Part shown: positions 1-64,000 of the stretch, piece by piece | Position numbering within the stretch: the stretch's first letter is position 1 | How the letters are laid out: every line of letters begins with the position of its first letter | Virus record (IMG/VR): IMGVR_UViG_3300033149_006612 | Coordinates: 1 to 64,000 of that record | Origin: a virus | Direction: 5' to 3' (one strand) | DNA: 64,000 bases | Made by a program: the position numbers and the translations under genes | Notes under the pieces: model-generated | The model's database searches: none | What the model was told of the DNA's origin: nothing | What the model saw: only the letters and a program-made list of their open reading frames with translations

Positions 1-98
1 AGGACATAGGGTCTCCCGTCTACGTCAACCTGTACCGATCGAATCGGACCACCTGCAACTACCTCTCTGTAATTTTCCTTCAGGAATACCTTCATCAT
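1..98 (-). CDS. Partial hypothetical protein downstream of the capsid gene (runs off the window edge)
   Basis: ATG at 98 preceded by GGAGAGGTAGG; frame MMKVFLKENYREVVAGG stays open to position 1. Confidence 0.5.
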   Translation of the reverse strand, partial: MMKVFLKENYREVVAGGPIRSVQVDVDGRPYV

Positions 99-151
99 AA
101 GTCTTACCCTACCTCTCCAGTATACCGCGAAGGTACTTCCCTCCCCCTGTA

Positions 152-189
152 CAAAAGCCAAGGGGTAGCTACATCTCTATAGCTACCCC
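152..189 (-). terminator. Probable intrinsic terminator after the major capsid gene
   Basis: 10-bp stem GGGGTAGCTA (162-171)/TAGCTACCCC (180-189), followed on the minus strand by TTGGCTTTTGT. Confidence 0.6.
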
Positions 190-216
190 ATATCAGAGGC
201 CAAGGAAGATCCCTCC

Positions 217-1224
217 TTAGGACTTAGACCCGGCATCCACGGTGGCGGTGCGGTCATAGACGTTGATACGCGCATGATGCCTGGTTCCACCGAGAAGTTC
301 CAGGGCACCGAACATTACCGTGGTATACTGCTGATCGAGCCCGTTGTCTAAGGCGATCTCGAAGGTCTTCGGATCGCTCCCGGCCATCCCGAGTACTTCG
401 ACGTACTGCCATGACAGCTTGTCTTCACTCACGATGAAGGTCGGGTAGACGCTGGGGGTCCCGGCAATCGCCGAATTGAACGGATCGACGATTAACGGCA
501 GGAGCCCCGCGGGGGTCGCCAGCTGCGCCATCGTATAGACGGTCTGTCCGACCTGAATCTGGCTCCACATAAGCTTGTTGCCGATGTTCAATAGTTCCTG
601 TTCCAGCAGGAACAGAACACGGGCATTCAGGTAGATGGCGGTCGGCAACACGTCGCTGTTCGACGTGTTCATCATGCTGGTGATCTTGGAATTGATGCCG
701 ACAAGGACGGAATCGGAAGCCCCGATGTCGGTTCCATCACCGAGAAGCTTCCTCAGGCCGTCAAATTCGTTTGAATCCGACCCCGTATCGCCAAGGTAGA
801 ACTGACGCTGCCAATCACGAAGACAGGCAACCTTCATGTCCCGTACGTCCTTAGCTTCAAGGTCACCAAACCTTCGACCCTGCTGTTGGTAAACCGAACG
901 GTCGAACATGGTGAATTCGAGGTTGGAAACGATGGCCTTTATATCCCGCCTGGTCCGGGCCGTCCTGGTTGCGGACGTGGCGGAAAAGCCGAGATTCCGG
1001 ACCGGTGCGGCACGCGCCGTCTGGACTGCGGTTTGATCGAAACCGCCGGTCGTCTCACCGGGGGAGAGCCTATGATCGATCCGTCTCCAGACGACCTGAT
1101 TTCGATAGACGTCATCGAAGATAAGGCTGTCATACTCATCAATCAGGATCGCTCCATCGGTGAGAACCACGGCAGCTTCGAAGGACATTGACTGTGCTTG
1201 TGCTCTCAACTGTGATAATCTCAA
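217..1224 (-). CDS. Major capsid protein (HK97 fold)
   Basis: 335 aa; GD...NEFDGLRKL motif typical of a widespread capsid family; follows the protease/scaffold gene; GGAGGGG RBS upstream. Confidence 0.75.
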   Translation of the reverse strand: MRLSQLRAQAQSMSFEAAVVLTDGAILIDEYDSLIFDDVYRNQVVWRRIDHRLSPGETTGGFDQTAVQTARAAPVRNLGFSATSATRTARTRRDIKAIVSNLEFTMFDRSVYQQQGRRFGDLEAKDVRDMKVACLRDWQRQFYLGDTGSDSNEFDGLRKLLGDGTDIGASDSVLVGINSKITSMMNTSNSDVLPTAIYLNARVLFLLEQELLNIGNKLMWSQIQVGQTVYTMAQLATPAGLLPLIVDPFNSAIAGTPSVYPTFIVSEDKLSWQYVEVLGMAGSDPKTFEIALDNGLDQQYTTVMFGALELLGGTRHHARINVYDRTATVDAGSKS

Positions 1225-1305
1225 TGTTTATCCCCTCCAAAGGAAGAAAGGTTATAGTTATGGGACGTCCACTGGTACTGCCGTTATCCCGGTATTAAAA
1301 CTGCG

Positions 1306-2571
1306 TCAGGCCCTAAGCTGACCCTTGAGCAACCGGCGTTTGGCACCGGAAAGCTTCTGGATGATCGAAAGCTTCTCCTCCTTGGTGAGCGTGTCATCCT
1401 GCTCCACCGCTGCGCAGGCAGCCGAGAGGGATTCGACCGTCACCTCGACATCGTCATCACCGCCGTACTTGGAGATGACCTGCACCTCCTCGGCAGTCAA
1501 GGTATGACGCCGCCTTTTCGGATCATCATCGTCATTCCCAGCCTTCGGGGCTTCCTTGATGGCGTTCAGGATCTCGTCCTGCTTGTCCACCATCGGCTTG
1601 ATGGCCTCGCTGATCCCGGCCGCGATGCCGTCAATCAGGTCAGAAATCTTCACCCGTTCCGGTGCACCGGCCCGTAATCCAGGTCGGGTATTCATCGTAC
1701 CCTGCCCGGCCCCGGCCTGCTGGGTCTCCACTTTATCCTGCCCGGCCCCGGCCTGCTGGGTCTCGTCATCGGACGCGGAACTGTTCTCCTTCTGCTCCAT
1801 GGCGGTCAACTTAGCGGCGTTGGCCTCGGTCGCCGCCTTAACTTCAGCGATGCTGGATTCTACCTCTTCCATCATCGGGGAGATGGCGTCCTTTTTAAAC
1901 GCGTCAAGCTCCTCCTTAAGGATAGATCGGATCTCTTCTTTAATGTTCACGTCTTCTCCTCCGTTATGTTTTTGCGCTGCAAGTTTGGTATTCGCGTAAG
2001 CACCGGCTTCTCTAAGTAGGATGGTAGCACCACGCCACTTAAAATCGGTGACCACACAGATCTTCTCACCATAGATGTCCTCCAGCGTAAACTTCACGTC
2101 CTTGATGTCATAAGAGAAGCCAAGTCTTCCCTCGCGTGCTAACTCGATAATCTGTGCCGCGAATTCTGGTTCCCTGTCTTTAAACAGGACGCCGGATGCC
2201 TTGGCCGCTAGAACTGAAGCTCCATCCGACGTTTGTGCTAACTCGCACCAGGTATCGGTGAACTCGCCTACCACCTTCGCGTGGGAGTGGGATACTAGTT
2301 CAGCAGATGCGTAGACGGTCTTACCGCTTAACTCCTTAATCTTTCGGCGTATGACCTCGGGAGGAATTAGGACCCTATACGGCCCCCCCGGAATGTTTTC
2401 GGTACCGCCGACATACCTTTCCGAGATTTTCCCTGCATATGTGATGATGCCGCTGAACGGATGCGGGCCGCCCTTCGACTGCGCCGCTTCGAAAGCGAAA
2501 TCATCCGAAAAGATCAGCATCTTGTTGATCGTCTCCGGATCGACGTTAAGTATTAGATGATTGATTTCCAT
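1306..2571 (-). CDS. Prohead protease/scaffold fusion
   Basis: N-terminal protease-like region (H...VGEF, LGFSYD) and a charged helical C-terminus; directly upstream of the capsid gene. Confidence 0.65.
   Translation of the reverse strand: MEINHLILNVDPETINKMLIFSDDFAFEAAQSKGGPHPFSGIITYAGKISERYVGGTENIPGGPYRVLIPPEVIRRKIKELSGKTVYASAELVSHSHAKVVGEFTDTWCELAQTSDGASVLAAKASGVLFKDREPEFAAQIIELAREGRLGFSYDIKDVKFTLEDIYGEKICVVTDFKWRGATILLREAGAYANTKLAAQKHNGGEDVNIKEEIRSILKEELDAFKKDAISPMMEEVESSIAEVKAATEANAAKLTAMEQKENSSASDDETQQAGAGQDKVETQQAGAGQGTMNTRPGLRAGAPERVKISDLIDGIAAGISEAIKPMVDKQDEILNAIKEAPKAGNDDDDPKRRRHTLTAEEVQVISKYGGDDDVEVTVESLSAACAAVEQDDTLTKEEKLSIIQKLSGAKRRLLKGQLRA
1701..1764. repeat. 28-bp direct repeat with 36-bp period, in frame, in the scaffold region (ETQQAGAGQ x2)
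   Basis: CCTGCCCGGCCCCGGCCTGCTGGGTCTC at 1701-1728 and 1737-1764. Confidence 0.9.
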
Positions 2572-2610
2572 TTTTCTGTCCGGTCTTACGTATAGGTTAA
2601 GAGAAACTGA

Positions 2611-3366
2611 CTACAGCGCTGCCGATATAGGATGCTCTATATCCAGTCTCATGAAACCTTTCAATTCCTCAATAGGAAATTCCAGGACCGCTCCGATCGC
2701 CTCCAGGACGTCGTCCGGAACCTCTTGCAGGATTATACCCCCCTCAATGTTCTGGTAGACCCTCTTCGATACCGGTAAGGCCTCGGCCACCTCATCCATT
2801 CCAAGACCCATGGCTTGACGTCTCCGGTATAACGCCGTACCGAGCCGGGTATGGCTGTTGTCACCGGCGTCAAATTCCAACGTACCGTCAGCGTATAGGA
2901 GCAGTTCCCCGGATTCCTGCGGTCCTTCCGTATCGATAAGGATTTCCCGGTCCATCAGAGCGGCACCGGCTTCCTGGGACCACGGACTGCGGATACTGGG
3001 GTCATCAAACTCCTTCCTCATCTGCGCATACCATCTGTCCACCACCCGTTTGACCGCCGCCTGGTCTGCCGGAGGAATTCTAACCCCACCACGGGCACCG
3101 GATAGGATGTTAGCCACCGCAAAAATTCCACGGGGAATCGCCGTCAGCTGACCGTTGATCACATCGGCATAGCCTAACTTGTAGCTGGTAAACCGATCAA
3201 TCGCGTCACTCTTCCTCCAGAAGAACGCCCTCCAATAATCCGCCCATCTGACGTTATCCCGATTCGGACCTCCGGCCCATCTCCGGACCCGTTTCTCGGC
3301 AGCTGACCCATCCCAGGCCCTCGTCCTAGGTGCCAATGGTAAATCGAGCTTTCGTTGAACCGCCAT
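2611..3366 (-). CDS. Head-associated domain fused to a C-terminal XRE-type HTH
   Basis: N-terminal DLPLAPR..WDG.AA..RV..WA...YKL..ADVING.L...PRGI...GARGG domain, recognised from phage head-maturation proteins; C-terminal LGTALYRRRQAMGLGMDEVAE...YQNIEGG is HTH-like. Confidence 0.55.
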   Translation of the reverse strand: MAVQRKLDLPLAPRTRAWDGSAAEKRVRRWAGGPNRDNVRWADYWRAFFWRKSDAIDRFTSYKLGYADVINGQLTAIPRGIFAVANILSGARGGVRIPPADQAAVKRVVDRWYAQMRKEFDDPSIRSPWSQEAGAALMDREILIDTEGPQESGELLLYADGTLEFDAGDNSHTRLGTALYRRRQAMGLGMDEVAEALPVSKRVYQNIEGGIILQEVPDDVLEAIGAVLEFPIEELKGFMRLDIEHPISAAL

Positions 3367-3580
3367 CTCGTCCCTCCGACAAAACTAACTCTTCACACGG
3401 TATCTGTTCGGATTTAGGTGGGTCCATCCGTATCTTGTAACCCATTCCGCTACATCCTTTACACGGCCTCCCGTCCAACGTCCAACCGGTTCCCAGGCAC
3501 TCATCGCAGCTGCTACACCTGTCACAATAGGGAAACGGTCCTTCGTGCTGTCTGTCACCGCCGCATCGAACGCATGCCAT
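3326..3580 (-). CDS. Small Cys-rich protein (DnaJ-like zinc-finger motifs)
   Basis: Four CxxC pairs including CxxCxGxG repeats. Confidence 0.5.
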   Translation of the reverse strand: MACVRCGGDRQHEGPFPYCDRCSSCDECLGTGWTLDGRPCKGCSGMGYKIRMDPPKSEQIPCEELVLSEGRDGGSTKARFTIGT

Positions 3581-3704
3581 CTTAAACTCATAATTTTTTA
3601 CGTGTGGTGACCGGGGCAGATTCCCCCAGATGAATCAACCCCGGTCGTGGGAGGTAGAGCTACTCCTCATATTTATATACGAACGAAGCCTGAAATATGA
3701 GACG

Positions 3705-3929
3705 TTATGAAAACTGCTTAAGCGCAACGGCGATCCCGATCGGGATCGATGCGCCGATGGTACCATATAACCCAGCCTTGACCTTTAAGACGGCTATTTC
3801 GACGGCCAGGTCCTTCAGGCATTCAGCCTGTTCATCTTGAACCCTTTTGATCGTATTGAGGGAATCCAGCACTAAAGCCCTGTATTCATCCCAACCGTTA
3901 GTGTTCTTTTTTTCCCCTATCGTGTGCAT
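3705..3929 (-). CDS. Small coiled-coil protein with C-terminal transmembrane segment
   Basis: Amphipathic helix followed by hydrophobic AGLYGTIGASIPIGIAVAL. Confidence 0.55.
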   Translation of the reverse strand: MHTIGEKKNTNGWDEYRALVLDSLNTIKRVQDEQAECLKDLAVEIAVLKVKAGLYGTIGASIPIGIAVALKQFS

Positions 3930-4530
3930 ACTCTAGGTGCGCCTTCAGTACCTTTTCATAAGTGTCAGATTGAATGGTTGCCGGTTTTTCCGACAAATCC
4001 CGAATACAAGCACCGAAAGAAAGACTGCCTTCTTTTGACCTCCATGCCGATAGACTAGTTTCAATAGGAAACAGTTCACCATTCTTACGAATACCGTCAA
4101 AAATAGCGGTTTTACCGGTGTAAACCCCCCGGTCATTGAAATCGTTCCGAACCCATTCCAGCACCTTCAGGTATGCGGATCTGTATTTCTCAGAAAAGAG
4201 CAGGATGACCCTCCGCCCCAGAATCTCGGACCGACGGAAGCCGAAGATCCTCTCAGCCCCCTCGTTAAAATAGGTGATGATGCCGTCTTCGGCAGATACT
4301 ACGATTGCATCCGGAGAAGAGCTCGAAAACAACCCACATTGCTGGGTCGCCTGAGCTACCTGGATGACGGTCGACTCCATCCCCCTCAGCTTCTCAGTCA
4401 GTTCTGTAAGCTGCTTCATGCCGGTCTGAATGATCTCCATCCGCCGAGTGTACATCGACAGTGACGACGAGCCCCCGCCGAGGATCCGTCTAAACATATC
4501 CCCGGCGGTTATCATCTGTAAAACGTTCAT
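3898..4530 (-). CDS. Stand-alone PAS-domain protein
   Basis: SPDAIVV..DG.I..FNEGAERIFG....EILGR and RKNGELFPIE.SLS...IRD PAS/PAC signatures. Confidence 0.85.
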   Translation of the reverse strand: MNVLQMITAGDMFRRILGGGSSSLSMYTRRMEIIQTGMKQLTELTEKLRGMESTVIQVAQATQQCGLFSSSSPDAIVVSAEDGIITYFNEGAERIFGFRRSEILGRRVILLFSEKYRSAYLKVLEWVRNDFNDRGVYTGKTAIFDGIRKNGELFPIETSLSAWRSKEGSLSFGACIRDLSEKPATIQSDTYEKVLKAHLEYAHDRGKKEH

Positions 4531-4802
4531 CTAACTAAAAACTTCTCCACGGCCTTAGCGCCTACATTGCCCGATACGTACACTAAGACCACTCGGAATA
4601 CGAACCACGACCATTCCCCTCCGGTCAACAACGGGGTACCGTCCGCCAATCTATCCCGGGTGAGCAAACTGGCTATGGCGATAACTATTATCGCCATCGT
4701 CCATTTTCGCCACCCATAAGGATTAATTAATGACCTCTTCTCACCATCGCTGGCAGCCGGATTCGTATCCGGCGGTGGTGGTAACGGCGGTTGTTCCAAC
4801 AT
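4527..4802 (-). CDS. Small two-TM holin-like membrane protein
   Basis: RKW followed by a hydrophobic helix; second helix ending YVSGNVGAK. Confidence 0.5.
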   Translation of the reverse strand: MLEQPPLPPPPDTNPAASDGEKRSLINPYGWRKWTMAIIVIAIASLLTRDRLADGTPLLTGGEWSWFVFRVVLVYVSGNVGAKAVEKFLVR

Positions 4803-4804
4803 TC

Positions 4805-5470
4805 CTATTTAATCTCCCTGATATCATGACATCCGTGGTTGTCGTCGGGCTTCCCCAGCCCCTTAAGTTCGAAATGGGGGCAACGCCTGTCGATCTTCCC
4901 GATCCTCAATCGGGCCTGGTCACACCTGGCGAAAAAGTCGATATCATGACCCCCATACCTCCTGTCCCATCTGCCCGTGTACTTCAAATGTTCACCGGCT
5001 ACGGTATACGTGGCCTCCGTCCGGAAGTACGGTTTACCGATTATGTGAAATACACCGGTCCTGACGAGGATACAGCCGAGCCCGGCCCAGAGGACTTTAC
5101 CGGAGCTGGACACCATCATTGAAGGACAGCCGCCGCGAAGATTATAATCGACAGCGCAGACGTCCAATCCCTCCTCCGTCATCTCTATGAGCAGTTCGGT
5201 TAACGTCTCCTCCTCCGGTGCCATGTCCTCCTCCAGGAACCAGAGGTATTCAATGCCCTTAAACCGTAGTGCCCGTTCCACCAATGAATTAACGGAATCG
5301 GGTATGCTCTTGTCGTGCTCGAACAGGGGAATCCAACCCCAACCGGTGGTACTGACGTTGATGCTGGTCTTGAGAAACCACTGCCGGTTGTATTCCACAT
5401 TCCGGTACAGAGATTCAGCGGTTCGGGAGTGGATAAGCCCACGACTAGGAATAAGAATAGCTCCTATCAT
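4805..5470 (-). CDS. GT-A fold glycosyltransferase-like protein
   Basis: Probable start MIGAILIPSRG at 5470 (the track extends it to 5653); YLWFLEEDM (DxD-like), GLGCILV and GHDIDFF motifs. Confidence 0.65.
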   Translation of the reverse strand: MIGAILIPSRGLIHSRTAESLYRNVEYNRQWFLKTSINVSTTGWGWIPLFEHDKSIPDSVNSLVERALRFKGIEYLWFLEEDMAPEEETLTELLIEMTEEGLDVCAVDYNLRGGCPSMMVSSSGKVLWAGLGCILVRTGVFHIIGKPYFRTEATYTVAGEHLKYTGRWDRRYGGHDIDFFARCDQARLRIGKIDRRCPHFELKGLGKPDDNHGCHDIREIK

Positions 5471-5485
5471 ACCGGGTTTACGTCG

Positions 5486-5746
5486 GACGGCCCCTACCGA
5501 AGGTAGGGATGAAAGGTGTAGGATTCGTACCCCGTGCGCCTTTATACCTAAAAAGGGGAGAGAGGGGGAAAAGCAACTCCCCCGATAAAAAGCGCACGGG
5601 GTCTCATATGACGTCGGAGTTTGAAATCCCACGAAATCCGTAGGAGGAGTCAAAGTTGTTGGGGGTCGACGTCATACATAAGGCTTTACGTTACTGTGAT
5701 TACACCCGGATCTGCCTCTACAAATCTACGACCGGACATCGCCGTC
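5486..5746. ncRNA. Candidate multibranched structured RNA in the MuF-glycosyltransferase gap
   Basis: Nested complementary segments 5486-5491/5741-5746, 5492-5498/5502-5508, 5515-5520/5701-5706, 5529-5539/5592-5602 (11 bp perfect) and 5607-5616/5667-5676 (10 bp perfect). Confidence 0.45.
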
Positions 5747-5757
5747 GGCACGTCGGT

Positions 5758-7569
5758 TCAGCCGATCTCCGAAGGTTCAACCGGTCTGGGTTTCTTAAGC
5801 GATACCCGTTCGATTTTATGTTTAAGGACACACCGACAGTTATGAGACACGATCCCGTTAACCAGATAACTCTCGTCCCCCTCTACGGAGAAGTTATAAA
5901 CCATAGCTGTGCCTTGTATCTGTGTTACATGTAAAATCGGGGCATGAAAGAAACCGACGAAGCTTACCTCGCCAGCATCATTGATGGGGGAGGAACGATC
6001 GCGCCTGCCGTCCGAAGAGGTAGAACCGTACCTCAGATTACACCAAAACTCTTTACATCCAACACTGACCTTAAATCGCTGCAGTGGGTGAAGGAAACCG
6101 CTGGAATCAACGGGTGGATGAAAGTGAAGCGATTTCAAGCCACTACCGCCAACGCTTCTACCCCCTGCAAAACCGCACTTCCATATCTCATCGTCAAGCG
6201 TAGACAAGCGGAGGTTATATCCGGCTTTCCAGGAGGACGAAGTACCGAGGACGTCGATACCTACATCCGCCAATTTCAGTGCCCGCCGCTCATATGAAAA
6301 TCGAATGACCCTACCGGTTCCCGACATAGCCAGTACGAGCATCTCCTCACCCGTAAACCGGCCGACCTCCTTCCATCCGGAGTCGGTAAGGAGTCTGTGA
6401 TTGCCGGTCAACCTGAGCTTTCGATGGAAGACTTCGACCTCTACTAGATCACCGGCTTCTCGACTGGCTGTCCTATTTACCCTTCGATATACACCTTGAT
6501 GGGAAAGAACCGCATCCCCCGGTTTAATGTCTGCAATTCGTTTCGGTCCTTTCACCGTGGCTATGACGGCGTCCGGATCCGCTATACAGTTCGCGATCTC
6601 CCCAACCGGCCCCGCCGGATCACGTGGAAACATCAGACCGTTGGAAAATCTCTCATCCAGCTTCCTCTTCTGCCCGTCCAGTCTAACGTGGGAATCCCGG
6701 ACCCTGCCGTCCCTGGCGGTCAACCAGATCTTCCACATCTCCCTGTCCGGTGTAAGCTGCCTGGCTATCTGTTCCGTGGTGTCCTGTTCAGCCAAACTGG
6801 TCAATTTTCCGACCTCCGTTCTGGCTATCACCTGTGGCCTGGATCTCACCCACCTGTTGTATCTAGCATTAATCCGGTCGAGTACCTCCCGTTCGGGAAC
6901 TCCCTCCTCGATGCTCTTCCGGATAATCCTGCCGAGGTCGTTAAGGGTAGTGGTACTCAATTGATCCACCAGGGGGGGAGCATAGTTGGCGAGGTAGGAT
7001 TCGGCTGAGGTAGTAAATCCAGGCCAGTCAAAGCCGAGCTCCGCCGCTTTCCATTTTGCAGCCTTGGTGGCCACACCGAGACCGAATACCTCAAGTTGAG
7101 CGGTCAGTCGATCCCCGGTTCGTTTCAACGTTCGGGAGACGACCACGTCCAGATCGGCTGCCCGAAATTCCTGTGCTCTGATGTCCGCGCCCTTCCTCGG
7201 CTTCCGGATCAATTTCGACTTCCGGATGGCCTTGGCGATCTCGGCAAACTCCACGGCGAAATGCTTCCGCATGATGATTCGCAGCTGATTTTCAAACCCG
7301 GCCGCCCGCCTGATCCACCTGGCCCAGTATCTGTCGTCCGCCGTGGCCCGTGCCTTGAACTCTGCAGACCTGATCCGTTTGATGTCGGCCGAGAACGGAA
7401 CGGTGACCGTCCCGGCACCGGCCTCCCAGATCTTATGCCGCCTCCGCCATTGACTGTGGCAGAACGCCGCACGCTGCGCCCGCTCCGGGAAATCCCGCCT
7501 GGACTCCGGATCTCCCATACAACGCTTCATCCATCCGGCCCTGGTTTCTCCTCTCCTCGGTTCCGGCAT
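5758..7569 (-). CDS. MuF/SPP1 gp7-like head morphogenesis protein containing an intein
   Basis: IARTE, KIWLTARDGRVRDSH..LDGQ, LMFPRDP...EIAN|CRC motifs, interrupted by an intein. Confidence 0.9.
   Translation of the reverse strand: MPEPRRGETRAGWMKRCMGDPESRRDFPERAQRAAFCHSQWRRRHKIWEAGAGTVTVPFSADIKRIRSAEFKARATADDRYWARWIRRAAGFENQLRIIMRKHFAVEFAEIAKAIRKSKLIRKPRKGADIRAQEFRAADLDVVVSRTLKRTGDRLTAQLEVFGLGVATKAAKWKAAELGFDWPGFTTSAESYLANYAPPLVDQLSTTTLNDLGRIIRKSIEEGVPEREVLDRINARYNRWVRSRPQVIARTEVGKLTSLAEQDTTEQIARQLTPDREMWKIWLTARDGRVRDSHVRLDGQKRKLDERFSNGLMFPRDPAGPVGEIANCIADPDAVIATVKGPKRIADIKPGDAVLSHQGVYRRVNRTASREAGDLVEVEVFHRKLRLTGNHRLLTDSGWKEVGRFTGEEMLVLAMSGTGRVIRFSYERRALKLADVGIDVLGTSSSWKAGYNLRLSTLDDEIWKCGFAGGRSVGGSGLKSLHFHPPVDSSGFLHPLQRFKVSVGCKEFWCNLRYGSTSSDGRRDRSSPINDAGEVSFVGFFHAPILHVTQIQGTAMVYNFSVEGDESYLVNGIVSHNCRCVLKHKIERVSLKKPRPVEPSEIG
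5839..6588 (-). mobile_element. Intein of 250 aa within MuF
   Basis: Block A CIADPDAVIAT, block B LRLTGNHRLL, blocks F/G VYNFSVEGDESYLVNGIVSHN followed by Cys+1; excision restores EIANCRC. Confidence 0.9.
5944..6297 (+). CDS. Single-motif LAGLIDADG homing-endonuclease-like ORF, antisense inside the intein (probably degenerate)
   Basis: AYLASIIDGGGTI (LAGLIDADG-like; acidic residue of GEG replaced by G), SNTDLKSLQWVK and LPYLIVKRRQAE motifs. Confidence 0.7.
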   Translation: MKETDEAYLASIIDGGGTIAPAVRRGRTVPQITPKLFTSNTDLKSLQWVKETAGINGWMKVKRFQATTANASTPCKTALPYLIVKRRQAEVISGFPGGRSTEDVDTYIRQFQCPPLI

Positions 7570-7589
7570 CTTATATCTACTCTCGGGTG

Positions 7590-7601
7590 TATCGTCCTGC
7601 G
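7590..7601 (-). promoter_or_regulatory. 12-bp motif CGCAGGACGATA upstream of MuF (second copy at 57561-57572)
   Basis: Identical 12-mer at the same distance from the ATG of two structural genes. Confidence 0.45.
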
Positions 7602-7652
7602 CCCCCTCGGTATCCCCTCTATATGAGAAGGATAGCTCCTGGATCCTCGGGG

Positions 7653-8018
7653 CTAGGGGAGGGATATTCTCGGTCTCTCGGCGTCAGTCGGGCCTATGTG
7701 CCCCGGCGTTATGAGCCTGATCGGAGGCCTGACCGGGACCCTCATATGACACCCGTTACAGGTGAAAATCAGCAGGTGGGTCCCCCTGCTGCCGTTCACC
7801 TCCTCCCCCTGTATCACCGGTCGCCTATTCCTGCTGCCGCAGTTCGGGCAGTGGAAGACGCAGTAGCCCTTGGATTTCTGCCTAACGGTCCTGATCTCGG
7901 TTACCCTGTTACCGAAACGGTCGGTCCTCCGCCTGCCTCGTACCTCTACCTTATGCTCCCGGTCCATCCCCGTCACTTCATCAGCATGAACCTCGATCGT
8001 CAATAGACGACGACTCAT
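7653..8018 (-). CDS. Zinc-ribbon protein
   Basis: CPNC...CNGC; overlaps the portal stop codon. Confidence 0.55.
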   Translation of the reverse strand: MSRRLLTIEVHADEVTGMDREHKVEVRGRRRTDRFGNRVTEIRTVRQKSKGYCVFHCPNCGSRNRRPVIQGEEVNGSRGTHLLIFTCNGCHMRVPVRPPIRLITPGHIGPTDAERPRISLP

Positions 8019-9463
8019 CTTCCATCTACCCCTGAGGAATACAGCCGAATCACTTTTTCCGCCCCGCCGTCGGCGTAAGCCTCGTTCAACTTTTCGGCTT
8101 CCAGCCCCTCGATCCCGGTAATCATGATCATCGGGTCCATCTCCACCAAGGCCTGCAATGCTCCCGGCGTCAATTGACCGAGTCCGTGTTGTAACGGTCC
8201 CTTGTCGAGGTCCGCCCGGATCTCGTCTACCTTGAGGACGTTGTGCCTGGCGTAGATGTCGTGATTTTCGGCTTCCACCCGGTCATCCCTGGGATTTAAT
8301 CCGATCCAGAACATCTCCAATTCGTTGATTAGATCGTTCTCGGTAATCTCGGCAATCCGTGGAATCGTACTGACGTTGATCCGTTTGGCTATCATTTCAG
8401 CGATCGGCTTTCGGGCTTCCTCCACCGATTGACTGGCGCTTATCTCACCCTGGCTCCGGTTGACGTCCCTCTCCACACCGAAATCCTGCGGTTTCAGGTC
8501 AAAACAGTAGGCCAGGACTCTGGTGAGCATTTCTTGATATTTCAGATATAGGCCCTCATCCCCGGCTGGCTTCAGTTCCAGGACCTCCGGTCTCACCTCG
8601 GCACCGGATTCCAACTCCTCACCGAATCCACCGAAAAAGCCCGGTGAACCCCTACCGGCAAGTGTAGTCTGCCAGAGGTGTTGGAACGCCTGGATCTCAC
8701 TCCGATCGGTATTGGCCCCCAGCCATACCATGATTGCCGGATACGCATTACTGGCAACCTCCTTCTGGTATGAACTCAGGCCGAGCCACGCATCTATAAT
8801 CTCGATTGCGGTTTCAAGAGGCGAAATACCAAACGGTTCGAAGGACCGCTTCCTCATCATGAGGTACTCTATCTGTTTATCCTTCAGGACGGCCACCCTC
8901 CTACCTTGGGCTTCCTGGACCCACCTGAAGGATTCCGGATCTCCGTCCCAACCGCGTATCTTCGATACGGTGTAGCCGGGTACCGCCTCCAGCGCTAGGA
9001 CGTCGTTGCTATTGACGTTGTCCGGGCGCTCCACATACTCCCATACCCCGGCATCCCAGATCAAGATGTCCTCGACGATCTGACCGATGAAGGTGCCGAA
9101 ATCGTCATCATCGGAATTCGGGTTATCCAGGACGGCCCGGACCTGTGCGGCCGCCTCCTGTAGGAGTACGCTTTCCTGTTCCGATTCGGGTTTCTTGACC
9201 GGCTGAATGCCGTAATCCAGCCTCATGATCCCCCTCCTGATCAGGTTGATGGCCCTGCTGGCCATCGCGGTCTCAGAGAAGGCCATGATTTCAGCCACCC
9301 TACGCCTGGGACGTCTCCTGGCCACCTGGCCGTAGGGAACGCCGCCGGATCTGCCGAGTGAAAATCCGGTACGTTTGACGGTAGTCCTCCTATCAGCCTC
9401 CAGTACCGGAGCCGTCATCGGTCTTGCCGTTAGAATCCCGTGGCGTTCGAGCAGCCTCCGCAT
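8015..9463 (-). CDS. Portal protein
   Basis: LDNPN, IVEDILIWDAG, GISPLE, FG...DVNRS and VDEIRA.L...PL portal motifs; upstream of MuF. Confidence 0.9.
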   Translation of the reverse strand: MRRLLERHGILTARPMTAPVLEADRRTTVKRTGFSLGRSGGVPYGQVARRRPRRRVAEIMAFSETAMASRAINLIRRGIMRLDYGIQPVKKPESEQESVLLQEAAAQVRAVLDNPNSDDDDFGTFIGQIVEDILIWDAGVWEYVERPDNVNSNDVLALEAVPGYTVSKIRGWDGDPESFRWVQEAQGRRVAVLKDKQIEYLMMRKRSFEPFGISPLETAIEIIDAWLGLSSYQKEVASNAYPAIMVWLGANTDRSEIQAFQHLWQTTLAGRGSPGFFGGFGEELESGAEVRPEVLELKPAGDEGLYLKYQEMLTRVLAYCFDLKPQDFGVERDVNRSQGEISASQSVEEARKPIAEMIAKRINVSTIPRIAEITENDLINELEMFWIGLNPRDDRVEAENHDIYARHNVLKVDEIRADLDKGPLQHGLGQLTPGALQALVEMDPMIMITGIEGLEAEKLNEAYADGGAEKVIRLYSSGVDGR

Positions 9464-9635
9464 GGTTCCCCTCCGTCGGTTCTATCTGGTTTACGTCTAT
9501 GGAAGACGGGTCGATGAGAATAAGTTCCAATTCATCAGACTCCCGGTTATCCGGGCAAAGCGCCCTGTGCATCTTAAATTTCTCAGCCAGGATCGGCTGC
9601 AGACACCCGGGGCAGACCTCGTACAATTTGTTCAT
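9393..9635 (-). CDS. Hypothetical protein with CxxC...H...C zinc finger
   Basis: GAGG RBS; CPGC...HRALC. Confidence 0.5.
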   Translation of the reverse strand: MNKLYEVCPGCLQPILAEKFKMHRALCPDNRESDELELILIDPSSIDVNQIEPTEGNHAEAARTPRDSNGKTDDGSGTGG

Positions 9636-9820
9636 CGTTTTTACCTCGATAATCGGCTTTACGGTACCGACGTGCCCCGGCCGGTAACCGCGGTTCCATC
9701 AGGACGGGACGTTACGGCAGGCCGATGCAGTTTTTCACGCGAGGTTTAATCTATCTTATGAGCTACCGACATTATGGTTTCTCCCCACTCGATAATCACC
9801 GGGGTCCGGTGACACGCCCG

Positions 9821-10108
9821 TCATCCATCCCGCCCGTCTTCCTCCTCTATTTTCCTCCACACCCGTTTACAGTTTGGGCAGATCAAACGGTTCCACTCTT
9901 CATCGAGCGGTACACGGAATACACCGGGGCATGAGGGGCATTCGGCAACGGCCCGCAACAATCCCCATAAAAGCCCGCCCATATCGGCAGCGTCAACCTT
10001 CCTTTCGCCACCAAAATCCAGCCTGACACCCTGAAGTTCAGGGTGTCGGTCGATGAAATCCTTACCCTCATCTATGACGGTATCGACGATCCTCATGTCG
10101 CACATCAT
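9821..10108 (-). CDS. Hypothetical zinc-ribbon protein
   Basis: GGAGG RBS; CPSC...CPNC. Confidence 0.55.
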   Translation of the reverse strand: MMCDMRIVDTVIDEGKDFIDRHPELQGVRLDFGGERKVDAADMGGLLWGLLRAVAECPSCPGVFRVPLDEEWNRLICPNCKRVWRKIEEEDGRDG

Positions 10109-10141
10109 CGCCCTCCAATCCCCCAGCAGTCCGATTATAAC

Positions 10142-10402
10142 TCATTCCTGTTCTTCGGTTCTGAAACCGAAGAATATACCTCGTGCGTATTTGCTCTTAT
10201 TTTCGGCCATCCAGGCTACTGTTTCATCGTAGCCGAGGCGGGAAGCAATTGCGACGACGGCATTATAGTCAAACATATTCGTCTCGCCCGTGTCTCGTAC
10301 GGCTTTAATGCCGCCTATCACCCGTTCAGGAGCGGGTACTTCCCAGTTCGGTTTTGTGTTTTCTATCATTCGGGTTTCCTTATCCATTCGATCAGTGTTC
10401 AC
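10142..10402 (-). CDS. DUF5049-like small phage protein
   Basis: I.AVRDTGETNMFD...V..IA..LGY motif. Confidence 0.6.
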   Translation of the reverse strand: MNTDRMDKETRMIENTKPNWEVPAPERVIGGIKAVRDTGETNMFDYNAVVAIASRLGYDETVAWMAENKSKYARGIFFGFRTEEQE

Positions 10403-10438
10403 GGTTAATTCATTCAGCTTCGTTCTTACGGCCGTCCA

Positions 10439-10735
10439 CTAATTAATCCCGTAAAAATTACAGAACTCGATATACGTCAACCTTCGCCATCCTCTTTTCA
10501 GCCTCGGCGTCCACCTGACCGGGTGGTGAAAGCCGTTTTCCTGAAAAAGCGATCTACTGTTTTCATCCTCGTTTTTATCCCATCCCGCGGCCGGGTCTAA
10601 TGGACGAATCGGTAGAGCCAGAAACGGCCTCAGCCGCCTGTACACATCACCGGCCGTCTCTATCGTTAGGCGTGTTTTCAGCGGTTTTATGGCGTGTCGA
10701 TGACAGTAACTCGGCGTTGATTTTAACTCGATCAT
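10439..10735 (-). CDS. Hypothetical protein
   Basis: ORF with GAGGA RBS in a tightly packed gene run. Confidence 0.5.
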   Translation of the reverse strand: MIELKSTPSYCHRHAIKPLKTRLTIETAGDVYRRLRPFLALPIRPLDPAAGWDKNEDENSRSLFQENGFHHPVRWTPRLKRGWRRLTYIEFCNFYGIN

Positions 10736-10752
10736 TGTTCCTCACCCTTTCG

Positions 10753-11019
10753 TCATTCCCCATCCTCCGGTAATCGAAGCTCAGCCCACCAATCGGGATC
10801 ACTATAATAATGAGTCTCTAATTCCAAGTCTAAAATCCATGCCTTCGCCTTCTTGCTGGCTGGCAACCAATCTCTTTGTGAATAATGGGCAACCAACGGA
10901 TACCCAGGATATGAACCATTTTCCCATATTCCGATGATTAACCGCCCGTCCCTCGGCGGTTCCTTATCGCTGGACAGGTACCACGGCCCGGTGGCACAAT
11001 TGCATCGCTCTTTAATCAT
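10753..11019 (-). CDS. Hypothetical protein (DUF551-like)
   Basis: W......PPRDG..I...W and a terminal PDWWAEL..P pattern. Confidence 0.5.
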   Translation of the reverse strand: MIKERCNCATGPWYLSSDKEPPRDGRLIIGIWENGSYPGYPLVAHYSQRDWLPASKKAKAWILDLELETHYYSDPDWWAELRLPEDGE

Positions 11020-11075
11020 TTCTCACCCTCCGGATCCACTGCCTTTGTGATAACCCCGGCAAGCAGTTTCCCCAC

Positions 11076-11426
11076 TTACTCATTTCTCGCTATCGCCGCA
11101 TTCGCCCACATCACCGCTTCTTCAAGCTTCATAATCGCCAACTCTCTCTCACGACTATCAGGACACAGTCTCACTATGAACTCCGCCATTTCCTTCCCTT
11201 CAGCCCTCAACCTCTTATAGCGATTCAACCGGTCACCTTTCGGGGCATGATAAGAAAACCTTTTCTCCGACTCCGTCTCATCTATTACATTACTCATTTC
11301 TGATAGGGCATCATGGCTGAGAAAGTATCTTGACGCTTCTCCGTATGCCCATAGCACAAGACACCAGAACACAAAAACTACAAGTAGAGTCACCAATCTA
11401 TTTACCTTTCTTTCTACCATCATCAC
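11076..11426 (-). CDS. Acb2/Tad1-family hairpin protein (putative immune-signal sponge) with an N-terminal TM helix
   Basis: RFSYHAP...RY..LR...KE.A..I...CPDSRE..LA..KLEEAVMWANAAIAR; hydrophobic residues about 11-27. Confidence 0.65.
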   Translation of the reverse strand: MMMVERKVNRLVTLLVVFVFWCLVLWAYGEASRYFLSHDALSEMSNVIDETESEKRFSYHAPKGDRLNRYKRLRAEGKEMAEFIVRLCPDSRERELAIMKLEEAVMWANAAIARNE

Positions 11427-11512
11427 CTCTCCATGCTCATCGGCCCACCGGTATTCTTCTGCTCCGTAATCATCATTATTCCGTCTCCAACGACAATCAG
11501 GTCACCCCGCCT

Positions 11513-11737
11513 TTATTTTTCGGCCCCCGTAACGCGGACTGGATTGATTTCATCGATCTTCAGTGATACAACCACGCACTCACCACCGTTCAACGCATTC
11601 CACAGATCTTCTCCGCTCTTGGTATGTAGAGCATAAAAAAGATCAACGTGGACCACGGCAAATAGCATACTGTAGTGCTCGTCCCAAATTTCGATCATAG
11701 ATCTATCTCTATTGTTGGGTTTTAAAATGGTCTGCAT
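11513..11737 (-). CDS. Hypothetical protein
   Basis: ORF in a co-oriented gene run. Confidence 0.5.
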   Translation of the reverse strand: MQTILKPNNRDRSMIEIWDEHYSMLFAVVHVDLFYALHTKSGEDLWNALNGGECVVVSLKIDEINPVRVTGAEK

Positions 11738-11787
11738 TGCTCTTCTTCTTTCTCACCCCCCGGATTCACTTGACATCTTTTCCTCTT

Positions 11788-12132
11788 TCAAAATGCTTTC
11801 TCGTCCCGTGGTCTTTCCCAACTCTTCTCCGTCTTCTTCATCGCCTCAGCGACGATATCGATGTTGAGACCGTTTGCAACACCGATCAGACGTATTAAAA
11901 CATCGGCAAGCTCTTCGGCAAAATTCTCGCGATCGCCGATCCTGAGAGCCCCGATTGCCTCGTGACACTCGCCCGCCAGCAAGGCGAGTTTGACGACAAG
12001 CTTATAAGGATTTTTCGGTCTCTTCTCGTCTTCAGGCCAATCCTCGATTGAGACAGTACTCCAACCTTTGATCCTCTCAACCCTTACGATCTCCCTGTGA
12101 AGCTCTTCAAAGAGCTTGCCCTCAAAATTCAT
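11788..12132 (-). CDS. MazG-like nucleotide pyrophosphohydrolase
   Basis: GECHEA...EELADVLIR all-alpha NTP-PPase motif. Confidence 0.8.
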   Translation of the reverse strand: MNFEGKLFEELHREIVRVERIKGWSTVSIEDWPEDEKRPKNPYKLVVKLALLAGECHEAIGALRIGDRENFAEELADVLIRLIGVANGLNIDIVAEAMKKTEKSWERPRDEKAF

Positions 12133-12350
12133 CTGTCTTTATTCTCAACAATCAAAAAGTTATACTCACCAGACGGATCTGGGATTTTGTACCCCGGTTT
12201 ACAACCCCCACAATAGTCCATGCAGGGCATCAGGTCGTCTATCCCGCAACCGCACTCGCCGTTAATATTGTAAAGACCGTCATAACCGTGATCTTTCAGC
12301 CAATCTTTGATAATAGTTTGAATATCGAGAGTATTTGCCTTTCTACTCAT
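12129..12350 (-). CDS. Small Cys-rich hypothetical protein
   Basis: GYDGLY...ECGC..DDL.PC...C.PGY; overlaps both neighbours. Confidence 0.6.
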   Translation of the reverse strand: MSRKANTLDIQTIIKDWLKDHGYDGLYNINGECGCGIDDLMPCMDYCGGCKPGYKIPDPSGEYNFLIVENKDR

Positions 12351-12817
12351 TTTAAACTCAGCTCTGAAACGATCATTGCCTTGAATTCGTCAAAACCGGC
12401 AGCTTGAATCGCCCCATACCTGTCGCAGACGATGTCCACATTTCCTTTCTTCCAGTATTCTTCCGGGCAAAGAACAATAATGGGAGACTGACGGTTCACA
12501 GACAAGCCCAACTCCAAAAGGGTAATAGGCGATTTCGTACCCGGCTGGAAACACATCGCGATTAGATCCGCCCTTTCAAGGCCCTCAAGCTCCCAGGTAA
12601 CCTGCTCCACGAACTGAGGATTCTCGATGCTCTGCTCCCAAGACGAATCCCAGTCATCTCGACGCGGGTTAAGGATGGTGACGTCAAAATCCTTTAATGC
12701 TTTTTCTACCTCGGATCGCCAATCCTCGACCTTCCCCATTTCGATGCTACCGGCAAGGAATACCGTAGCCTCATCGTAGAAGTTAACCTTTCTCGGTGGT
12801 TTCACTACCTTTGCCAT
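12347..12817 (-). CDS. Nucleoside 2-deoxyribosyltransferase-like protein
   Basis: VFLAGSI, NPRRDDWD, QVTWE, SPITLLELG and GNVDIVC motifs. Confidence 0.85.
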   Translation of the reverse strand: MAKVVKPPRKVNFYDEATVFLAGSIEMGKVEDWRSEVEKALKDFDVTILNPRRDDWDSSWEQSIENPQFVEQVTWELEGLERADLIAMCFQPGTKSPITLLELGLSVNRQSPIIVLCPEEYWKKGNVDIVCDRYGAIQAAGFDEFKAMIVSELSLK

Positions 12818-13037
12818 TTTTCTCCCTGTGACAGTCTCCGCCTTCTAATCTTTCAATATTTATAGATTTCCCATATGCCCCTATGGCTTGATTAAAAACA
12901 AATGGTGCGAATCTGCCGAGTGAGATTCCTGCCCGTTCTGAGAAATTCCACACCGACATCCACAATCCGGTCCAGGGCATTAGGAGCATCTTCTTCGTAG
13001 CGATCTTAAAAAGAATCATCCTCTCCCTCACCTCCAA
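12783..13037 (-). CDS. Hypothetical protein
   Basis: ORF overlapping the next gene. Confidence 0.45.
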   Translation of the reverse strand: MEVRERMILFKIATKKMLLMPWTGLWMSVWNFSERAGISLGRFAPFVFNQAIGAYGKSINIERLEGGDCHREKNGKGSETTEKG

Positions 13038-13056
13038 CCTCTTAGCTATGCGTCGG

Positions 13057-13314
13057 TTACCTTTTCGACCGAACGACCCCCCTCGGACCGCTACCGGATG
13101 GAGGTTCCCCGCCGTGCCCGTTCGGCTTCATCCCCGACCTCCGGCGGTTCCGGCTTGCGATCTGCGTAAACTTCCAGAGATATGATACCAGCAGCCATGC
13201 CGGGTGACCGATCCAACCCCGATGGGAGCATAGGTCACAGTAATACCTGTACGGCCTACCGCCCGGCCTCACCTTCCAGTACCAGCCCCATCCTTTACAT
13301 TCCGGACAAACCAT
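13057..13314 (-). CDS. Hypothetical zinc-finger protein
   Basis: CPECKG.G...CDLC...G. Confidence 0.5.
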   Translation of the reverse strand: MVCPECKGWGWYWKVRPGGRPYRYYCDLCSHRGWIGHPAWLLVSYLWKFTQIASRNRRRSGMKPNGHGGEPPSGSGPRGVVRSKR

Positions 13315-13320
13315 AATCCA

Positions 13321-13393
13321 CCCATCGGCTTAACGCCTTCCCGCCCATCGGCTTAACGCCTTCCCACCCATCGGCTTAACGCCTTCCCACCCA
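13321..13393. repeat. Tandem repeat, 3 x 23 bp
   Basis: CCCATCGGCTTAACGCCTTCCC(G/A) at 13321, 13344 and 13367, with no spacers. Confidence 0.9.
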
Positions 13394-13451
13394 CATTTTA
13401 GCTTTTCCTTAACCTCTTCGTCGGTCATCGCCTCCGGCCCGTCCCCATCAT

Positions 13452-14816
13452 TCATCTATACACCGACTGTCTCCGCTTCCACGCCGAGTAGAGCATGTCG
13501 ACCTTGGCGTCTACAAAATCTACAACCAAGGCCCGATCCTTATTCGGTGCCGGTCTCGACACCCTACCGATCGCCTGCAGCGTCCTCGGTCCTCCTGAAA
13601 TGGGAGATACCAGGAAAAGGAGGTCCCATCCAGGTACGTCTATACCCTCCCCCAGTAGATGGATGGTCGCAATCGTTAAACGTGCCCCGGCCCGAACTGT
13701 GGATATCGCCCGGCGTCTTTCAACCTTCGAAAGTTGCCCGGTGATCAGGACGGGTCGAAGATCGGCCAGCCGGTCAGCCAGGATGTTGGCGTGCTCAATC
13801 CGATCGGTCAAGATTAAGGCGTGGGAATCCGGGGTCACCCTCCTTCGAACTTCACGTTCGATGTGCCCGTTACGCTCGGGGTCCCGGCTCAGATCGGCGA
13901 TCATCCTCGGCCATTCACCGGCATCCTTGATGTCGTAATAATAGTCGGTACCGACCGATTCAACACGTGGCCATACCATCCGGCCGACCGCTTCCACCCC
14001 TTGACGTGTAATCCTCGCCGATTTATCACCGATGACGCGCCACATTAAAAATTGAAATCCGTCCTTCCTCCACGCCGTCGCCGTGAAACCGTACCGGTAC
14101 CTGGCCGGTAATTGATTCAACAGCCTGGCCCAGGTAAAGGCCGGGGAATGGTGGCATTCATCGACCAGGACGCCGCCGAAGTATGAACGGATCTCACGCA
14201 GGTCCCTCCGGGCCAGCGTCTGGATCATACCCACCGTCACCTGTCCGAGCTTTTCCTTACCGGCACCGATGACCCCCGGTTCAATCCCCAGCCAGGACCG
14301 GCAGCGGTCCACGGTCTGATTTAGCAGTTCAACGGTGTGAACCAAGATCAGGACATTGGTCTGTAGGTGTGGAACGGTCGAAAGTAAGATGTTGGTCTTA
14401 CCGCTACCGGTCGGGGCTTCCAGGACGCCTGTCGGCCGTCGCAGCAGATCGGCCAGCGCCTCCGCCTGGTAGGGGTATAACTCCCCGTTAAAACCGTCGC
14501 ACGGGACCGCGGTGGGAGGACAGACCGTCAGGTCCCTCACCTCGAAACGTAAACCGTTATCGTTCAACGCCTTAACGACTGAACGGTAATAACCGCGTGG
14601 TAACCTTATACCCCCGTCGTCCAATATATCCACCAGGGAAACGATCCTAGGGGTCTTGCCGGTCCACTTCCCCAACCTCAACAGCGTGTCAAACTTCGGA
14701 TTGTTAAACCGGTTTTCACTGACGAACCTGGCTTTCAAAAAGTCGGGAAGACCGTTGACGGTAATCTTAGATTCAAGCTCTATCACAATCATCGCGTGTG
14801 CCGCCCCGTCGTCCAT
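13452..14816 (-). CDS. Superfamily 2 (DEAD/DEAH-box) helicase
   Basis: YQ, APTGSGKT, DECHH, TAT, EGIDVP and QAIGRVSR motifs. Confidence 0.92.
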   Translation of the reverse strand: MDDGAAHAMIVIELESKITVNGLPDFLKARFVSENRFNNPKFDTLLRLGKWTGKTPRIVSLVDILDDGGIRLPRGYYRSVVKALNDNGLRFEVRDLTVCPPTAVPCDGFNGELYPYQAEALADLLRRPTGVLEAPTGSGKTNILLSTVPHLQTNVLILVHTVELLNQTVDRCRSWLGIEPGVIGAGKEKLGQVTVGMIQTLARRDLREIRSYFGGVLVDECHHSPAFTWARLLNQLPARYRYGFTATAWRKDGFQFLMWRVIGDKSARITRQGVEAVGRMVWPRVESVGTDYYYDIKDAGEWPRMIADLSRDPERNGHIEREVRRRVTPDSHALILTDRIEHANILADRLADLRPVLITGQLSKVERRRAISTVRAGARLTIATIHLLGEGIDVPGWDLLFLVSPISGGPRTLQAIGRVSRPAPNKDRALVVDFVDAKVDMLYSAWKRRQSVYR

Positions 14817-15001
14817 TCATACTGTAAAACGCCGCCATCCTTTACAAACCCGATCCGTCTATTCCTGATTAACGGCCTACCGTTTGCGTCATACAGGATC
14901 GGCGTCTCACCCTCCTTGACGTAGACGACGATACTTCCAACCGAGGTCGTCCAGACCTCCTCATCCTCCCACCGGCCTGCCGGACGCCTCATATCCATCA
15001 C
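14789..15001 (-). CDS. Hypothetical protein
   Basis: Small ORF coupled to the upstream gene. Confidence 0.45.
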   Translation of the reverse strand: MMDMRRPAGRWEDEEVWTTSVGSIVVYVKEGETPILYDANGRPLIRNRRIGFVKDGGVLQYEWTTGRHTR

Positions 15002-15822
15002 TCAGGCTGCTCCAGGAAATCGGAGATCATATCCAGGACGGATCGCCTACATACATAACCGGGCACGGGTGCCGGTCCCTCCCTCGGCTCGATGTGCCTA
15101 TACGGGTTCTCCGTCAGCTTTAACTTTGGAGGTTTGTTCATCCGATCGGCCAGCATACACACCAATGACAACGTCTGGACGGGTTCCTGCCCACCGACGT
15201 CGATCAGGTCAAACGACTCCGGATAAACAAGGCTGGAATAATGCACTATAGCCTGGCAGACGTCGTCCACGTGGCTGTAATACCGGCTGGATAGACCGTA
15301 ATCGTAAAGTTGGATCTCGCTGCCCTCCCGGAGCTTACGCCATGCCTCATATAGGAACATATTCTTCCGCTGCCCCGGCCCTAGAACGGTGAAAAGCCTT
15401 AGGACGATCACCGGGACCCCCGCGTTGATCTTGAGCATCTCCTCCATCGCCCTCTTGGAGGCCCCATAATAGCTCTTCTGATGCTTGGCTGCCGACGTGG
15501 AAGCCACGATCATTGCACGCGGCCATCCGAATTCCTCATTGAAATCGTTACAGATCTCCTGCAGCTGAAGGGTAGATAGAACGTTGGCCCGGACGTATCG
15601 ATCGTATTCAAGATATCCGTGCCTGACCCCGGTTTCGGCAGCCAGATGGATCACCACGTCCGGCCTGGCCGCCGACAGTTCACCGACGACCCGCTCCCGA
15701 TCTAGGAGATCCTGGCCGTCCTTCCTGTCATACACCCCGACCGGGTTCCGGATATATGAGGAGATAAGGCGACGACCGATAAAACCACGATGACCGGTTA
15801 TCCAAGCTTTAATCGTACTCAT
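14998..15822 (-). CDS. NAD-dependent epimerase/dehydratase (extended SDR)
   Basis: ITGHRGFIG, HLAA, ST, YGASK, RLFTVLGP and R..SHVDD motifs. Confidence 0.9.
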   Translation of the reverse strand: MSTIKAWITGHRGFIGRRLISSYIRNPVGVYDRKDGQDLLDRERVVGELSAARPDVVIHLAAETGVRHGYLEYDRYVRANVLSTLQLQEICNDFNEEFGWPRAMIVASTSAAKHQKSYYGASKRAMEEMLKINAGVPVIVLRLFTVLGPGQRKNMFLYEAWRKLREGSEIQLYDYGLSSRYYSHVDDVCQAIVHYSSLVYPESFDLIDVGGQEPVQTLSLVCMLADRMNKPPKLKLTENPYRHIEPREGPAPVPGYVCRRSVLDMISDFLEQPE

Positions 15823-15884
15823 ATACGGTTAACGGATCCGGGCTCGAAGGCTCCATTTCAGCGACGGAGGACCACATCGGTGGA

Positions 15885-16220
15885 TTAATTGGTCCTCCCG
15901 CGTTTGACCGTTCTCCTGTCTACCCCCCTCTGCCAGAGGAAAATCTGCTTCATCGTAAACCAGAATCCACAGTTCTCGTACATGGTCACCACCGCACGCC
16001 TACCCGATGAATCGGGCTCGCGCAGCATGTTAAAGGTATAGTCGGCGTCCATACGGGTCCTGCGGATGTAGATCTTCCGGGCACCGCTATCATCCTCATA
16101 CCGGATTACAAACGGAACCTTAAACGGGCTCCTCATGGCGATCCCATCCCACAATCCACACAAAACCGGCGGACTTCGTCCTCCCCGGAGGCATCCATAC
16201 CCACCGCCGTCACCGTCCAA
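15885..16220 (-). CDS. Hypothetical protein (start probably nearer 16136)
   Basis: ORF in a co-oriented run; the MRSPFK start overlaps the upstream stop. Confidence 0.4.
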   Translation of the reverse strand: MDGDGGGYGCLRGGRSPPVLCGLWDGIAMRSPFKVPFVIRYEDDSGARKIYIRRTRMDADYTFNMLREPDSSGRRAVVTMYENCGFWFTMKQIFLWQRGVDRRTVKRGRTN

Positions 16221-16384
16221 ACGCCGTCGCGCCTCTCCAGTAAGACGTGTTCCGCCCCGAACCTGGCCTTAAGCTGGGCCTCGTATGCCCGCCTCTTACA
16301 TGGACCCACACTCCCGATCCGGAGGACGACGGTCCTCCTGCCGTCCTCCGTGTCCGGTCCACGATCGAATACATTCCCCGTCAC
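16133..16384 (-). CDS. Hypothetical protein
   Basis: Coupled start/stop with neighbours. Confidence 0.45.
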   Translation of the reverse strand: MTGNVFDRGPDTEDGRRTVVLRIGSVGPCKRRAYEAQLKARFGAEHVLLERRDGVWTVTAVGMDASGEDEVRRFCVDCGMGSP

Positions 16385-16878
16385 GGTATCCCGCCCGTCC
16401 TCAGTTTAACGTTATACTCCCAAACCCTACGGCTGGCTATTAACGCGGTCCTACAATCCACCAATCGTGCAAACTGCCGGTCCCGCTCCTTAACGTCGAA
16501 CCTCGGCCGGGCACCCCCAGATCGAAGCTTCCCCTCCGCCCTGGGGAGATCGAACACGGCAATCATGAGGCATCGTTCATATAGGTTCATGATGCCCCTC
16601 GGCCGCTGGACTATCTGGAACTCCCCGATAAAGTCACCCGGCTTACAGTCGCCCGGTAAACGTGGATCGAGCCTCATATCATATGGGTTGCATTGCCGAT
16701 GTTCCTCCACCGGCGGGTCCTGGGCCGTCATAAGCCCGGTCAGCAGCAGTAAAACCGGGACGATGCCCGCCTTCATACCTCTACCGTATCTCATCCCCCG
16801 GTTCCACCTCCTGGATGCGGTCGGCGTCCACCCAGTGGCAGATCCGGGCGTATTCACACTCAATGCCCGCATCGTCAA
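16381..16878 (-). CDS. Hypothetical exported protein (start probably near 16776)
   Basis: MKAGIVPVLLLLTGLMTA resembles a signal peptide. Confidence 0.45.
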   Translation of the reverse strand: MTMRALSVNTPGSATGWTPTASRRWNRGMRYGRGMKAGIVPVLLLLTGLMTAQDPPVEEHRQCNPYDMRLDPRLPGDCKPGDFIGEFQIVQRPRGIMNLYERCLMIAVFDLPRAEGKLRSGGARPRFDVKERDRQFARLVDCRTALIASRRVWEYNVKLRTGGIP

Positions 16879-17011
16879 GTCTACTCCTCTTTAAGGCGTC
16901 GTTGTGCGCCTTGATCACCCGGGCCTTGACGTTCCCGACCCCTTCACCGTGTTCAATACGACCGGCCAATCCGCACGTCTGACATTGCCAATATCGGATG
17001 ACGCTCTTCAT
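16781..17011 (-). CDS. Hypothetical protein with CxxC
   Basis: AAGGAGG RBS; overlaps the upstream stop. Confidence 0.5.
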   Translation of the reverse strand: MKSVIRYWQCQTCGLAGRIEHGEGVGNVKARVIKAHNDALKRSRLDDAGIECEYARICHWVDADRIQEVEPGDEIR

Positions 17012-17253
17012 CCCTCCTTACCTCCATCAACCGAGATCCTGTCCTGGACGGCGTCTACAACCCTGCCGAACTGCCCGGCTATTACAACCACCGTCTCCAA
17101 CAGCAGTACGACCGGCCAGAACATCACATGGAGCCCCATCCACGCGGCCTTTTCCATACCGACCGTCAGGGTGTAGAATAAGGCCCAGCCGACGCCGATC
17201 ACAAAGTACAGTAGCACAGCCAGGACCCAAAGAACTGATTCCATCTGTCTCAT
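17008..17253 (-). CDS. Small membrane protein
   Basis: Two hydrophobic helices; GGAGG RBS. Confidence 0.55.
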   Translation of the reverse strand: MRQMESVLWVLAVLLYFVIGVGWALFYTLTVGMEKAAWMGLHVMFWPVVLLLETVVVIAGQFGRVVDAVQDRISVDGGKEG

Positions 17254-17720
17254 CCCTCCATTCTTACCGGATTCTGAATCCAGAATCTGATACTATAGTA
17301 CAACCATGCGACGTCATCCCTGTCCTCACCTCTCGACGGTATCATATAGAACCCATCGCCCCCCTCGGGATCGTCAACCGGACCGACATCTAAGAGCCCC
17401 CCGTCCCGTTCATCTGTAATCGTTCCAAACGGTACAAATAGGAATATCACCTGCCGTCGTCGAAACGGGGGCAGCAGGACGACGCCGATCTCGTCCACAT
17501 CGATGCCGTTCCTGTCTATGATGTCGCAAACGGTCGCTATACCGTCCATACTCCAGACGCAGAAAGGATAATGCCCAACCCTTCCCTGCAGGTATCCCAT
17601 CAACCTATTCCTGATGACGTCCTCCCTCACCGGGCCGTTCAAAAATTCGCTCCTGAGCGTCTCGATGATCTTGAGGAACATCGGATGATTCTGAATCTCT
17701 AACGCCTGCTCAACATCCAT
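17250..17720 (-). CDS. Hypothetical protein
   Basis: Immediately downstream of TerL. Confidence 0.55.
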   Translation of the reverse strand: MDVEQALEIQNHPMFLKIIETLRSEFLNGPVREDVIRNRLMGYLQGRVGHYPFCVWSMDGIATVCDIIDRNGIDVDEIGVVLLPPFRRRQVIFLFVPFGTITDERDGGLLDVGPVDDPEGGDGFYMIPSRGEDRDDVAWLYYSIRFWIQNPVRMEG

Positions 17721-17722
17721 AA

Positions 17723-19384
17723 TTAAAACGCAAACGGTCGTCTGCCCTCCCGCCTTGATTCAAACCGGTCTAGGACCGCCACAGTCGCATCCGGCGCATC
17801 GTCATGTGCACTCGGGTTCGGAAAATCGTCAAATTGACTGAAGTATGTAAACGACAGGTTTTTGTCGAATACCACCCTACTGTTGATCACCGGCTGAGCC
17901 TTCATTATCCGTTGTACCTTGTTTTTACTCTGTGAGAATAGCTTGAGCGGAAGCGCTACCCCACGCTCCTTGGCCCTCTGCTGGAGGTACGGCCTGATCA
18001 TCCCCCATCCGCCGTTATCCTCATACCAGAGCTTCGAAACCGGGTATCGTTCCAGGAGGTCCAACGCCGCCTCCACCTGTCCTTCCGGTTTATCCTTCCT
18101 AATATAAGCGGCGCAGACGAAGTACCAACGCCTCATCCCCTCATACGGCTTACGGACGACATCGGTCCAGGCCTTCACCTTCAGCGCCTTTAACAGTTTG
18201 TCTATATGTTCAAACTTGAACTGCCGGGTAGCCACTATCACTATACAGGGGTAGTCCGAATCCCTAACCGCCGTCACCCCCGGATCGGACGGGTCCCACC
18301 ATCCCACGACCTGGAATCCCTTAAGGTTTAGCCTCCGGTGGTCAAACCGCATAAAGGCGGAGGAATCGTAGATCACATCCTCCTCACCTTTGTCAAGGTT
18401 TAGAAACTCCAACGCAAAATCACGCTCGGATCCCATCTCCTCCTTCTTCCGGTCAAGTACCTCCTTGGGCCATCTTTCCGGCCACAACGCCGAGCCGTCC
18501 TTCTTGGTGTTACCGATTACAAACTCCAGGCCTTGCGGTCTGGGAAGATTGATCGCCTGATACAGCTTACCGTCCCAGTTGGGAGATTTCAGCAACTTGG
18601 CAATTAGGGATTCTTTGTGCATGAGGTTGCCCACTACAAAGATGTCACAGTTTTCGCCGCCCAGGTTAAGAATCGTCCTCCGGAATCGACGTGCCAGCTT
18701 CTCCCGCCGGAAGAACGTGGCTACATCCTCCTCATCCTGTGGATCGTCGATGATCATGGCATCCGGCCTGTACTGCTTCATCTTTAAACCTCGGAATTTA
18801 GACATGATGCCCCGACATTCGACGGTAGCCCCGGAAACCAGCCTCATCCTATAATCGGTCCAGCTGATGAACTGTCCTTTGAAATCAAGCATCGGTCTGA
18901 GATGCGGAAAATCGCTTAACAGTTTCTCATTGCTGGATTTTACCTCGGTCTCCCCTGGAACGACTTGAGTGTTGGGTTCCAACTCATCCTGTAGAGCGGA
19001 GTAATGCGGAAAGATGGCGTCATGGGTAGACCCGAACAGGACTATATACCACTTTAACCGGTATGCCAGCCAATATAGGGGGGCTGCAACGATCATAAAG
19101 GTCGACTTGCCGAACTCCCGGGGCTCGGCCCGGACCACCCTTAACCTTCGATTGACCGCTCCACACTCGATCAGCGATATGAGATCGTGGTGATGCTCCC
19201 CGAACGGTTTCGTGAAATGATGCGGTAGGTATTCCTTACAAAACTCCTCGAAGTCCCGACAGCGGTCAATCCGCTTTCGCTGTCGGACGCTTACCCTGCC
19301 CCTTTTTAACCCCTGGACGGCCGGGCTTATACTCAGCGGCGATGAAATCCCGGTCTCCGTTATTAAGACGTCACCGAGCCTCAT
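17723..19384 (-). CDS. terL: Terminase large subunit
   Basis: PREFGKST Walker A, IIDDPQ Walker B, VVGN, LWPERW, and RNase H-like nuclease motifs WDPS...SDY...YEDN...HDDAPDA. Confidence 0.93.
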   Translation of the reverse strand: MRLGDVLITETGISSPLSISPAVQGLKRGRVSVRQRKRIDRCRDFEEFCKEYLPHHFTKPFGEHHHDLISLIECGAVNRRLRVVRAEPREFGKSTFMIVAAPLYWLAYRLKWYIVLFGSTHDAIFPHYSALQDELEPNTQVVPGETEVKSSNEKLLSDFPHLRPMLDFKGQFISWTDYRMRLVSGATVECRGIMSKFRGLKMKQYRPDAMIIDDPQDEEDVATFFRREKLARRFRRTILNLGGENCDIFVVGNLMHKESLIAKLLKSPNWDGKLYQAINLPRPQGLEFVIGNTKKDGSALWPERWPKEVLDRKKEEMGSERDFALEFLNLDKGEEDVIYDSSAFMRFDHRRLNLKGFQVVGWWDPSDPGVTAVRDSDYPCIVIVATRQFKFEHIDKLLKALKVKAWTDVVRKPYEGMRRWYFVCAAYIRKDKPEGQVEAALDLLERYPVSKLWYEDNGGWGMIRPYLQQRAKERGVALPLKLFSQSKNKVQRIMKAQPVINSRVVFDKNLSFTYFSQFDDFPNPSAHDDAPDATVAVLDRFESRREGRRPFAF

Positions 19385-19797
19385 GCCTCGCCTCTATTTA
19401 CACCACGCGGAATCTCTATCAGTTTGGGCAGGCAGCCCGAGAACCGGATGCATGTGTTGATGTCATCGAGGACCGCCGGTGTGACCTCCTTCAGCGTTAC
19501 CACATGGAGGTCAAGATTAATGTCCGGGCGGTTCCTGCAGACGTCCTCCAGTAAAAGGCGTCTCCTATCGACGGTCCGCCACGATCCATGGCCCAACAAT
19601 ACGGCCGGTGACGACGATAGATCAAACAGGACGGACAGGCCGTGTATATGATGGAAATCATTCCCGTCGAAGTAATGGACGACGTCGTTAATCAGGTAGT
19701 ATTGGTACCGGGTCAGTCCTCTTTTGTCGGTGGTCCGGTCAATGACGAGATCCTCGCCACCCATTTCGGTCTTACGCGTATCCATGAATCCCCCCAT
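19381..19797 (-). CDS. Hypothetical protein
   Basis: Coupled to terL. Confidence 0.5.
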   Translation of the reverse strand: MGGFMDTRKTEMGGEDLVIDRTTDKRGLTRYQYYLINDVVHYFDGNDFHHIHGLSVLFDLSSSPAVLLGHGSWRTVDRRRLLLEDVCRNRPDINLDLHVVTLKEVTPAVLDDINTCIRFSGCLPKLIEIPRGVNRGEA

Positions 19798-20072
19798 ATC
19801 GTGAAGTTAAACTTATCCATACCTTGTATTAATTCCTTTAAGTGAGTAAGGACGTAGCATATAAAGGTGAACAGCAACAGCCAATAGACAAATCCCGCCA
19901 TCGAAACCGGAAAGGTCCAGGCCCAGAGAAACCAGACGGTCATGAGAAATAGGACGGCGGATGTAAGCAACGCCGCCAGGAACACCCACGCCTGGATAAA
20001 CAGCACTACGCACACCCGTAAGAGCAGCTCCTTATGAGTCTTGATTACGTCTCTCAGCATCGCACCTGTCAC
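19713..20072 (-). CDS. Membrane protein
   Basis: Long hydrophobic stretches. Confidence 0.45.
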   Translation of the reverse strand: MTGAMLRDVIKTHKELLLRVCVVLFIQAWVFLAALLTSAVLFLMTVWFLWAWTFPVSMAGFVYWLLLFTFICYVLTHLKELIQGMDKFNFTIWGDSWIRVRPKWVARISSLTGPPTKED

Positions 20073-20475
20073 ACTCCCCTGGACGTGGATCCCGCCGCTC
20101 GGGCTCCGGCGATTCCTCCGCCCCTATAATACGGCCCCTGACGTCGTACACGGTCTCCTCGTCGCAGGCATGATCCGCCTCAAACGCCAGCCTCCGGTAG
20201 TCAAATCCGTTCAACTCCCTCCTGTCCTCCTCTCCTCCGTCGTTACCCGGGGTCTCTACATTTTCGGTCAATGCCAGTACGGCTCCGGCCGTGCCGGGCA
20301 TCTCCGATTTCAAATCCTCCTCCGATTCAAAGACCAGGCACACACCGACGGCCTTGGTCCTCTTGATGAAGCATTTTAGCCCCCTGAGCTCGCCCGGAGG
20401 TATGGGACCGGCTCCCCAGGTCTCCCAGGCCGCAGACAGCTTATCCCATCCATATATTTTTAATCCTAAAATCAT
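20032..20475 (-). CDS. Hypothetical protein
   Basis: ORF in a co-oriented run. Confidence 0.5.
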   Translation of the reverse strand: MILGLKIYGWDKLSAAWETWGAGPIPPGELRGLKCFIKRTKAVGVCLVFESEEDLKSEMPGTAGAVLALTENVETPGNDGGEEDRRELNGFDYRRLAFEADHACDEETVYDVRGRIIGAEESPEPERRDPRPGECDRCDAERRNQDS

Positions 20476-20512
20476 ACCACATCAGATCCGGGAGGTTAAA
20501 CCCGCTTTCTAT

Positions 20513-20767
20513 CTACGATGATTTCGGTAGGTGGTCCGTGGTCATCACCAACGGTGGTTTCTCGATCCTCTTCCTCAGGGATTCGTGCCTGTACGGGTAT
20601 GCACGGATGATCAGTTTACACCTCTTACATTGATCGATGATCAACCCGATCTCAGGTCCGAGGACGCCCTTACTCTCCGTCCTCCAGAGGTAGGAGACGC
20701 AACCGCAGACCAGTTTGGTAGGTGGCTCGTCCGGCTTTTTGTGTGGGTCTAGTTTATGTGTTTCGAT
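20513..20767 (-). CDS. Unannotated 84-aa Cys-containing ORF with a non-canonical ATC start
   Basis: GGAGGA at 20779-20774, 6-nt spacer, then ATC; open frame to TAG at 20513; fills the gap between terS and the next gene. Confidence 0.4.
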   Translation of the reverse strand: METHKLDPHKKPDEPPTKLVCGCVSYLWRTESKGVLGPEIGLIIDQCKRCKLIIRAYPYRHESLRKRIEKPPLVMTTDHLPKSS

Positions 20768-21513
20768 GAGGATTCCTCCACGATCTTGTTAACATGCGAA
20801 TCGTCGATCTGGATGCCGTCCCAATCCGCTTCGATCTTAACCAGGACGGCTTCGTCCTTGACGTGTTTGGCTACGACCAACCCCACCTGCTCCATGATCC
20901 GTTTAAACGTCGCCAGGGATATGGTCCTCTGCTGCCGGTGCTTCTGGATCTTATCCACAATGTCGGCGATGGTCCGAATTATCCTAGAGGCATCGGCGAT
21001 GTCCACGATCTTATGCGGCTTCCTACTCGGGTTCGGGGTCCCCCAAGAGGCGTGCCAGGCAATCAGGGCTTCCGAGAACTCGTCGTATCGCTCGATGAAA
21101 TCGATCAGGATGGCCCGTTGGAGCTCCAGTTCAGGGATGAGGTCCAGGGGGTCCCGGTCCTCGGCATGCTTGATCACGTCGATCAGTTCCCTGAACCTGG
21201 CTCTATCGATTACGCTGTATCGGCCGGTTATCCGTGGTGTGCTCCCGCCGTGGAGCTTACATCGGCCCTGGCCCAGATGGTCGGTCCCCCAACCTGCCTC
21301 ATGTTGGCAGTATTTAGTGTGGTAGATGTTCCTGGCGTTACATTTAGTATCGGGCGGTTTAAGAGGTAGATTGCCCATCTTCCTCTTGCGTTTAGTATCC
21401 TTAAACCTGACGAACTTTTCGTCGCTCTTATCCTTCTTCGGTCTGTATGGGTGACTCCCCGTGTCACCTGGTTTTAGCTTACCCATAGCAAGATCAATGA
21501 TAAACCGGAACAC
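20749..21513 (-). CDS. terS: Terminase small subunit (HGGxSTG-type zinc domain)
   Basis: C.A......C...AGWGTDH.G.GRCKLHGGSTP; upstream of terL; start probably 21486. Confidence 0.7.
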   Translation of the reverse strand: MFRFIIDLAMGKLKPGDTGSHPYRPKKDKSDEKFVRFKDTKRKRKMGNLPLKPPDTKCNARNIYHTKYCQHEAGWGTDHLGQGRCKLHGGSTPRITGRYSVIDRARFRELIDVIKHAEDRDPLDLIPELELQRAILIDFIERYDEFSEALIAWHASWGTPNPSRKPHKIVDIADASRIIRTIADIVDKIQKHRQQRTISLATFKRIMEQVGLVVAKHVKDEAVLVKIEADWDGIQIDDSHVNKIVEESSSKHIN

Positions 21514-21643
21514 CCCATCCAGAAATGGAACCTATAAAAGAGATCCTCGCTTTCAATACGTACGCTGATCTTAAGATTTCGGAACGCGCACAAGGACGAG
21601 ACTGAAAGCAACAATACCTCCAATATCTGCATAGGCTCAACCC

Positions 21644-22105
21644 CTAAGGCCCCACCACCTTGGTCGGGGTAGTGGACATCCTTTCCAGCTGTTTAACCCG
21701 CTCCCCCCCGGGCACCGGCATCGATGGAGTATTCGGTTTCACCGACCCATACGACTCACCGGCATTCACCTCGGCCACCCAATCATTAACGTTCCTGACG
21801 AAGTCCCGTATATAGTCGACCACCTGCTCATCCTCGGTCGGCATCCGAAATTTCAACATCGGGAGATCCCATCGTCGAGAACCGTTACCCCGTCCCGGTC
21901 TGACCTCGGCCCCGTCCTTTAACTCCTCGACCAACTTTTTAGACGGCTTAACGGAACCGGGCTCCATGACCCATACCAAGGCTACGGTGGCCCCCATCAG
22001 AGCATAATAGGTGGGAGATGTCTCCGGGACGATGGCCTTGATTATTTCGAGAACTTCCAACTCCCGCTTCATGTCGACGATTTCTGGAATGCGAGATTTA
22101 TTCAT
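21644..22105 (-). CDS. Hypothetical protein
   Basis: 153-aa ORF with purine-rich leader. Confidence 0.5.
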   Translation of the reverse strand: MNKSRIPEIVDMKRELEVLEIIKAIVPETSPTYYALMGATVALVWVMEPGSVKPSKKLVEELKDGAEVRPGRGNGSRRWDLPMLKFRMPTEDEQVVDYIRDFVRNVNDWVAEVNAGESYGSVKPNTPSMPVPGGERVKQLERMSTTPTKVVGP

Positions 22106-22204
22106 ATCGGCCCTACCTTCCTCAGTGACGGGACGTTCTACGCCGTCGGCGGTTCATATATGAACAGGTCCGTTTCCCAGGGCTGCCCTGCCAGTTAGAC
22201 CGGG

Positions 22205-22489
22205 TCAGATTTGATGTACCGTGATGCCCCAGTCCCTCAACACCGAGAGTGATTCCGGCCTGATGACGCCCGTTACCGCGTCGGCACCCTGGCTTTCAAC
22301 CCGGACAAAATGTTTCTGTAGGATTTCTGCATGCCTCGGCTGGGATAGATTGGCCGTGACTCGGACGGTTTTATGGCTACTCCGAATGCGGACCGACCTT
22401 GAACCACAGGCTCTGCAGGGCACCCCGGTAGCCTTCTGCCGGTGCCCACACTCCAGACAGATTAAATACGGACCGTCGGTAATGGCCAT
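22205..22489 (-). CDS. Zinc-ribbon protein
   Basis: CLECG...CRACGS; AGGAGG RBS. Confidence 0.6.
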   Translation of the reverse strand: MAITDGPYLICLECGHRQKATGVPCRACGSRSVRIRSSHKTVRVTANLSQPRHAEILQKHFVRVESQGADAVTGVIRPESLSVLRDWGITVHQI

Positions 22490-22497
22490 AGATCCTC

Positions 22498-22872
22498 CTA
22501 CCGACCATTACGTCCGTTCTGGGCACTCAGATTCCTGAGAGCTTGTCGGATCTCCCCGATCTGCTCATTCATCTGGGCCTCTACCTGCTTGATGGAGGCC
22601 TGCAACTTGTCGTCAAATCGGGCGGACAACCTCCGTTCAACGGCCTGTTGAACCTCGGTCATGTAGGCCTGTTCACGCCGTTCCATCCCCTTGACGGACT
22701 GACCCACGGAGCGTAGGATATCCCTCTTTACCTCCTGGATATATTCCGAGGTATCGGAGATCTTACCGAGCAGCCTGACTTCCAGCGCCCTGATCGTCTC
22801 ATCAAGATTGTCCGCCATCAGCACTCTCCCCATTGCTACCAGTGAATTTCCTATTTTTGCTAGCATGGGCAT
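22498..22872 (-). CDS. Coiled-coil hypothetical protein
   Basis: AAGGAGG RBS; heptad-like composition. Confidence 0.6.
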   Translation of the reverse strand: MPMLAKIGNSLVAMGRVLMADNLDETIRALEVRLLGKISDTSEYIQEVKRDILRSVGQSVKGMERREQAYMTEVQQAVERRLSARFDDKLQASIKQVEAQMNEQIGEIRQALRNLSAQNGRNGR

Positions 22873-23107
22873 ACCTCCTTAACTGTGCCTTCGGCGTACC
22901 TATGGCGGATTGAACGGCACAACCGATCGTACCCCTCTTATCGAGAGCCAACATCACCTGGTGACTGATCGACCGTGTACGGCTTAGCTTTCCCTCATCC
23001 AGGAAAGGAATCACTTCCTCCTCTAGGTCATATTCCTTGGCCCTACACCAGTCCAACACATCTCCAACCGTGATGGAGCATATCACCCTGTCCCGATCGA
23101 CGTCCAA
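22802..23107 (-). CDS. Hypothetical protein
   Basis: GAGGAG RBS, TTG start. Confidence 0.5.
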   Translation of the reverse strand: MDVDRDRVICSITVGDVLDWCRAKEYDLEEEVIPFLDEGKLSRTRSISHQVMLALDKRGTIGCAVQSAIGTPKAQLRRYAHASKNRKFTGSNGESADGGQS

Positions 23108-23131
23108 TTTCCAAATCTCCTCTTGTATTTC

Positions 23132-25030
23132 TTACGCACGCCGAGCGTAAATCCGGCTGTACCCATCGGCGTAGACTATTTTGAGTATATTTGGAATCCT
23201 GGACGTCAACGCCGAATTATGGGAGATCGCAAAGACCGTCCCCCTCCTCCTCGCCTCCCCCTCAAGTAGATCTACAAACGTAGAGATCCCGGCTTCGTCC
23301 AATGAAGCATCGATCTCATCAAAAACGGATATGTTCGAACCTCCCCACATGGTCTCAACCAGGGACTGGAATGAGAGTGCCACACAGAGGTCAATCCGCT
23401 TTGACTGTCCACCCGAGGAGGCCAGGTAGGAACCGGCCCTCTTCGGTATGTCCACAACCACATCGATACGGTCCTTGGCGGATTTCTGAAACTTAACCGA
23501 TATCTCCCCCCCGGTCAGGATTCCGGAGAAGTATTCGAGCTTCAGATTTAGGAAATCCACCACCTGTGAATAGCAGTACTCCTTAATTCCCCTTTCCGAA
23601 AAACCCGTCATCCAGAAACGCAGGTACCACAAGAGGTTCTGAATCTCCTCGATCCTGTCATCCATCTCATCGATCCCGTCCATCTTCGCCTTAATCTGGG
23701 TCGATACCGTCTTCCTGTCCTCCTCCAACTGCCGTTTAACGGTCCGGTTCCCCTTGATCCGGTTATCCAGTTCGGTTATCTCGGCGTTCAGCTGGGCTTG
23801 CCGCCGCTGAAGACCGGCCAGGACGTTCAACGACCCAACGTCGTCCCGGTCACACTCGGCCATCCCGGCTTCCAATTCCGCCCTCTCCGCCAGAAGTACG
23901 TCCAGTTCCTGTAACTCCTCCCTCAACCTGTCGATCTTGTACGCGATGGCCTTCCGATCGTTCTTGAGCCCCTTGATCACATCACCCATTAACGATCTCT
24001 GCTGCTTGATGTGTTCCTCGGTAAACGGACGTTTACACTCCTTACACACCCGCCCCGGTTTAATCTTTACCAACTCCTCCTGCTTCGCTTCCAACGATCC
24101 GTCAACGGTCTCCAGCTTCGTTTCAAACCTTGAAATCTCACGCTCCAGCTCGATTTTGTTCTCCGGACCGGCTATGATTTCCTTTAACCGATTATCCAAC
24201 TCCCGTTTCCGTCTGAGATTGTCGTCCCGCCGTGCGGTCTCCGTCTCGATGTCCCGGTTTACCGCGTCTAACTCCTCCCGTCTGTCCTCCCGTTCCCGTT
24301 CCAGCTTAGCCGTCGTCCTAAGCACCGATTCCTGTTCCTTCAACTTTCCGTCTATATCCTCCTGCCACGCCCGAAGACCGGCAAGCTCGGACTCCTCGTT
24401 CTCCCGCCGCCGCTTCAAATCTTCAAGTTCGGACTCCAACCCGTCCTTGTCCGCCTTAACGCGTTCCCGTGCCTTGGTAAATCTATCCAGCCTAAGGAAG
24501 GATTCAAGGACCTTCCTCCGTTCTGCGTCCGTACATTGGGTGAACCGCTTAACGGCCCCCTGCCCGAAGATCATCGAATTGATCAGCGACTGATAGTTCA
24601 GACCGAGCAACTCCACTACCTTAGTCTCGGTCTCCTTGATGCTTTCACCGGATAGGTCCTCGGACCCCCGTTTCAGGATGAGGCCGTTCCCGTGCTCCGA
24701 ATCCCTCCTATACCTGATGACCGAATAGGACCTGCCGTCGACCTCAAGATCGACCTGGACCATACAGTCGGCTTTGGTCTGCCGGTTGACCACGTCGTCC
24801 ATCTTAAACTCCGCGGAGTCCCTACCGAATACGACCTGCCGGGCGGTCATCCCGAACAGGCACCACGGGATCGCATCGGTCAGCAATGCCGATTTTCCAG
24901 AACCGTTCGAATCTGCGCTTGGGGAATCGTAATTCTTACCGACCACCAGTACCAGCCCCCGGTCGGCCAGGTCAAGTTCGGCCTCCCTGAAGCTGAAAAA
25001 ATTCCTCACTGTAAGACGGGTGAACCTCAT
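23132..25030 (-). CDS. SbcC/Rad50-like SMC ATPase (T4 gp46-like)
   Basis: NGSGKS Walker A, long coiled coil with CKEC zinc hook, SGGQ signature, FDE Walker B, ISH. Confidence 0.92.
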   Translation of the reverse strand: MRFTRLTVRNFFSFREAELDLADRGLVLVVGKNYDSPSADSNGSGKSALLTDAIPWCLFGMTARQVVFGRDSAEFKMDDVVNRQTKADCMVQVDLEVDGRSYSVIRYRRDSEHGNGLILKRGSEDLSGESIKETETKVVELLGLNYQSLINSMIFGQGAVKRFTQCTDAERRKVLESFLRLDRFTKARERVKADKDGLESELEDLKRRRENEESELAGLRAWQEDIDGKLKEQESVLRTTAKLEREREDRREELDAVNRDIETETARRDDNLRRKRELDNRLKEIIAGPENKIELEREISRFETKLETVDGSLEAKQEELVKIKPGRVCKECKRPFTEEHIKQQRSLMGDVIKGLKNDRKAIAYKIDRLREELQELDVLLAERAELEAGMAECDRDDVGSLNVLAGLQRRQAQLNAEITELDNRIKGNRTVKRQLEEDRKTVSTQIKAKMDGIDEMDDRIEEIQNLLWYLRFWMTGFSERGIKEYCYSQVVDFLNLKLEYFSGILTGGEISVKFQKSAKDRIDVVVDIPKRAGSYLASSGGQSKRIDLCVALSFQSLVETMWGGSNISVFDEIDASLDEAGISTFVDLLEGEARRRGTVFAISHNSALTSRIPNILKIVYADGYSRIYARRA

Positions 25031-26136
25031 ACCTCCTCCAGGTAGTACAGTCCGATTTCAAGGACGCCCCTTGCCGTTTCTTCATCCTCGACATGACCGG
25101 CCACATATTCAGCCAGGATGGTCGATTCGTCCCAGGCCCCGACCTCGACCGTCCTGCCGTCATCCTCCTCCCGGTATTCGATCAGGATGTTGGTGTATCT
25201 CTCCTTCAACTTTTGTGCCTCGGCCACCCTGGCCGGGTCCCGCAGCCTGAACCGGACAAAGACGTCCCAGGTCGCCCGACCGGCATCGAATATATCCTTC
25301 ATCAATCCTACCGTCTCATCGAAGTTCTCATCCGTGGCGGTCATATAGATCGGGCCGTCCTCGTACCAGACCGGTTCCGATACCCCGGTATCGGTATCAA
25401 ACTTCCACACCCCCCGGTTCTGACCGGCGTCACCGAAGTTAAATCCATACGGCGCACCGACCATTATGATCTCCGGTTCCGCCCGATTCAGTGCCCGTGG
25501 TATGTGGATGTCCCCACAGAAACAGACGGTATAGCGGTGCTGCCTCATCCATTCCCGGAGGTCCCGTTCAACGATCCCCTTTTCAGCCCTCTTACCTGAC
25601 TCGAACTTAGCACCGACGATGTTCTCATGGATCATTAAAATCCGCCGTGCCAGGCCCCCGGTGTTGCGGTCGATGCCGCTCCCACCTTTAATTGCCTCGG
25701 CCGCAACACCGGCCGGGATCCCCGAGATGATCAGGTCCTCATCCCCCGCCGTGAGGTTAAAATGGGTAATCGGCGTGCCGTCCAGTACCTTCAGATTATC
25801 CAACGCCTGGCCCAGGACATAGATACTGTGGATCGAATCGTTCGACCTGGAATACCTGTCGTGGTTGCCCGGGATTACAAGCATAATCCGGCCTTCCAGG
25901 AACCTGCTTAACTCATCCAACGTTCGGTTATACAGCGGAATCGAAATGGCGGTCCTCTGATCGAAGAGGTCGCCGCAATGGAGGATCACGCTCGAATCCC
26001 ATCGCGCCATCTGCCGGTCAAGCCAGTTTAGGAATTCAAACCCGGCTTCCGCAGCCGTGGTCAGCCCGTCCGATAGGGGTCGGCTGAACATGCCGGTGGT
26101 CCTGAAATGCCAGTCGCCGGTCACGGTTATGATCAC
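25027..26136 (-). CDS. SbcD/Mre11-like metallophosphoesterase nuclease (T4 gp47-like)
   Basis: DWH, GDLFD, GNHD, H and GDIH motifs. Confidence 0.9.
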   Translation of the reverse strand: MIITVTGDWHFRTTGMFSRPLSDGLTTAAEAGFEFLNWLDRQMARWDSSVILHCGDLFDQRTAISIPLYNRTLDELSRFLEGRIMLVIPGNHDRYSRSNDSIHSIYVLGQALDNLKVLDGTPITHFNLTAGDEDLIISGIPAGVAAEAIKGGSGIDRNTGGLARRILMIHENIVGAKFESGKRAEKGIVERDLREWMRQHRYTVCFCGDIHIPRALNRAEPEIIMVGAPYGFNFGDAGQNRGVWKFDTDTGVSEPVWYEDGPIYMTATDENFDETVGLMKDIFDAGRATWDVFVRFRLRDPARVAEAQKLKERYTNILIEYREEDDGRTVEVGAWDESTILAEYVAGHVEDEETARGVLEIGLYYLEEV

Positions 26137-26744
26137 TGTATCGTCCTCTTCTTCCTGTCGATCAAGGTCTTCTCCAACCGATCGATGACGTCTTCCCGGA
26201 GTACATTACCCCTCTTTTCGATGAATTCGACCAACCAATCCTCATCCTGATAGGCCAGCCATGTCGGGCTGATGTCCCCGCTGTTAACGTGCAGCGCTAT
26301 GACGTCAAAATAATCGTCGGAATCCCTCCGGATCAGGCCGTGTGTAACCATCAGCCGGTCTACCATGGCGTCGGAGGCCTCAACGGCCTTCCTCTCCAGC
26401 TTTTCGGCGTTGATGACGTCCAGGGTGTCCGCCCTGCCGATGTAACTGATGAACCTATCCACCGCTCCCCCGGTCGCCATGGCTCCCGGCGGTGGATACG
26501 GCAGGTGGAACAACTTGAGACAGGTACTCCGGTTCAACAACTGGAACTGGACCTTAATCCAGTAGTCCGGCTGTACGTCCAGTTCCAGCACGATGTCCGC
26601 GGTCTCCAGGAAGGCGGATCGCTGTCTCTCCACCCAGTTGATCCGGAATTTAGCGTCCGGGACCCTCTTCGACAGATGCCTCATATAGGCATACCTCAAC
26701 CTGTTGGCCATGATCGGTCTTTTAAACTTCTCCATCGCTTTCAC
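26133..26744 (-). CDS. Hypothetical protein
   Basis: The track start (26780) lies inside a repeated motif; in-frame GTG at 26744 or ATG at 26735 is more likely. Confidence 0.55.
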   Translation of the reverse strand: MKAMEKFKRPIMANRLRYAYMRHLSKRVPDAKFRINWVERQRSAFLETADIVLELDVQPDYWIKVQFQLLNRSTCLKLFHLPYPPPGAMATGGAVDRFISYIGRADTLDVINAEKLERKAVEASDAMVDRLMVTHGLIRRDSDDYFDVIALHVNSGDISPTWLAYQDEDWLVEFIEKRGNVLREDVIDRLEKTLIDRKKRTIQ

Positions 26745-26753
26745 GGTATGGCA

Positions 26754-26778
26754 GATCCCGGGGGGGTGACCGGCTTTC
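26754..26778 (-). promoter_or_regulatory. Phage-specific promoter-like motif, copy 1
   Basis: GAAAGCCGGTCACCCCCCCGGGATC, 25/25 identical to 33808-33832. Confidence 0.6.
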
Positions 26779-27022
26779 ACGCGAGGTCGTCCGCGATTTC
26801 TCTTTAATCTGACAAATGGCGTCCAATACCTGTCGATGCGTACCTTGCTGTTGTCTCAGCACGGAACAACGCTTAGCGACAGCAAGACGTGACGGGTCCC
26901 TACCCTTCTTCGAAGCCTCCCCCGAAATTCTCCGGGTATACCCTTCTCGTTTAGAGAAGGGTACCCCCCGAGTCAAATTCCCATCATTCCGTCCCCCCCA
27001 CTGCTCCATCCCGTCTCCGGAT

Positions 27023-27055
27023 GAAAGTCGGTCCTCCCCCCGGGATCCGTCGTTG
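27023..27055 (+). promoter_or_regulatory. Phage-specific promoter-like motif, copy 2
   Basis: GAAAGTCGGTCCTCCCCCCGGGATCCGTCGTTG, 29/33 identical to 33808-33840. Confidence 0.6.
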
Positions 27056-27056
27056 T

Positions 27057-27452
27057 ATGCGTGTATATATAGATTTTGACGGTACCCTTTTTCAAAGTTT
27101 AGACTTCCCGGACCCGGGGAAGCCCGTTCCCGGAGCCGCTGCATTTTTAAAGCGGCTCCGGAGGGAAGGTCACCATATCGTCATATATTCAACCAGAGCG
27201 ACCAAATGCGGCATCAACACCGAAAGGCAACGCCTCAAGCTGCTTAGACTTATGAAGGACGCCCTTGACGAATACGGCATGGTTTACGATGAGATCTCCG
27301 AGGATAAACCCCCGTGGGACATCCTCATCGACGATCGGTGTATCCGGTTTAAAGGTTCCTATGCCGACGTAGCCGATGAGATGAAGGAATTTCGCCCCTT
27401 GGACTGGTCGGCCTGCGACGGATCGATGGATGACACGTTCAATGTGAGGTAG
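27057..27452 (+). CDS. HAD-superfamily phosphatase-like protein
   Basis: YIDFDGTL, YSTR, KP and IDDR motifs; start MRVYIDFDG at 27057. Confidence 0.8.
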   Translation: MRVYIDFDGTLFQSLDFPDPGKPVPGAAAFLKRLRREGHHIVIYSTRATKCGINTERQRLKLLRLMKDALDEYGMVYDEISEDKPPWDILIDDRCIRFKGSYADVADEMKEFRPLDWSACDGSMDDTFNVR

Positions 27453-27458
27453 GAAGAG

Positions 27459-28472
27459 ATGGTAAAAAAGGTTACCGATTCGAAGACCGTCAAGGACATC
27501 ATGGCCCGGATTGAAAAGAAGTATGGCTCCGGGACGATCTCAACCGGGATGAACTGGAGCATCGATCGGATCTCTACCGGGATACTGGCCGTCGATCTCA
27601 TCACCGGTGGCGGTATCCCGGTTTCGAGGATTACCGAGGTCTTCGGAGATCCGTCAACCGGTAAAACCCTCCTCGCCCTACAGTGGCTCTCGGTGGTACA
27701 GAAGTCCCAAGGGACCGCCGTTTACATCGCTACCGAGGATGACCCGGACCCGGACTGGGCAGCCGGTACCGGTCTTGACGTTAAAGATCTGATATACATC
27801 CGTACGAAATTTCTGGAGGAGATCTACGACATCATCCAACTGATCTGCGAATCCCACCAGAAGGAAAACCCGGATCGATATCTCGGGATCGTCCTTGACA
27901 GCATAGCCAACGCCGAATCGAAGGAGATGATCGATACCGACGTGGCCGACATCGGGAGGACGATGAACCTGGCCCGTGCCAAGGTCAACGCGGACGGTAT
28001 GCGCCGGATAGCCAGAATCCTCCCAAAAACCAGAATAGCCGTCTGGATGGTCAACCACATGCAGAAATCGATCGATCCTTATGCGTCCATGTTCAACACC
28101 CCCGGTGGAACTATGGTTAAGTATAATGCGGCACTCCGGCTGGCCCTATATGGAATCAAACCGGAGGACGCCGGAATCAGGATGAGGGTCAAGGTTATAA
28201 AATCCAAGATCTGCCCACCCGGTGGAAAGGTTGAAATCATCCAGCTGAGATCGTCCAAGGTCAATTGGTACTCCGGCTTACTCCCACTGCTCGTCCGGTA
28301 TGGACACGTTAAGGCATTGGCCGGTGGTTGGTATGAGATGGATGGAAATAGGTTCCAGGCTGGTAAGGCCGACGATCATCTCGGCTTCGAACGCTTCCTC
28401 GGTGATCATCCGGAGATCCTACGGAAGATCTTAAACCTGAAATATATAGAGGGGAGGATGGATGATGACTAA
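27459..28472 (+). CDS. recA: RecA/UvsX-like recombinase
   Basis: ISTG.L..D...GGGIP..RI.E.FG..STGKT, DSIA, TPGG...K.NA..RL, K..KSK. Confidence 0.92.
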   Translation: MVKKVTDSKTVKDIMARIEKKYGSGTISTGMNWSIDRISTGILAVDLITGGGIPVSRITEVFGDPSTGKTLLALQWLSVVQKSQGTAVYIATEDDPDPDWAAGTGLDVKDLIYIRTKFLEEIYDIIQLICESHQKENPDRYLGIVLDSIANAESKEMIDTDVADIGRTMNLARAKVNADGMRRIARILPKTRIAVWMVNHMQKSIDPYASMFNTPGGTMVKYNAALRLALYGIKPEDAGIRMRVKVIKSKICPPGGKVEIIQLRSSKVNWYSGLLPLLVRYGHVKALAGGWYEMDGNRFQAGKADDHLGFERFLGDHPEILRKILNLKYIEGRMDDD

Positions 28473-28947
28473 AAGGAGTACCCGGAAGGGGGCGAACTTC
28501 GAACGGAGGATAGCAAAGATCCTCCGCAACGTGTGGGGAATACCCCTGGAGCGGACGCCGCAGTCCGGCGCATGGGGGAAGATGCGGACCAAAGGAGATC
28601 TGGTCGCCCCGCCGGAGATGGATTTTAGCCTACACGTCGAGTGTAAAAACCAGGAGGGGTGGAACCTCGATATGCTCTTCACCGACAGGGGGAAGATCCT
28701 CCAAGACTGGTGGAGGCAATGCACGACACAGGCCGAGGAGGAAAGACGGGAGCCGCTGTTGATCTTCAGTAGGAATCTACGCCCGGTTTACGTCCGCCTC
28801 CTCCCCTCAAGGCCGGACTGGACGGAGGCGATACTCAAGACCGGGGAGACGGTGATGGTGCTGCCGGACGGGTCCTACGTTATGACCCTGACGGCGTTCC
28901 TCAAGGCGTTCCCGGAAGCCCCGACGGATACTCGACACGACACCTAG
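28462..28947 (+). CDS. Holliday junction resolvase (PD-(D/E)xK)
   Basis: KGANFER, RTPQSGA, GDL, VECK and WWRQ motifs. Confidence 0.8.
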   Translation: MMTKRSTRKGANFERRIAKILRNVWGIPLERTPQSGAWGKMRTKGDLVAPPEMDFSLHVECKNQEGWNLDMLFTDRGKILQDWWRQCTTQAEEERREPLLIFSRNLRPVYVRLLPSRPDWTEAILKTGETVMVLPDGSYVMTLTAFLKAFPEAPTDTRHDT

Positions 28948-28967
28948 GGTGTGTTATACTAAAGGAG

Positions 28968-29576
28968 ATGGAAACCGAGGAGATGGTCGGGCTGATAAGG
29001 GAGTATAGGGAGAGCGGCTCAAACGAGACCCTGGGTCGACTTTTACTCTACGTCGAAAATCTCTCCAAAAGCATAATCCGGAAGAAAAAGTGGTATAGGT
29101 ATGAGGAGGACATGGTACAGGACGTCATGGTCCATTTCATCGAGAAGGATGCCTTTAACTTCATACGCATCGACACGGAGGCCGAGAGGAAGACCGTACA
29201 GCAGGTCATATATAGGATAACTTTCAACCGGATGGTCTCCTACCTCCGGTTGATGCGGCCGCACCAACATCTGAACATTTCCGACATCTCCTCCGGTCCA
29301 AACCGATTTTACTCCCGCACCGACGACAACATCCGCCTAATAGAGCACAGCTTTCTCGACTATCACAAGCTAGACCGGGAGGAGATGGCAATCGTTAAGT
29401 TCTGCTTCGACTGGCTGGACGATCACCACTCCTATATAGGGATGAAGACCGCCCTGGCCGAGTATCTGGGGGTCTCCAAGACCAAGGCCAGGCAGATCCT
29501 CTACGGCATATTCAGCAAGATGATCCCGGACCCGAATGAAAGTAGACTGAAACGGCGGAATCCGTTTTCAAGATGA
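28968..29576 (+). CDS. Sigma-factor-like transcription protein
   Basis: Region-2-like EDMVQD...F; C-terminal HTH LAEYLGVSKTKARQI; TGTGTTATACT and AAGGAG upstream. Confidence 0.55.
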   Translation: METEEMVGLIREYRESGSNETLGRLLLYVENLSKSIIRKKKWYRYEEDMVQDVMVHFIEKDAFNFIRIDTEAERKTVQQVIYRITFNRMVSYLRLMRPHQHLNISDISSGPNRFYSRTDDNIRLIEHSFLDYHKLDREEMAIVKFCFDWLDDHHSYIGMKTALAEYLGVSKTKARQILYGIFSKMIPDPNESRLKRRNPFSR

Positions 29577-30343
29577 AAGCTATGGGGAAGGACGTGCCGT
29601 CACCGATGAGGATTGTGAGGAAGATCACATGGACGCCGGGTGGGACTACATATGATAGTTGCCCGGAGTGTGGTGGTAGATGGGCCTCATCCTGTGGATG
29701 CCCCATCTTGGAGAAGCAATGTGAAAACGGACACCGGTTTCACCTGTGCGTCATCCACGCCAAGATCGTCTCCGGCCAAGCCCCCAACCACGGTACGGCA
29801 TTTAGCTGTCAATGCAAACCTTTAACCGAAGAGGAGACTAAACAGATGGCAGAGAAACATGGCGTCGAGACTAAGAAACTATCGTTACAGGAACTCCGGA
29901 AGAAGGCTCGGAGAGCGGGGCTCCCCGTATCCGGCGGTAGGGAGACGGTGGAACGTAGATCGGTTGAACATGAACCGAGGAGGGAAACCTCGCTCCGAAA
30001 ACCCCCAACTCTTCCCAAACGGGTCACCAGGGATATGATGAGGCCTTACATACCGAAGCTGTCCAAGGCTCAACGGGAGGCGGTGTCTAAGTTCAGCGTG
30101 GTCCTAGATAAGCCCGCCAAGGCGCTTCGGAAATATGAGGTCAGCGATTATCTCGCCCTATACCTCCATCGGGACGTTCAGACCAGAAAACAGGTCGGTG
30201 CCATAGCCAAAAAGATCGGCCTGGATGCGGAAAAGATCGAGCGGTATCTTGCGCTTGAGGATGAAGGACTGGCCAGGATGAATTTTGCCAATACGCTTCG
30301 GAAGATCCTCACCGACAAGGCCGAGGATGAGGGTATTGATTAG
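29573..30343 (+). CDS. Hypothetical protein (Cys-rich N-terminus; possible internal start at 29845)
   Basis: GAGGAG upstream of MAEKHG; SAP-like ELRKKARRAGLPVSG segment. Confidence 0.5.
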   Translation: MKAMGKDVPSPMRIVRKITWTPGGTTYDSCPECGGRWASSCGCPILEKQCENGHRFHLCVIHAKIVSGQAPNHGTAFSCQCKPLTEEETKQMAEKHGVETKKLSLQELRKKARRAGLPVSGGRETVERRSVEHEPRRETSLRKPPTLPKRVTRDMMRPYIPKLSKAQREAVSKFSVVLDKPAKALRKYEVSDYLALYLHRDVQTRKQVGAIAKKIGLDAEKIERYLALEDEGLARMNFANTLRKILTDKAEDEGID

Positions 30344-32926
30344 ATGAAGTACTGTAAATCATGCCCCAGGGCGGATGACCCCCTGGTCAATCCGGTACCT
30401 GGATTCCATCTACAACCGTCCAGCCGGGAGACTGCCAGAGTTATGATAATTCTGGAGTCTCCCACCCATATCCAAGTCGAACACGGTGATCCCCTGATGG
30501 ACCGGGACTCGATCGATGACCCGGAAGCCGTCGAGGATATAGGTGCCATAATAGTTCAGCTGGAACGATGGAAGATCGACCCCTCCGAGGTTTTCATCAC
30601 CTACCTTCAACGCTGTAAACCGCCTAAGTTCTCAAAAATCCAGGCCACCGAGTGTTATAAAACCCACGTCATGCCCGAGATTGAAACGGTCCGACCGGAG
30701 ATCCTGATGCTGATCGGGAACAACGTCCTGTATACCATAACGGGTAGTAGAGGGATCCTGGCCAAACACGGTACTGTAATCAGGGTCGAAGGCTCCGACA
30801 CCGTCCTCCTGCCCTGTATAGCTCCGAGTTACGTCCGTGCCATGGACGGCAGGCGACGGGAGGATGCCCAGCGGATGTGGGTCCAGGCGTTCCAGAGGTT
30901 GGCCGGTCTCCTCTCCGGGAGCGACGACGATGTAAATCAGAACTATCATATAGTCACGGGTCGCGACCGATCCCAATTGAAAGAACTGGAACGATACCTA
31001 CTCGATCATGACTTCCATATGTTCGACCTGGAAACCTGGCCGTTGAAGCCTTGGGCTGAAGGGGCTCAGATACTGACCGCCGCCTGGTCCGCCTTTGAAG
31101 GTGAAGGTTGGGCAGTGGCATATGATCATCCCGAGGCCACCTGGACCTCCAAGGACAGGCGGTGGCTTAAGGACATGATCAAGGCATGGGCATCGGACAG
31201 GGATAAATTAAAAGGCGCAGCCAACGCCAAGTTTGAAATCATCTGGGTTCGGGAGATCCTCGGGGTAGAGCTGGAATCGGTCGTCGTTGACCCGATCGTG
31301 CTGGACTATCTTGATGATGAGAATCGCGACCACGACGTCGGAGCTATGGCCTGGAGGTATACCGATCTCGGCGGATACGACGCCTGCATGCGGGACTTTC
31401 GATATAGGGGTAAGGACGGCAGGGAGCAGCCCGACTACAGGAGAGCCCCGCTCGATCTGCTGGCCCGATATAACGTCACCGATACGGACGTCGAGATCCG
31501 ATCCATGAATGTCTTGATAGACAGGCTGGATGCCACATTAAAGAGAGTTCACGATGAGATACTGATCCCGGTTGCCTACACCCTGGCTACGGTAGAGAAG
31601 AACGGCTGGACCGTGGACATAGATCAGGCAATCAAGATATATGAGAAGTATGATCAGAAGTTGAAGGATCTACATGAGGAGCTCCGGGAAGACCCGGTCT
31701 TCCGACAGTTCGAGGAGGACCAGGGTAAACCGTTCAACTTTGACTCCTTCCCGCAAAAGGTGAAGCTCTTTTTCGGATGGGACCCGAAGAAACACAGGAA
31801 ATTCGATGACGCACAGAACCGGTATTTCGATTTCCCGATCGACTTTAACTTCATGACTAAAGCCCGGCATCCGTCCACCGATAAGAACTGGCGTGCCGCC
31901 AACAAACACCACCAATTCGTGTCCGTCTATGATAGGTACATGAAGGCCTGGGGGCTGATGAAAGGATTCCTTAAGCCTCTGCCGGACTACATCGACAACA
32001 AGGACCGGCGGATCCACACCGACTACAACGCCGCGAAGGTGGTCTCCGGGAGACTGTCCTCCACCAACCCCAACACGCAGAACTTCCCCGATGATAAGGA
32101 ATTCTGGAGCATATTTATCTCTCGGTGGGGAAAACGAGGTGGAAGGTTCGTTAAAGCCGACTATTCCCAGGTGGAACTCCGCGTATTGGCCTGGCTGTCC
32201 AACGATCAGCCGATGATCCAGACGTTCAAAAACGGGATAGACATCCACATCCAAACCACGAAGGAATTCTTGGTTATCTCCGACGAACAGTGGAACGCCT
32301 GGGACGATAAAACCCGGCACTATAAGCGGCAATGGGGGAAGAGGATGAACTTTGCCGTGGCCAATGACCGTGGCGCACATCACCTGGCCCTGGATCTCAC
32401 CTCCCTTCAGAGGGAGGTATCCGGAGATTGGAGCCTGGTCGTTACGGATGAGGAGGCCCAGGAATATATCGATCGCTGGTATGCCCCCCATGAAGCCATC
32501 CTCGCCTGGAAGGAGGCCGAAATCGCTAAAGCCAGGGAGGTCGGCTACGTTGAATCCCCTCAAGGTTACCGGCGACGGGCACCGGACGTCAATAACAGGT
32601 ATGACAGCCATAAACGACTGGCTGCCGAACGCACCCTGATCTCGTTCCTCATGCAGAGCACGGCCGGGGTGATTACGCTGATCGCCAAAACCCGAATCCA
32701 AGAGCTGATCACGGAAGGAAACTTTAAATCCAAGATCTGTGGGAGTGTGTACGACAGCATCATCCTCGATATAAGGATGGACGAACTGGACGTCCTGTGC
32801 AGTCAAATCCCCGACCTGATGCGCCAGGTCGGTGTTGACTACGGCTGCCCGGTTCCGCTGGCCGTGGATCTGGAGATAGGCGAAGACGGGGGGAGCCTGG
32901 TGGCATATGATGAGGTCCCGTTTTAA
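30344..32926 (+). CDS. Family A DNA polymerase with N-terminal family-4 UDG-like domain and 3'-5' exonuclease
   Basis: CxxC...RCKPP...C (Fe-S ligands); exonuclease DLET, NAKFE, YN..D; SGRLSS..PN.QN, motif A DYSQVELR, motif B RQWGKRMNF, motif C VYDS. Confidence 0.93.
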   Translation: MKYCKSCPRADDPLVNPVPGFHLQPSSRETARVMIILESPTHIQVEHGDPLMDRDSIDDPEAVEDIGAIIVQLERWKIDPSEVFITYLQRCKPPKFSKIQATECYKTHVMPEIETVRPEILMLIGNNVLYTITGSRGILAKHGTVIRVEGSDTVLLPCIAPSYVRAMDGRRREDAQRMWVQAFQRLAGLLSGSDDDVNQNYHIVTGRDRSQLKELERYLLDHDFHMFDLETWPLKPWAEGAQILTAAWSAFEGEGWAVAYDHPEATWTSKDRRWLKDMIKAWASDRDKLKGAANAKFEIIWVREILGVELESVVVDPIVLDYLDDENRDHDVGAMAWRYTDLGGYDACMRDFRYRGKDGREQPDYRRAPLDLLARYNVTDTDVEIRSMNVLIDRLDATLKRVHDEILIPVAYTLATVEKNGWTVDIDQAIKIYEKYDQKLKDLHEELREDPVFRQFEEDQGKPFNFDSFPQKVKLFFGWDPKKHRKFDDAQNRYFDFPIDFNFMTKARHPSTDKNWRAANKHHQFVSVYDRYMKAWGLMKGFLKPLPDYIDNKDRRIHTDYNAAKVVSGRLSSTNPNTQNFPDDKEFWSIFISRWGKRGGRFVKADYSQVELRVLAWLSNDQPMIQTFKNGIDIHIQTTKEFLVISDEQWNAWDDKTRHYKRQWGKRMNFAVANDRGAHHLALDLTSLQREVSGDWSLVVTDEEAQEYIDRWYAPHEAILAWKEAEIAKAREVGYVESPQGYRRRAPDVNNRYDSHKRLAAERTLISFLMQSTAGVITLIAKTRIQELITEGNFKSKICGSVYDSIILDIRMDELDVLCSQIPDLMRQVGVDYGCPVPLAVDLEIGEDGGSLVAYDEVPF

Positions 32927-32928
32927 CC

Positions 32929-33255
32929 GTGGAGGAGACGCTAAATTTATATACCCTCCCGTACACGGGAGGGCATCTTCCGAGGCAAAAGGAGCTATAC
33001 GAGATGACATCAGAGAACAAAGATGAGGTACGGAGACAGTCTACACTACCCGATCGGGCGTGGTTTTCCTTCGGTCTAACCGCCAAGATGGGTGATCCGG
33101 GCGATCCCGACACCCGGAACTACTGCAGGATAGATGCCGGGTACGCCAGGGATCTGAAGCCCGGGGAGACGTTCCAAAAGGCGGTGGACGACATCAGTCG
33201 CGACGTGGTGGCCGAGATCTTGTCCTCATTGGACGGTCTGGGGGTCAAACTATGA
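32929..33255 (+). CDS. Hypothetical protein (start probably 33004)
   Basis: AAGGAG upstream of MTSENK. Confidence 0.55.
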   Translation: MEETLNLYTLPYTGGHLPRQKELYEMTSENKDEVRRQSTLPDRAWFSFGLTAKMGDPGDPDTRNYCRIDAGYARDLKPGETFQKAVDDISRDVVAEILSSLDGLGVKL

Positions 33256-33701
33256 ACATCATGAAGATTGAAATCTCCCTCGACGGCGATACGGTTGAGC
33301 GGGACCTGAATCGGGAGATGGACATCATACCGGAGAACCTGGACGACGAGATGCGGGCATTCCCCGGTTTACTGTGTTGGTGGAGTCTCCTGGCCGCCCG
33401 GGCCAAGGCCGAGCGGGAGACGATCGAAAAGGAGATCAAGGCCCTGGAGGCCGATCTTGATCTGGAACTCAGGAATCCACGCCACGTCAAGATGCTCCAG
33501 GATGAAGGTTACCGGGTTACCGAGAGTATGATTGCCAGCAGGATTCGATCCTCCGAATCGTGGCGAGCTTTAAATAAGAGATGGTCCGATGCCCGATCGA
33601 GGGAATTAAAGCTTGACGGGGTAGTAAGGTCTCTGGAGGCCAAACACACCCTGATCATCCAGATGAACGCCGACAGACGGCAGGAACGGAGGATCGGTTA
33701 A
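33252..33701 (+). CDS. UvsY-like helical recombination mediator
   Basis: All-helical 149 aa with a TE..I.S.I motif; lies between polymerase and SSB. Confidence 0.5.
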   Translation: MNIMKIEISLDGDTVERDLNREMDIIPENLDDEMRAFPGLLCWWSLLAARAKAERETIEKEIKALEADLDLELRNPRHVKMLQDEGYRVTESMIASRIRSSESWRALNKRWSDARSRELKLDGVVRSLEAKHTLIIQMNADRRQERRIG

Positions 33702-33807
33702 CAGGGATGGAGGAAAAACCTGAACTCAGTACCGAGATCGATACAGCGGTTAAGAGTTAAGACGGCACCGGCATCCGCGACGGGTAGGAGTCCGGGACGG
33801 TTACGGC

Positions 33808-33840
33808 GAAAGCCGGTCACCCCCCCGGGATCCGTCGATG
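33808..33840 (+). promoter_or_regulatory. Phage-specific promoter-like motif, copy 3 (upstream of SSB)
   Basis: GAAAGCCGGTCACCCCCCCGGGATCCGTCGATG. Confidence 0.6.
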
Positions 33841-33929
33841 GAGGCAGACCCGGCGTATGCCCATAATGCGGTGCGGCCGCCGCTGCCGACGTTTAAACGT
33901 TAACAGACAAACGGAAAAGGAGAAGGAAA

Positions 33930-35132
33930 ATGGTAGATATGGCCGCCATCCGTCGTCGCTACGACGAGATGCAGAGGAAACAACGCGCGTCTTCAATCTG
34001 GAGACCGGCAGAAGGTGAGAATCTGATAAGGATCATCCCGTGGACCCATAAAGGGGTAGAATTCTTCTACCTTCAGTCGGCTCAGCATTTCTACGTCCGG
34101 CCGGATAAGGTGCCGGTCGAATGCCGGACGGGTCTTCTCGGTGAAGACTGCCCGATCTGCACCAGGCTGGAAATGGACCTTGAAGATCCGGAGACGGGGG
34201 AATCCGAACTCACCCGCATCAAGCGGATGCTGGCACGCGACGTCTATTACTTCAACATCTTCGACTGGCTCGCCTGGGAGGAATGGCAAAAACTCAGCAG
34301 GAGTGAAAGGAGCAACGAAACCAAACCCGGATGTGAAATCTTCCCATGCCCCCCCGGCCTGGCCAGGGACATCTTCCAGAAAATCCAGAATGAGAGGCTG
34401 TACCCGAATTTCTTCGATCTAGAAGACGGCTGTGATCTGTACATCCAGAACAGCGGTGAAGGATTCAACCGCTACACCCTGGACATCCCACCGCAGCGAA
34501 CCGCGGTTCCCAAACACGTCCTCGGGGAGGCGAAAAACCTGTTCACCTATGTTAAAGCTCCGTCTGAAGCCTGGGTGGAGGAATTGATCACCAGGAACAT
34601 CCGGGACATCAAGGATCTGAAGGAGGAATACCGCGGCGTTAACCGGATCGAGGTTCTGGGTGACATCGATGAAAGACCCGAAAACTGGCTCCTCTATTAC
34701 TCCCCCGAAGAATCCACAAAATCCGCTGAGGGAAAGGCCGTCAATAAGGGGAGGAAAAAGAAAAAGGACAAAGGGAAGAGTGGCCTGGCCGCGCTCCGCT
34801 CAAAGATGGAGGGGAAGGAAGAAGGCGGAGGGAAAAAGCCTAAAAAGGAGGGATTTAAACGATCACCGATGACCGAGGATGATGAAGACGTCCCCCGTTG
34901 CTGTGGGACCGATGAGACACCCGGTCACTGGGAGGAGGGATGTTCAGACTGCATCGCCTGTGTGGCCGAGGATGTCTGCCGCCATTTCACCGAGGGTCAC
35001 AGGACCGTTACCAGGATCGCGAATGAGACGGAAACGAAGGCTGAGGAGGACAGCCCCCACCTCCGTGGCGTACAGGAACCCACACCTGAGGAGAGTCCCC
35101 TAGACAGGCTTCGTAGGTTTAAACGGAAATGA
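33930..35132 (+). CDS. Single-stranded DNA-binding protein (T4 gp32-like)
   Basis: GENLIRIIP, H...C......CPIC, YYFNI, DLEDG.D motifs; charged tail with a Cys cluster. Confidence 0.75.
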   Translation: MVDMAAIRRRYDEMQRKQRASSIWRPAEGENLIRIIPWTHKGVEFFYLQSAQHFYVRPDKVPVECRTGLLGEDCPICTRLEMDLEDPETGESELTRIKRMLARDVYYFNIFDWLAWEEWQKLSRSERSNETKPGCEIFPCPPGLARDIFQKIQNERLYPNFFDLEDGCDLYIQNSGEGFNRYTLDIPPQRTAVPKHVLGEAKNLFTYVKAPSEAWVEELITRNIRDIKDLKEEYRGVNRIEVLGDIDERPENWLLYYSPEESTKSAEGKAVNKGRKKKKDKGKSGLAALRSKMEGKEEGGGKKPKKEGFKRSPMTEDDEDVPRCCGTDETPGHWEEGCSDCIACVAEDVCRHFTEGHRTVTRIANETETKAEEDSPHLRGVQEPTPEESPLDRLRRFKRK

Positions 35133-35183
35133 GCGACAGCACCGGCAACGGAAGGTTAAAACAAATCGTCAAGGAGATTAAAA

Positions 35184-36299
35184 GTGAAGCGAGGAAAACT
35201 CAACGTGCTGATTGACGGACAGTGGGGCAGCACCGGAAAGGGGAAAATTGCTGCCTATCTCGCCAACAAGTTCCGGATCGACCTGGCCATTTCGAACAAC
35301 ATGAGCAACGCCGGTCACACCTTCTACGTGGACGGCCGGAAGTATGTGGCCTTCCACGTCCCGGCTGCGGTAGCCCGGCCGGACTGTGAAGTCCTGCTGG
35401 GTCCGACCACGGCCATCACGCTGGACCTGTTCGAGAAGGAATTGGACTGTATGGAACGGTTAAACGTTCGAAAGCGGATGAGCATCCATCCCCATGCAAC
35501 AATCATCACCGAACGGCATCGGGAGATCGAGGCCGGGTCCGTTGAACGGATTTCGTCCACCGTCAAAGGCTGTGGAGCCGCCCTAGCCGAGAAGGTGTCC
35601 CGGAGTAAAAACGTCCGACTGGCCGGTGAAGTTAAGGAACTAAGGCCCTATATCGCCGATACGGTCGAGATACTGCATACCGCCTTGGAGAATGGAGCCA
35701 TCTGTTTAGCGGAGGTAGCGCAGGGATTCGATCTATCGTTAAACCACGGCATGCAGTATCCGTTCGTCACCAGCCGGGACGTCACGGTCTGTTCCTGCCT
35801 CAATGATTGTGGTGTCCCGCCCGCTGCGTTAGGTGACGTTTACGCCTCCCTCCGCTGCCATCCCATCCGGGTAGGGAATGTGGTCAGGGAGGGGAAGACG
35901 GTAGGTTGGTCCGGTCCTCATTACCCCGATCAGGAGGAATTGAGCTGGGACACCGTCACCAGGCAGTCCGGGAGTGAGAAACCGTTGATCGAGAGAACCA
36001 CCGTTACCGATAAGGTTCGCCGGGTCTTCAGCTGGTCCGACATCCAGTACAACAAATTCGTCAAGATGTGCGATCCGGATTTTGTATTCCTGAACTTCAT
36101 CAACTACCTTGACGCCGATTTGTACGGTGTCAGTTCAGATGATGAATCCGGAATGCAGAGAGTCCTGGACTCCGAAAAGGTCGTCGAATGGCTCGACCGC
36201 CATTCCAAAGGTAACCCTAACTGGGTACCGGTCGCATACGTCGGGACCGGGCCGGATGAACGTCACATGGTCGATATGGGAATCGACGACATCCGCTGA
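35184..36299 (+). CDS. purZ: PurZ, N6-succino-2-amino-2'-deoxyadenylate synthase (PurA paralogue)
   Basis: GQWGSTGKG (Ser in place of the PurA catalytic Asp13), NAGHT, QGFDLS...YPFVTSRD, PIRVGN, TTVTDKVRR, LNFINY (in place of PurA TKLD), GTGP. Confidence 0.85.
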   Translation: MKRGKLNVLIDGQWGSTGKGKIAAYLANKFRIDLAISNNMSNAGHTFYVDGRKYVAFHVPAAVARPDCEVLLGPTTAITLDLFEKELDCMERLNVRKRMSIHPHATIITERHREIEAGSVERISSTVKGCGAALAEKVSRSKNVRLAGEVKELRPYIADTVEILHTALENGAICLAEVAQGFDLSLNHGMQYPFVTSRDVTVCSCLNDCGVPPAALGDVYASLRCHPIRVGNVVREGKTVGWSGPHYPDQEELSWDTVTRQSGSEKPLIERTTVTDKVRRVFSWSDIQYNKFVKMCDPDFVFLNFINYLDADLYGVSSDDESGMQRVLDSEKVVEWLDRHSKGNPNWVPVAYVGTGPDERHMVDMGIDDIR

Positions 36300-36351
36300 A
36301 ACCCGGCCTTCCCGTGGGAATCCGCCTATCATATAGGATCGGTATATTGCT

Positions 36352-36837
36352 ATGAGAAAAGATGAGGATAGCCGCCCCCGTCGTCATAGATACGACCCCG
36401 ACGGGGAAGAACCGAACGACGAGGCCCCTCCGCCGGTAAACCGAGACGGATACATCGAGTTCAAGACCGGGGCGACCCGCCAATGCATTAAGCCCCGGTT
36501 TGATCTAATCCCGCGAGACTGCCTCGTCAGACTTGCCACCGTCTACCTCGAAGGTATGAGGAAATATGGGGTCGATAACTGGAAAAAAGGCATGCCCTGG
36601 TCGGATACCCTTAACCACGCCATCGACCACCTGCTGGCCTGGAAGGAGGGCAGACGGGATGAAGATCATCTCGGCCACGCCGCCTGGGGAATTTTTACCC
36701 TGATGTTCTTTGAGATGAACGATTATAGGGAGGACTGCGATCTGCCCTTACTGACCGAAACATTAGGAGTGAAACCGGATGAACAAACTGCAGGTAAAGC
36801 GCCTGAAGGGACATCCTCACAGGCACCCGGAACTTAA
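36352..36837 (+). CDS. dATP/dGTP diphosphohydrolase N-terminal-domain protein (formerly DUF5664)
   Basis: F.TGA.R...KPRFDLIP...G..KYG..NW.KG......A..H...W..G..DEDHL.HAAW. Confidence 0.85.
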   Translation: MRKDEDSRPRRHRYDPDGEEPNDEAPPPVNRDGYIEFKTGATRQCIKPRFDLIPRDCLVRLATVYLEGMRKYGVDNWKKGMPWSDTLNHAIDHLLAWKEGRRDEDHLGHAAWGIFTLMFFEMNDYREDCDLPLLTETLGVKPDEQTAGKAPEGTSSQAPGT

Positions 36838-37252
36838 GTATTGCTACGACGGTGATGTCGGGATGGACCTGATCGTCAACGTTGAAGATCAGGTCGTGAT
36901 CCAACCGGGGGAGTTCGCGGACATCCCAACCGGCATCGCGATAAAGCTACCTGAAGGAACTTGGGCCGCCATCCGTCCCCGGAGTTCGACCTTTTTCCGA
37001 CGAAGGTTAATCGTCTATGACGGTACGATCGACAACGGGTATACGGGACCCCTCTATATCGGGGTGTTTAACCCGGGACCGGACGTTCAGATCATCCCGG
37101 AAAAGGCAAAACTGGCTCAACTGGTCATATTTAACCGAGTACCGATAGAGGAGGTTGAATACGTCGACAGCCTTCCCGAAACCCAACGCGGGGAAGCCGG
37201 TATGGGGAGTTCTGACGCGGACGTAGATGGACGATGGACACGTACAACCTAG
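36779..37252 (+). CDS. dut: Trimeric dUTPase
   Basis: GMDL, PTGI, PRSS, GTIDNGYTG, AQLV and RG..G.GSS motifs. Confidence 0.9.
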   Translation: MNKLQVKRLKGHPHRHPELKYCYDGDVGMDLIVNVEDQVVIQPGEFADIPTGIAIKLPEGTWAAIRPRSSTFFRRRLIVYDGTIDNGYTGPLYIGVFNPGPDVQIIPEKAKLAQLVIFNRVPIEEVEYVDSLPETQRGEAGMGSSDADVDGRWTRTT

Positions 37253-38508
37253 ACTTCGAGACCCAGGTCAAGATCCTGGCGATGGCCTGCCAGGATCCAT
37301 CCTTCCTGTTGCAATACCGAGAATGTATAAATGCCGATTTCTTCACCCAAGAATCCTTAGTTCGAATCGCAGCCGTCATCCTTGACCATTTTGACCGTTA
37401 TGACGACGCCCCGGATCGGACGGTAATCCGGCAGATGATCAAGGATCGTCATAACGATTTCGACGAAAACGAGCTTGAAGCCCTGATCGATGCCCTGTTC
37501 CACCCTCAGTATGACGCCGGTTTCGTCAGGGATGCCGTGATCGAATTTGCTAAGCGGGCAGCCTGGAAAGAACACTCCCTGAGATCCATCGATTTAATCG
37601 AATCCGGGGAATGGGAGGAGAAATGGGCCGACATCGAAAAAGGGGCTATGGACGCCCTATCTATAGGAGATCCCCAGCTTTCGATCGGCTATGAATGGAG
37701 GTCCGATCTCCGGGAAAGAATCCTAAACCTAAATAAGAAGGTACCGCGGGTCCCGACCATGATTAGAGGTCTGGATGAAGCCATCAACGGCGGTCTGGCC
37801 GAGGGTGAACTCGGGATAGTGATAGCCCCCACCTCCGGATTTAAATCTACCCTCCTGATGAACTTCGCCGCCACGGCCCTTCTACAGAATAAAAGCGTTT
37901 ACGTCTCCACCCACGAAATCCGAGACGTGTTCTGGGGGAGACGGCTGGACTGCCGTCTGACCGGCATGAACTTTGCCGCCATGAACCGGAATCCGAGCAT
38001 GGCGATCAAGAGGATGGAAACCATCCTCAAGAAATACCGGGCCAAGATAATCATTAAGGAATTCCCATCCGGGCAGGCAACATGGCAGCAGGTCAAGAGG
38101 AACATTAACCTGTGGAGACGTCGAGGTTATCATTTCGACCTGATAATAGTCGACTATCTCGAAGAATTGAGAACTACGATCTCCACCAGGGACCGGCATG
38201 ATCTAAGCCTGAAGAGTATAGCACAGGGGCTTCGAGCGATCGGTCAGGAATTGAAAGTCCCTGTCTGGACGGCCCAGCAGGCCCGTTGGCAGGCCGAAAA
38301 CAGGGACCGGGCTGACTGGACATATGCAGCGAATTCCAAAGGCACCGTCCACGTCTCGGATGTAACGCTTACCATCAACCAGACCAGGGATGAGAAGGAG
38401 GCGAATGAGGCCCGGTTATACGTGACCAAGAACCGCGAAGGTAGGAACCATGTGACCATTCCGGTCTCCATTAACCCGGACTATTTCAGAATCAGCGAAA
38501 ATCCCTGA
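37234..38508 (+). CDS. DnaB-like replicative helicase
   Basis: APTSGFKST Walker A, IIVDY, PVWTAQQ, KNREG. Confidence 0.9.
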   Translation: MDTYNLDFETQVKILAMACQDPSFLLQYRECINADFFTQESLVRIAAVILDHFDRYDDAPDRTVIRQMIKDRHNDFDENELEALIDALFHPQYDAGFVRDAVIEFAKRAAWKEHSLRSIDLIESGEWEEKWADIEKGAMDALSIGDPQLSIGYEWRSDLRERILNLNKKVPRVPTMIRGLDEAINGGLAEGELGIVIAPTSGFKSTLLMNFAATALLQNKSVYVSTHEIRDVFWGRRLDCRLTGMNFAAMNRNPSMAIKRMETILKKYRAKIIIKEFPSGQATWQQVKRNINLWRRRGYHFDLIIVDYLEELRTTISTRDRHDLSLKSIAQGLRAIGQELKVPVWTAQQARWQAENRDRADWTYAANSKGTVHVSDVTLTINQTRDEKEANEARLYVTKNREGRNHVTIPVSINPDYFRISENP

Positions 38509-38514
38509 AGCACT

Positions 38515-39429
38515 ATGGATTATTCAAGGCAGCAGCAACGGATCATCCGGTCCCTTGAAGCCAAACTGGGCTCCGGTAGGAAATCCGGGTGGAACATCTA
38601 TTTTGACTGCCCGTTCTGCAACGATACCCGGCGGAGGATGGGAGTTGAGATCCGGAAGCAGATCTTCGGCTGTTTTAACTGTAATGCCGGTGGGACCCTC
38701 TCGGCGTTGTTTCGGGAGATCGGGGTCGAACGACGGGCAAGGATCGTTCCGGAGAGGGTCATCGGGGAGCCCGAATTCCAGTCGGGTCTAAACAGGATAG
38801 ATCTGCCGGAGCACTACACGCCGATCGGAAATCCGGTGCGTGGATTCCTCATGCGCCGAGCGGTTACCTATCTTCAAAATAGGGGTCTCGGGATGGATTG
38901 GATCGTTAAGCACAATGTCGGTTACTGCCCGGACGGACCTTATATCGATCGGGTCATCTTCCCCATGTTTCACCACGGTGACTGTGTATACTGGGTGGCG
39001 AGGTCCATCATTCCCGACGTCAAACCTAAGACCAAACATCCGGCCGGGGTACGAAGGCCCGTCTGGACATTCGAACCGCCACGCAAGTCGGCCCGAAGAC
39101 TGATTATCGTTGAGGGTCTGTTCGACGCCATCCCGTGCCCCGACTCCGTGGCACTCCTGGGATCGACGGCCAGCCGGTCTCAGCTGGATTTCCTGCTTAA
39201 GCTCAGACCTAAGGAATACATCCTGATGTTTGACGGCGATAAAGCCGGGATCGACGGTGCCGTCAAGCTCGGAACCCGGCTACAGGAGCGGACGGAAGCC
39301 CCGGTTACGGTGGTAGAACTCCCGGACGGTCTAGATCCGGCCGATCTCAGGACGGAGGAGAACCTCCGCCCCTTCATCGAAAACCGGAGAAGACTGGATC
39401 TCCGGTATGTGTTCTCCAGGAGACTCTAA
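38515..39429 (+). CDS. DNA primase (zinc finger plus TOPRIM)
   Basis: CPFC...CFNC, YL..RG, VEGLFDA, FDGDKAG, DPAD. Confidence 0.9.
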   Translation: MDYSRQQQRIIRSLEAKLGSGRKSGWNIYFDCPFCNDTRRRMGVEIRKQIFGCFNCNAGGTLSALFREIGVERRARIVPERVIGEPEFQSGLNRIDLPEHYTPIGNPVRGFLMRRAVTYLQNRGLGMDWIVKHNVGYCPDGPYIDRVIFPMFHHGDCVYWVARSIIPDVKPKTKHPAGVRRPVWTFEPPRKSARRLIIVEGLFDAIPCPDSVALLGSTASRSQLDFLLKLRPKEYILMFDGDKAGIDGAVKLGTRLQERTEAPVTVVELPDGLDPADLRTEENLRPFIENRRRLDLRYVFSRRL

Positions 39430-39437
39430 AAGATTTC

Positions 39438-40211
39438 CTAGAACTCCTTCCTTATTTCGGCCATCCGACGTGAAACCGTGGCCGATGAGACGCCCAGAGC
39501 CTGGAACTCCTTCCTTATTTCGGCCATCCGACGTGAAACCGTGGCCGATGAGACGCCCAGAGCCTGGGCATAATGCTTATTGTGAATCTTTAATTCATTC
39601 AGACCCATTACCAGTTCCCCACGTTCCCTTCGGGCCTGTTTTTCCCTAAACTCGGCTTCCGCCTTCATCCGGATCTCCTCCGGTGGCTCAAGGATCAAAT
39701 CCAGAAGCCGCTTAGCTTTGGGATTCAACCGTTCTCGCAGCTGCGACATCTTGCGGTTGAAATCGATCCTGTTGATCGGATCTTCCGTCGAGTTTTTACC
39801 TCTAAACTCCATCAACATCTTCGGCGGTCTGCCCGATTTAGCGGCGACCTCCTCAAGCTTTTGGATTGAATAAACCGGACTGCGTTTACACCGCTCACCC
39901 ATATTCGGATTCAGCCCCTGGAGGCCTCCTTGTTTGAACTTCTTCCGGATTTCCTTCCATAACGCATTGCGGAAATAGCGGTCGACGTCGTCATATTCGA
40001 TCTCTTTCCCATCCATCAGCATGGGCCTCAGTTCCACGCTACCGTCAGGACGAATCCGGGCCTTCCGTTTCCGGATGATCTCACACCAGAGCAGCAACCC
40101 CTCCTGTCTGAGATCCTCAAACGTGGCCTCATCATCCGAGAATTGACTAGCCAGCTTATTAATGTACCGTTCCTTTGACTTCCATCCGTCGATATCCGTT
40201 TTGTGTTCCAT
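39438..40211 (-). CDS. Sigma-70-like factor with a duplicated C-terminal HTH helix
   Basis: Region-2-like FEDLRQEGLL; region-4-like AQALGVSSATVSRR. Confidence 0.6.
   Translation of the reverse strand: MEHKTDIDGWKSKERYINKLASQFSDDEATFEDLRQEGLLLWCEIIRKRKARIRPDGSVELRPMLMDGKEIEYDDVDRYFRNALWKEIRKKFKQGGLQGLNPNMGERCKRSPVYSIQKLEEVAAKSGRPPKMLMEFRGKNSTEDPINRIDFNRKMSQLRERLNPKAKRLLDLILEPPEEIRMKAEAEFREKQARRERGELVMGLNELKIHNKHYAQALGVSSATVSRRMAEIRKEFQALGVSSATVSRRMAEIRKEF
39441..39566. repeat. Perfect 63-bp tandem duplication at the 3' end of the sigma-like gene
   Basis: 39441-39503 is identical to 39504-39566; encodes QALGVSSATVSRRMAEIRKEF twice. Confidence 0.92.
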
Positions 40212-40267
40212 CCTGGTAATGACCTCCTTCCATATGTTTGATTCTCCGAATCCATCTCACCTGCTTT

Positions 40268-40762
40268 TTATTGGCCAGCTTTGGAACGATCTTCCCTTGT
40301 AACCGCCTCGATCTCGAACGATCGACCCAATGGTGGTGTTGTCTCCTCGGATGGGGTGGAATATGTTTGTATGTATTCCCAGCGGTTGCCACCGATTCGC
40401 CGGGTGGCAACCGGGTCGATCTTGGACTCGGGATTGAAGGGATACTTCCATGCCAGAACGATTGTATCGTCCTGGCAGCCACTGCGGAATTTGCGATAGG
40501 CTTCTCGTTTTGCGCCTAACTCTGTCCGGGCTTGACACCGATATACGGGGCTTGGGCTGGCGTTTGGTGTCTCCACCCAAGCAATCCACGGCCTATTTTT
40601 AGCGAGACGATCCCTGGCCGCGATCAGCTGATCTGCGGAAAGACCTGAGATGTCTGCCAGCAACAGGCACCACGCGTCTGGACTTTCGGCGGATATGATA
40701 TACCCGCCAACCCATAAAACGTTTCTGACACCGTTATATCTTACGACGCTTTCTTCTTTCAT
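40268..40762 (-). CDS. Hypothetical protein
   Basis: 164-aa ORF in the leftward early operon. Confidence 0.55.
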   Translation of the reverse strand: MKEESVVRYNGVRNVLWVGGYIISAESPDAWCLLLADISGLSADQLIAARDRLAKNRPWIAWVETPNASPSPVYRCQARTELGAKREAYRKFRSGCQDDTIVLAWKYPFNPESKIDPVATRRIGGNRWEYIQTYSTPSEETTPPLGRSFEIEAVTREDRSKAGQ

Positions 40763-40777
40763 GACTTTTCCCTTTTT

Positions 40778-41818
40778 TTATAAATAGCCCCCGGCGAAAC
40801 CCCGAGCAGGATCGCCGTACTTGTCGATCACCGGACAATGATCGAGGAACCATCGCACCTGCTTCGGTGAAGCCGACTGTAGGACCACCTTTTCCCGACC
40901 ACCTCTGTCCCGTAATGACGCGATAAATGCACGCCCTTCACGGGCTGCCGCCTCCGGGAGTTCCGGAATGTGGTACCGCTGTTGGAGCAGATTGGCGATC
41001 CCCCAAGGGGCGGATACCGCGTCATATAGGCCACGGGCAGTCCCGATCAGTCTTCCTTGATAGATTCTCACCGCCTGGAGATTACGGGCATGGCGCACGA
41101 TCTTTCGCGCCGCTTCGACATCGGCCAATAACTCTTCAACTTCCCGTCCCTGGAAGAGGGCTCTCCTCTTCGCCCGCCAGGCCATCAGGCGATCGGGATC
41201 GACACCGGGACACTTGCCCCGATAGGCAGCTCCAAGGCAATGATCCGCCGCAGCTGTGAAGACCGCGGTATCGGGAATATGGACCGCCTTCGACCGGAAT
41301 CCTGGTAACGCCGCGTAGACCAACCACTCCCCGTTCTCAAAGTGAATCGTGCCGGAGCGTTCCCGGTTAGATGTGCCGCCGTCGACCTCTTTGAACCCGT
41401 CCGGCCAGACGATGAGGTTGTCACCCTCACTACGACCAAACCAACAAAAGGATGTAAGCCCGGCTACTTCAGACGCGAGCTGGGAAATCACCTGGCCCAA
41501 GCTGGATGCTTGAAGAAATTTTTCGGGCGTTTGCCCATACCCGGGATCACCCGGGCGGTGGTGGTCGATCCGGGTAATCGGTGTGTAATTCTCCGCCTCG
41601 AATTCCAGTTGGAGGTCGAGACAGAAACCACACTCGACCAAGACGATTAAATCCGGTCGATCAGGTCCACCTATCCAGCCGTCCGCCTCGTAGGCGTTGC
41701 CGGGGTGGACCCAATTGGCCCCCACCGAGGCATAGGCGACTGTCTCGCCTACCCCCCGGAGGAGGCGTTCGATCTCATAGATTTCGGGATCTGATGCCCC
41801 GAGTATCCACAGTCTCAT
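40778..41818 (-). CDS. Hypothetical protein with a DHH-like motif
   Basis: LGA.DPE, VEC, IDHHRPGDPGYG, AADHCL..AY.G.CPGV, YGDP.RGFAG; AGGAGGT RBS. Confidence 0.65.
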   Translation of the reverse strand: MRLWILGASDPEIYEIERLLRGVGETVAYASVGANWVHPGNAYEADGWIGGPDRPDLIVLVECGFCLDLQLEFEAENYTPITRIDHHRPGDPGYGQTPEKFLQASSLGQVISQLASEVAGLTSFCWFGRSEGDNLIVWPDGFKEVDGGTSNRERSGTIHFENGEWLVYAALPGFRSKAVHIPDTAVFTAAADHCLGAAYRGKCPGVDPDRLMAWRAKRRALFQGREVEELLADVEAARKIVRHARNLQAVRIYQGRLIGTARGLYDAVSAPWGIANLLQQRYHIPELPEAAAREGRAFIASLRDRGGREKVVLQSASPKQVRWFLDHCPVIDKYGDPARGFAGGYL

Positions 41819-41846
41819 CGTAGCTCACCTCCTGTAGTTTTCAACT

Positions 41847-41876
41847 ATTATAACACAGGGCTATGACGTTCATCAA
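41847..41876 (-). promoter_or_regulatory. Leftward sigma70-type promoter
   Basis: TTGATG-N18-TATAAT with extended -10 (TGTGT TATAAT). Confidence 0.7.
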
Positions 41877-41976
41877 GTGATTTTCGTCACATAACGGATG
41901 GACTCTAGCCGGGCAATAATGGTTCACCTTAAAAATCGAAATTTAAACTGAACCATACTTGGAGCCCATTTACTAC

Positions 41977-42006
41977 TTGACAAAACCTATCCATCTGTGG
42001 TATAAT
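41977..42006 (+). promoter_or_regulatory. Rightward consensus sigma70 promoter driving the ribozyme-punctuated operon
   Basis: TTGACA (41977-41982)-N18-TATAAT (42001-42006) with TG extended -10. Confidence 0.85.
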
Positions 42007-42031
42007 AAAAAGTATGGAAAGGAGAAACACG

Positions 42032-42163
42032 ATGAACAAAGACCCACCGAGGACAATACAGCCCCTGTCGCAAGGCAAGCCACAGGAATCCTACGCTCCC
42101 ACGATGGAGACAGGCAGGGGGTCACGAAGAGGTCGAGCCAGTACGGGTCTGCCAGGACGCTAG
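42032..42163 (+). CDS. Possible 43-aa leader peptide (MNKDPPRTIQ...)
   Basis: AAAGGAGAAACACGATGAACAA start signal identical to that of the 43129 gene. Confidence 0.4.
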   Translation: MNKDPPRTIQPLSQGKPQESYAPTMETGRGSRRGRASTGLPGR

Positions 42164-42298
42164 AGGCCGAGGCAACGGATGACGCCGAGCAGAGCCACCC
42201 GGAGAGCGATGAAGACCTCGATTGAACGTGAGCGAATCGGGTAAGCCCACACCATGTGGCCGCCACCCGACCGAGCACCAGGTGCCGGTATAGTAAAT

Positions 42299-42365
42299 GA
42301 CCTGTCCGGACATACCGATTGAGTCCGCTGATGAGGATGGGGGTAGGGTCCCATCGAAACAGGTC
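42299..42365 (+). ncRNA. Hammerhead ribozyme, type III (HH1)
   Basis: Stem III GACCUG/CAGGUC; GUC site with cleavage after 42306; stem I CGGAC/GUCCG; CUGAUGA; stem II GAUGGG/CCCAUC; GAAA; loop-loop complementarity UACC/GGUA. Confidence 0.88.
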
Positions 42366-42377
42366 TTGGAGGTTACC

Positions 42378-42665
42378 ATGGCAGAGCGTTATACTCCTCA
42401 AGTTGGAGATCATTTAGTCCCCGACGGCTGGGGGTTTGGTGAGAATCTGGAAGCCGATGACGGGTATAGTGACGGCAGTTTCCCCGGATGTGAATTCCGG
42501 CTTCCGGCGGGCCTTGACCGTGTATACCGGCTTGCAGTCAACGTGAAGGTCACCGGCGGTGACCACATCGTGAACTTCGGCAGGTATCGGTCCCGCTGCA
42601 GGATCGAGTTTGTCGGTGACGGTGAACCGAGCACCTTCACCGGTGGATGGATCTACCACTCCTAA
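42378..42665 (+). CDS. Hypothetical 95-aa protein (cassette 1)
   Basis: GGAGG at 42368-42372 before MAERYTP; the track extension to 42297 runs through the ribozyme. Confidence 0.7.
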   Translation: MAERYTPQVGDHLVPDGWGFGENLEADDGYSDGSFPGCEFRLPAGLDRVYRLAVNVKVTGGDHIVNFGRYRSRCRIEFVGDGEPSTFTGGWIYHS

Positions 42666-42666
42666 A

Positions 42667-42730
42667 GCCGAAACCAGCCGAAAGGCTGGTCTGCTGGAGA
42701 TAACCTCCCAGCACTGATGATGGCAGGTTA
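42667..42730 (+). ncRNA. Hammerhead ribozyme, type II with pseudoknot (HH2)
   Basis: GCC-GAAA-CCAGCC gaaa GGCUGG-UC (cleavage after 42691)-UGCUGG...CCAGCA-CUGAUGA-u-GGC; loop UAACCU pairs with 3' AGGUUA. Confidence 0.92.
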
Positions 42731-42750
42731 CCATCGAGGAGGTTTTTACC

Positions 42751-43023
42751 ATGGAATGCCCACTTTGCGGTTCCCGCGGTTCTCGTTTCCTTAAGCCCCA
42801 TCCGAGCGTTTTCGGCGTTTACGAATGCCGAAAATGCCGAGCATTGTTCGGCGAATGCTACCTGGGAGATAGCTATTCGCTAGTGTCTCCCATGTGGTCC
42901 CGGCAGGACGTCGAGGATACCGAATGCCGGTACTTCGATTTCATCTGTGTGGGATCCGGTGGGATCACACGCAGGCATGGTTGGTTCAATCCGGCTGACG
43001 GTCGGATCGTTCAAACCGGTTGA
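42751..43023 (+). CDS. Zinc-ribbon hypothetical protein (cassette 2)
   Basis: GAGGAGG RBS; CPLC...CRKC; YFDF...RRHGW......QTG. Confidence 0.75.
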   Translation: MECPLCGSRGSRFLKPHPSVFGVYECRKCRALFGECYLGDSYSLVSPMWSRQDVEDTECRYFDFICVGSGGITRRHGWFNPADGRIVQTG

Positions 43024-43027
43024 GTAA

Positions 43028-43093
43028 GCCGAAACCGGCTAGAGATAGCCGGTCTAGCCGGGATGACCTCCGGCTACTGATGATGGTAGGTCA
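43028..43093 (+). ncRNA. Hammerhead ribozyme, type II with pseudoknot (HH3)
   Basis: GCC-GAAA-CCGGCUA gaga UAGCCGG-UC (cleavage after 43054)-UAGCCGG...CCGGCUA-CUGAUGA-u-GGU; UGACCU pairs with AGGUCA. Confidence 0.92.
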
Positions 43094-43128
43094 CTCTAAC
43101 GTTAAAAGAAAATAAAAGGAGAAACACG

Positions 43129-43536
43129 ATGAACAACGAGGTAATCGAAATCCAAGTCGCTTGCACTGACAACATCACGGCTAAATGGGCCGTGATTAAA
43201 CTGATGGTTAAGACGTCGGTCATCGACGTCTTAAGCAGATGCGATAACGGCGTCTACAAACCGCAGGTCAAGACCGGAGAGGAGATGTTCGCAATCCGTC
43301 CGGTAGTGGATGCGGTCGACATCGAGATGATCTGCCCCACCGGGGTGGTCAAGTGGGTCGCCAAACCCGGGGAGGAGATGTTCGCATTGGTCCGCCCGAT
43401 AGTGGAGGCGATCGACATCGAGCTGGGTTGCCCCACCGGGCAGATCAAGTGGGTCGTCAAAACCGACGGGATCGTCTCCATCCACGCCGTCGATGACCAG
43501 GGAATGGAGACGGTATCAATCATCAACCTGTGCTGA
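43129..43536 (+). CDS. Hypothetical protein with an internal repeat of about 32 aa (cassette 3)
   Basis: K.GEEMFA..RP.V.A.DIE..CPTG..KWV.K twice; AAGGAG RBS. Confidence 0.7.
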   Translation: MNNEVIEIQVACTDNITAKWAVIKLMVKTSVIDVLSRCDNGVYKPQVKTGEEMFAIRPVVDAVDIEMICPTGVVKWVAKPGEEMFALVRPIVEAIDIELGCPTGQIKWVVKTDGIVSIHAVDDQGMETVSIINLC

Positions 43537-43538
43537 CA

Positions 43539-43607
43539 GCCGAAATGCCGGGGGACCTCCCCCGGCATCTGCCGGAGATGACCTCCCGGCACTGATGAGG
43601 CAGGTCA
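43539..43607 (+). ncRNA. Hammerhead ribozyme, type II with pseudoknot (HH4)
   Basis: GCC-GAAA-UGCCGGGGG accu CCCCCGGCA-UC (cleavage after 43569)-UGCCGG...CCGGCA-CUGAUGA-GGC; UGACCU pairs with AGGUCA. Confidence 0.92.
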
Positions 43608-43639
43608 AATAATTCACCAAATCAGAAAGGAGAAAACAG

Positions 43640-43834
43640 ATGAAGGAAACGGGCATAGACGGAAACTGCCCCAGCTGGCCCGGTGCCAGCGAAGTTTACT
43701 CCAAGGCATACCGCTATATGGAGAAACATGGAGCAGACCACGCATTAATCAAAGCCCTGGAAAAGGGTAATGAAGAGGAGGTCAAAGCAAATATGCTCAG
43801 GATAAACACCGAATCGCTCCTGAGCATGGAATGA
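43640..43834 (+). CDS. Hypothetical 64-aa protein (cassette 4)
   Basis: AAAGGAG RBS directly after HH4. Confidence 0.65.
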   Translation: MKETGIDGNCPSWPGASEVYSKAYRYMEKHGADHALIKALEKGNEEEVKANMLRINTESLLSME

Positions 43835-43924
43835 AAGCCAATTAATAATCGTGAATCTGTTACCTATTAGTGCGCCGGGGGTGCCCCCGGCGCACAGGAG
43901 AAACGCACACACAGGAGGAACACG

Positions 43925-45043
43925 ATGGACACCAGACAGAAAATTAAAAAGATATACACCACCCTTAACGATCAACTGGTAGAGAGGTCCGAAGTCCTAC
44001 AAGGGTCGATAATAGCGATCCTTGCTCGGAAACACCTCTTCATGATCGGGCCTCCGGGTACGGCCAAATCACTCGGAATCGAGAAGTTCTGCGAGTCAAT
44101 CTCCGGCATGACATACTTCGAGGAACTGATGACCCAGCAGACAAAGCCCGAGGACCTCTTCGGTCCGATCAAAGTCTCAGCGTATAGAGAAGATCGATAT
44201 GAGCGGAACGTCGAAGGATTCCTACCGACTGCCGACATCGCCTTTCTCGACGAGATCTTTAAGGCCGGTGGACCAAATCTTAATCCGCTGCTGAGGCTGA
44301 CGGATGAAACGCGCAAATTCCGGAACGGCAAACCCCAGATGGAGCGATGTCCGCTGAACAGCCTGTTTGCCGCCAGTAATGAATTCCCCGAGAACGCAGC
44401 CGAACTCAGCGCTCTTTGGGACCGGCTGCTACTCCGATATGTGGTGGACGACATCGTCGATGATTCCAACTTCGAAGCCATGATGGCCTTGGAGGAAATC
44501 AAAATCGAGCACACCATCACCAAGGAGGAGCTCCGGCAAGCCCAGGAGGAGGTCGACCGGGTAAAGATCACACCAGAAATCATCCATGTGCTGACCGAAC
44601 TCCGCTCGAAGCTCCGGAAGGAAGGATATATATTTTCTCCCCGGAGATGGCGGGAGTCAAAGCAGGTCCTCAGGGCTCATGCCTGGTTCCACGGCCGGGA
44701 CGAGGTCTCCGAGGATGATCTTGAAATCCTGGCCGCGGTCCTCTGGGACAGGCCCGAGCAACGGCGCGAGGTACTTCGCATCTTGATGTCCACCACCAAT
44801 CCCGACACTGCCACAGCCCTAGCGTTGTTCGACGACATCCAAGAGATCATTGATGACATCGAAAAGCAGCCGGACGAATCGGCCAAACTCGCTGCCAGTC
44901 AGGAGGCCGTAGTCAAACTCCGGGATATGATCCCGCTGTTTGACAACTTCCGGCCCCACGCTAAGATTTTTGAATTAAAAAATCAGGCCATAGAGATGCA
45001 ACGTGCCGTCGTCCGGAGGTATTTCGGAATTAACATTAACTGA
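43925..45043 (+). CDS. MoxR/RavA-family AAA+ ATPase
   Basis: GPPGTAKS, LFGP, FLDEIFKA, ASNE, ALWDR, SPRRW. Confidence 0.9.
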   Translation: MDTRQKIKKIYTTLNDQLVERSEVLQGSIIAILARKHLFMIGPPGTAKSLGIEKFCESISGMTYFEELMTQQTKPEDLFGPIKVSAYREDRYERNVEGFLPTADIAFLDEIFKAGGPNLNPLLRLTDETRKFRNGKPQMERCPLNSLFAASNEFPENAAELSALWDRLLLRYVVDDIVDDSNFEAMMALEEIKIEHTITKEELRQAQEEVDRVKITPEIIHVLTELRSKLRKEGYIFSPRRWRESKQVLRAHAWFHGRDEVSEDDLEILAAVLWDRPEQRREVLRILMSTTNPDTATALALFDDIQEIIDDIEKQPDESAKLAASQEAVVKLRDMIPLFDNFRPHAKIFELKNQAIEMQRAVVRRYFGININ

Positions 45044-45053
45044 GGAGGCAGTC

Positions 45054-46490
45054 ATGTTCGTAACCAATGTTGACGCATTCGACCGGAGGACATTCGAGGA
45101 CATCGCTCCCCGGTCCAGCAAGGTGGAGGACATCCGGTCCTCCGCCGAATATTCCGAATACGGAGACCTGCTAGAGGATCTCATGGTTGACGGCTTCGGC
45201 TCCCTGTACAAATACGCCCCCCGGGTTCTGGAAGACGTCCCACCGGAACGGATTCTCTCCAAGCGGGTCATTGAACAGTGGCAACAGTTACCGGAATGGC
45301 AGCAGTTCCGGAAGTTCACCGTAGGTGACGAGATCGTCAGTATGGGAGCCGTAGACGCCGTGTACCGGGTGTTCAAGGAGATGCCGGTCGAGGTTAAACG
45401 ACGCCAACGGGAACTCCAGGACTTCTCGGATCGGCTGACCGAAATGTTGAATTCCGACGATACTGATTTTGGTAGTGACGAATTCAAGGATGCGGTAACC
45501 GACATGGTCGAAGCCGGTAATAGGGTGGATCAAGCCCTGGATGCCGACGAGGACCGGATACGAAAATTGTGCCGGGTGGCACTTCGAGAGGCCGCGGATG
45601 AGGCAGAGATCGAGGGAAAGGCAATGCTGGCACTCGGTTTTGATGACTCTACCGGGGAACTTAACGGTTCCCACAAGGACGATCGAATCAAAATAGCCAG
45701 CATGCTGCAGAACAATCCCAAGCTTCGAGAAATCGTTAAACTCGCCGGTCGATTCTGCTATGTGGCGGATAAAAAGCAGCGGGAGAAATCCGAATACGCC
45801 CGGTCCCAGGTATCCGGTATTGAATTCGGAGACGACCTGCAGCGGGTAACCCCCTCCGATATGGCCCTCCTGTCCGATAAAGACTTAGAGGAATTGTTCT
45901 GGCTGAAGTACATCGAATCAGGACTCCAGCTCTACAAGATCACCGGCACCGAGACCCTAGGTAAAGGACCCGTCGTGATAATGGTCGACTGTTCCGGTAG
46001 TATGGCGGGTCAGAAGGATATATGGGCAAAAGCCATGGCCCTAGCGGGTTATTCCATAGCCCGGAAGCAAAACCGGGACTTCGCCTTTCTGTTATACAAC
46101 ACCGAGGTCAGGAAACAGATCTACCTTAAATCCGGCACCGGCAAACGGAACATGACCGGTCTGGCCGAGATTCTATCATCCGGCGTCGGCGGTGGTACCG
46201 ATTTCGAAGTTCCCATCACATACGCCATGCGGGAGGTCCTAACCAGGTCCGAATTTACCAAGGCCGACATCATCTTCATCTCGGACGGTTACTACATGAT
46301 CGGTGACGACTGGTTCCGGGATTATCAAACCCGAAAGGACGGTATGGAATTCGCGTTCTGGGGAATTCAAATCGGCCCCAGGCTGAGAGGTATGGACGCG
46401 TTGGATAGACTGAGCGACGACGTGGTTTACCTGGACGGTGACATCCTGGCCAATCAGGACCGGGCTTTTGACATGGCCTTTACCATCTAA
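45054..46490 (+). CDS. VWA-domain protein (ViaA-like partner)
   Basis: GPV...VDCSGSM MIDAS, GGGTDF, ISDG; GAGGAGG RBS before MFVTN. Confidence 0.88.
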   Translation: MFVTNVDAFDRRTFEDIAPRSSKVEDIRSSAEYSEYGDLLEDLMVDGFGSLYKYAPRVLEDVPPERILSKRVIEQWQQLPEWQQFRKFTVGDEIVSMGAVDAVYRVFKEMPVEVKRRQRELQDFSDRLTEMLNSDDTDFGSDEFKDAVTDMVEAGNRVDQALDADEDRIRKLCRVALREAADEAEIEGKAMLALGFDDSTGELNGSHKDDRIKIASMLQNNPKLREIVKLAGRFCYVADKKQREKSEYARSQVSGIEFGDDLQRVTPSDMALLSDKDLEELFWLKYIESGLQLYKITGTETLGKGPVVIMVDCSGSMAGQKDIWAKAMALAGYSIARKQNRDFAFLLYNTEVRKQIYLKSGTGKRNMTGLAEILSSGVGGGTDFEVPITYAMREVLTRSEFTKADIIFISDGYYMIGDDWFRDYQTRKDGMEFAFWGIQIGPRLRGMDALDRLSDDVVYLDGDILANQDRAFDMAFTI

Positions 46491-46582
46491 CCCGTCAATG
46501 AAAACAAATCTCAACCATGGAATCCGTTAATGAAGCCGGGGAAGGATGTCCCCGGCAAAGCCCATCATCGAGGAGAAAGACG

Positions 46583-47815
46583 ATGAAACAAAAAGAGGAA
46601 ATCAAGCGAACAATCGCAGAACAGGCGAACGGCCTCCCCATACTGGGCCACCTGGTCTGGTGGACCGTCCACAAGGTGGAAATCCCCAGACTGGACTTGG
46701 AAGACCTGCTCGCGAAGACCGTCGGCATTCAATACATGCCCACCGAGCACCGGAAGGCTAAAGCTCTCAAGAGGGGCTTAGAATCGATGAGGGAAGCTGG
46801 CCTGCTGGACCTCATCCGTGATGACAAGGTCATGACGGCTTATCAGATCACCGATAAGATGATCGACGTCAAGGAGGTCAAGGCCGACTACCGCCGCAAG
46901 GCCGCGGTCCAATTCGTGAAGCGGGGAGACGGGGTCCCGATGGGTGGGGAAATCCGGGTATACGGTGATGTGGACAGGAAGGAGGTCCAAGAACGGTTGG
47001 ACCACTACCTGCAGGTGTACACCGCCGATGACATCCGAATGATCCTCAAGGCATATGTCAGAGACAATGCCGGGATCAACCTGAATGAGAACGGCCTCCT
47101 CTACTTCGTCCCCGAGCCTGAGGTAGTTGACGTCATGAAGGTTTTCCTGGAAGCCGTCGGTGGTGACCTTGGGCTCTCCCCGGTTACCGACACCGAATAC
47201 GTCAAGACCAACATGGTCACTCGGATTCGTGATGAACTGGAGGCCGAAATCGAATCGGCCGCCGAGGAGGTCAAGAGGATGAGCAGCAGCAAGTTCACCA
47301 GAGGACTGACCTTCAAAGCCCGGTTAAAGGAATTCGCCGCTCTCAAGAACAGATGTGAGACGTACAGCGAGCTACTGAAGTTGGATGCCGAGACCATGAT
47401 TCAGAAGGTGTCCGAGCTCCAGGAATCGGTAGAGGATTCCCTAATGGGAATCCACGTGGATTACCCCCAGATGAAGGAGTTCCCCTATGGCACCCGGGTC
47501 AGATACACCGGCGACGCCCCTAAACTGCTCATCAACCTTAACGGCAGCACTACCGGAACGGTAATCGGGTATCTCAATTCCAAGACCGGGAAACAATACG
47601 TCAAAGTTCGGTTCGATACTAAAGATATCAAGGTCATCCGGCCGATTGCACCGGGCAACCTGGAGATCACCGAACGCGCCGTGGAAACCGATCTGACGGA
47701 GATGGATGAGGATCAATTGCTGGCCAGGTTCGAAGTCTCCCCCGGCTGGTACCAGATCCCCGGTCACACCAAAAAAGTCCGGAAGGCGGAAGCCGTTCAA
47801 TTACTGAAAGCGTAA
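46583..47815 (+). CDS. Conserved-looking phage hypothetical protein
   Basis: LGHLVWW, G..YFVP and a coiled-coil segment; AGGAG RBS before MKQKEE. Confidence 0.65.
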   Translation: MKQKEEIKRTIAEQANGLPILGHLVWWTVHKVEIPRLDLEDLLAKTVGIQYMPTEHRKAKALKRGLESMREAGLLDLIRDDKVMTAYQITDKMIDVKEVKADYRRKAAVQFVKRGDGVPMGGEIRVYGDVDRKEVQERLDHYLQVYTADDIRMILKAYVRDNAGINLNENGLLYFVPEPEVVDVMKVFLEAVGGDLGLSPVTDTEYVKTNMVTRIRDELEAEIESAAEEVKRMSSSKFTRGLTFKARLKEFAALKNRCETYSELLKLDAETMIQKVSELQESVEDSLMGIHVDYPQMKEFPYGTRVRYTGDAPKLLINLNGSTTGTVIGYLNSKTGKQYVKVRFDTKDIKVIRPIAPGNLEITERAVETDLTEMDEDQLLARFEVSPGWYQIPGHTKKVRKAEAVQLLKA

Positions 47816-47947
47816 AAGGGATGTGTTTCTTCCTGGTAATGCGGAGGAAGGTCGGTCGTCCAAGAGCGGCCGACCTTCCGAATTCGTGGGAGCACAACGA
47901 AGAATCAAGGCCGCCTTTCCCTCCCAAGAGAAATCAAGGAGATCGAA

Positions 47948-48049
47948 ATGGAAATCGTAATCGCTACGTTAATAGCAACTGCAGTGGTAATACCGATCTG
48001 GGCATCGGTAAGCAAGATCAGAGACATTATGGAGGACATTAAACGTTAA
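47948..48049 (+). CDS. Unannotated 33-aa single-TM peptide MEIVIATLIATAVVIPIWASVSKIRDIMEDIKR
   Basis: AAGGAG RBS at 47936-47941; hydrophobic helix plus charged tail; ends before a terminator. Confidence 0.6.
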   Translation: MEIVIATLIATAVVIPIWASVSKIRDIMEDIKR

Positions 48050-48055
48050 AAGAGA

Positions 48056-48083
48056 AAGAGGGGGGCGTCATGGCCCCCCTCTT
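48056..48083. terminator. Terminator hairpin between convergent operons
   Basis: AAGAGGGGGGC/GCCCCCCTCTT 11-bp stem; T-rich tail on the minus strand. Confidence 0.75.
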
Positions 48084-48084
48084 A

Positions 48085-48960
48085 CTAAAACAGCAGCTTT
48101 TTGATTAATCCCAAGTCCCAGCCGATCATGACGGCCACACCCGGTCCAAGCTTCCCGTCCCCCCCTAACACCATACCTCCACCGACCATGACGTCCGGCA
48201 CCACCCGCTCCCAGAATAGTTTCCTTTCATAGGATGAAATAAGCTCAGCCTGAACCCTGCTCTCAATCCGACCGGCCATAAACGCGTCTTCCCAACCCCG
48301 GCTGGAGCTCTTCCACCGATCCTTCAATTTGACCATGTCCTTGAAGCTTCGATCCTTCAAAATCATCTCACGGGTTTGATTCTCAACGATCAGGTTGAGA
48401 TCGGCTATCCTCCCCTGAAATAGACCGACCTGGTCACGGAGGTTGGTCGTTTCCTCCAACGAGAAGACGAAACCACGCATGGCCGGTTCATTCGCCCTAT
48501 AGACGTCGTCGGTCACAGAATAGTTAACTTCGGACCCGGCCTGCTGTGGATACAGTTGAACTACCAAGGTTTCAGCCGTCCGGGCGAGGTCGTCCGGCAT
48601 CATCTCCTCAACTTTTCCCACGGCATCTGCCAAGGCGGTCTGCAACCGGTTGACGTCCGTCTGTAGCCGTCGAATCCGGTCCAAGGCCCCCCTCCTTTCG
48701 GCCCGAAGACCGGCTATCACCTCCTCACGCGCAGCCAGATCAAGTATAAATCTCCTCTCGGCCTCCCCGGCTGCCCGCTTCTGCCGATCGGCCTCCTCTA
48801 CCGCCGATCGGACCGCCTCCCGCTGCGCCTTCAATCTATCTTTCAGATCTGCTATCTGTCTGTCGGTGAAATATCTGACGGAGAAATAAGTCCCGGCCAC
48901 GGCCAGGACCGCTCCCAGTATAAAGACCGACAGATAACCCCGAAATTGCTTGCTTACCAT
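48085..48960 (-). CDS. Spanin-like protein (N-terminal TM plus coiled coil)
   Basis: TM helix, long coiled coil and a beta-rich C-terminus; follows the endolysin. Confidence 0.5.
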   Translation of the reverse strand: MVSKQFRGYLSVFILGAVLAVAGTYFSVRYFTDRQIADLKDRLKAQREAVRSAVEEADRQKRAAGEAERRFILDLAAREEVIAGLRAERRGALDRIRRLQTDVNRLQTALADAVGKVEEMMPDDLARTAETLVVQLYPQQAGSEVNYSVTDDVYRANEPAMRGFVFSLEETTNLRDQVGLFQGRIADLNLIVENQTREMILKDRSFKDMVKLKDRWKSSSRGWEDAFMAGRIESRVQAELISSYERKLFWERVVPDVMVGGGMVLGGDGKLGPGVAVMIGWDLGLIKKLLF

Positions 48961-49619
48961 TTAACCGTCTTCCAAAGCTTAAAGATCTTATGGACGTAAT
49001 CCCGGTTTTCCCGGAACGCCTCCTCACCCCGGTTCGAGCACTCCTCCACACAGCCGAACCACATATCCCTTTCACAATGCCTCAGCCTGGGTTCATGACG
49101 TTTCCTCCCATCGAGCAACTGCTGATCCTTCCGAACCCAACCCAAACCCCCGTTGTAAGAGGAATAGACGAATGCCCAATGGTGATCTGTATCTGCCCCC
49201 ACGGTTCTCTCCCATAACCACCTGTCATAGAGGATAATCGCCCGGATGGACCAGACCGGATTGAACCTCGGATCCGGATCTTCGAATCCCTGAAGGGAGG
49301 GGAACAGTTCGATGATCCAGTCCCGGGTCTTCGGCATAAACTGACCCAGGCCCGCTGCGCCGATACGGTTCTCGGCATCCGACTTAAACCAGGATTCCTG
49401 TTGGATCTGAGGAGGAAATCTCGTGGTATCCACCTGCAAGCCCCAGTTGGTGTAGGCCTCGGCCTTAATGATCCGGGCATACTTCCAATAATCTCTCGGA
49501 GGCTCTTCCTTGGCCTCAGGTTGCCCTATGGCTATTATATTCGCCACCCATGCGCTCAAGGCCAAGGAGAGTACCATCCTGCGTCCGGATGATATGTGTG
49601 AGATCGTAGATGTGGCCAT
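48954..49619 (-). CDS. Endolysin, SLT-type lytic transglycosylase
   Basis: QIQQES, GAAGLGQFMP, YNGG, ENRDYV; hydrophobic N-terminus. Confidence 0.9.
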   Translation of the reverse strand: MATSTISHISSGRRMVLSLALSAWVANIIAIGQPEAKEEPPRDYWKYARIIKAEAYTNWGLQVDTTRFPPQIQQESWFKSDAENRIGAAGLGQFMPKTRDWIIELFPSLQGFEDPDPRFNPVWSIRAIILYDRWLWERTVGADTDHHWAFVYSSYNGGLGWVRKDQQLLDGRKRHEPRLRHCERDMWFGCVEECSNRGEEAFRENRDYVHKIFKLWKTVKW

Positions 49620-49707
49620 CTTGTACCGTCCAGGATTCTACCGATACGCCTTCTACCCACTCCGGATGTTTCAGCGTCGGGTTTTGCGTGTTTTATGGTC
49701 CTATGTG

Positions 49708-50031
49708 TTAAGGTCCACCGATATTGGCCATAACTCCGAGGATTAAAGCCCCATAGATAAACGCCCTCAGTACACATACCCCGGCAATGATGACCGCATC
49801 CGGAAGGCTGTTATCGTCCCGTTCAATCATCGCCTTGACGTCTATATACCCGAATGCTGATTTCCACAGTATGTGTGCCAGCACAAACGCCAACGTGCCG
49901 AGAAACAGCCTCCAGCCCCCGGCTAAAACCAGTCTGAAGTCGAAAAAGAAAATCGACGCAGCCAGGATCAGCCATACCGGCCAAAGCCTAATCAGTTCAC
50001 GCTTTACCCTGTCAAGTAACTCCTTCACCAT
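49708..50031 (-). CDS. Holin
   Basis: Three hydrophobic helices, AH..WK..F.YID pattern; start MVKELL after GGAG. Confidence 0.65.
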   Translation of the reverse strand: MVKELLDRVKRELIRLWPVWLILAASIFFFDFRLVLAGGWRLFLGTLAFVLAHILWKSAFGYIDVKAMIERDDNSLPDAVIIAGVCVLRAFIYGALILGVMANIGGP

Positions 50032-50032
50032 C

Positions 50033-50371
50033 CTACTCTCCTTTTTCATGTCGAATAATGATTTCAATCCGCTGGCAGGATGCTGGAACGCTGACCACCA
50101 CCTCTCGGCATCCGTCGTCCGGCGGTGACGGTTTTGATCCTTTAGGTTTTTTCGGCCGTTTTGGCTTCTTGGGTGGTTCCGGCATACCCAGAATCCCCCT
50201 GGCTTCGGCCATGGTACCTCCGAATTCATACCACTCCGGCTTAGCCACACCCCCGGTGCCGAGCCCGATCGGCATTCCTACTTTAAATTTAAACCGGTCA
50301 TCATCCTTCAGGATGTCACCGTTACCCTCATAGACGATGTCTCCGTCGGAGCATCTGATCTTATACTTCAT
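50033..50371 (-). CDS. Hypothetical protein
   Basis: AAGGAGG/GGAG RBS; Pro/Lys-rich linker. Confidence 0.55.
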   Translation of the reverse strand: MKYKIRCSDGDIVYEGNGDILKDDDRFKFKVGMPIGLGTGGVAKPEWYEFGGTMAEARGILGMPEPPKKPKRPKKPKGSKPSPPDDGCREVVVSVPASCQRIEIIIRHEKGE

Positions 50372-50422
50372 CTCCTTCTACCTCCTTGAGGCCTATTCGA
50401 CCACAACATATAAAAGTTCAAA

Positions 50423-51634
50423 TCAGTCACCCCCCGTTACAATCGGTGTGGGTGGCGTTTTCCGTACCATGTTCTCAATCATAAACGCCATGCGACGTCT
50501 TCTGACTTCTTCGATGGGTGCTTCCTCATCCGGCGTATCGATGAACGGTTCCTCATCCCCCTGCAGCAACAGTACCGTCGTACCGCCGGAGCCGGGGCAC
50601 GGACCCGCTTCATTCGTTATTCCACACCTTACCGACACCGACGTCGACGGTGTAAAATTACCTGTAATGCCACCGTCTCCGCCGTTTATAATGTGGACTT
50701 CGTCAACCTCTCCGATGAGAAAATTCCCCGGATCGTCAGCATCCTCGGCCCCCACCAGTACAGCGTTTGCACCCGTGTTGTTCGTCGTCCCTGCAAAGGT
50801 TCCGCTGTCCTCCGCTATACCGTCGATGTATAGCGTTACCGTATTATCGCCGGTCCGCACAACCGCGACATGGTGCCATTCACCGTCTGCTATGTTCGTC
50901 GTCCCTGTAAGTTCAAACGCTGTCGTCGTTCCATCCGTCGAGGCTCTAAATACGGCCACGCCGTCTTCAATCACCAGTTCCCAGCCGAGATCGCCTGCCG
51001 TCCAATTCGTAATCAGTGCTCCGTCACCTTCGGTCTTACACCACAGCATGATCACAAAATCGCCGTCAAACTGAAAATCGGTTGACGGCGACGGCGTTAC
51101 CTCTATATAGCTGGCACCGTCGAACACAATCGAACCGTCACCCGTCTTCGGCGTCGACGTGTTCTGGCTGACGGAGCCTGCCGAAGTATCGATCTCTTCC
51201 GGGGTAAACGAATCCGACGTATACCTCGCCGTTCCGTTTATGATCCGTGCCTGCGTTATCCATCCATCGATACCATAGTCACCACCGGCACCGTCGAGAT
51301 GGAACAGTCGAAGTAGCCCTGAGTAATCCCCGATAGACTGCGCACTTACTACCTCCGCTACTTTGTTCCCATCTATGTACATCCGCCATGTATTCACGGA
51401 TCTGGTCACCGCGAAGTGATACCATGTGTCCAGCGATACACCGGCTGACGTTTTACTTATTATCGACACCCCATCAACATAAAAATGCCACGCATCAGCC
51501 GAACTGTCATACATGCACCCCCACCAGTTGCCGGAGTCCTGCCGCTGGGTCCAGAAATAATTCTCATCATTACCGTTCCAGGCATTGAACCTCACGTAAC
51601 ATTCAATCGTGAAATCGCCGGATCCTCCGCCCAA
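50423..51634 (-). CDS. LamG/concanavalin-like tail protein, probably the out-of-frame continuation of the upstream gene
   Basis: GDFTIEC, WYHFAVTR, WHHVAVVR, YIDG; frame is open up to 51688. Confidence 0.75.
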   Translation of the reverse strand: MGGGSGDFTIECYVRFNAWNGNDENYFWTQRQDSGNWWGCMYDSSADAWHFYVDGVSIISKTSAGVSLDTWYHFAVTRSVNTWRMYIDGNKVAEVVSAQSIGDYSGLLRLFHLDGAGGDYGIDGWITQARIINGTARYTSDSFTPEEIDTSAGSVSQNTSTPKTGDGSIVFDGASYIEVTPSPSTDFQFDGDFVIMLWCKTEGDGALITNWTAGDLGWELVIEDGVAVFRASTDGTTTAFELTGTTNIADGEWHHVAVVRTGDNTVTLYIDGIAEDSGTFAGTTNNTGANAVLVGAEDADDPGNFLIGEVDEVHIINGGDGGITGNFTPSTSVSVRCGITNEAGPCPGSGGTTVLLLQGDEEPFIDTPDEEAPIEEVRRRRMAFMIENMVRKTPPTPIVTGGD

Positions 51635-51641
51635 CTGCCAG

Positions 51642-54458
51642 TCATCCTGATCGGCCCAAGCTAACCCCGGTCCCTTCAGAGGATTTACTCACCTCTCCAG
51701 ACTGTTCTTCCGCTTCGTAATTCAAGTCTCCATGTATTAACACCTGCGTGTTGGGATCCATCTCGAACGGTTCAGTGGGTGGCGTGAAGTTAGACGTATA
51801 ACGAGCATTACTGCTTATCCTTATCTCATCAAAACTACCTACTCCCGGAGATCCGCTCACAATCCCTCTAGCCCAAAACGTCTGCGACTTTTGAGGTAGA
51901 TCCACTGAATTCGTTGAGGTAGAGCCGACTTGATTTCCATTAACAAACATACGGGTCGATCCACCGCTTCTACATACCGCCAGGTGATACCAGGTATCGG
52001 TTGCCGGAGTCCAGTTAACCTCTATCAACCAATTGTACGAACCTTCATACCGCCCGACCCTGAGAACCGGACTCGCCCCCGATCTATCGAAGAACCAGTG
52101 CCACCTGCTTGACGTAGAATTCGCATGGGTGAAAATCGGAAACTTATTGATGCCTGCAGCCAGACCGCTGAACGACGTCGGCGTCTTCCACCAGCACTCC
52201 CATGTGAAATCCCCGGTGCCGGGTGCAGTATAACTGTCTATTTCGAGACCGGCAGTAGACGGCGGTGCCTCGCTTCCCCTCGTCCAAAACAGAGCGCCCG
52301 ATCCAAATTTTTCTTCGAGTCCGTCATGGTCCGTCGCCCTCACACGCTGATTAAGAGTCACCGTATACGGAGACCCTCCGTTTTGAACCTCATCGGTAAC
52401 TGTACTTCCATCTCCGTGTATCAAACTCAACGTATCTTCGTCGACGGTAAATGCAGCATCAGGCGGTGTAAACTCTGACGTATACCTGGCTACGTTGCTG
52501 ATTCTTATCTCATCGAATTCACCTACAAGAGCGTCGATCTGTGTCCCATCCGATAGGTTTCCCTCCCTGCCGAACCACATCGTGTTGTAATCCGCCAGGG
52601 ATATGGAGTTCGTTGCCGTCCCCTTCGACACACCGTCTACAAAAAACTCCCACGCGTTGCCGTTCCTAACCAGCGCTATGTGATACCAGGTATTATCTTC
52701 CGGCTGCCATGCCTTGTTGATGACGTTCGTCCAGTTCCCAGAACTCACCTCTACACGGAAGTCAAGAGCCGGTCCATCGTGTGCCGGTCCCCGCCACGCC
52801 ATTATCCATCTGTGATCGTTGTCGGTATGGTAACTGAGGAACGTTTGGATCTTCTTCGAATCCATATCGTTACCGGTCTTCCACCAGAACTCTACCGTGA
52901 AATCGCCGGTTCCGAGCGCAAATCCGGGCCTGTCCTGCAGAGTCAGATATCCGTCGTCACTTGCCGATCCGGTATATTGGTCTCCATAAAAATGTATCGC
53001 ACCCGTCCCAAACTTTTTCGTCGTCAATGCCTGTATCTTCGTCGGTGTCAACGTTACGGCAGTCCCGCCCTCAATGGCCTCCGACTTCCGGGCATTTACG
53101 CTGCTCTCCGTCACCTTGTCTTCAGCATCAATCTCCTCGTCGCCCGTAAGTACAAAGTCTCCGATCTGAACGCCTTTCGAAGATACGGTCGGCTGCGTCT
53201 GGTCACCGACCTCCATGACGATTTCAAGACTCGGGGTAAACAGATTGTCCCCATCGGTTATCTCGACGGCATAACGACGCCCGTCCTCCATAGGCGTCGT
53301 CCCGTTCAATGCTGACGACAGCTGCACGTCACCACGGTTCTCCGATCCGACGGCAGGTGTAACCTCTGCAGTAGCCTTGAACCACACGTTCCCACCGGAA
53401 TCCATGTCATTCCAGCCGTTATCTACTCTAACGGCTACCTTGTATTTCCCGGTCCCGGCATTCTTATATCCGATGGAGCGGAGATACGCCACTTGATCTG
53501 CAGCTACCCCGTCTCCCCATCTGCTTGCCGTATATAGAAATCTCCCGTCAGTTACGTCAGGTTGCTCAACGGCAGGCGGTTGACGGAACGGAATCGGTAT
53601 CCTGACGCCTTCGACCAGCGAAAGCCGCATCCACAATCGCGCCGAGTACAGCGCCATATCGGCCGCCCCACCGTTCCAATACTTCACCTCGAACGATTCA
53701 CCGTCGGTGAAGTTTTCTGCATCATCGGCGAAGTCTGCCTGGAACGCCTGCACATCAGTCCCGGTATTCGTAGTGGGTCCTACTTCGCTGCCCGCAACCT
53801 TGCCCCCATTTGAATTGAACAATGCCGCCCGCGTCCCACCGGGATCCACATCACCGCCCAGATTACAATCCAGCGTCCATCCGTCAATGACGGCGTTCCC
53901 ATGCCAGAAATCCTTGTCCTTCTTCCATAGTACGAAGTTCCCCGCCGATACTTGGCTCGGCGATGTACTGCCGGGCGATGAAATCAGTTCGGGTGTCTGC
54001 CCCCAATCGGCCGTGTGATTCGATGGGGCACTGTAAAAATCCATCAGGTTGAACGGGATAGCAAGCTTCGTGGCATTCGTCAGCACCACCACAACAAAGC
54101 ACTGCAGGCACGGCCCGAGCACATCACCTTCGTCGGCTGGCATACTGAGATAATAGTTACGCGCCGTCACCATATCCAGCGACAGACCGGTCGCCCGCTG
54201 CCTCCCGTAACTGCGGTTACCGGCAGGTAGCGACACCGTGTCCTGCTGCGTTCCGTCATCCCTATATATCCTAATCGTGTGGCTGTTTTGAGCGGTCTTA
54301 TCGATCGAAAAAAACTCAAGCTCCATCGATATACTGTCCGCTTCAAACCAGCTCGGGTTGAAATGGAACATGTTCCGTTTAAACCGCTTCGTTGTGAGCG
54401 AGTCGGCCTTGAACGAACCATTCCCAACGGGTATGTAAACCTCGCAATTGACGCCCAT
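51642..54458 (-). CDS. Large tail/receptor-binding protein with LamG domains
   Basis: KFG.GA, GTGDFT.E.WWK, TWYH.A..R, DEIRIS..ARYTS.FTPP twice. Confidence 0.8.
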   Translation of the reverse strand: MGVNCEVYIPVGNGSFKADSLTTKRFKRNMFHFNPSWFEADSISMELEFFSIDKTAQNSHTIRIYRDDGTQQDTVSLPAGNRSYGRQRATGLSLDMVTARNYYLSMPADEGDVLGPCLQCFVVVVLTNATKLAIPFNLMDFYSAPSNHTADWGQTPELISSPGSTSPSQVSAGNFVLWKKDKDFWHGNAVIDGWTLDCNLGGDVDPGGTRAALFNSNGGKVAGSEVGPTTNTGTDVQAFQADFADDAENFTDGESFEVKYWNGGAADMALYSARLWMRLSLVEGVRIPIPFRQPPAVEQPDVTDGRFLYTASRWGDGVAADQVAYLRSIGYKNAGTGKYKVAVRVDNGWNDMDSGGNVWFKATAEVTPAVGSENRGDVQLSSALNGTTPMEDGRRYAVEITDGDNLFTPSLEIVMEVGDQTQPTVSSKGVQIGDFVLTGDEEIDAEDKVTESSVNARKSEAIEGGTAVTLTPTKIQALTTKKFGTGAIHFYGDQYTGSASDDGYLTLQDRPGFALGTGDFTVEFWWKTGNDMDSKKIQTFLSYHTDNDHRWIMAWRGPAHDGPALDFRVEVSSGNWTNVINKAWQPEDNTWYHIALVRNGNAWEFFVDGVSKGTATNSISLADYNTMWFGREGNLSDGTQIDALVGEFDEIRISNVARYTSEFTPPDAAFTVDEDTLSLIHGDGSTVTDEVQNGGSPYTVTLNQRVRATDHDGLEEKFGSGALFWTRGSEAPPSTAGLEIDSYTAPGTGDFTWECWWKTPTSFSGLAAGINKFPIFTHANSTSSRWHWFFDRSGASPVLRVGRYEGSYNWLIEVNWTPATDTWYHLAVCRSGGSTRMFVNGNQVGSTSTNSVDLPQKSQTFWARGIVSGSPGVGSFDEIRISSNARYTSNFTPPTEPFEMDPNTQVLIHGDLNYEAEEQSGEVSKSSEGTGVSLGRSG

Positions 54459-54468
54459 TGCCGCGACC

Positions 54469-54774
54469 TCATTTCACAGGATGGATATACAGGGATCCGT
54501 CATCCTCTCCGGTATCCTTAATCGCAGCAATCCGTGCCCCCTTACTGACCGGGAATCTGTAAGTCGCATTCGCCACCATGAAATAGCTAGTGCCGACTAC
54601 CGCTGTAGGAGTACCGGTACTGGCGATCCGGATCCATACATTGACGGTGGATACCAGATCCACAAATACGTCCTCCGCATCGGCAGCCAGGAGTTCGGTG
54701 TTAGCCGAAGTTCCGGTTACCGACAAAACCTTCCCGGTCAAATCCTCCGGGGTCTTGAAGCCTTTCTCAATCAT
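54469..54774 (-). CDS. Small virion-associated protein
   Basis: Beta-rich 101 aa in the tail cluster. Confidence 0.6.
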   Translation of the reverse strand: MIEKGFKTPEDLTGKVLSVTGTSANTELLAADAEDVFVDLVSTVNVWIRIASTGTPTAVVGTSYFMVANATYRFPVSKGARIAAIKDTGEDDGSLYIHPVK

Positions 54775-54775
54775 C

Positions 54776-55801
54776 CTACAACCTCTCTAAGAGTAGATTC
54801 ATGTTATAAACGGTCAGATTCTGTACAGGTCCCGAAGCGTCTTGGACCTGCAACGTCAGTATATCGCCGGAGTCCAGGTCAACGAAGCTGACGTGGGTGG
54901 CGACTCCGGTGTCGGAACTGCCCGTAGTCCTCCGCATCCGGGTCTTATAGGCCGGTGCCGCCCCGTTGATGCTCAACCCAAATATATAATCGCCACCGGA
55001 ACCGCCGGAAAAGCTGACATGATAAGTTAAGCGGTAATTGCCGCCTACCTCTACTAACAGCGAATAGTTGCCGGATTTCTGCATACCGGCAGTCGGACCC
55101 AACGACAGCTGACCGCCGTTGCCGGTGATGTCGGTCCAGACACCGGCACCGGAGGGAGACACCGTAAAGCTGCTGGAATCCTCATACAGCTCACCGTAGA
55201 CCTTATCGACGAGGGTACAACGGATGTTGTCATCCACGTCCACCACGGCCAGGAAGATGATCCGCCTTCCGGGATAGATGGTATCCGGCTCATTGTCAAA
55301 GATCCACTTAGACTCAAAGTCGATGCTGTGGGCACTGTCAGTACCGGCCACGCCCGTTACATCGATCATGAACATGACGCCCCGTGGCAGTACTGACGGA
55401 TCCTTCATCGTAATCGTATCGATCACGGCTATCCGGTGATAGAGGCCCTGCCCGAGATCTATGGTGAAATCGCCGGACTGGTTCCCCCAGTCCTTAAAGC
55501 CCTGTATCGGAGCGTCCACCAGACCGGCTCCGGCCTGTCTGGCTTTCCATACCTGGTCGGCATTGTCCCATCGCAACCTTGGTTTTTCCCCGGCTCCGTC
55601 GGCGGTCTGAGCCTCGATCGTTTTATCGCTGTCGGTGCCGTCCCCAAGATGGATGGTATCCTCATGATGTCCGGTTGATGGATCGTGGTCGACTTCATGC
55701 TGCTGCTTATTATACTCCGTGTTCTCGATCAGATCGTTGACGTCCTGATAGAATAGAGGATCCCCCAAAGTCTTATCCGTTATCGCGTTCCAATCTGCCA
55801 T
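54776..55801 (-). CDS. Tail fibre-like protein with a C1q/BclA-like C-terminus
   Basis: TIDL..G motif; G.Y.L.Y.VSF...L..GD.L.LQV. Confidence 0.6.
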   Translation of the reverse strand: MADWNAITDKTLGDPLFYQDVNDLIENTEYNKQQHEVDHDPSTGHHEDTIHLGDGTDSDKTIEAQTADGAGEKPRLRWDNADQVWKARQAGAGLVDAPIQGFKDWGNQSGDFTIDLGQGLYHRIAVIDTITMKDPSVLPRGVMFMIDVTGVAGTDSAHSIDFESKWIFDNEPDTIYPGRRIIFLAVVDVDDNIRCTLVDKVYGELYEDSSSFTVSPSGAGVWTDITGNGGQLSLGPTAGMQKSGNYSLLVEVGGNYRLTYHVSFSGGSGGDYIFGLSINGAAPAYKTRMRRTTGSSDTGVATHVSFVDLDSGDILTLQVQDASGPVQNLTVYNMNLLLERL

Positions 55802-55818
55802 GATAGTCTACCTCCGTT

Positions 55819-57540
55819 TTACGAGCAAAATGTATGAGGATCGGAACCGTCTCCGAACTTTCCGGTGATCTCATCGGCCAGATACCACCACGTTTCCTTT
55901 TCAGCATCGGTAGCAGACGGGTAGTCGGATGGCGGGTTATCCCGATCAGCCAAAACGTGGCATTCCACCAGATTGGTCCTGATCCCCGTGACGCTGTATT
56001 TCAGTTTGTCAAAGTCGAACTTGAGCCCGGAAATCCAGATCGGCTCTTCCGTCGGACCGGCTCGCTGGTAATGGGTCACATTGATGTACTCACCGATTTC
56101 CAGGTTCGACATCGTCTCCGGTGCCGGTACCTCAAATTCGACTATATCGGATACCGTCCTCCGTAGGAACAACCGCTTCTGCGCCACGTCCAACGCAGTA
56201 GTGGCGTCACCCACAAACCAGAAGAACGGTGAATCCTCGTACACCCGCCCCAGCACGGACAGGCCCTGGGCATCTTCAACCGACCCGAAACCGCGCCAGT
56301 TCTTCGCCAACCAGTCCCGGTCGTACTGGTAGCTTACCTTATTCTTAACGTTCCCCTGTTCGGCCTGGGAGAACGTGTTCATCAGGATTAGTTGGGTCTC
56401 GTCATACGTCTCCGGGTCCGCCGCGATCGCCTCAAAGATCTTGATGTCCAGCCTACCTCTGGTATTGACGAACATGAACATGTTGAATGAACTCAGGAAC
56501 CGTGCTACCACGTCCTCGATGCTGGTCAATTCCAGCACGGCCCCGTTACACAGCCAGCCCCGGCTAAGGACGAACTGATTGGCCGTGTTCCATGATGATT
56601 TTTCGAACTTGGAAAAGGTTATGCCCACATGATTGACCAGGAAATCGCGCAGGCATTCGATCGGGGAGGTCGCCAAGGCCCCCCCGGCTCCGCCGGACAG
56701 GGTAGCGCCCCTAACGTTGGCCGTAACCGTATCAAACCGGATGAAGGTGTGGTCTACCCCGTCCACCGTCGTGGTGTCGATGAAATAATCCGTATTAAGG
56801 ACCATCCCGAGGTCATCCTCCACGTGCTGTCCGTACAGGTAGACGTCGTCCACCGAGTGAACCGCGGTCTGTGCTACCAGGTGTCGATGTGCCACGGTAT
56901 CCACGTATGGGCAGGGAACCGCCCCTCCGGTCGCACTCAGGTTACCGTAGATGATCGGTTTGAAGGTCCACGGCTCCCGCTTCTCCGGCAGGTTCGGGAA
57001 CTGCTCCTCGGTAATGACCCCGGAGACGTCCCGGTTAAAGAGGTCATAGGTATAATCCCGGAGGGTAATGAGGAAGGACTGGTCCTCCATGATCCTGCCG
57101 GTGTACACCGTCCCCTCGAATATCTTCGAGAAATCGTTGGAGAAGGATCCGCCCTCCGGACCGATGTACAGGGTCCCGGTTCCACCCCGGATCGTGTCCG
57201 TCGTCTTCCAGGTCGTGAAGTGGCCGTCCGCGTTACTGAGCTTAATGCTGACGTTACCTACGATCGGCATGCCGGGCGGATTAGGAATCGATCTGACGCC
57301 TACACCGTATGAAAGGATTCGAGGGTCATACCACCTGGTAGGATGCTTGACGGCCACGCTGGAGTAATACCGGGTCTCGTTATTACTGGAGAGTTCCAGC
57401 AACAGCAGTTCCCCCTGCAGGCTCGGCAGTTCGTCGCTGGGACCCGGCCACCAGTTGATGTGCCAGTACGAGGGGTCACCGCTCCCTATCTGACCGGCAA
57501 ACCAACTGGCATCAAAATACCCCTCTCCGCCTTCAGGCAT
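55819..57540 (-). CDS. Tail tip/baseplate hub-like protein
   Basis: L.N.DG.F, IF.G.V, PIIYG motifs; tail-cluster context. Confidence 0.6.
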   Translation of the reverse strand: MPEGGEGYFDASWFAGQIGSGDPSYWHINWWPGPSDELPSLQGELLLLELSSNNETRYYSSVAVKHPTRWYDPRILSYGVGVRSIPNPPGMPIVGNVSIKLSNADGHFTTWKTTDTIRGGTGTLYIGPEGGSFSNDFSKIFEGTVYTGRIMEDQSFLITLRDYTYDLFNRDVSGVITEEQFPNLPEKREPWTFKPIIYGNLSATGGAVPCPYVDTVAHRHLVAQTAVHSVDDVYLYGQHVEDDLGMVLNTDYFIDTTTVDGVDHTFIRFDTVTANVRGATLSGGAGGALATSPIECLRDFLVNHVGITFSKFEKSSWNTANQFVLSRGWLCNGAVLELTSIEDVVARFLSSFNMFMFVNTRGRLDIKIFEAIAADPETYDETQLILMNTFSQAEQGNVKNKVSYQYDRDWLAKNWRGFGSVEDAQGLSVLGRVYEDSPFFWFVGDATTALDVAQKRLFLRRTVSDIVEFEVPAPETMSNLEIGEYINVTHYQRAGPTEEPIWISGLKFDFDKLKYSVTGIRTNLVECHVLADRDNPPSDYPSATDAEKETWWYLADEITGKFGDGSDPHTFCS

Positions 57541-57560
57541 CTTATCTCATCCCTCTCATA

Positions 57561-57572
57561 TATCGTCCTGCG
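57561..57572 (-). promoter_or_regulatory. 12-bp motif CGCAGGACGATA upstream of the tail hub gene
   Basis: Identical to 7590-7601, same spacing to the ATG, and lies just downstream of a terminator. Confidence 0.45.
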
Positions 57573-57625
57573 TCTCCTCTACGCAGAAAGGCCATGGTGG
57601 TTATATATATATAGCCACCCCACAT

Positions 57626-57655
57626 CAAAAGCCGAGGAAGATACCTTCCTCGGCT
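57626..57655 (-). terminator. Intrinsic terminator
   Basis: AGCCGAGGAAG/CTTCCTCGGCT stem ending in a TTTT run on the minus strand. Confidence 0.7.
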
Positions 57656-58235
57656 AAGATGAAGGTGACAGCGTTATGGCCGTCCTCTCATCGAACGCGT
57701 TTACAACACCGATGATGCGGACCGCGTTTCCGTTCGGGGTCTTAAAAGTCGATCCCTGATCCGTGGTTACCCCGGCCAAGGCTGCCAGGATGATCGACTC
57801 GGCCTGCTGCCGGGTGATGCTCCCCTCCGATTCGATCACCGAATCGTCCACTCCCGCCGTCACCAGTGAGACGAACGCGTCATCCGTGATGTTCCGGTTT
57901 CGGGCGTGCTGCCCGTCACTGTTACCGTAGAAGGTTATGTTTATCTGTTGATCCTCCCACGCCTTGGGATCGGTCTGGTCTATGATCAGGACGGTTAACC
58001 TCTTACATTGAGTCTCGGCATCGGTGAGCACCAATCGAAACGTCCCCTTCTCCACATGGGACGGTAAATTTGTCGCATCCCCGGTCGTGGGACCCCCGGT
58101 CTCATTCGTATATTTATGCAGGCGGACGTCCCCCGTGACGAATGAAGGAGGGTCATCGTTAAAATTCATCTCACCCGTCCGGAGGAGGGGGAATTCAACC
58201 TGCGTGCTCACTCCATATTGACGTTCAAACTCCAT
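57654..58235 (-). CDS. Virion structural hypothetical protein
   Basis: L.LT.AE...K...V.I.DQT..K.W.DQ motif; tail context. Confidence 0.6.
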   Translation of the reverse strand: MEFERQYGVSTQVEFPLLRTGEMNFNDDPPSFVTGDVRLHKYTNETGGPTTGDATNLPSHVEKGTFRLVLTDAETQCKRLTVLIIDQTDPKAWEDQQINITFYGNSDGQHARNRNITDDAFVSLVTAGVDDSVIESEGSITRQQAESIILAALAGVTTDQGSTFKTPNGNAVRIIGVVNAFDERTAITLSPSS

Positions 58236-58247
58236 ACCTTACATCTC

Positions 58248-59393
58248 CTAAAAGCCACGGCTTATACCCCGGTTGCCCCCCCTGAATATCCCACGCTCCC
58301 TAACCCCGACACCGGTCGGTATCTCGATCAGTACTTCGACCGGCAGCTGGGTCAATCTCGCCGGGTTTACATTTGAATTAAGCACCGCTTCTAGCGCCAC
58401 CTGCGTCACCCGGACCTGTGCATCCGTCGGGGTAACCAGGACCTCGGCCCCGGCCTGGGTCACCTGCGCCTCGTCGTCGAGCGAATCGGTGCCGAAGCAG
58501 AAATAATGATAGGTGTCCCCGCTTCGATTTACATTCGAGCTGTTCCCCAGCGAAAAGCCGGTGGCGGAAAGCGTGATGCCGTTACTGAATCCGCTACCGG
58601 TCTCCACCGTCCTTCCCTGGGTGGTTGAGGTACCCGATTGATAGGTGTCGTAGTAGGACATCTCGACCCGGTCCCGGAAAGAGAAGCTGCCACCTATGGT
58701 CGAATTCCCCTTAATGAAAACCATCATCGGGGCAAATCCGACGTCGACGCTCTGACTCGATCCGTTCCCGGTATAGCTGCCCTCCGCGAAGTTCCCGGTA
58801 AAGGTATCCAATATACCCCAGTAATAATAGGTCTGATCGATCTGATTGACGTTGTTCGCGTTTCCTATCTGGAACCCGTTCGTGATGAAGGCCTGGATGT
58901 GGTTGGCAGCCAGGCCGGAACTCATGTCGTAATAAGAATTGTCACCGGCAATCGTGGCGATCCTCCAGACGCATTCATAACTGGAACTGGCCGGTATGAT
59001 CATCAGCATTTGAGGGTCGGACGACAGCCCGACGATGTTCCGGTTGTCCGTGCCGTCCCCGACATAACTACCGGTGAAAAAATCCGTCCCCCACATCGCA
59101 CACCAACCGTAGGCAGACGGAATCGATTGTGCAGAGGTTATAGTGGGTGCGGCGTTAAAGTTATCGCTGTCCCCGATGGTGAAGCCCTGGCTGTCCAGGC
59201 TGATGATACGGTCCGCCCCGCCGAGCCTGGCGTCGTAGTAATGGGTGTCAAGCAGCATCTCGGGAGTTTTGACGGCCAGACCCCGGCCTGAAAACCAGTA
59301 ATGCAGGATAACCGGTTGGCCCCCGATCCTCCTGATCTGCTTCGTGGCCGATCCGTCCCCGAGATGGACGCCGTTAACGCAGTATAGGCTCAT
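58248..59393 (-). CDS. Tail-associated protein with GSY.G.G repeats
   Basis: Three repeated (Y/L).GDG/GNG...GF.IG...N...Y modules. Confidence 0.65.
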   Translation of the reverse strand: MSLYCVNGVHLGDGSATKQIRRIGGQPVILHYWFSGRGLAVKTPEMLLDTHYYDARLGGADRIISLDSQGFTIGDSDNFNAAPTITSAQSIPSAYGWCAMWGTDFFTGSYVGDGTDNRNIVGLSSDPQMLMIIPASSSYECVWRIATIAGDNSYYDMSSGLAANHIQAFITNGFQIGNANNVNQIDQTYYYWGILDTFTGNFAEGSYTGNGSSQSVDVGFAPMMVFIKGNSTIGGSFSFRDRVEMSYYDTYQSGTSTTQGRTVETGSGFSNGITLSATGFSLGNSSNVNRSGDTYHYFCFGTDSLDDEAQVTQAGAEVLVTPTDAQVRVTQVALEAVLNSNVNPARLTQLPVEVLIEIPTGVGVRERGIFRGGNRGISRGF

Positions 59394-60433
59394 ATCCTGA
59401 CCTCACACCCGAATTCACAATTGTTCACCTTATCTATAGTCCAGGCCGCCGAATTCGGATCTACGTCTTCGAACAGCTGGTCGTACATCCAATCGGCATT
59501 AATCGCCTTAACGTCCGTGGTCTGGCCTTCCCCGGAGTATGGACCGGTCAGGACCGCGTATCCCCCCAACTTCCGGACCCCTGGGTGCTCCTTCATCCCC
59601 CTTATATTCCAAGCTACGGTATGTACATCCCCCACCGTGCTGACCAGATCGGCATATGTATATGTATCCTTGTTACCCACGGCCGTGGTATGGACGTAGC
59701 TCGTGGCGTCGTCCGGGTCTGCCTCATCGACGGCCTGATAATTGCTGGCCGCCCCGGAGACCGACCAGGTCGTGTAGGTCCCGGTTCCGATCGGAAGGAT
59801 CGATTCCACCCGGCAGTTACCCTTCGGCGTGTTACCGTCCAGGATGTAGACGTCATCCCAGTGAAAATTGACTCCAACCGTACCGCCGAAGCCCTCGAAG
59901 CTACCCAGTATACTCATGTCGATGAAGGCGTTGGCCGAATTCTGGGTATCCTGCCCGGTTAGATTAAACTCCTGGACCCTGTTGCCAGCGCTGTCGGTCA
60001 GCCACATGTTGAACACACCGGCCGTGTTGTCGATGGTGACCGCAATCTCTATGTAGTACCATTCGTTAGCGTTTATCACCGAACTGGTACCCAGCAGGAT
60101 CCCGCCGTGCCTATATGCCCTCAACGATCGATCGGTATGGATGGTTAGGTATACCTGCCGGGTATAGTTCTCCCGGCATTCCCAGATCGTCCTAGCCGCG
60201 GACGGGGTCCCGGTGACCTCAAATCCGAATCCGACTACATGTGTAGTCAGCTGGGGAAGCGCAACTCCGGCCCCCTGGTTTTCCCGACTGTCGGAATAAA
60301 GATGCTGATTGCCGGTCCTCGGGTTCGTGGTCCTGATCTCAAAGGTGTTGCTGAACACCCTCTCCACCCGGTCATACTTATCCGTGATTTCGCTGTAATG
60401 ATCGAAGCTGTCGATAAACTTGAAATCAGACAT
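59390..60433 (-). CDS. Virion protein, paralogue 3 of a tandem triplet
   Basis: DSFDHY, W.YIE, DDVYI, NY..VDE, DP...AWT....N..EFG. Confidence 0.65.
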   Translation of the reverse strand: MSDFKFIDSFDHYSEITDKYDRVERVFSNTFEIRTTNPRTGNQHLYSDSRENQGAGVALPQLTTHVVGFGFEVTGTPSAARTIWECRENYTRQVYLTIHTDRSLRAYRHGGILLGTSSVINANEWYYIEIAVTIDNTAGVFNMWLTDSAGNRVQEFNLTGQDTQNSANAFIDMSILGSFEGFGGTVGVNFHWDDVYILDGNTPKGNCRVESILPIGTGTYTTWSVSGAASNYQAVDEADPDDATSYVHTTAVGNKDTYTYADLVSTVGDVHTVAWNIRGMKEHPGVRKLGGYAVLTGPYSGEGQTTDVKAINADWMYDQLFEDVDPNSAAWTIDKVNNCEFGCEVRI

Positions 60434-60442
60434 ATCTAAAGT

Positions 60443-61489
60443 CTAGGCCGTCAGGATGTATCCGGCCTCCATCGCGTTAACCCCGGCTACGGTCCACGCC
60501 GTCGCCGTGTCGGGATCGGTCTCCCAGATATGCCAGTAATGCTTATAATACGGATCCAGGTTCTCATCGTTGCCGGATGCCTCGGCAGTACCGGATCTTA
60601 TCCTTAAAGCGATGGTCCTCGTGGCGTCCAACGCGTTCCTATCCCGAGCCCAGATCCAAGGTTTAACCGCGTGTACCGTCCCGGCCGTGGTAGACAGGTT
60701 CTGTTGGGCAAACGTATCCTGATCGGTAACCGTAGCTGAGTAATTGAACGTCCCATCCTGGTCTATCTGATCGGTCTCATCTACTTCGAGGTAATTCGAT
60801 CCCCCACCGATGCCGGTCCAATCGGCGTTCGTCCCGGCCCCGCTGGGTCTGATCGTCTCCACGAGCGGGTCACCCAGTTTAGTCCCTGCGCCGGTCATGA
60901 TATACAGATCGTCAATGCGCCACGGGTCCCAGTTGCTCTGTAGGGTCTGGGATCCACCTATATAGACGGTATCGACCCCGTCGAGAGAGGCATGAGCGTT
61001 AAAGTCGATGCCGGTTCGGTCAATCTTCTGTACCCCGTTGATCCAAACCTGAATCTCCCCGTTCGGCGACTCCCGGCAAACCGCCCTTAACTCTACATAA
61101 TTCCAAGTTCCGATCTTGAGCGCCCCGCCGGTAAACCGGTCCACCTCTCCGGCGGTCTGCCAGATCTGCAGGCCCCCTCCACGAATTAAGCGTAGTGAGA
61201 ATTGAAGGGTAGTATTCCGGTAGCATTGTGCCAGGATCTGTTCCTGGCCGGTCCCCGAACCGTCACGATCGTTCTCAAGCCAGACGGCGAACCCGAATAT
61301 GACCGTTTGATCCGCCGTGAAGGTATATTTATGGTACGCCCGGGAGTTCTCATGCCGTTTGGAATATCCGCCGAATCTGCCGGTGGCCCGGCGGAATTGA
61401 GCGACCGCGATACCGTCGGTGGTTAAGTTCTGGGCCTTGTGCCACCACCAGCTCGAAAAATCGTACCCCTCCATCGCTTCGAGCGCCAT
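60443..61489 (-). CDS. Virion protein, paralogue 2 of a tandem triplet
   Basis: EGYD, WNYVE, DDLYI, NY..VDE, DP.T..AWT..GVN..EAG. Confidence 0.65.
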   Translation of the reverse strand: MALEAMEGYDFSSWWWHKAQNLTTDGIAVAQFRRATGRFGGYSKRHENSRAYHKYTFTADQTVIFGFAVWLENDRDGSGTGQEQILAQCYRNTTLQFSLRLIRGGGLQIWQTAGEVDRFTGGALKIGTWNYVELRAVCRESPNGEIQVWINGVQKIDRTGIDFNAHASLDGVDTVYIGGSQTLQSNWDPWRIDDLYIMTGAGTKLGDPLVETIRPSGAGTNADWTGIGGGSNYLEVDETDQIDQDGTFNYSATVTDQDTFAQQNLSTTAGTVHAVKPWIWARDRNALDATRTIALRIRSGTAEASGNDENLDPYYKHYWHIWETDPDTATAWTVAGVNAMEAGYILTA

Positions 61490-62526
61490 TATGCGTCCAT
61501 CTCCATCCCGAATTCGGTATTAAGTAGATTGGCCAGCGTCCAACCTGCCCCGGTGGGGTCAAGTTCGAAGATGTGCTGTAGGTTGTTGTACTCGTCGCTG
61601 AACACCGGCAGTTGGTCGCTTAAATCGTCCGTAGCGGCCCTCCTCTGAAGTGCTTTTAGATACCTATGACCGCCGCTGTCCTTCTTCGACATCAGGTTGA
61701 CAGCCGCGGCGAACACCGTACCGCCGGTCGGCGTCGGACTGTCAAAGGTGTAGGAGTCCAGCTGCCCGGCCGTGGCGCTATATACATAGCTGGTATCGTC
61801 GTCCGGAGGATTTTCATCTACCATCTCATAGTTATTCGATCCTCCGGATCGACTCCACTGACTGTAATTCCCGGCCCCGTTCGGTAGCAGGCCCTCCACC
61901 CGGACGTCGGCCAACCGGGTAACATTCCCAACAGCGTCGTTCGGGTCCATGATGTAGACATCGTCCACCCACTGCTTATCCAAATTCGTAGTGAGCGCAG
62001 ACCACCTGTCGGAGAAGGCTAAAACGCAGATATTCGAACTATCGGATCCACCCTTGGTATCCTGCCCGGTCAGGTTCAAGACCTGTACGTCGTCCACCCA
62101 GACGATGGAGGTACCGACCGTATTATCAACCTTAATCCGCCATTCAATATAGCACCAACCACCGGCTTTACAGATCGGGGTCCCGGTTCCTCCGATCTTG
62201 GTACCGGGCGATCCACCATAAGCGTTAATGTGCATGGCCGGAGTAATTTTCAGTGAGGCGTGGAAATCAAACGACCCCCAGACCTGACAGATGGTCTGTT
62301 CCAACATCGGTGCCTGATCAATCTTCCAGGCAAATCCGATGATCAGATCGTTACTGTCCTCGATCCTCATCTCCCAGTAGTCACGCGGCGTGTCCCAACT
62401 GACCGCTCCTCCCCCCCATCTGCCCTCACCGTTGATCACGGGAGGACCGCTGAGACTATAATAGTCATCCAGTTTATCCAGGATGACCGTGTAATGATCG
62501 AATCCGTCTACCCTAATCAGGCTCAC
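61489..62526 (-). CDS. Virion protein, paralogue 1 of a tandem triplet
   Basis: DGFDHY, WCYIE, DDVYI, NY..VDE, DP....WT....N.EFG. Confidence 0.65.
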   Translation of the reverse strand: MSLIRVDGFDHYTVILDKLDDYYSLSGPPVINGEGRWGGGAVSWDTPRDYWEMRIEDSNDLIIGFAWKIDQAPMLEQTICQVWGSFDFHASLKITPAMHINAYGGSPGTKIGGTGTPICKAGGWCYIEWRIKVDNTVGTSIVWVDDVQVLNLTGQDTKGGSDSSNICVLAFSDRWSALTTNLDKQWVDDVYIMDPNDAVGNVTRLADVRVEGLLPNGAGNYSQWSRSGGSNNYEMVDENPPDDDTSYVYSATAGQLDSYTFDSPTPTGGTVFAAAVNLMSKKDSGGHRYLKALQRRAATDDLSDQLPVFSDEYNNLQHIFELDPTGAGWTLANLLNTEFGMEMDA

Positions 62527-63290
62527 AGCTCAATCCTTACTCCCTTGCTCTCTTCCACCATGGTGATGTCGGCGCTGAACCGACACGGCGCTATCGATCT
62601 GACGTTCCAATCGGGATTCTTCCTACCGTAGATCAGGAAAGGTCGCGCCAGAATCGGTACGAAGAGAAACGGCCTACCGTCCCCCCTGACGGCATCATGC
62701 ATGTTGAATACGTCGTCCCGCTCCGATTCGGTCAACGGTTCAAACCGATACGATCTACTCTCCAGGTTATACATGTCATAGGTGTGTCTCACCCCGCGCT
62801 GCGTCTGATGCCTGACCTTGACCTCCTCCATCGCTTCGCCATGACCGATCTCGAACATCACCGGCAATTCGACCATCAGGCCGATGATCAGTTCCCCGAT
62901 CTCGGTATTTTCACTGTTCGCGTCCGTAATCTGGATGTATATGTCCCTCGATTGCTCCGGCGTGTCCAACCTCCAGTACATGTCCTTCAACCGATAAGTC
63001 GGGCTTCCACCGACCGGAACCGGAGACCCGGTTCCGGCAATGTCGGCCAGCACCACGATCGACACCGAAGGATGGAAGTTATGACCGATGAAAGCTATGG
63101 TGTCCCACGTCTTAACCTCCCCCATATCGATGTTGATATTTCCCCCGGTGGTCACGGTAAACCTGAACGGTTTCGCCGGATTCCTGTTATAGAGGTTCTC
63201 CTTAGGATAACCGGCGTCCTCGGTGGAAACCGATACCGTGGAATCCTCCAGGTAATTCGTCACTACATAACCGGGGTATTTACTGCCCAT
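62523..63290 (-). CDS. Distal-tail-like protein
   Basis: YP..NL, GHN, IG.L..G, G...PF.F.P; directly after the tape measure gene. Confidence 0.6.
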   Translation of the reverse strand: MGSKYPGYVVTNYLEDSTVSVSTEDAGYPKENLYNRNPAKPFRFTVTTGGNINIDMGEVKTWDTIAFIGHNFHPSVSIVVLADIAGTGSPVPVGGSPTYRLKDMYWRLDTPEQSRDIYIQITDANSENTEIGELIIGLMVELPVMFEIGHGEAMEEVKVRHQTQRGVRHTYDMYNLESRSYRFEPLTESERDDVFNMHDAVRGDGRPFLFVPILARPFLIYGRKNPDWNVRSIAPCRFSADITMVEESKGVRIEL

Positions 63291-64000
63291 TTAAGGTCCC
63301 CTGTATCCTTCTAATGCGTTCGGCCGTCCGTTCCGCAATCTGAGCGGCGTTCCGCTCCATTAACTCGTTAATCCTCATAGCCAACGCTTCATCATCCTGC
63401 ACATCACCTTCTACCGTGATGGGAGAATTTACATTTACACTGACGTTAACCGACCGGCCCCCGGCAGGCATCCTGCTGACCGGTTCCCCGCCACGCCTGG
63501 CATTAAAGACGTCGGCGAACGACTGCTGCAGCCGGGACATGGCCGCCGATTGCCTCCTGTTTATTATCTCCTCACCGGCGTGTACAAAAGCCAGGCCGGA
63601 TCTCTCAACGAATCCCCCGATTTGACCACCGGGCGGTCTTATTCCGGGTGGAGACCCGATCTGCGCATACCGTGCATCAACATCACCGAACGGGATACCG
63701 GTTATGCTGTTTATCGCGTCCACCGCGCTACCGGTGTCATCCCTGATGTCGGCCAGATCGGAATTGATTGAGGCTGCCGTGTCCGACGACGCCGCTTTAA
63801 CATTCGCCAAAGCGTCGATCAATCGTTCAATCGCCACCTCAAACCGTTTCGTCATATCCTCGATGGCCGATGCCAGGGTATCCTGCAGCCCCTCTACCTC
63901 GCCCATCACATCCTGCACGACTGCCTGTGCCTTTTCATTGTCGGCAATGAATTCGGCCAACGACAGCCCGGCCGCCTGTGCCTCCTGAACGATCCGGGTA
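63280..64000 (-). CDS. C-terminal part of the tape measure protein (5' end outside the window)
   Basis: Ala-rich helical sequence; GG.V..SGLA.VH.GE.I motif typical of tape-measure C-termini. Confidence 0.75.
   Translation of the reverse strand, partial: TRIVQEAQAAGLSLAEFIADNEKAQAVVQDVMGEVEGLQDTLASAIEDMTKRFEVAIERLIDALANVKAASSDTAASINSDLADIRDDTGSAVDAINSITGIPFGDVDARYAQIGSPPGIRPPGGQIGGFVERSGLAFVHAGEEIINRRQSAAMSRLQQSFADVFNARRGGEPVSRMPAGGRSVNVSVNVNSPITVEGDVQDDEALAMRINELMERNAAQIAERTAERIRRIQGTLNGQ

Follow-up and report, generated by a model that had tools for sequence, protein, structure and literature searches.

The locus examined here raises the question of how an apparently complete intein comes to carry, on the strand opposite to its own reading frame, what looks like the gene of a homing endonuclease. 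It lies in a stretch of 64,000 nucleotides (the window; positions 1 to 64,000 of the IMG/VR record IMGVR_UViG_3300033149_006612) from an uncultured phage with an 80-kb genome of about 55% GC, the record of which is complete and has terminal repeats. The portal protein of this phage matches a single protein among cultured phages, from an Exiguobacterium phage, with 21% identity. Searches of 5.8 billion proteins, viral contigs and metagenome contigs recovered no close relative of the MuF-intein gene, and the sequence of this gene is present in one contig only. A sequence-only reading of the locus had proposed that a free-standing endonuclease gene invaded a mini-intein in inverted orientation and has since begun to decay. 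The features on which our analysis of this proposal draws are collected in the table.

Table. Features of the intein-bearing MuF locus, in coordinates of the window
Feature	Position	Strand	Basis
MuF-like head morphogenesis/minor capsid gene, interrupted by an intein	5758..7569	-	ORF list; PF04233; alignment to Gordonia phage protein
Intein, 250 aa, at N/C...HN/CRC of the MuF NCRC motif	5839..6588	-	Computed boundaries; TIGR01443; BLASTP
N-terminal Hint part, intein residues 1-97, with Cys1 and block B LTGNH	6298..6588	-	Alignments
Sense-frame filler, intein residues 98-215, SYERR...GFFH	5944..6297	-	Without recognisable domain
C-terminal Hint part, intein residues 216-250, blocks F and G, VYNFSVEGDESYLVNGIVSHN, then Cys+1	5839..5943	-	Alignments
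Antisense ORF, 117 codons + TGA, shortened single-motif LAGLIDADG homologue of I-CreI/I-MsoI type	5944..6297	+	phmmer, profile, AF2/Foldseek
LAGLIDADG helix motif AYLASIIDGGGT	5962..5997	+	Column counts over 220 family domains; alignment A1
TAAAAT, -10-like hexamer (putative), ending 6 nt before the ATG	5932..5937	+	Upstream sequence comparison

The host gene is a single unbroken frame of 603 codons (603 aa counted from the first ATG; the called product, P0001, has 586 aa). It matches Phage_Mu_F (PF04233, E 3.7e-10 in Pfam) as well as Hint/intein models, and P0001 aligns with a MuF-like minor capsid protein of a Gordonia phage. The intein runs from C-IADPD to VSHN, exactly at 5839-6588 as had been read from the sequence, and its excision in silico restores the MuF motif N/CRC. 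Both nucleophiles of a class 1 intein are present, namely Cys1 (CIADPD) and Cys+1 (CRCV). The splicing blocks, which had been described as intact, are indeed conserved: LTGNH of block B and VYNFSVEGDESYLVNGIVSHN of blocks F/G, which ends in His-Asn, are invariant in four inteins at the same site, and the blocks also align to those of DnaX and DnaB mini-inteins. The model of the intein C-terminal region, TIGR01443, is matched with 23.7 bits, above its NCBIfam cut-off of 15.6, and two Pfam models are matched below their gathering scores (PF14890 Intein_splicing, 29.1 against 35.8; PF13403 Hint_2, 24.3 against 28.4). The nearest solved structures are the Spl DnaX mini-intein, which is the best match, and a DnaB mini-intein. 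When the 118 codons of the antisense ORF are subtracted, a mini-intein of 132 aa is left.

The antisense ORF of 117 aa at 5944-6297, for which LAGLIDADG hallmarks had been noted by eye, proved to have a large family. Searched with phmmer against 1.84 billion representatives, it has 114 matches with E <= 1e-3, the best of them at 4.6e-10, and a family profile from which it was itself excluded gives it a score of 83.5 bits (E 3e-25) over profile positions 1-108 of 138. PF00961 is matched by 29 of the 40 members of the family alignment, A1, the profile of which matches I-MsoI at 1e-30 and I-CreI at 1e-11. The antisense ORF also matches phrog_5046 in PHROGs (E 9e-6); searched by itself it has no match in Pfam or NCBIfam. 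An alignment-guided AF2 model has a pLDDT of 88.7, as against 36 for a single-sequence model, and this model, which depends on the family alignment, has an alpha-beta-beta-alpha-beta-beta-alpha core that Foldseek places with I-CvuI, I-CreI and I-MsoI (probability 1.0, TM 0.65-0.75). These three PF00961 enzymes are homodimeric proteins encoded in group I introns; they have about 150-170 aa and an acid at the catalytic position. The antisense ORF shares their single LAGLIDADG helix and core fold, along with the conserved NTD and LPYLxxKRxQAE elements; it differs from them in having 117 aa and a Gly at the catalytic position, and in falling below the Pfam reporting limit. It keeps 13 of the 15 near-invariant residues of the family, including N40, W48, P80, L82, K85 and A89. 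Its Met aligns with the N-terminus of the family, the other members of which have either one motif and 140-160 aa or two domains in tandem, and carry a Met of their own at the aligned position; a Hint domain is absent from all the relatives that were checked. A family-profile search of the 80-kb genome found no second copy. By profile and predicted fold, the antisense ORF is truly homologous to free-standing, single-motif endonucleases of the I-CreI/I-MsoI type. It occupies the endonuclease slot exactly, with the N-terminal Hint part on one side and the C-terminal one on the other, which agrees with its earlier placement between blocks B and F.

The sense frame opposite this ORF presents a different picture. 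Profile searches of both frames, which the sequence-only reading had recommended, matched the antisense ORF to the LAGLIDADG family and the sense-frame insert to nothing: no endonuclease family was detected in the latter at E <= 1 in Pfam, PHROGs or NCBIfam, in agreement with the motif-free sense frame described before. When the window is compared with its relatives, the antisense frames align at E 1.6e-15 and 1e-11, but the sense-frame inserts hardly resemble one another (E 0.007 and 29). The codon-usage signal of the phage is also missing from this filler, with a log-likelihood ratio (LLR) of 3.9 versus 36.6 +/- 11.4 in real genes. On these comparisons the sense frame of 5944-6297 is antisense read-through of an endonuclease gene. 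Both strands are free of stops across 5944-6297, as had been claimed, and the endonuclease ORF lies in the codon-aligned antisense frame. By themselves, two open frames are unremarkable: an open aligned antisense frame is found in 9-15% of the 117-codon stretches of this phage, and about 36 of the roughly 80 free-standing members of the endonuclease family in viral contigs likewise have one. The six longest antisense ORFs over such free-standing members encode no Hint or intein domain, which indicates that the open antisense frames over them are due to chance.

Relatives of the whole arrangement were found in phages of Gordonia. A tblastn search with the antisense ORF against 50,697 phage records matched only Gordonia phages Nordenberg, Thing3, Sitar and Lennon; each match lies antisense under a MuF-like minor capsid gene, and the record of Sitar annotates an intein there. 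The same layout was also seen in Gordonia phage Barsten and in the viral contig L088. The inteins of the Gordonia phages share with that of the window the host protein, the N/C...HN/CRC insertion site and homologous Hint domains (E 7e-20 by BLASTP to the Nordenberg MuF intein), with about 41% identity over the N-terminal Hint part. Their antisense endonucleases are likewise of the I-CreI type, on the opposite strand and in the same codon-aligned register (E 2e-11); in both the window and the Gordonia elements the start Met of the endonuclease faces a conserved FH of the sense frame, and upstream of the ATG there is a TAnnnT hexamer, equally spaced in the two. The endonuclease ORF begins and ends exactly at the edges of the slot in every lineage compared. 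There are also differences: the endonuclease of the window is only 24-30% identical to those of the Gordonia elements and the intein about 29%, the phages themselves are unrelated, the intein has 250 aa in the window versus 275 aa in Gordonia phages, and the Gordonia endonuclease has a core of about 147 aa (ORF of 187-196 aa) as opposed to the 117-aa ORF of the window. An endonuclease tree of 91 rows is star-like and neither recovers nor rejects a clade of the window and Gordonia sequences. [quoted passage not shown] The layout is rare but already published, and the window provides a new, degenerate example of it, not a new kind of element.

The Gordonia relatives also allowed the comparison of dN/dS per strand that the sequence-only reading had suggested. 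Between Nordenberg and Barsten, the endonuclease core has an omega of 0.067 when read in the antisense frame and of 1.72 in the sense frame, and third positions of antisense codons, which are first positions of sense codons, account for 43 of the 56 substitutions in the core. The Hint flanks of the same pair have the reversed pattern, with a sense omega of 0.29-0.36. This is clean evidence that selection in the Gordonia relatives acts on the antisense gene and not on the sense filler.

The copy in the window, in contrast to those of the Gordonia phages, has lost the catalytic Glu, which is replaced by Gly, and the C-terminal region with its LNxRG end. Codon 16 of the antisense ORF (5989-5991, GGA) encodes Gly where the family has a metal-binding Glu or Asp; among 220 family domains this position is E in 204 and D in 14, and the sole G is that of the window, so that the change from GEG to GGG pointed out earlier is real. 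This acidic position, at the end of the LAGLIDADG motif, is D20 in I-CreI. Residue 11, a Gly in 199 of the 220 domains, is Ser in the window. The ORF has 117 aa against a family core of about 145 aa; by the title of PDB entry 2O7M, the C-terminal loop of I-CreI is essential for binding and cleavage. Because the copy is both shortened and the only family domain without the catalytic acid, it is most likely a decaying remnant, as the earlier reading had suggested, and no longer acts as a nuclease. Such a state would match the post-fixation decay stage of the homing cycle. The retained near-invariant residues and the 117 stop-free codons fit a very recent inactivation, or retention in a non-catalytic role, no less well than decay. 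The ORF has probably stayed open because the host frame forbids frameshifts, and either few substitutions have occurred so far or some residual selection persists.

Taken together, we consider it likely that the window holds a class-1 MuF mini-intein with an antisense I-CreI/I-MsoI-like gene in its endonuclease slot, homologous to the inteins of the Gordonia phages and with its endonuclease degenerating. The MuF mRNA would be translated across the reverse complement of the endonuclease gene, giving a meaningless linker of 118 residues; this would be discarded with the intein, splicing being expected from the intact blocks to join ...GEIAN to CRCV.... In relatives with an active enzyme the endonuclease would be made from an antisense transcript of its own and would presumably cut intein-less MuF alleles, so that intein and gene would home as a unit.

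The decay of the endonuclease has to be weighed against the lesser possibility that the antisense ORF still functions as a gene, expressed from a leaderless transcript and encoding either a nuclease relying on a different acidic residue or on a partner, or a catalytically dead DNA-binding protein that binds the target site or acts in regulation. The ORF is intact from its family-aligned Met up to its stop codon, which lies at the slot edge; the predicted model has a complete core fold, most of the near-invariant residues are kept, and the Gordonia homologue is under strong purifying selection. The TAnnnT hexamer is found with equal spacing in all three actinophage-type relatives compared, and hence in four of four lineages with the window; the TAAAAT of the window could possibly be a promoter for a leaderless antisense mRNA. 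Against a working gene stand the unique lack of Glu or Asp at the metal-binding position among the 220 domains, the absence of the C-terminal region, and the expression signals themselves: a consensus promoter scan of 5600-6700 found no sigma-70 site with a full -35/-10 pair, and the ORF has no canonical ribosome-binding site. It is quite unlikely that the locus is an old composite element that moves between unrelated phages, passing from an actinophage-type source to the uncultured Z-genome phage, with a leaderless promoter of its own and with the dead ORF kept as a DNA-binding protein.

As for the origin of the degenerating antisense gene, the proposed invasion of a mini-intein by an inverted free-standing gene holds insofar as a homologue of the free-standing type sits in the slot; the insertion did not take place within this phage. 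As the relatives share the orientation, the register and the start-codon junction, the composite of intein and endonuclease was most likely inherited or acquired as one unit. We regard it as highly improbable that, instead, an in-frame endonuclease domain of the intein was inverted in place and that the match to free-standing enzymes is secondary. Inteins usually bear in-frame LAGLIDADG domains between their splicing blocks, and of the other MuF inteins at the same site one (P0003) has an in-frame HNH domain in precomputed Pfam assignments and another (P0002) has an insert that looks nuclease-like by eye. However, LAGLIDADG domains of the intein type are two-motif domains of the PF14528 type, whereas the homologues found here are single-motif or tandem proteins with their own Met and, in those checked, no Hint domain, and the gene has its own start and stop at the exact edges of the slot in all lineages. 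No convincing inverted repeats, as expected of an invertible segment, flank the insert. That the ORF is an artefact, whether an accidentally open frame with fortuitous motifs or a misassembled inversion of a 354-bp segment, has a negligible probability despite the frequency of open antisense frames in this phage and the single contig that carries the sequence, for a library-wide E of 4.6e-10 and 83.5 profile bits are impossible for a chance frame, finished genomes of cultured Gordonia phages share the orientation and register in a homologous intein, and the phage record is complete with terminal repeats.

Beyond the MuF inteins, a search of genome contigs with the intein alignment recovered SufB, SpoVR-like and other inteins from Chloroflexota, Planctomycetota and archaea, and at all 80 of these loci both strands lack an I-CreI-type match. 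The Ssp DnaX intein resembles that of the window in that its splicing domain is mini-intein-like and its LAGLIDADG endonuclease is encoded outside the intein frame; it differs in its host gene, a cyanobacterial cellular dnaX, and in the lineage of its endonuclease, and its similarity to the intein of the window is weak (E 7e-5). For the DnaX inteins, in which the endonuclease is in an overlapping '+2' frame, dN/dS is low in the endonuclease frame and raised in the host frame, and a secondary invasion of a mini-intein has been proposed (Phillips, DeSimone and Gogarten; bioRxiv 10.64898/2026.09.14.751524). In fractured genes, described in 2009, the host gene is split into two ORFs with separate N- and C-intein halves, joined by trans splicing, and the free-standing endonucleases are GIY-YIG or Vsr-like (PMC2677866); the same invasion model could apply to the MuF locus, in which, unlike in fractured genes, the endonuclease gene has an inverted orientation, translation of the host frame runs across it and the intein is contiguous. 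Membership of the MuF locus in this split-intein class is ruled out by its single uninterrupted host frame of 603 codons.

The locus enlarges a group of inteins, described only recently and probably under-annotated, in which a separate homing endonuclease gene lies on the opposite strand, and it places the composite MuF element outside the actinobacteriophages, in a phage without a close cultured relative. Across this deep divergence the orientation, the codon register and the start junction are conserved. The copy in the window may capture the decay stage that the homing cycle predicts, in which an endonuclease shrinks in frame and loses its catalytic residue while host read-through is still required. 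It is easy to label inteins of this kind wrongly as mini-inteins or as inteins with a degenerate domain, and the endonuclease slot needs to be checked in all six frames.

The Phage_Mu_F domain occupies residues 215-316 of the MuF ORF, and the Hint/intein matches lie C-terminal to it. The boundaries computed for the intein, like its length, are exactly those of the sequence-only reading, and once this segment is excised the NCRC motif of MuF proteins is regained in sequence alignments. The intein scores above the cut-off of the NCBIfam intein C-terminal model and below the gathering scores of the Pfam intein models; a mini-intein of 132 aa remains if the insert is taken out. Its best sequence match among solved structures is the Spl DnaX mini-intein (7cfv, E 7e-5), which belongs to the other family known for an out-of-frame endonuclease.

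Coordinates of the MuF gene, its intein and associated elements in the window
Feature	Position	Strand	Description
MuF gene	5758-7569	-	single uninterrupted ORF; 603 aa from first ATG, database product 586 aa; start ambiguous (7519-7569)
Intein	5839-6588	-	250 aa, from Cys of ...GEIAN/CIADPD to ...GIVSHN/CRCV
Antisense ORF	5944-6297	+	117 codons plus TGA
TAAAAT hexamer	5932-5937	+	from upstream-sequence comparison; TACGAT and TAGTAT in other lineages (L084, L086, L088)
Palindrome	5953-5976		10-bp stem, straight after endonuclease ATG
AAAATCG repeat, left copy	5933-5939		just upstream of ATG
AAAATCG repeat, right copy	6297-6303		overlaps TGA

The plus-strand ORF, too, was found by ORF scan just as described: zero stops occur in either frame across the overlap, and its codons are in register with those of the minus strand, position 1 of one being position 3 of the other. 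It is left uncalled by Pfam and NCBIfam searches and matches a PHROGs endonuclease family (E 9e-6). A phmmer search of 1.84 billion representative proteins yielded 114 matches at E <= 1e-3 (best 4.6e-10): for the most part these are 140-160 aa long and align their N-terminus with the ORF Met, and some are tandem two-domain proteins. When 39 of these were aligned with the ORF, 29 of the 40 rows matched PF00961 (LAGLIDADG_1), and the profile of this alignment detects I-MsoI (1e-30) and I-CreI (~1e-11). A family profile built without the window sequence recovers the ORF from a six-frame translation of the whole 80-kb genome with 83.5 bits (E 3e-25) and detects no second endonuclease copy there. 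The AlphaFold model, built with the alignment and dependent on it (prediction from the single sequence failed), has a pLDDT of 88.7 and a helix-strand-strand-helix-strand-strand-helix core, and its top Foldseek matches are I-CvuI, I-CreI and I-MsoI, with probability 1.0. Together, homology searches and predicted fold indicate that the antisense ORF is a real LAGLIDADG family homologue, as had been proposed from its hallmarks. Translated in the sense frame, those 118 codons, which had been described as showing no recognisable endonuclease motif, have no family match in Pfam, PHROGs or NCBIfam.

Among 50,697 phage records searched with tblastn, the ORF matches only the Gordonia phages Nordenberg, Thing3, Sitar and Lennon, in every case opposite in strand to a MuF-like minor capsid gene, which the Sitar record labels "capsid morphogenesis protein + intein". 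With the window intein as query the same Gordonia genes were recovered, along with those of Barsten and SchottB. The Gordonia intein (275 aa) occupies the same N/C...HN/CRC site and is homologous to that of the window (E 7e-20), the N-terminal Hint parts being ~41% identical; its antisense ORF is full-length for the family (93 bits over profile positions 3-137) and keeps IDGEG unaltered. The viral contig L088 displays the same construction (107.5 bits on the family profile). In each of four lineages the register is codon-aligned, and a conserved sense His of ...FH..., close to where the C-terminal Hint part begins, faces the Met of the endonuclease. Similarity of the window to its relatives lies in the antisense frames (E 1.6e-15 and 1e-11) and not in the sense-frame fillers (E 0.007 and 29). 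In the actinophage-type relatives L084 (2357-3067, + strand), L086 and L088 the endonuclease ORF continues 40-50 codons beyond the LNxRG end and enters the stretch antisense to the coding region of the N-terminal Hint part, with its stop opposite sense residue 38 or 47. Because of this overlap, part of their block B DNA is double-coding.

Selection on each strand, a comparison already envisaged in the sequence-only reading, was estimated as dN/dS (omega) between the inteins of Nordenberg and Barsten, which differ at 136 of 825 positions. In the endonuclease core (441 nt, 56 substitutions) the antisense frame is constrained (omega 0.067) and the sense frame is not (1.72); 43 of the 56 substitutions fall at sense position 1, i.e. 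antisense position 3, and residue changes number 45 in the sense frame versus 9 in the antisense frame. The N- and C-terminal Hint flanks, with 40 substitutions each, show sense omega of 0.29-0.36 and antisense omega of about 1-2. The core values and residue changes indicate that the antisense gene of the active relatives is a maintained protein-coding gene, with the sense filler carried along as a passenger.

The window ORF comprises 117 aa, versus ~147 aa for the core in relatives: its profile match reaches position 108 of the 138 and no further, the C-terminal LNxRG region being absent, and its beta3-beta4 hairpin is ~10 residues shorter than that of the family. Each of the length differences leaves the reading frame intact, which would follow from a host frame that does not tolerate frameshifts. 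It retains 13 of the 15 invariant or near-invariant columns of the 40-row alignment, the two lost columns both lying inside the LAGLIDADG motif (Gly11 to Ser and Glu16 to Gly). The latter is the GEG to GGG change that had been taken to suggest decay, and it gives the only Gly at position 16 among 220 family domains (E in 204, D in 14), a position that is the metal-binding catalytic residue in I-CreI-type enzymes. Codon usage of the 354-bp segment is native-like on neither strand (LLR +/-3.9 vs 36.6 +/- 11.4 for phage genes). The main alternative is that the antisense ORF is kept for a non-catalytic role; no close relative of the phage was found in the collections searched. Given the shortening, the two substitutions and the non-native codon usage, we read the window endonuclease as a probably inactivated, shrinking remnant.

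Capture of a free-standing endonuclease gene by a mini-intein, the origin originally put forward, is supported by the existence of free-standing family members, by the ORF having a start Met and a stop of its own at the edges of the slot and by the absence of Hint domains from the endonuclease relatives checked; the same three observations argue against an in-frame intein endonuclease domain that was inverted in place. An aligned antisense frame is open with no more than the absence of TTA, CTA and TCA codons, and such frames occur in 9% (from codon frequencies) to 15% (empirically) of 117-codon stretches in the phage. On viral contigs, the antisense frame is open across the whole domain in 36 of ~80 free-standing family members, none of the six longest such frames containing an intein. 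Given this chance rate, a filter at arrival is enough to account for the open host frame. That the window, Gordonia and L088 elements have their site, orientation, register and junction in common points to a single ancestral composite. The endonuclease tree has a star-like shape; grouping the window with Gordonia is not rejected (p-AU 0.68), and the tree constrained to this clade has a likelihood above that of the quick free tree, which is no proof of the clade. The window phage itself is unrelated to the Gordonia phages; its portal has a single match among cultured phages, an Exiguobacterium phage at 21% identity, and its source record is complete, with terminal repeats.

In all four lineages a TAnnnT hexamer ends 6 nt before the endonuclease ATG, composed in the GC-rich relatives of the A-ending sense codons GTA, CTA and ATA. 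We infer that it is a putative -10 box of a leaderless antisense mRNA; a generic promoter scan returned no full promoter site. The palindrome was scored terminator-like on the minus strand, within the MuF mRNA, and on the plus strand its fold would be 5'-terminal in the antisense message. The 7-nt direct repeat bracketing the ORF may be a remnant of the insertion junction, the chance of a match between two 25-nt junction windows being roughly estimated at ~2-5%.

Two same-site MuF inteins of the protein library carry their inserts in frame: that of P0003 has an HNH domain (precomputed Pfam domains) and a zinc-ribbon-like CxxC motif, and that of P0002, a portal-MuF fusion, is different and nuclease-like by eye. 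Hence one MuF insertion site hosts at least three endonuclease solutions, the P0002 member being a by-eye candidate. A scan of genome contigs (loci L093-L172) located the block F/G motif VYNFSVEEDESY...HNC again in the SufB inteins of numerous Chloroflexota MAGs, in mini-inteins of SpoVR-like proteins from Planctomycetota (Gemmataceae and others), and in genomes of archaea and the CPR; I-CreI-type matches are absent from both strands of all these loci.

The preprint bioRxiv 10.1101/2025.01.02.630785 credits the description of LAGLIDADG genes antisense within inteins to Gorbalenya 1998 and Gogarten et al. 2002, the cases being Ssp DnaX and a Chloroflexus SpoVR-like protein. In that preprint Gosselin, Arsenault and Gogarten report 63 non-canonical inteins in actinobacteriophages, seven of them minor-capsid inteins with an anti-sense LAGLIDADG gene, from the same Gordonia phages that our searches recovered; they propose invasion by free-standing endonuclease genes and predict decay to mini-inteins. 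Frame-specific dN/dS has been demonstrated for the dnaX case (2026 preprint, bioRxiv 10.64898/2026.09.14.751524), and the "fractured gene" of Dassa et al. 2009 (PMC2677866) is a related outcome. Given these earlier descriptions, the seven Gordonia-phage inteins included, the arrangement itself is not new, and the window element is a new, degenerate example of it.

Follow-up and report, generated by a model that had tools for sequence, protein, structure and literature searches.

Three canonical, pseudoknotted type II hammerhead ribozymes and one variant of type III, placed in the gaps between small genes at the head of a phage operon of about 6 kb, probably split its transcript into one-gene messages; both the cleavage and the uncoupling of neighbouring genes are predictions made from sequence. 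The phage is uncultivated, and its 80-kb genome, which has terminal repeats, is complete and virulent-looking. The window, by which we mean the whole stretch of 64 kb that was analysed, contains phage genes for a terminase, portal, baseplate and DNA polymerase. One gene lies between each neighbouring pair of ribozymes, with all four copies in 1.3 kb, and the features of the region are as follows.

41977-42006, + strand: candidate sigma-70-type promoter (TTGACA, 18 nt, TG-TATAAT), predicted start near 42013
42032-42163, + strand: ORF0, putative coding sequence of 43 codons in the leader
42299-42365, + strand: HH1, type III hammerhead variant, predicted cut after C42306 (GUC site)
42378-42665, + strand: ORF1, 95 aa, from a conserved family of small phage proteins with no assigned function
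42666-42732, + strand: HH2, type II hammerhead, pseudoknot UAACCU/AGGUUA, predicted cut after C42691 (GUC site)
42751-43023, + strand: ORF2, 90 aa, small protein from a widespread family, zinc-ribbon-like with four Cys
43027-43095, + strand: HH3, type II hammerhead, pseudoknot UGACCU/AGGUCA, predicted cut after C43054 (GUC site)
43129-43536, + strand: ORF3, 135 aa, orphan in which 32 residues are duplicated internally
43538-43609, + strand: HH4, type II hammerhead, pseudoknot UGACCU/AGGUCA, predicted cut after C43569 (AUC site)
43640-43834, + strand: ORF4, 64 aa, its RBS module a copy of repeat D3
43870-43895, + strand: G+C hairpin of 11 bp lacking a U tract, located between ORF4 and the MoxR gene
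43925-45043, + strand: MoxR-type AAA ATPase gene (Pfam bpMoxR, 2.6e-46; PHROG ATPase)
45003-46490, + strand: VWA protein gene (Pfam VWA_2, 7e-8)
46517-47815, + strand: DUF6744 protein gene (Pfam DUF6744, 2.5e-14)

Judged from their letters, the four motifs are genuine hammerheads at these positions, as the original prediction had held. The type II copies score 43.1 (HH2), 46.5 (HH3) and 44.0 bits (HH4) against the Rfam model RF02276, all above its gathering score of 37 bits, with window-wide E-values of 2e-6 to 2e-5; no other ribozyme class in Rfam reached its gathering score anywhere in the window. A descriptor of our own, independent of Rfam and built on the core CUGANGA, GAAA, U16.1-H17 and three helices, was run over both strands of the 64 kb and retrieved exactly four hammerheads, all on the + strand and within 1.3 kb, and none in 20 shuffles of the window. 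The core positions that define the hammerhead clan of Rfam, CL00010 (C3 U4 G5 A6 N7 G8 A9, G12 A13 A14, A15.1-U16.1 and H17), are complete in all four copies, which share CUGAUGA, GAAA, the A15.1-U16.1 junction pair and an NUC-type cut site, GUC in three and AUC in one. This is the core originally described, and the scan arrives at the same four predicted cuts. Stems I/II/III measure 5/7/7 bp in HH1, 6/3/7 in HH2, 8/3/8 in HH3 and 6/3/10 in HH4 in the descriptor scan, and minimum-energy folds of the motifs reproduce the three-helix junctions.

The type II copies differ from one another in a way that preserves pairing. Across the three, pairing in stem I and the pseudoknot is complete (100%) and five pairs are changed on both sides, whereas slid controls are 19-56% paired and have no pair changed on both sides. 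In stem III, all six non-junction pairs are changed on both sides and none is mismatched, which brings the compensatory pairs to eleven in total with zero mismatches. The 6-bp pseudoknot, formed between loop I and nucleotides 3' of stem II, is paired in HH2-4 and includes one compensatory change from A-U to G-C; in every copy, stem II pairs GCC with either GGC or GGU. The claim that stems I and III vary yet stay paired while the pseudoknot covaries is borne out by the pair counts, and for stem I and the pseudoknot also by the slid controls, and selection on the hammerhead structure is evident from this pattern. That the motifs are instead chance matches or decayed, inactive relics is extremely unlikely: no distant relative has kept the array, as such a reading would have it, but the four descriptor matches against none in the shuffles, the window-wide Rfam E-values and the eleven mismatch-free compensatory pairs all argue against it.

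HH1 stands somewhat apart. By descriptor it is a hammerhead, and its minimum-energy fold is a three-way junction. An Infernal search with the Rfam models, which the original prediction had proposed as a check, recovers HH2-4 above the gathering score but not HH1, which scores 37.0 bits against RF00008 at exactly 42299-42365, below the gathering score of 48.5 bits. This corresponds to an E-value of 4.8e-7 for a scan of 131 nt, and of about 2e-4 after scaling to the window; Rfam misses HH1 in a 5-kb scan and in the whole-genome scan. Because of this score and these misses we file it as a variant rather than as a curated RF00008 member. Loop I (UACC) and loop II (GGUA) could pair over 4 bp, which by a rough estimate about one loop pair in six would do by chance. 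HH1 moreover carries a single inserted G, placed after A9 and ahead of stem II (G10.1); HH2 and HH3 each have one extra U between A9 and G10.1. Single-nucleotide insertions after A9 are common in phage hammerheads, being present in 14 of 56 of type III, mostly as U and in 3 of the 14 as G. Such an extra nucleotide occupies the same position in the CChMVd (+) hammerhead, a viroid type III ribozyme used for rolling-circle replication: there a U raised the cleavage rate 3-4 fold (PMC3705267, summarising De la Pena and Flores 2001), and a G at the insertion site (A10-to-G) was strongly detrimental in this, the sole viroid hammerhead tested for it (PMC3705267). HH1 may for this reason be slow. It is conceivable, though we do not favour it, that activity is confined to the three type II ribozymes, with HH1 slow or dead and ORF1 left joined to the leader and ORF0. 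The low RF00008 score, the misses in larger scans and the extra G point in this direction; the full core, the three helices (5, 7 and 7 bp) and the GUC site speak for an active HH1. Moreover, the G that is detrimental in CChMVd is natural both in HH1 and in the three inserted phage copies, and at another locus (L141) a similar type III hammerhead with an inserted U heads a small-gene block that includes an ORF1 homologue.

The array is preceded by a promoter that matches the consensus at 12 of 12 positions, the only perfect match in the 64-kb window (0.01 expected). Both boxes are thus as perfect as had been claimed, but the spacer is 18 nt where the optimum is 17. The label 'early' attached to the operon is taken only from this host-type consensus and is unproven. 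From the promoter onwards the predicted alternation of ribozymes and genes stands, from a leader followed by HH1 to an ORF behind HH4, except that the leader holds a likely ORF. Its RBS/start module of 22 nt is common to ORF3, with near-copies at ORF4 and at the MoxR gene (repeat family D3), and 135 nt of non-coding RNA separate it from HH1. Folding of the leader is nothing unusual relative to shuffles (z = +0.34), and its segment 42005-42305 has no Rfam match at E <= 1. The type II copies sit between a stop codon and the next RBS, as described originally: the stop codons are at 42663-65, 43021-23 and 43534-36, each ribozyme starts 1-4 nt later, and each ends 4-20 nt upstream of the next Shine-Dalgarno sequence. 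Further downstream, the hairpin at 43870-43895 (fold z = -2.97) is not called a terminator, and the first terminator-like site of the operon, with a T run, lies at 48056-48083. Since the MoxR, VWA and DUF6744 genes are co-oriented with the array and no terminator-like site comes before 48056, we place them in the same transcription unit. In the interval 43835-43924, AAGCC directly follows the stop codon, and the hairpin contains CCGGGGG...CCCCCGG as does stem III of HH4. A fifth, decayed hammerhead was considered for this interval and rejected, as GAAA, CUGAUGA and a stem I are all missing from it.

Among the genes flanked by the ribozymes, ORF1 has 64 homologues; the family is absent from 185,579 bacterial and archaeal genomes, and the protein has no Pfam or PHROG match. 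Its structure model is all-beta (pLDDT 86) and has no PDB match at E <= 0.001, the only viral match being an uncharacterised member of the family; a resemblance to levivirus coat proteins was dismissed as noise (E about 0.3, TM about 0.28). The ORF2 family counts 223 cluster representatives at E <= 0.001, with C3, C6, C26 and C29 invariant and a weak match, under the cut-off, to Zn_ribbon_IS1595. ORF3 matches only itself among 5.8 billion proteins, and its internal repeats are families D2 and D5. For ORF4 we found no relatives and no Pfam or PHROG match, and the protein atlas gave no lead for either ORF3 or ORF4.

We propose that transcription would be driven by the host-type consensus promoter and that each ribozyme would fold and cut itself during transcription, after 42306, 42691, 43054 and 43569. 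Expected from these cuts are a leader RNA of 294 nt, one-gene mRNAs of 385, 363 and 515 nt, and a 3' product carrying ORF4 together with the MoxR, VWA and DUF6744 genes. Owing to the type II topology, the upstream product of a cut would end in the hairpin of stem III, followed by a single nucleotide bearing a 2',3'-cyclic phosphate, and the downstream product would start with a 5'-OH already paired in the stem I hairpin. The two halves should separate readily because only the 3-bp stem II joins them, and hairpins at both new RNA ends would explain a preference for type II between genes. Through these ends, neighbouring genes would no longer be coupled in stability and translation, and mRNA stability and stoichiometry may be affected as a consequence. 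A stabilising effect of the 5'-OH end is unproven and would depend on the RNases of the host, as would the sign of any effect on stability.

Somewhat doubtful, in our estimation, is that these real ribozymes serve mainly to insulate translation rather than to tune decay. Cutting would then remove the upstream RNA, so that each RBS folds alike whatever preceded it, an account that is compatible with the cutting of the transcript. In a folding model, the Shine-Dalgarno sequence is more accessible after processing for ORF1 (0.63 vs 0.22-0.41), ORF3 (0.60 vs 0.13-0.58) and ORF4 (0.94 vs 0.63-0.71), but unchanged for ORF2; three of the four genes thus have a Shine-Dalgarno sequence at least as accessible in the processed form, which lends weak in-silico support to self-cutting as such, in a model that ignores pseudoknots and co-transcriptional folding. 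Insulation is also favoured by the short distance from ribozyme to start codon (median 31 nt among 165 phage hammerheads) and by another array, L277, whose GAGGAG Shine-Dalgarno sequence doubles as the 3' strand of stem III. Two known systems are instructive for either role. RiboJ is an engineered, synthetic ribozyme insulator whose self-cleavage makes a new 5'-OH end and so changes the translation context. The glmS ribozyme is metabolite-dependent and destabilises its own mRNA through RNase J1; its 5'-OH product is reportedly, from work by Collins in 2007, the form degraded in Bacillus. The present array resembles both in that self-cleavage would set a new 5'-OH end altering translation context or decay, and differs from glmS in giving no indication of ligand dependence.

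Splitting of the transcript into one-gene messages remains our preferred explanation, and the layout on which it draws recurs elsewhere. A search of related phages, suggested with the original prediction, had a divided outcome. In a limited sample of IMG/VR, further arrays of 3-5 ribozymes were found, among them L277, in which one type III copy is followed by four of type II, the same order of types as in HH1-4. The array also fits the general placement rule of the 165 phage hammerheads, which follow a stop codon at a median of 8 nt. Relatives of the MoxR, ORF1 and ORF2 genes, on the other hand, mostly lack hammerheads. Only 4 of 91 loci with ORF1 relatives have them, two of these being copies of one stretch, as do 0 of 20 loci with ORF2 relatives; the ribozymes are therefore not required for expressing these genes. 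Nor are they tied to the genes that they flank, since two families usually found without hammerheads have them here. Around MoxR ATPase relatives at 15 viral loci (31-48% identity), no ribozyme was found near the gene, either by an Rfam gathering scan of 12 loci (duplicates omitted) or by our own scanner on all 15; the scanner's only match was a type II motif some 4.4 kb downstream, present in L016 and likewise in its duplicate L017. Orthologous regions are consequently unusable for a test of conservation. The sole relative with the array (L004) is 99.4% identical, its three type II copies are identical to ours and its contig begins after HH1; the array is thus without between-lineage conservation, and these copies add nothing to the covariation evidence. 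Annotated phages in INPHARED gave no match to 41900-44000 in a distant blastn search, and public sequencing runs queried with 41950-44000 yielded none, RNA runs included.

Comparison between arrays bears on two further readings, both concerned with the units that the ribozymes delimit. Ribozymes of one array resemble each other more closely than do those of separate loci (median identity 0.75 vs 0.68, p = 4e-8), as would be the case if the ribozyme repeats were recombination points for the swapping of cassettes; alternatively, the units 42692-43054 and 43055-43569 could be joined into circular mRNAs, since neighbouring copies have compatible stem II strands, so that a 5' half from one could combine with the 3' half of its successor into a complete hammerhead. 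We regard this pair of proposals as most improbable. The ORFs of the window have no homologues in other arrays, and the genes adjacent to ribozymes include no cassettes common between arrays; a stem II of 3 bp is not strong enough to join ends 360-515 nt apart, and Perreault et al. sought spliced or circular products of their arrays and found none (PMC3088659). Decidedly improbable, too, is a scheme of modular cassettes that combines both ideas, with interchangeable expression units added, removed or shuffled in the DNA through recombination at paralogous ribozymes and the RNA closed into a translatable circular mRNA by half-ribozymes or by a host RtcB-type ligase.

The value of the locus is that of a compact and complete test case: a promoter, a leader, a type III variant, three type II ribozymes and four small genes are assembled in 1.9 kb, small enough to be cloned whole and compared with dead-ribozyme mutants. 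It leaves unchanged the view that the biological role of hammerheads in bacteria and phages remains 'largely elusive' (PMC6765202). The cutting of a transcript into one-gene RNAs, which the motifs, sites and layout suggest here, is the literature's own reading of such arrays (PMC3088659; PMC6765202). This reading is supported as originally put forward, but its novelty is not: a gene-by-gene array had been thought uncharacterised, whereas the arrangement was described in 2011 (PMC3088659) and the additional IMG/VR arrays extend it.

Type II hammerheads that cleave in vivo are known from Desulfovibrio vulgaris, where cyPhyRNA-seq detected three of them (PMC8782182). HH2-4 share the core, the connectivity and the 6-bp pseudoknot of these ribozymes, and phage-like genes lie nearby in both cases; the D. 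vulgaris copies differ in occupying separate loci, with no array, and HH2 and HH3 differ from them by their extra U. The closest parallel is provided by Perreault et al. 2011, who described clustered hammerheads flanking single genes in prophages of Agrobacterium tumefaciens, Azorhizobium caulinodans and Clostridium scindens; these cleave in vitro and in vivo, triple arrays included (PLoS Comput Biol, PMC3088659). As in their clusters, at least two co-oriented copies flank single genes within a few kb of phage DNA. In both, hammerheads of mixed type stand between small phage genes whose identity varies from array to array, and the role proposed is the same, namely the cutting of long transcripts into single-gene mRNAs. 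Cleavage was shown experimentally for the Perreault arrays and is predicted from sequence here, where four copies lie directly behind a consensus promoter, in a complete virulent-looking phage rather than a prophage. The locus is a small further example of a layout known in phages since 2011.

In a tailed phage, whose 80,182-bp record has direct terminal repeats and is rated 100% complete, four hammerhead motifs (HH1, type III, and HH2 to HH4, type II) alternate with the small genes ORF1 to ORF4 along a single operon. The 64 kb covered by the window also encode large terminase, portal, head-morphogenesis and baseplate proteins, a family A DNA polymerase, helicases and an SbcC-like nuclease, and no similar sequence was found in the annotated phage collection. 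The operon is laid out as follows, with bit scores from the Rfam search of the whole window.

41977-42006, promoter TTGACA-18-TATAAT with TG extension
42032-42163, ORF0, candidate leader ORF of 43 codons
42299-42365, HH1
42378-42665, ORF1, between HH1 and HH2
42666-42732, HH2, RF02276 match, 43.1 bits
42751-43023, ORF2, between HH2 and HH3
43027-43095, HH3, RF02276 match, 46.5 bits
43129-43536, ORF3, between HH3 and HH4
43538-43609, HH4, RF02276 match, 44.0 bits
43640-43834, ORF4, after HH4
43870-43895, 11-bp G+C hairpin without U tract, after ORF4
43925-47815, MoxR-type AAA ATPase, VWA protein and DUF6744 protein, downstream, same orientation as the array

The existence of four hammerheads is confirmed. 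Our own descriptor scanner, which requires CUGANGA, GAAA, U16.1-H17 and three core-starting helices and searches both strands for types I, II and III, recovered these four motifs and no others in 64 kb, against none in 20 shuffles. It arrives at the same four predicted cuts as the original prediction, made from the sequence alone, after 42306 (GUC), 42691 (GUC), 43054 (GUC) and 43569 (AUC). Covariance models give a divided answer: HH2 to HH4 exceed the RF02276 gathering score of 37 bits, whereas HH1, matched by the type III model RF00008 at precisely the originally predicted coordinates, 42299-42365, in a 131-nt scan (37.0 bits, E = 4.8e-7, or about 2e-4 scaled to the whole window), falls below the 48.5 bits required for that family and is not reported by 5-kb or whole-genome Rfam scans. 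No family besides RF02276 passed its gathering score in the window, and Rfam found no further copy in the rest of the genome. In minimum-energy folds, HH1, HH2 and HH4 form the three-way junction, and HH3 keeps two of its three helices.

The surrounding signals are also as first described. The promoter is the only perfect consensus in the window (0.01 expected), with an 18-nt spacer and the TG extension, and every type II ribozyme follows a stop codon by 1-4 nt, its pseudoknot tail ending 4-20 nt ahead of the next Shine-Dalgarno. ORF0 is probably translated, since it has the same 22-nt RBS/start module as ORF3, without a difference, and ORF4 and the MoxR gene have similar ones (repeat family D3); ORF1 and ORF2 have a different module. 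Copies of this translation-start module, AAAGGAGAAACACGATGAAC..., lie at 42018-42039, 43115-43136, 43626-43650 and 43911-43935, preceding ORF0, ORF3, ORF4 and the MoxR gene, respectively. The 135 nt separating ORF0 from HH1 have no Rfam match and no unusual fold. Beyond the array, the next terminator-like site (48056-48083) separates convergent operons. The stretch that follows ORF4 (43835-43895) has AAGCC directly after the ORF4 stop codon, as in hammerheads, and its 11-bp hairpin has CCGGGGG...CCCCCGG in common with stem III of HH4, while GAAA, CUGAUGA and stem I are absent from it; this element may be a decayed hammerhead copy or only a stabilising hairpin.

HH1 has a complete core and stems of 5, 7 and 7 bp, with a G inserted between A9 and stem II, where HH2 and HH3 have an inserted U. 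For the viroid CChMVd hammerhead, PMC3705267 summarizes the findings of De la Pena and Flores (2001): the rate fell moderately when A was inserted here and rose 3-4 fold with U, and C or G was strongly detrimental. An insertion of one nucleotide in this place is present in 14 of 56 phage type III hammerheads that a pattern search had picked out and the scanner confirmed (11 U, 3 G). We predict that HH1 is likely to be active, though possibly slow, and that HH2 to HH4 are almost certainly active. Directly ahead of the ORF1 start, AGGTTACCAT (42370-42379) repeats the pseudoknot tail of HH2 (42725-42734; repeat family D6) but nothing in the HH1 loops could pair with it; it might be left over from a type II copy that once occupied the place of HH1.

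HH2, HH3 and HH4 are 76-79% identical in pairwise comparison. Both sides have changed in four of the six pairs of stem I and in one of the six pseudoknot pairs (UAACCU/AGGUUA versus UGACCU/AGGUCA), with standard pairs in 36 of 36 cells; when the partners are slid by 1-3 columns, only 19-56% of the cells pair and compensatory pairs disappear. In stem III, all six non-junction positions common to the three copies vary on both sides, with no mismatch. The claim of covariation thus holds, stems I and III and the pseudoknot staying paired through two-sided changes, unlike the slid controls. This is the pattern that selection on the fold would produce, as read from three sequences, which are few.

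Following established hammerhead chemistry, cleavage would leave 5'-OH and 2',3'-cyclic phosphate ends. As read from the sequence, cutting a type II copy would leave C17 after the closed stem III hairpin at the 3' end of the upstream RNA. The downstream RNA would have U1.1 as its first nucleotide, already paired within the closed hairpin of stem I, and the sole link holding the two would be the 3-bp stem II. In bacterial RNA decay, 3' exonucleases and polyadenylation act poorly on a 3' hairpin that carries a cyclic phosphate, and 5'-monophosphate-stimulated RNase E acts poorly on a 5'-OH end that is paired; where the host has RNase J1, a 5'-OH end can instead target the RNA for decay, as with glmS. 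The direction of any stability effect would therefore depend on the host. In a simple folding model, RBS accessibility after processing is equal or higher for three of the four genes, and an additional insulating role of the ribozymes is faintly suggested.

Ribozyme punctuation is a property of particular small-accessory-gene operons and not of particular genes, because relatives of ORF1, ORF2 and MoxR mostly lack hammerheads. The ORF1 family comprises conserved all-beta proteins of about 95 residues (64 homologues, motif IEFVGDGEPSTFTGGW), none of them in bacterial or archaeal genomes; ORF1 relatives were examined at 14 viral and 77 metagenomic loci, of which only L141, L191/L192 (a single stretch) and L201 contain a hammerhead. 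Relatives of ORF2 make up a widespread family with four cysteines (223 representatives), and 20 loci that encode such relatives contain no hammerhead. None of 12 viral loci with MoxR relatives has a ribozyme at the Rfam gathering score, and our scanner found only one type II motif in 15 MoxR-relative loci, about 4.4 kb downstream of the gene, in L016 and again in L017, a duplicate of that locus. The window's MoxR protein is most similar to proteins from phage-like contigs (45-58% identity) and next to bacterial MoxR proteins of ternary conflict systems. ORF3 and ORF4 are orphans. Within ORF3, about 96 nt (32 residues) are duplicated in tandem (43269-43465), at 83-88% DNA identity (repeat families D2 and D5). 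At L141:2234-3876 (IMGVR_UViG_3300028584_000249), type III and type I hammerheads, both below the Rfam gathering score and the former with a U inserted after A9, bracket six small genes including the ORF1 homologue. Annotation is scarce among 40 hammerhead-flanked ORFs from other arrays; the named ones are two DUF932 proteins and an ArdC-type anti-restriction protein, which fits the 2011 ardA example.

Further arrays were found in other IMG/VR records, among them G012, G023, G034 and L277. A pattern drawn from the type II copies matched more than 116 IMG/VR stretches, and RF02276 found matches in 35 of the 50 pattern-matched records tested, with four each in G012 and G023, spaced 325-560 nt, and three in G034. 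A type III pattern matched 58 stretches, against about 4 expected by chance by our own estimate. Over all fetched loci, our scanner found 33 strand-loci with at least two hammerheads, 11 with at least three and 5 with at least four, in a sample selected by patterns and a strict scanner that is not a census. In an unrelated high-G+C phage (L277:117-2351, IMGVR_UViG_3300008629_000049), one type III copy precedes four type II copies, an order of types shared with the window; they are spaced 350-440 nt apart, with about 980 nt before the last. The stem III 3' strand of its type III copy is a GAGGAG ribosome-binding site, so that cleavage and strand release could unmask translation. Over 165 hammerheads, the ribozyme lies a median of 8 nt after the preceding stop codon and 31 nt before the next ORF start. 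Median identity is 0.75 within arrays versus 0.68 between loci (Mann-Whitney p = 4e-8), which points to local duplication. Four nearly identical copies occur at L138:2913-4008 (type II, two of the four with CUGACGA instead of CUGAUGA) and at L274:973-2688 (type III).

We thus document motifs, covariation, placement and recurrence, for which self-cutting is the standard and a plausible interpretation. The suggestion that such a gene-by-gene array was not a characterised system is wrong, as arrays have been published and their cleavage demonstrated: three cleaved as expected in vitro, that of A. tumefaciens also in vivo, and spliced or circular products were sought and none found (Perreault et al. 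2011, PMC3088659). Type II hammerheads adjoining phage-like genes in D. vulgaris also cleave in vivo (PMC8782182), and a 2019 review takes up again the idea that such processing could give transcripts differing in stability or translation efficiency, and describes what bacterial ribozymes do as largely elusive (PMC6765202). Given these precedents, the mechanism originally put forward is a published hypothesis and its novelty falls. The array will not surprise a specialist and is useful as a compact test construct: it is a small, tidy, mixed-type member of the known phage ribozyme arrays.

Follow-up and report, generated by a model that had tools for sequence, protein, structure and literature searches.

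Small genes of an uncultured phage are separated from each other by hammerhead ribozymes encoded on the same strand, which raises the question of what becomes of their common transcript: whether it is cut into ordinary linear mRNAs, whether the pieces released between neighbouring ribozymes close into protein-coding circles, or whether the ribozymes serve at the DNA level as points at which genes are gained, lost and shuffled. The window analysed here covers the first 64 kb of a phage record of 80,182 bp, which is rated complete and has direct terminal repeats. Both the layout of such arrays and the idea of circular RNA products date from a publication of 2011, and the locus opens no new question in this respect: Perreault et al. 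(PLoS Comput Biol; PMC3088659) proposed that clustered phage hammerheads process transcripts into single-gene mRNAs, or possibly into spliced or circular products. No biological role has yet been proven for the hundreds of hammerheads known from phage genomes, so that each clean array makes a usable test case; in the one described here a consensus promoter precedes three canonical ribozymes, and the units are short enough to be transcribed in vitro with ease.

A cmscan search of the whole window against Rfam 15 returned three matches to RF02276 (Hammerhead_II) over the gathering score of 37, and no match to any other family over its gathering score. The same model gave 0 matches in 14 control genomes. 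The three motifs are:

42666-42732, + strand: type II hammerhead HH2 (RF02276, 43.1 bits), predicted cut C42691/U42692
43027-43095, + strand: type II hammerhead HH3 (RF02276, 46.5 bits), predicted cut C43054/U43055
43538-43609, + strand: type II hammerhead HH4 (RF02276, 44.0 bits), predicted cut C43569/U43570

All of them fall within 944 nt, each covers model positions 1-66 of 66, and with a length of 67-72 nt they are minimal. The catalytic core can be read in each of them as CUGAUGA and CGAAA, which is canonical, and the NUH cleavage triplet is GUC in HH2 and HH3 and AUC in HH4. A further candidate is located upstream:

42299-42365, + strand: candidate type III-topology hammerhead HH1, predicted cut after C42306, with one extra G between A9 and stem II

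In this candidate the core elements CUGAUGA, GAAA and GUC are present and the minimum-energy fold is a three-way junction; it gave no match to RF00008, the type III model, at E<=10, nor to any other Rfam family.

The arrangement of helices around the cut is central to everything that follows. The first-pass annotation of this DNA had placed stem III of HH2-HH4 wholly upstream of the cut and stem I with the pseudoknot wholly downstream, leaving stem II as the only pairing across it, and this reading was borne out. [quoted passage not shown] Stem II consists of 3 bp, namely GCC/GGC in HH2 (G42667-C42669 with G42722-C42724), GCC/GGU with a G.U pair in HH3 (G43028-C43030 with G43085-U43087) and GCC/GGC in HH4 (G43539-C43541 with G43599-C43601). 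That GCC with GGC or GGU is the sole link across the cut holds for Watson-Crick pairing; the two halves of a hammerhead are joined in addition by non-canonical contacts within its catalytic core.

Folded alone, each motif forms a three-way junction. The minimum-energy fold contains stems I and III in all three cases and stem II in HH2 and HH4, the probability of stem II in HH3 being 0.2. An extra U is inserted between A9 and stem II (G10.1) in HH2 and HH3, and this insertion, as well as the G.U pair in the 3-bp stem II of HH3, could make cleavage slower. When the motifs are embedded in a 1.25-kb precursor, the probability of native stem II drops to 0.001-0.003, and to 0 for HH3, under an equilibrium folding model; with values as low as these, activity in the long transcript would have to rest on co-transcriptional folding and on tertiary contacts, both of which such a model ignores.

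The ribozymes are embedded in a compact series of small genes preceded by a promoter-like sequence:

41977-42006, + strand: sigma-70-type promoter (TTGACA, 18 nt, TG-TATAAT; 12/12 consensus)
42378-42665, + strand: ORF95, member of a widespread unnamed small-protein family, whose stop codon ends 0 nt before HH2
42751-43023, + strand: ORF90, conserved small CxxC...CxxC protein with the motifs CYLGDSY, RYFDF and GITRRHGWFNP
43129-43536, + strand: ORF135, an ORFan with an internal tandem repeat (43274-43369 and 43367-43465)
43640-43834, + strand: ORF64, last small gene of the punctuated block

The promoter has an extended -10 element and points away from the leftward genes, and to judge by its match to the consensus it probably drives the ribozyme-punctuated operon. 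It is followed in the 3' direction by a short ORF, a G+C-rich stretch, the candidate HH1, ORF95, HH2, ORF90, HH3, ORF135, HH4 and ORF64, with only weak terminator-like sites, located inside ORF90. Beyond ORF64 there is a hairpin of -27 kcal/mol (43870-43897) and then genes for a MoxR-like ATPase, a vWA protein and a DUF6744 protein. One ORF lies between each pair of hammerheads in the window, comparable to the single genes or short gene blocks that are flanked in the arrays of phages and prophages.

ORF95, ORF90 and ORF135 are real, ordinary small phage genes. The family of ORF95 comprises 292 representative clusters at E<=0.001 and corresponds to no Pfam or PHROG family. For ORF90 we found 15 homologues with 47-57% identity, and a weak match to Zn_ribbon_IS1595 that is below the cut-off. 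The search for homologues of ORF135 among 5.8 billion proteins retrieved only ORF135 itself.

Cleavage at the predicted sites would release two internal pieces, with exactly the limits and lengths that the first-pass annotation had given them:

42692-43054, + strand: predicted unit 1 (363 nt), comprising the stem I hairpin and pseudoknot, a Shine-Dalgarno sequence, ORF90 and the stem III hairpin of HH3
43055-43569, + strand: predicted unit 2 (515 nt), which carries ORF135

The terminal hairpins of these units amount to -9.0 and -13.2 kcal/mol in unit 1 and to -11.9 and -21.0 kcal/mol in unit 2. A hammerhead cut leaves a 5'-OH on the downstream product and a 2',3'-cyclic phosphate on the upstream product.

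With a search pattern derived from the ribozymes of the window we identified 16 other viral contigs, most of which were confirmed by Rfam as bearing hammerheads, including arrays of 3-4 Rfam-confirmed hammerheads in the contigs L012, L014 and L021. Among 26 related hammerheads from 15 phage loci the same layout recurs, with a stop codon, the hammerhead, a Shine-Dalgarno sequence and a start codon in this order. In 18 of 25 cases the preceding gene has its stop codon -2 to +6 nt from the motif; on the other side, 17 of 24 motifs are followed after 12-33 nt by a start codon with a Shine-Dalgarno sequence in front of it. The array of the window conforms to this rule, as the stop codons are 0, 3 and 1 nt upstream of HH2, HH3 and HH4, respectively, and the start codons 18, 33 and 30 nt downstream. 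As a consequence of such placement, each gene would keep a stop codon and a ribosome-binding site of its own after the cut. In each of five other array-bearing phage records the hammerheads are likewise gathered in one tight cluster on the same strand.

The sequences of related hammerheads also support the pseudoknot between loop I and the 3' tail, the nucleotides immediately past stem II. It comprises 6 bp, UAACCU/AGGUUA in HH2 and UGACCU/AGGUCA in HH3 and HH4. In the 22 of the 26 related hammerheads in which both loop and tail could be parsed, the purine of the loop and the pyrimidine of the tail covary (G-C in 13, A-U in 7, G.U in 1 and a mismatch in 1; Fisher p = 7e-5), and the tail had been absent from the search pattern with which these loci were gathered.

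We therefore consider it likely that HH2-HH4, and probably also HH1, cut one early transcript into linear, hairpin-capped mRNAs with a single gene each. The early operon would be transcribed from 41977-42006, with the type II hammerheads and the probable type III-topology HH1 acting as punctuation, each ribozyme filling the interval from a stop codon to the Shine-Dalgarno sequence that follows. The ribozymes would fold locally during transcription and then cut themselves. The upstream piece would retain its stop codon and have the stable hairpin of stem III and a 2',3'-cyclic phosphate at its 3' end, and the downstream piece would begin with a 5'-OH paired in stem I and locked by the pseudoknot, with the start codon 18-33 nt further on; in the predicted products the 3' hairpin has -13 to -21 kcal/mol and the 5' end is paired from the first nucleotide. 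Because only the 3 bp of stem II hold the products together after the cut, they should separate fast and cleavage should be effectively irreversible. We infer that cleavage takes place in vivo, that the products are released and that the fate of the mRNAs is affected; the likely gain would be that each small early gene becomes independent of its neighbours in stability and translation, and it would depend on the RNases of the host whether RNA with such ends is more stable or less. To our knowledge, a benefit of hammerhead punctuation has been demonstrated in no phage. Processing of this kind agrees with observations made elsewhere: in prophages, single genes are found between clustered hammerheads, and in three arrays that were tested all of the ribozymes cleaved during transcription in vitro (PMC3088659). 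Besides, type II hammerheads located near phage-like genes in Desulfovibrio vulgaris, two of them close together, cleave in vivo (PMC8782182).

Cutting need not be constitutive, and the ribozymes could instead act as dosage switches for small early genes, with cleavage conditional on Mg2+, temperature, a ligand or an approaching ribosome, or some of the copies could be slow or inactive. The stop codon lies only 0-3 nt from the first strand of the ribozyme, so that translation of the upstream gene would have to compete with folding, and the inserted U of HH2 and HH3 and the G.U pair in stem II of HH3 are features that a slow variant might show. Both regulated cleavage and slow variants have been raised for phage hammerheads by Perreault et al. 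(PMC3088659). We regard conditional cleavage as quite unlikely in this array, however, as the cores of HH2-HH4 are fully canonical and the minimal motifs contain no aptamer-like extra domain; in the tested arrays, every ribozyme cleaved efficiently in vitro (PMC3088659).

The topology that favours separation of the products also underlies a different proposal of the first-pass annotation, namely that the halves of the ribozymes are interchangeable, so that a released unit could refold a chimeric hammerhead from its own two ends. Interchangeability as such was confirmed in silico: chimeras composed of a 5' half and the 3' half of the upstream neighbour fold in isolation as canonical three-way junctions, and the neighbour-to-neighbour combinations of stem II strands in the window give 3/3 pairs. 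The halves can be exchanged because stem II, a short and near-generic helix, is the one element that involves both sides of the cut, all others being confined to one side; this property is a by-product of the type II topology and no special adaptation.

It is a further step to assume that the refolded units are closed, by reverse cleavage or by an RtcB-type ligase of the host, into functional circular mRNAs that can be translated. Circular or spliced RNAs from clustered phage hammerheads had already been proposed by Perreault et al. (PMC3088659). If this were true, circular mRNAs would outlast linear early transcripts, and the hammerhead arrays of phages would be a natural prokaryotic system producing protein-coding circular RNA. 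By the established chemistry of hammerheads, the ends of their products are of the kind that RtcB needs, and RtcB is frequent in prokaryotes, being present in 10 of 14 control genomes, so that the host may encode one as well. Hammerheads are also stated, in a review-type source that we count in favour of circles, to circularise RNAs of 83-103 nt in E. coli with an efficiency of 6.7-9.5% (PMC11592204). Nevertheless, closure of the units of this array into translatable circles appears very improbable to us, and we would hardly expect that a sizeable fraction of the 363-nt and 515-nt units should be closed in this way in the natural host, be it by ligase or by reverse cleavage.

Several structural observations speak against closure. 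In a unit of this size 3 bp alone would have to close a loop of ~300-450 nt, and enforcing them costs +4.0 and +7.7 kcal/mol relative to the minimum-energy fold. The first and last 70 nt of the units form 3 and 7 pairs with each other; segments of matching length taken at random from the genome average 7.4 +/- 8. The units thus possess no rod or clamp, unlike viroids, retrozymes and engineered circularisers, in which long helices join the ends. The sole long-range helix of unit 2 joins UGAUGAU of the ribozyme core to a part of the coding sequence and would block the ribozyme. In addition, the stop codon abuts the 5' half-ribozyme, so that a terminating ribosome would cover it. The pair probabilities of the chimeric stem II in the units (0.005 and 0.0001) were considered as evidence against circles and then dropped, since the native ribozymes have equally low values in the 1.25-kb precursor.

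The required enzymes were also sought. Neither RtcB nor an Rnl-type RNA ligase nor a reverse transcriptase (RVT_1) was found among the proteins encoded by the phage, which we count against circles, and RtcB was found in none of the five other array-bearing phage records. Circular and spliced products of such arrays had been sought by Perreault et al., who detected none (data not shown; PMC3088659). The 24-mers that would span the circular junctions (43043-43054 joined to 42692-42703, and 43558-43569 joined to 43055-43066) had 0 exact matches in metagenome contigs, a result that weighs neither way.

A comparison of related arrays bears on the question whether stem II has been selected for pairing between neighbours. 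The 22 parsed ribozymes comprise three covarying types of stem II, GCC/GGC (or GGU) in 13, GUC/GAC in 7 and ACC/GGU in 2, and it is perfectly paired inside every one of them. In the four-member array of L012 all 4/4 ribozymes have a perfect stem II of their own, but one neighbour-to-neighbour combination yields an A.C mismatch, and the array of L065 mixes the GCC/GGC and GUC/GAC types. On account of these three observations, selection is visible in the sequences as acting on stem II pairing inside each ribozyme, not between neighbours. We also considered whether the uniform stem II of arrays such as the present one could reflect selection for cross-compatibility and rejected this, as GCC/GGC is the majority type, copies within an array share ancestry, as in L014, and L065 is mixed. 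With no clamp at the ends, no ligase or reverse transcriptase of the phage and a mismatched neighbour pair in L012, the protein-coding circles of the first-pass annotation found no support.

The annotation had likened such circles to those of retrozymes. In retrozymes and viroid-like RNAs (de la Pena et al. 2020; PMC7761336) two hammerheads on the same strand indeed set free a unit that has a 5'-OH at one end and a 2',3'-cyclic phosphate at the other and can in principle rebuild a ribozyme across the junction, as it could here. However, these elements use type I or III motifs, and their units code for no protein, occur as genomic repeats and show high self-complementarity; they are closed by a tRNA ligase or RtcB of the host and copied by a reverse transcriptase or RNA polymerase (PMC7761336). 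The window has type II motifs and single-copy, protein-coding units devoid of end-to-end pairing, in a phage without a reverse transcriptase, so that the analogy breaks down at several of its defining features (type II motifs, coding single-copy units, no end pairing, no RVT_1).

The remaining proposal concerns DNA: the conserved hammerhead cores could act as recombination points, so that the genes between ribozymes would be acquired, lost and rearranged as cassettes. Some of the loci compared here do show turnover next to hammerheads. L014 contains a duplicated module (7157-7442 and 8234-8511), 75% identical over 288 nt, that starts at the 5' edge of a hammerhead and includes paralogous ORFs with 57% identity, and paralogous ORFs, 45% identical, also occur inside the array of L012. 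In L015 an additional hammerhead and a 66-aa ORF stand where its relatives L013 and L009 have a 210-aa ORF. In the pairs L013/L015 and L007/L020 homology resumes at the hammerhead, or 8 nt before it, and in unrelated phages the hammerhead is the sole DNA in common.

These observations have to be set against others. The longest exact identity between the DNA copies of HH2, HH3 and HH4 is 10-11 bp, and classical homologous recombination needs identity far longer than that. Homologues of ORF90 in 17 other phage contigs have no ribozyme within 3 kb and share no neighbours, and among 15 loci with homologues of ORF95 hammerheads occur in one phage only (L064 and L065), where they do not flank the gene. 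L007 and L020 differ by a 346-nt insertion of a single ORF with a hammerhead at neither end. No hammerhead accompanies the MoxR-vWA module in 12 phage loci, which at 31-48% identity are too distant to show how the array evolved. Where blocks do vary, they end at the 5' edge of the hammerhead, which is a gene boundary, and not at the cuts by which the RNA units are delimited; breakpoints at gene boundaries are expected from ordinary phage mosaicism. The sole close relative of this phage, a sister contig, is 99.3% identical over 8.5 kb and has an identical array, and a blastn search with 41800-45100 against 50,697 phage records gave no match.

The cassette idea is thus met halfway: the duplicated module of L014 and the variable gene content beside hammerheads agree with it, but the ORF90 and ORF95 families are mostly ribozyme-free elsewhere and the ribozyme copies of the window share at most 11 bp of identity. 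The same holds for the comparison of ORF content between related phages that had been suggested as a check, in which genes at the side of hammerheads were found to vary, but the 99.3%-identical relative retains the array unchanged. Small genes in these phages clearly move, and they do so without need of ribozymes; the evidence weakly supports cassette turnover and is non-specific. Given the L014 module some modular turnover at the DNA level is possible, but that the ribozymes themselves act as recombination points seems unlikely to us. The comparative and structural tests thus lean against both circles and ribozyme-bounded cassettes, and the placement rule over 15 phage loci and the 3-bp link between the products put the plain processing model on a somewhat firmer footing.

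With respect to its closest known counterparts, the array resembles those of Perreault et al. (PMC3088659) in having same-strand hammerheads of type II, with a pseudoknot between loop I and the tail, between small genes that vary from array to array. It differs from them in its new host genome, which belongs to an uncultured phage, measures 80 kb and has direct terminal repeats, and in the genes that are flanked; the ORFs of the window exhibit no homology to ORFs of the other arrays compared here. The array also probably mixes one type III-like motif with three motifs of type II. The RF02276 family, for which cleavage in vivo was shown in D. vulgaris (Olzog et al. 2021; PMC8782182), shares with HH2-HH4 the core, the three helices, the open stem II of 2-3 bp, the pseudoknot and the context of phage-like genes; distinctive of the present motifs are the inserted U between A9 and G10.1 in HH2 and HH3 and the AUC triplet of HH4, and their activity is a prediction from sequence.

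Another group of counterparts is found in Mu-like contigs (L009, L012, L013, L015, L016 and L021), in which hammerheads precede the gene of a Mu-type transposase, unlike in the window, where small ORFs are followed by MoxR and vWA genes. Around the ribozymes these contigs have no other DNA or protein similarity to the window. Their hammerheads, however, are of the same flavour (loop GAURACCUC, tail AGGUYA), and they too are set among small early genes in the order of stop codon, hammerhead, Shine-Dalgarno sequence and start codon.

Upstream of ORF95, the operon carries a candidate fourth hammerhead, HH1, which was recognized by its core and its minimum-energy fold, and which is preceded by a G+C-rich stretch that begins after the 43-aa ORF:

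42299-42365, + strand, HH1, hammerhead-like motif of type III topology
42164-42296, + strand, G+C-rich stretch that separates the 43-aa ORF from HH1

The HH1 core is canonical (CUGAUGA, GAAA and GUC), with one additional G between A9 and stem II, and the three-way junction is predicted to be the minimum-energy fold, with cleavage predicted after C42306. Searched against Rfam, HH1 matched no family at E<=1, and RF00008 gave no match even at E<=10. The G+C-rich stretch, in which neither a convincing ORF nor an Rfam match was found, may be a structured leader.

Two repeats and a hairpin were found among the genes of the operon:

42018-42042 and 43115-43139, + strand, near-identical Shine-Dalgarno and start-codon region, two copies
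43274-43465, + strand, internal tandem repeat in ORF135
43870-43897, + strand, perfect 11-bp G+C hairpin between ORF64 and the MoxR gene

The first of these (AAAGGAGAAACACGATGAACAA, 96% identity over 25 nt) stands ahead of the operon's first short ORF and of ORF135, a gene for which no homologue was found in databases and whose repeat units (43274-43369 and 43367-43465, 82% identity over 99 nt) represent a duplicated segment of about 30 aa (GEEMFA..VDIE..CPTG..KWV). The hairpin, whose region (43855-43900) has a predicted folding energy of -27 kcal/mol, lacks a T-run; it may have a role in processing or stability, or else act as an attenuator.

ORF90 (42751-43023, + strand) defines a conserved family of small phage proteins (alignment A2) with the motifs CxxC...CxxC, CYLGDSY, RYFDF and GITRRHGWFNP, for which no Pfam model exceeds the cut-off; at least 17 other viral contigs encode members of this family, and the surrounding genes are unrelated.

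In six other phage contigs (L016:153-2117, L015, L009, L013, L021 and L012) the last hammerhead of the array is directly followed by a gene for a Mu-type transposase (Pfam Mu-transpos_C, HTH_Tnp_Mu_2 and rve), which makes this hammerhead flavour a recurrent feature of the Mu-like phage early operon. Two of these contigs, L015 and L016, also carry other RNAs. A 75-kb phage contig has a GOLLD RNA immediately 5' of an ORF95 homologue, at a locus (L060) with five tRNA matches, one of them within the GOLLD RNA:

L015:8151-8211 (- strand), L015:2686-2772 (- strand) and L016:9151-9237 (+ strand), twister-P1 ribozyme and RAGATH-28 RNAs
L060:1612-2063, + strand, GOLLD RNA (174 bits)
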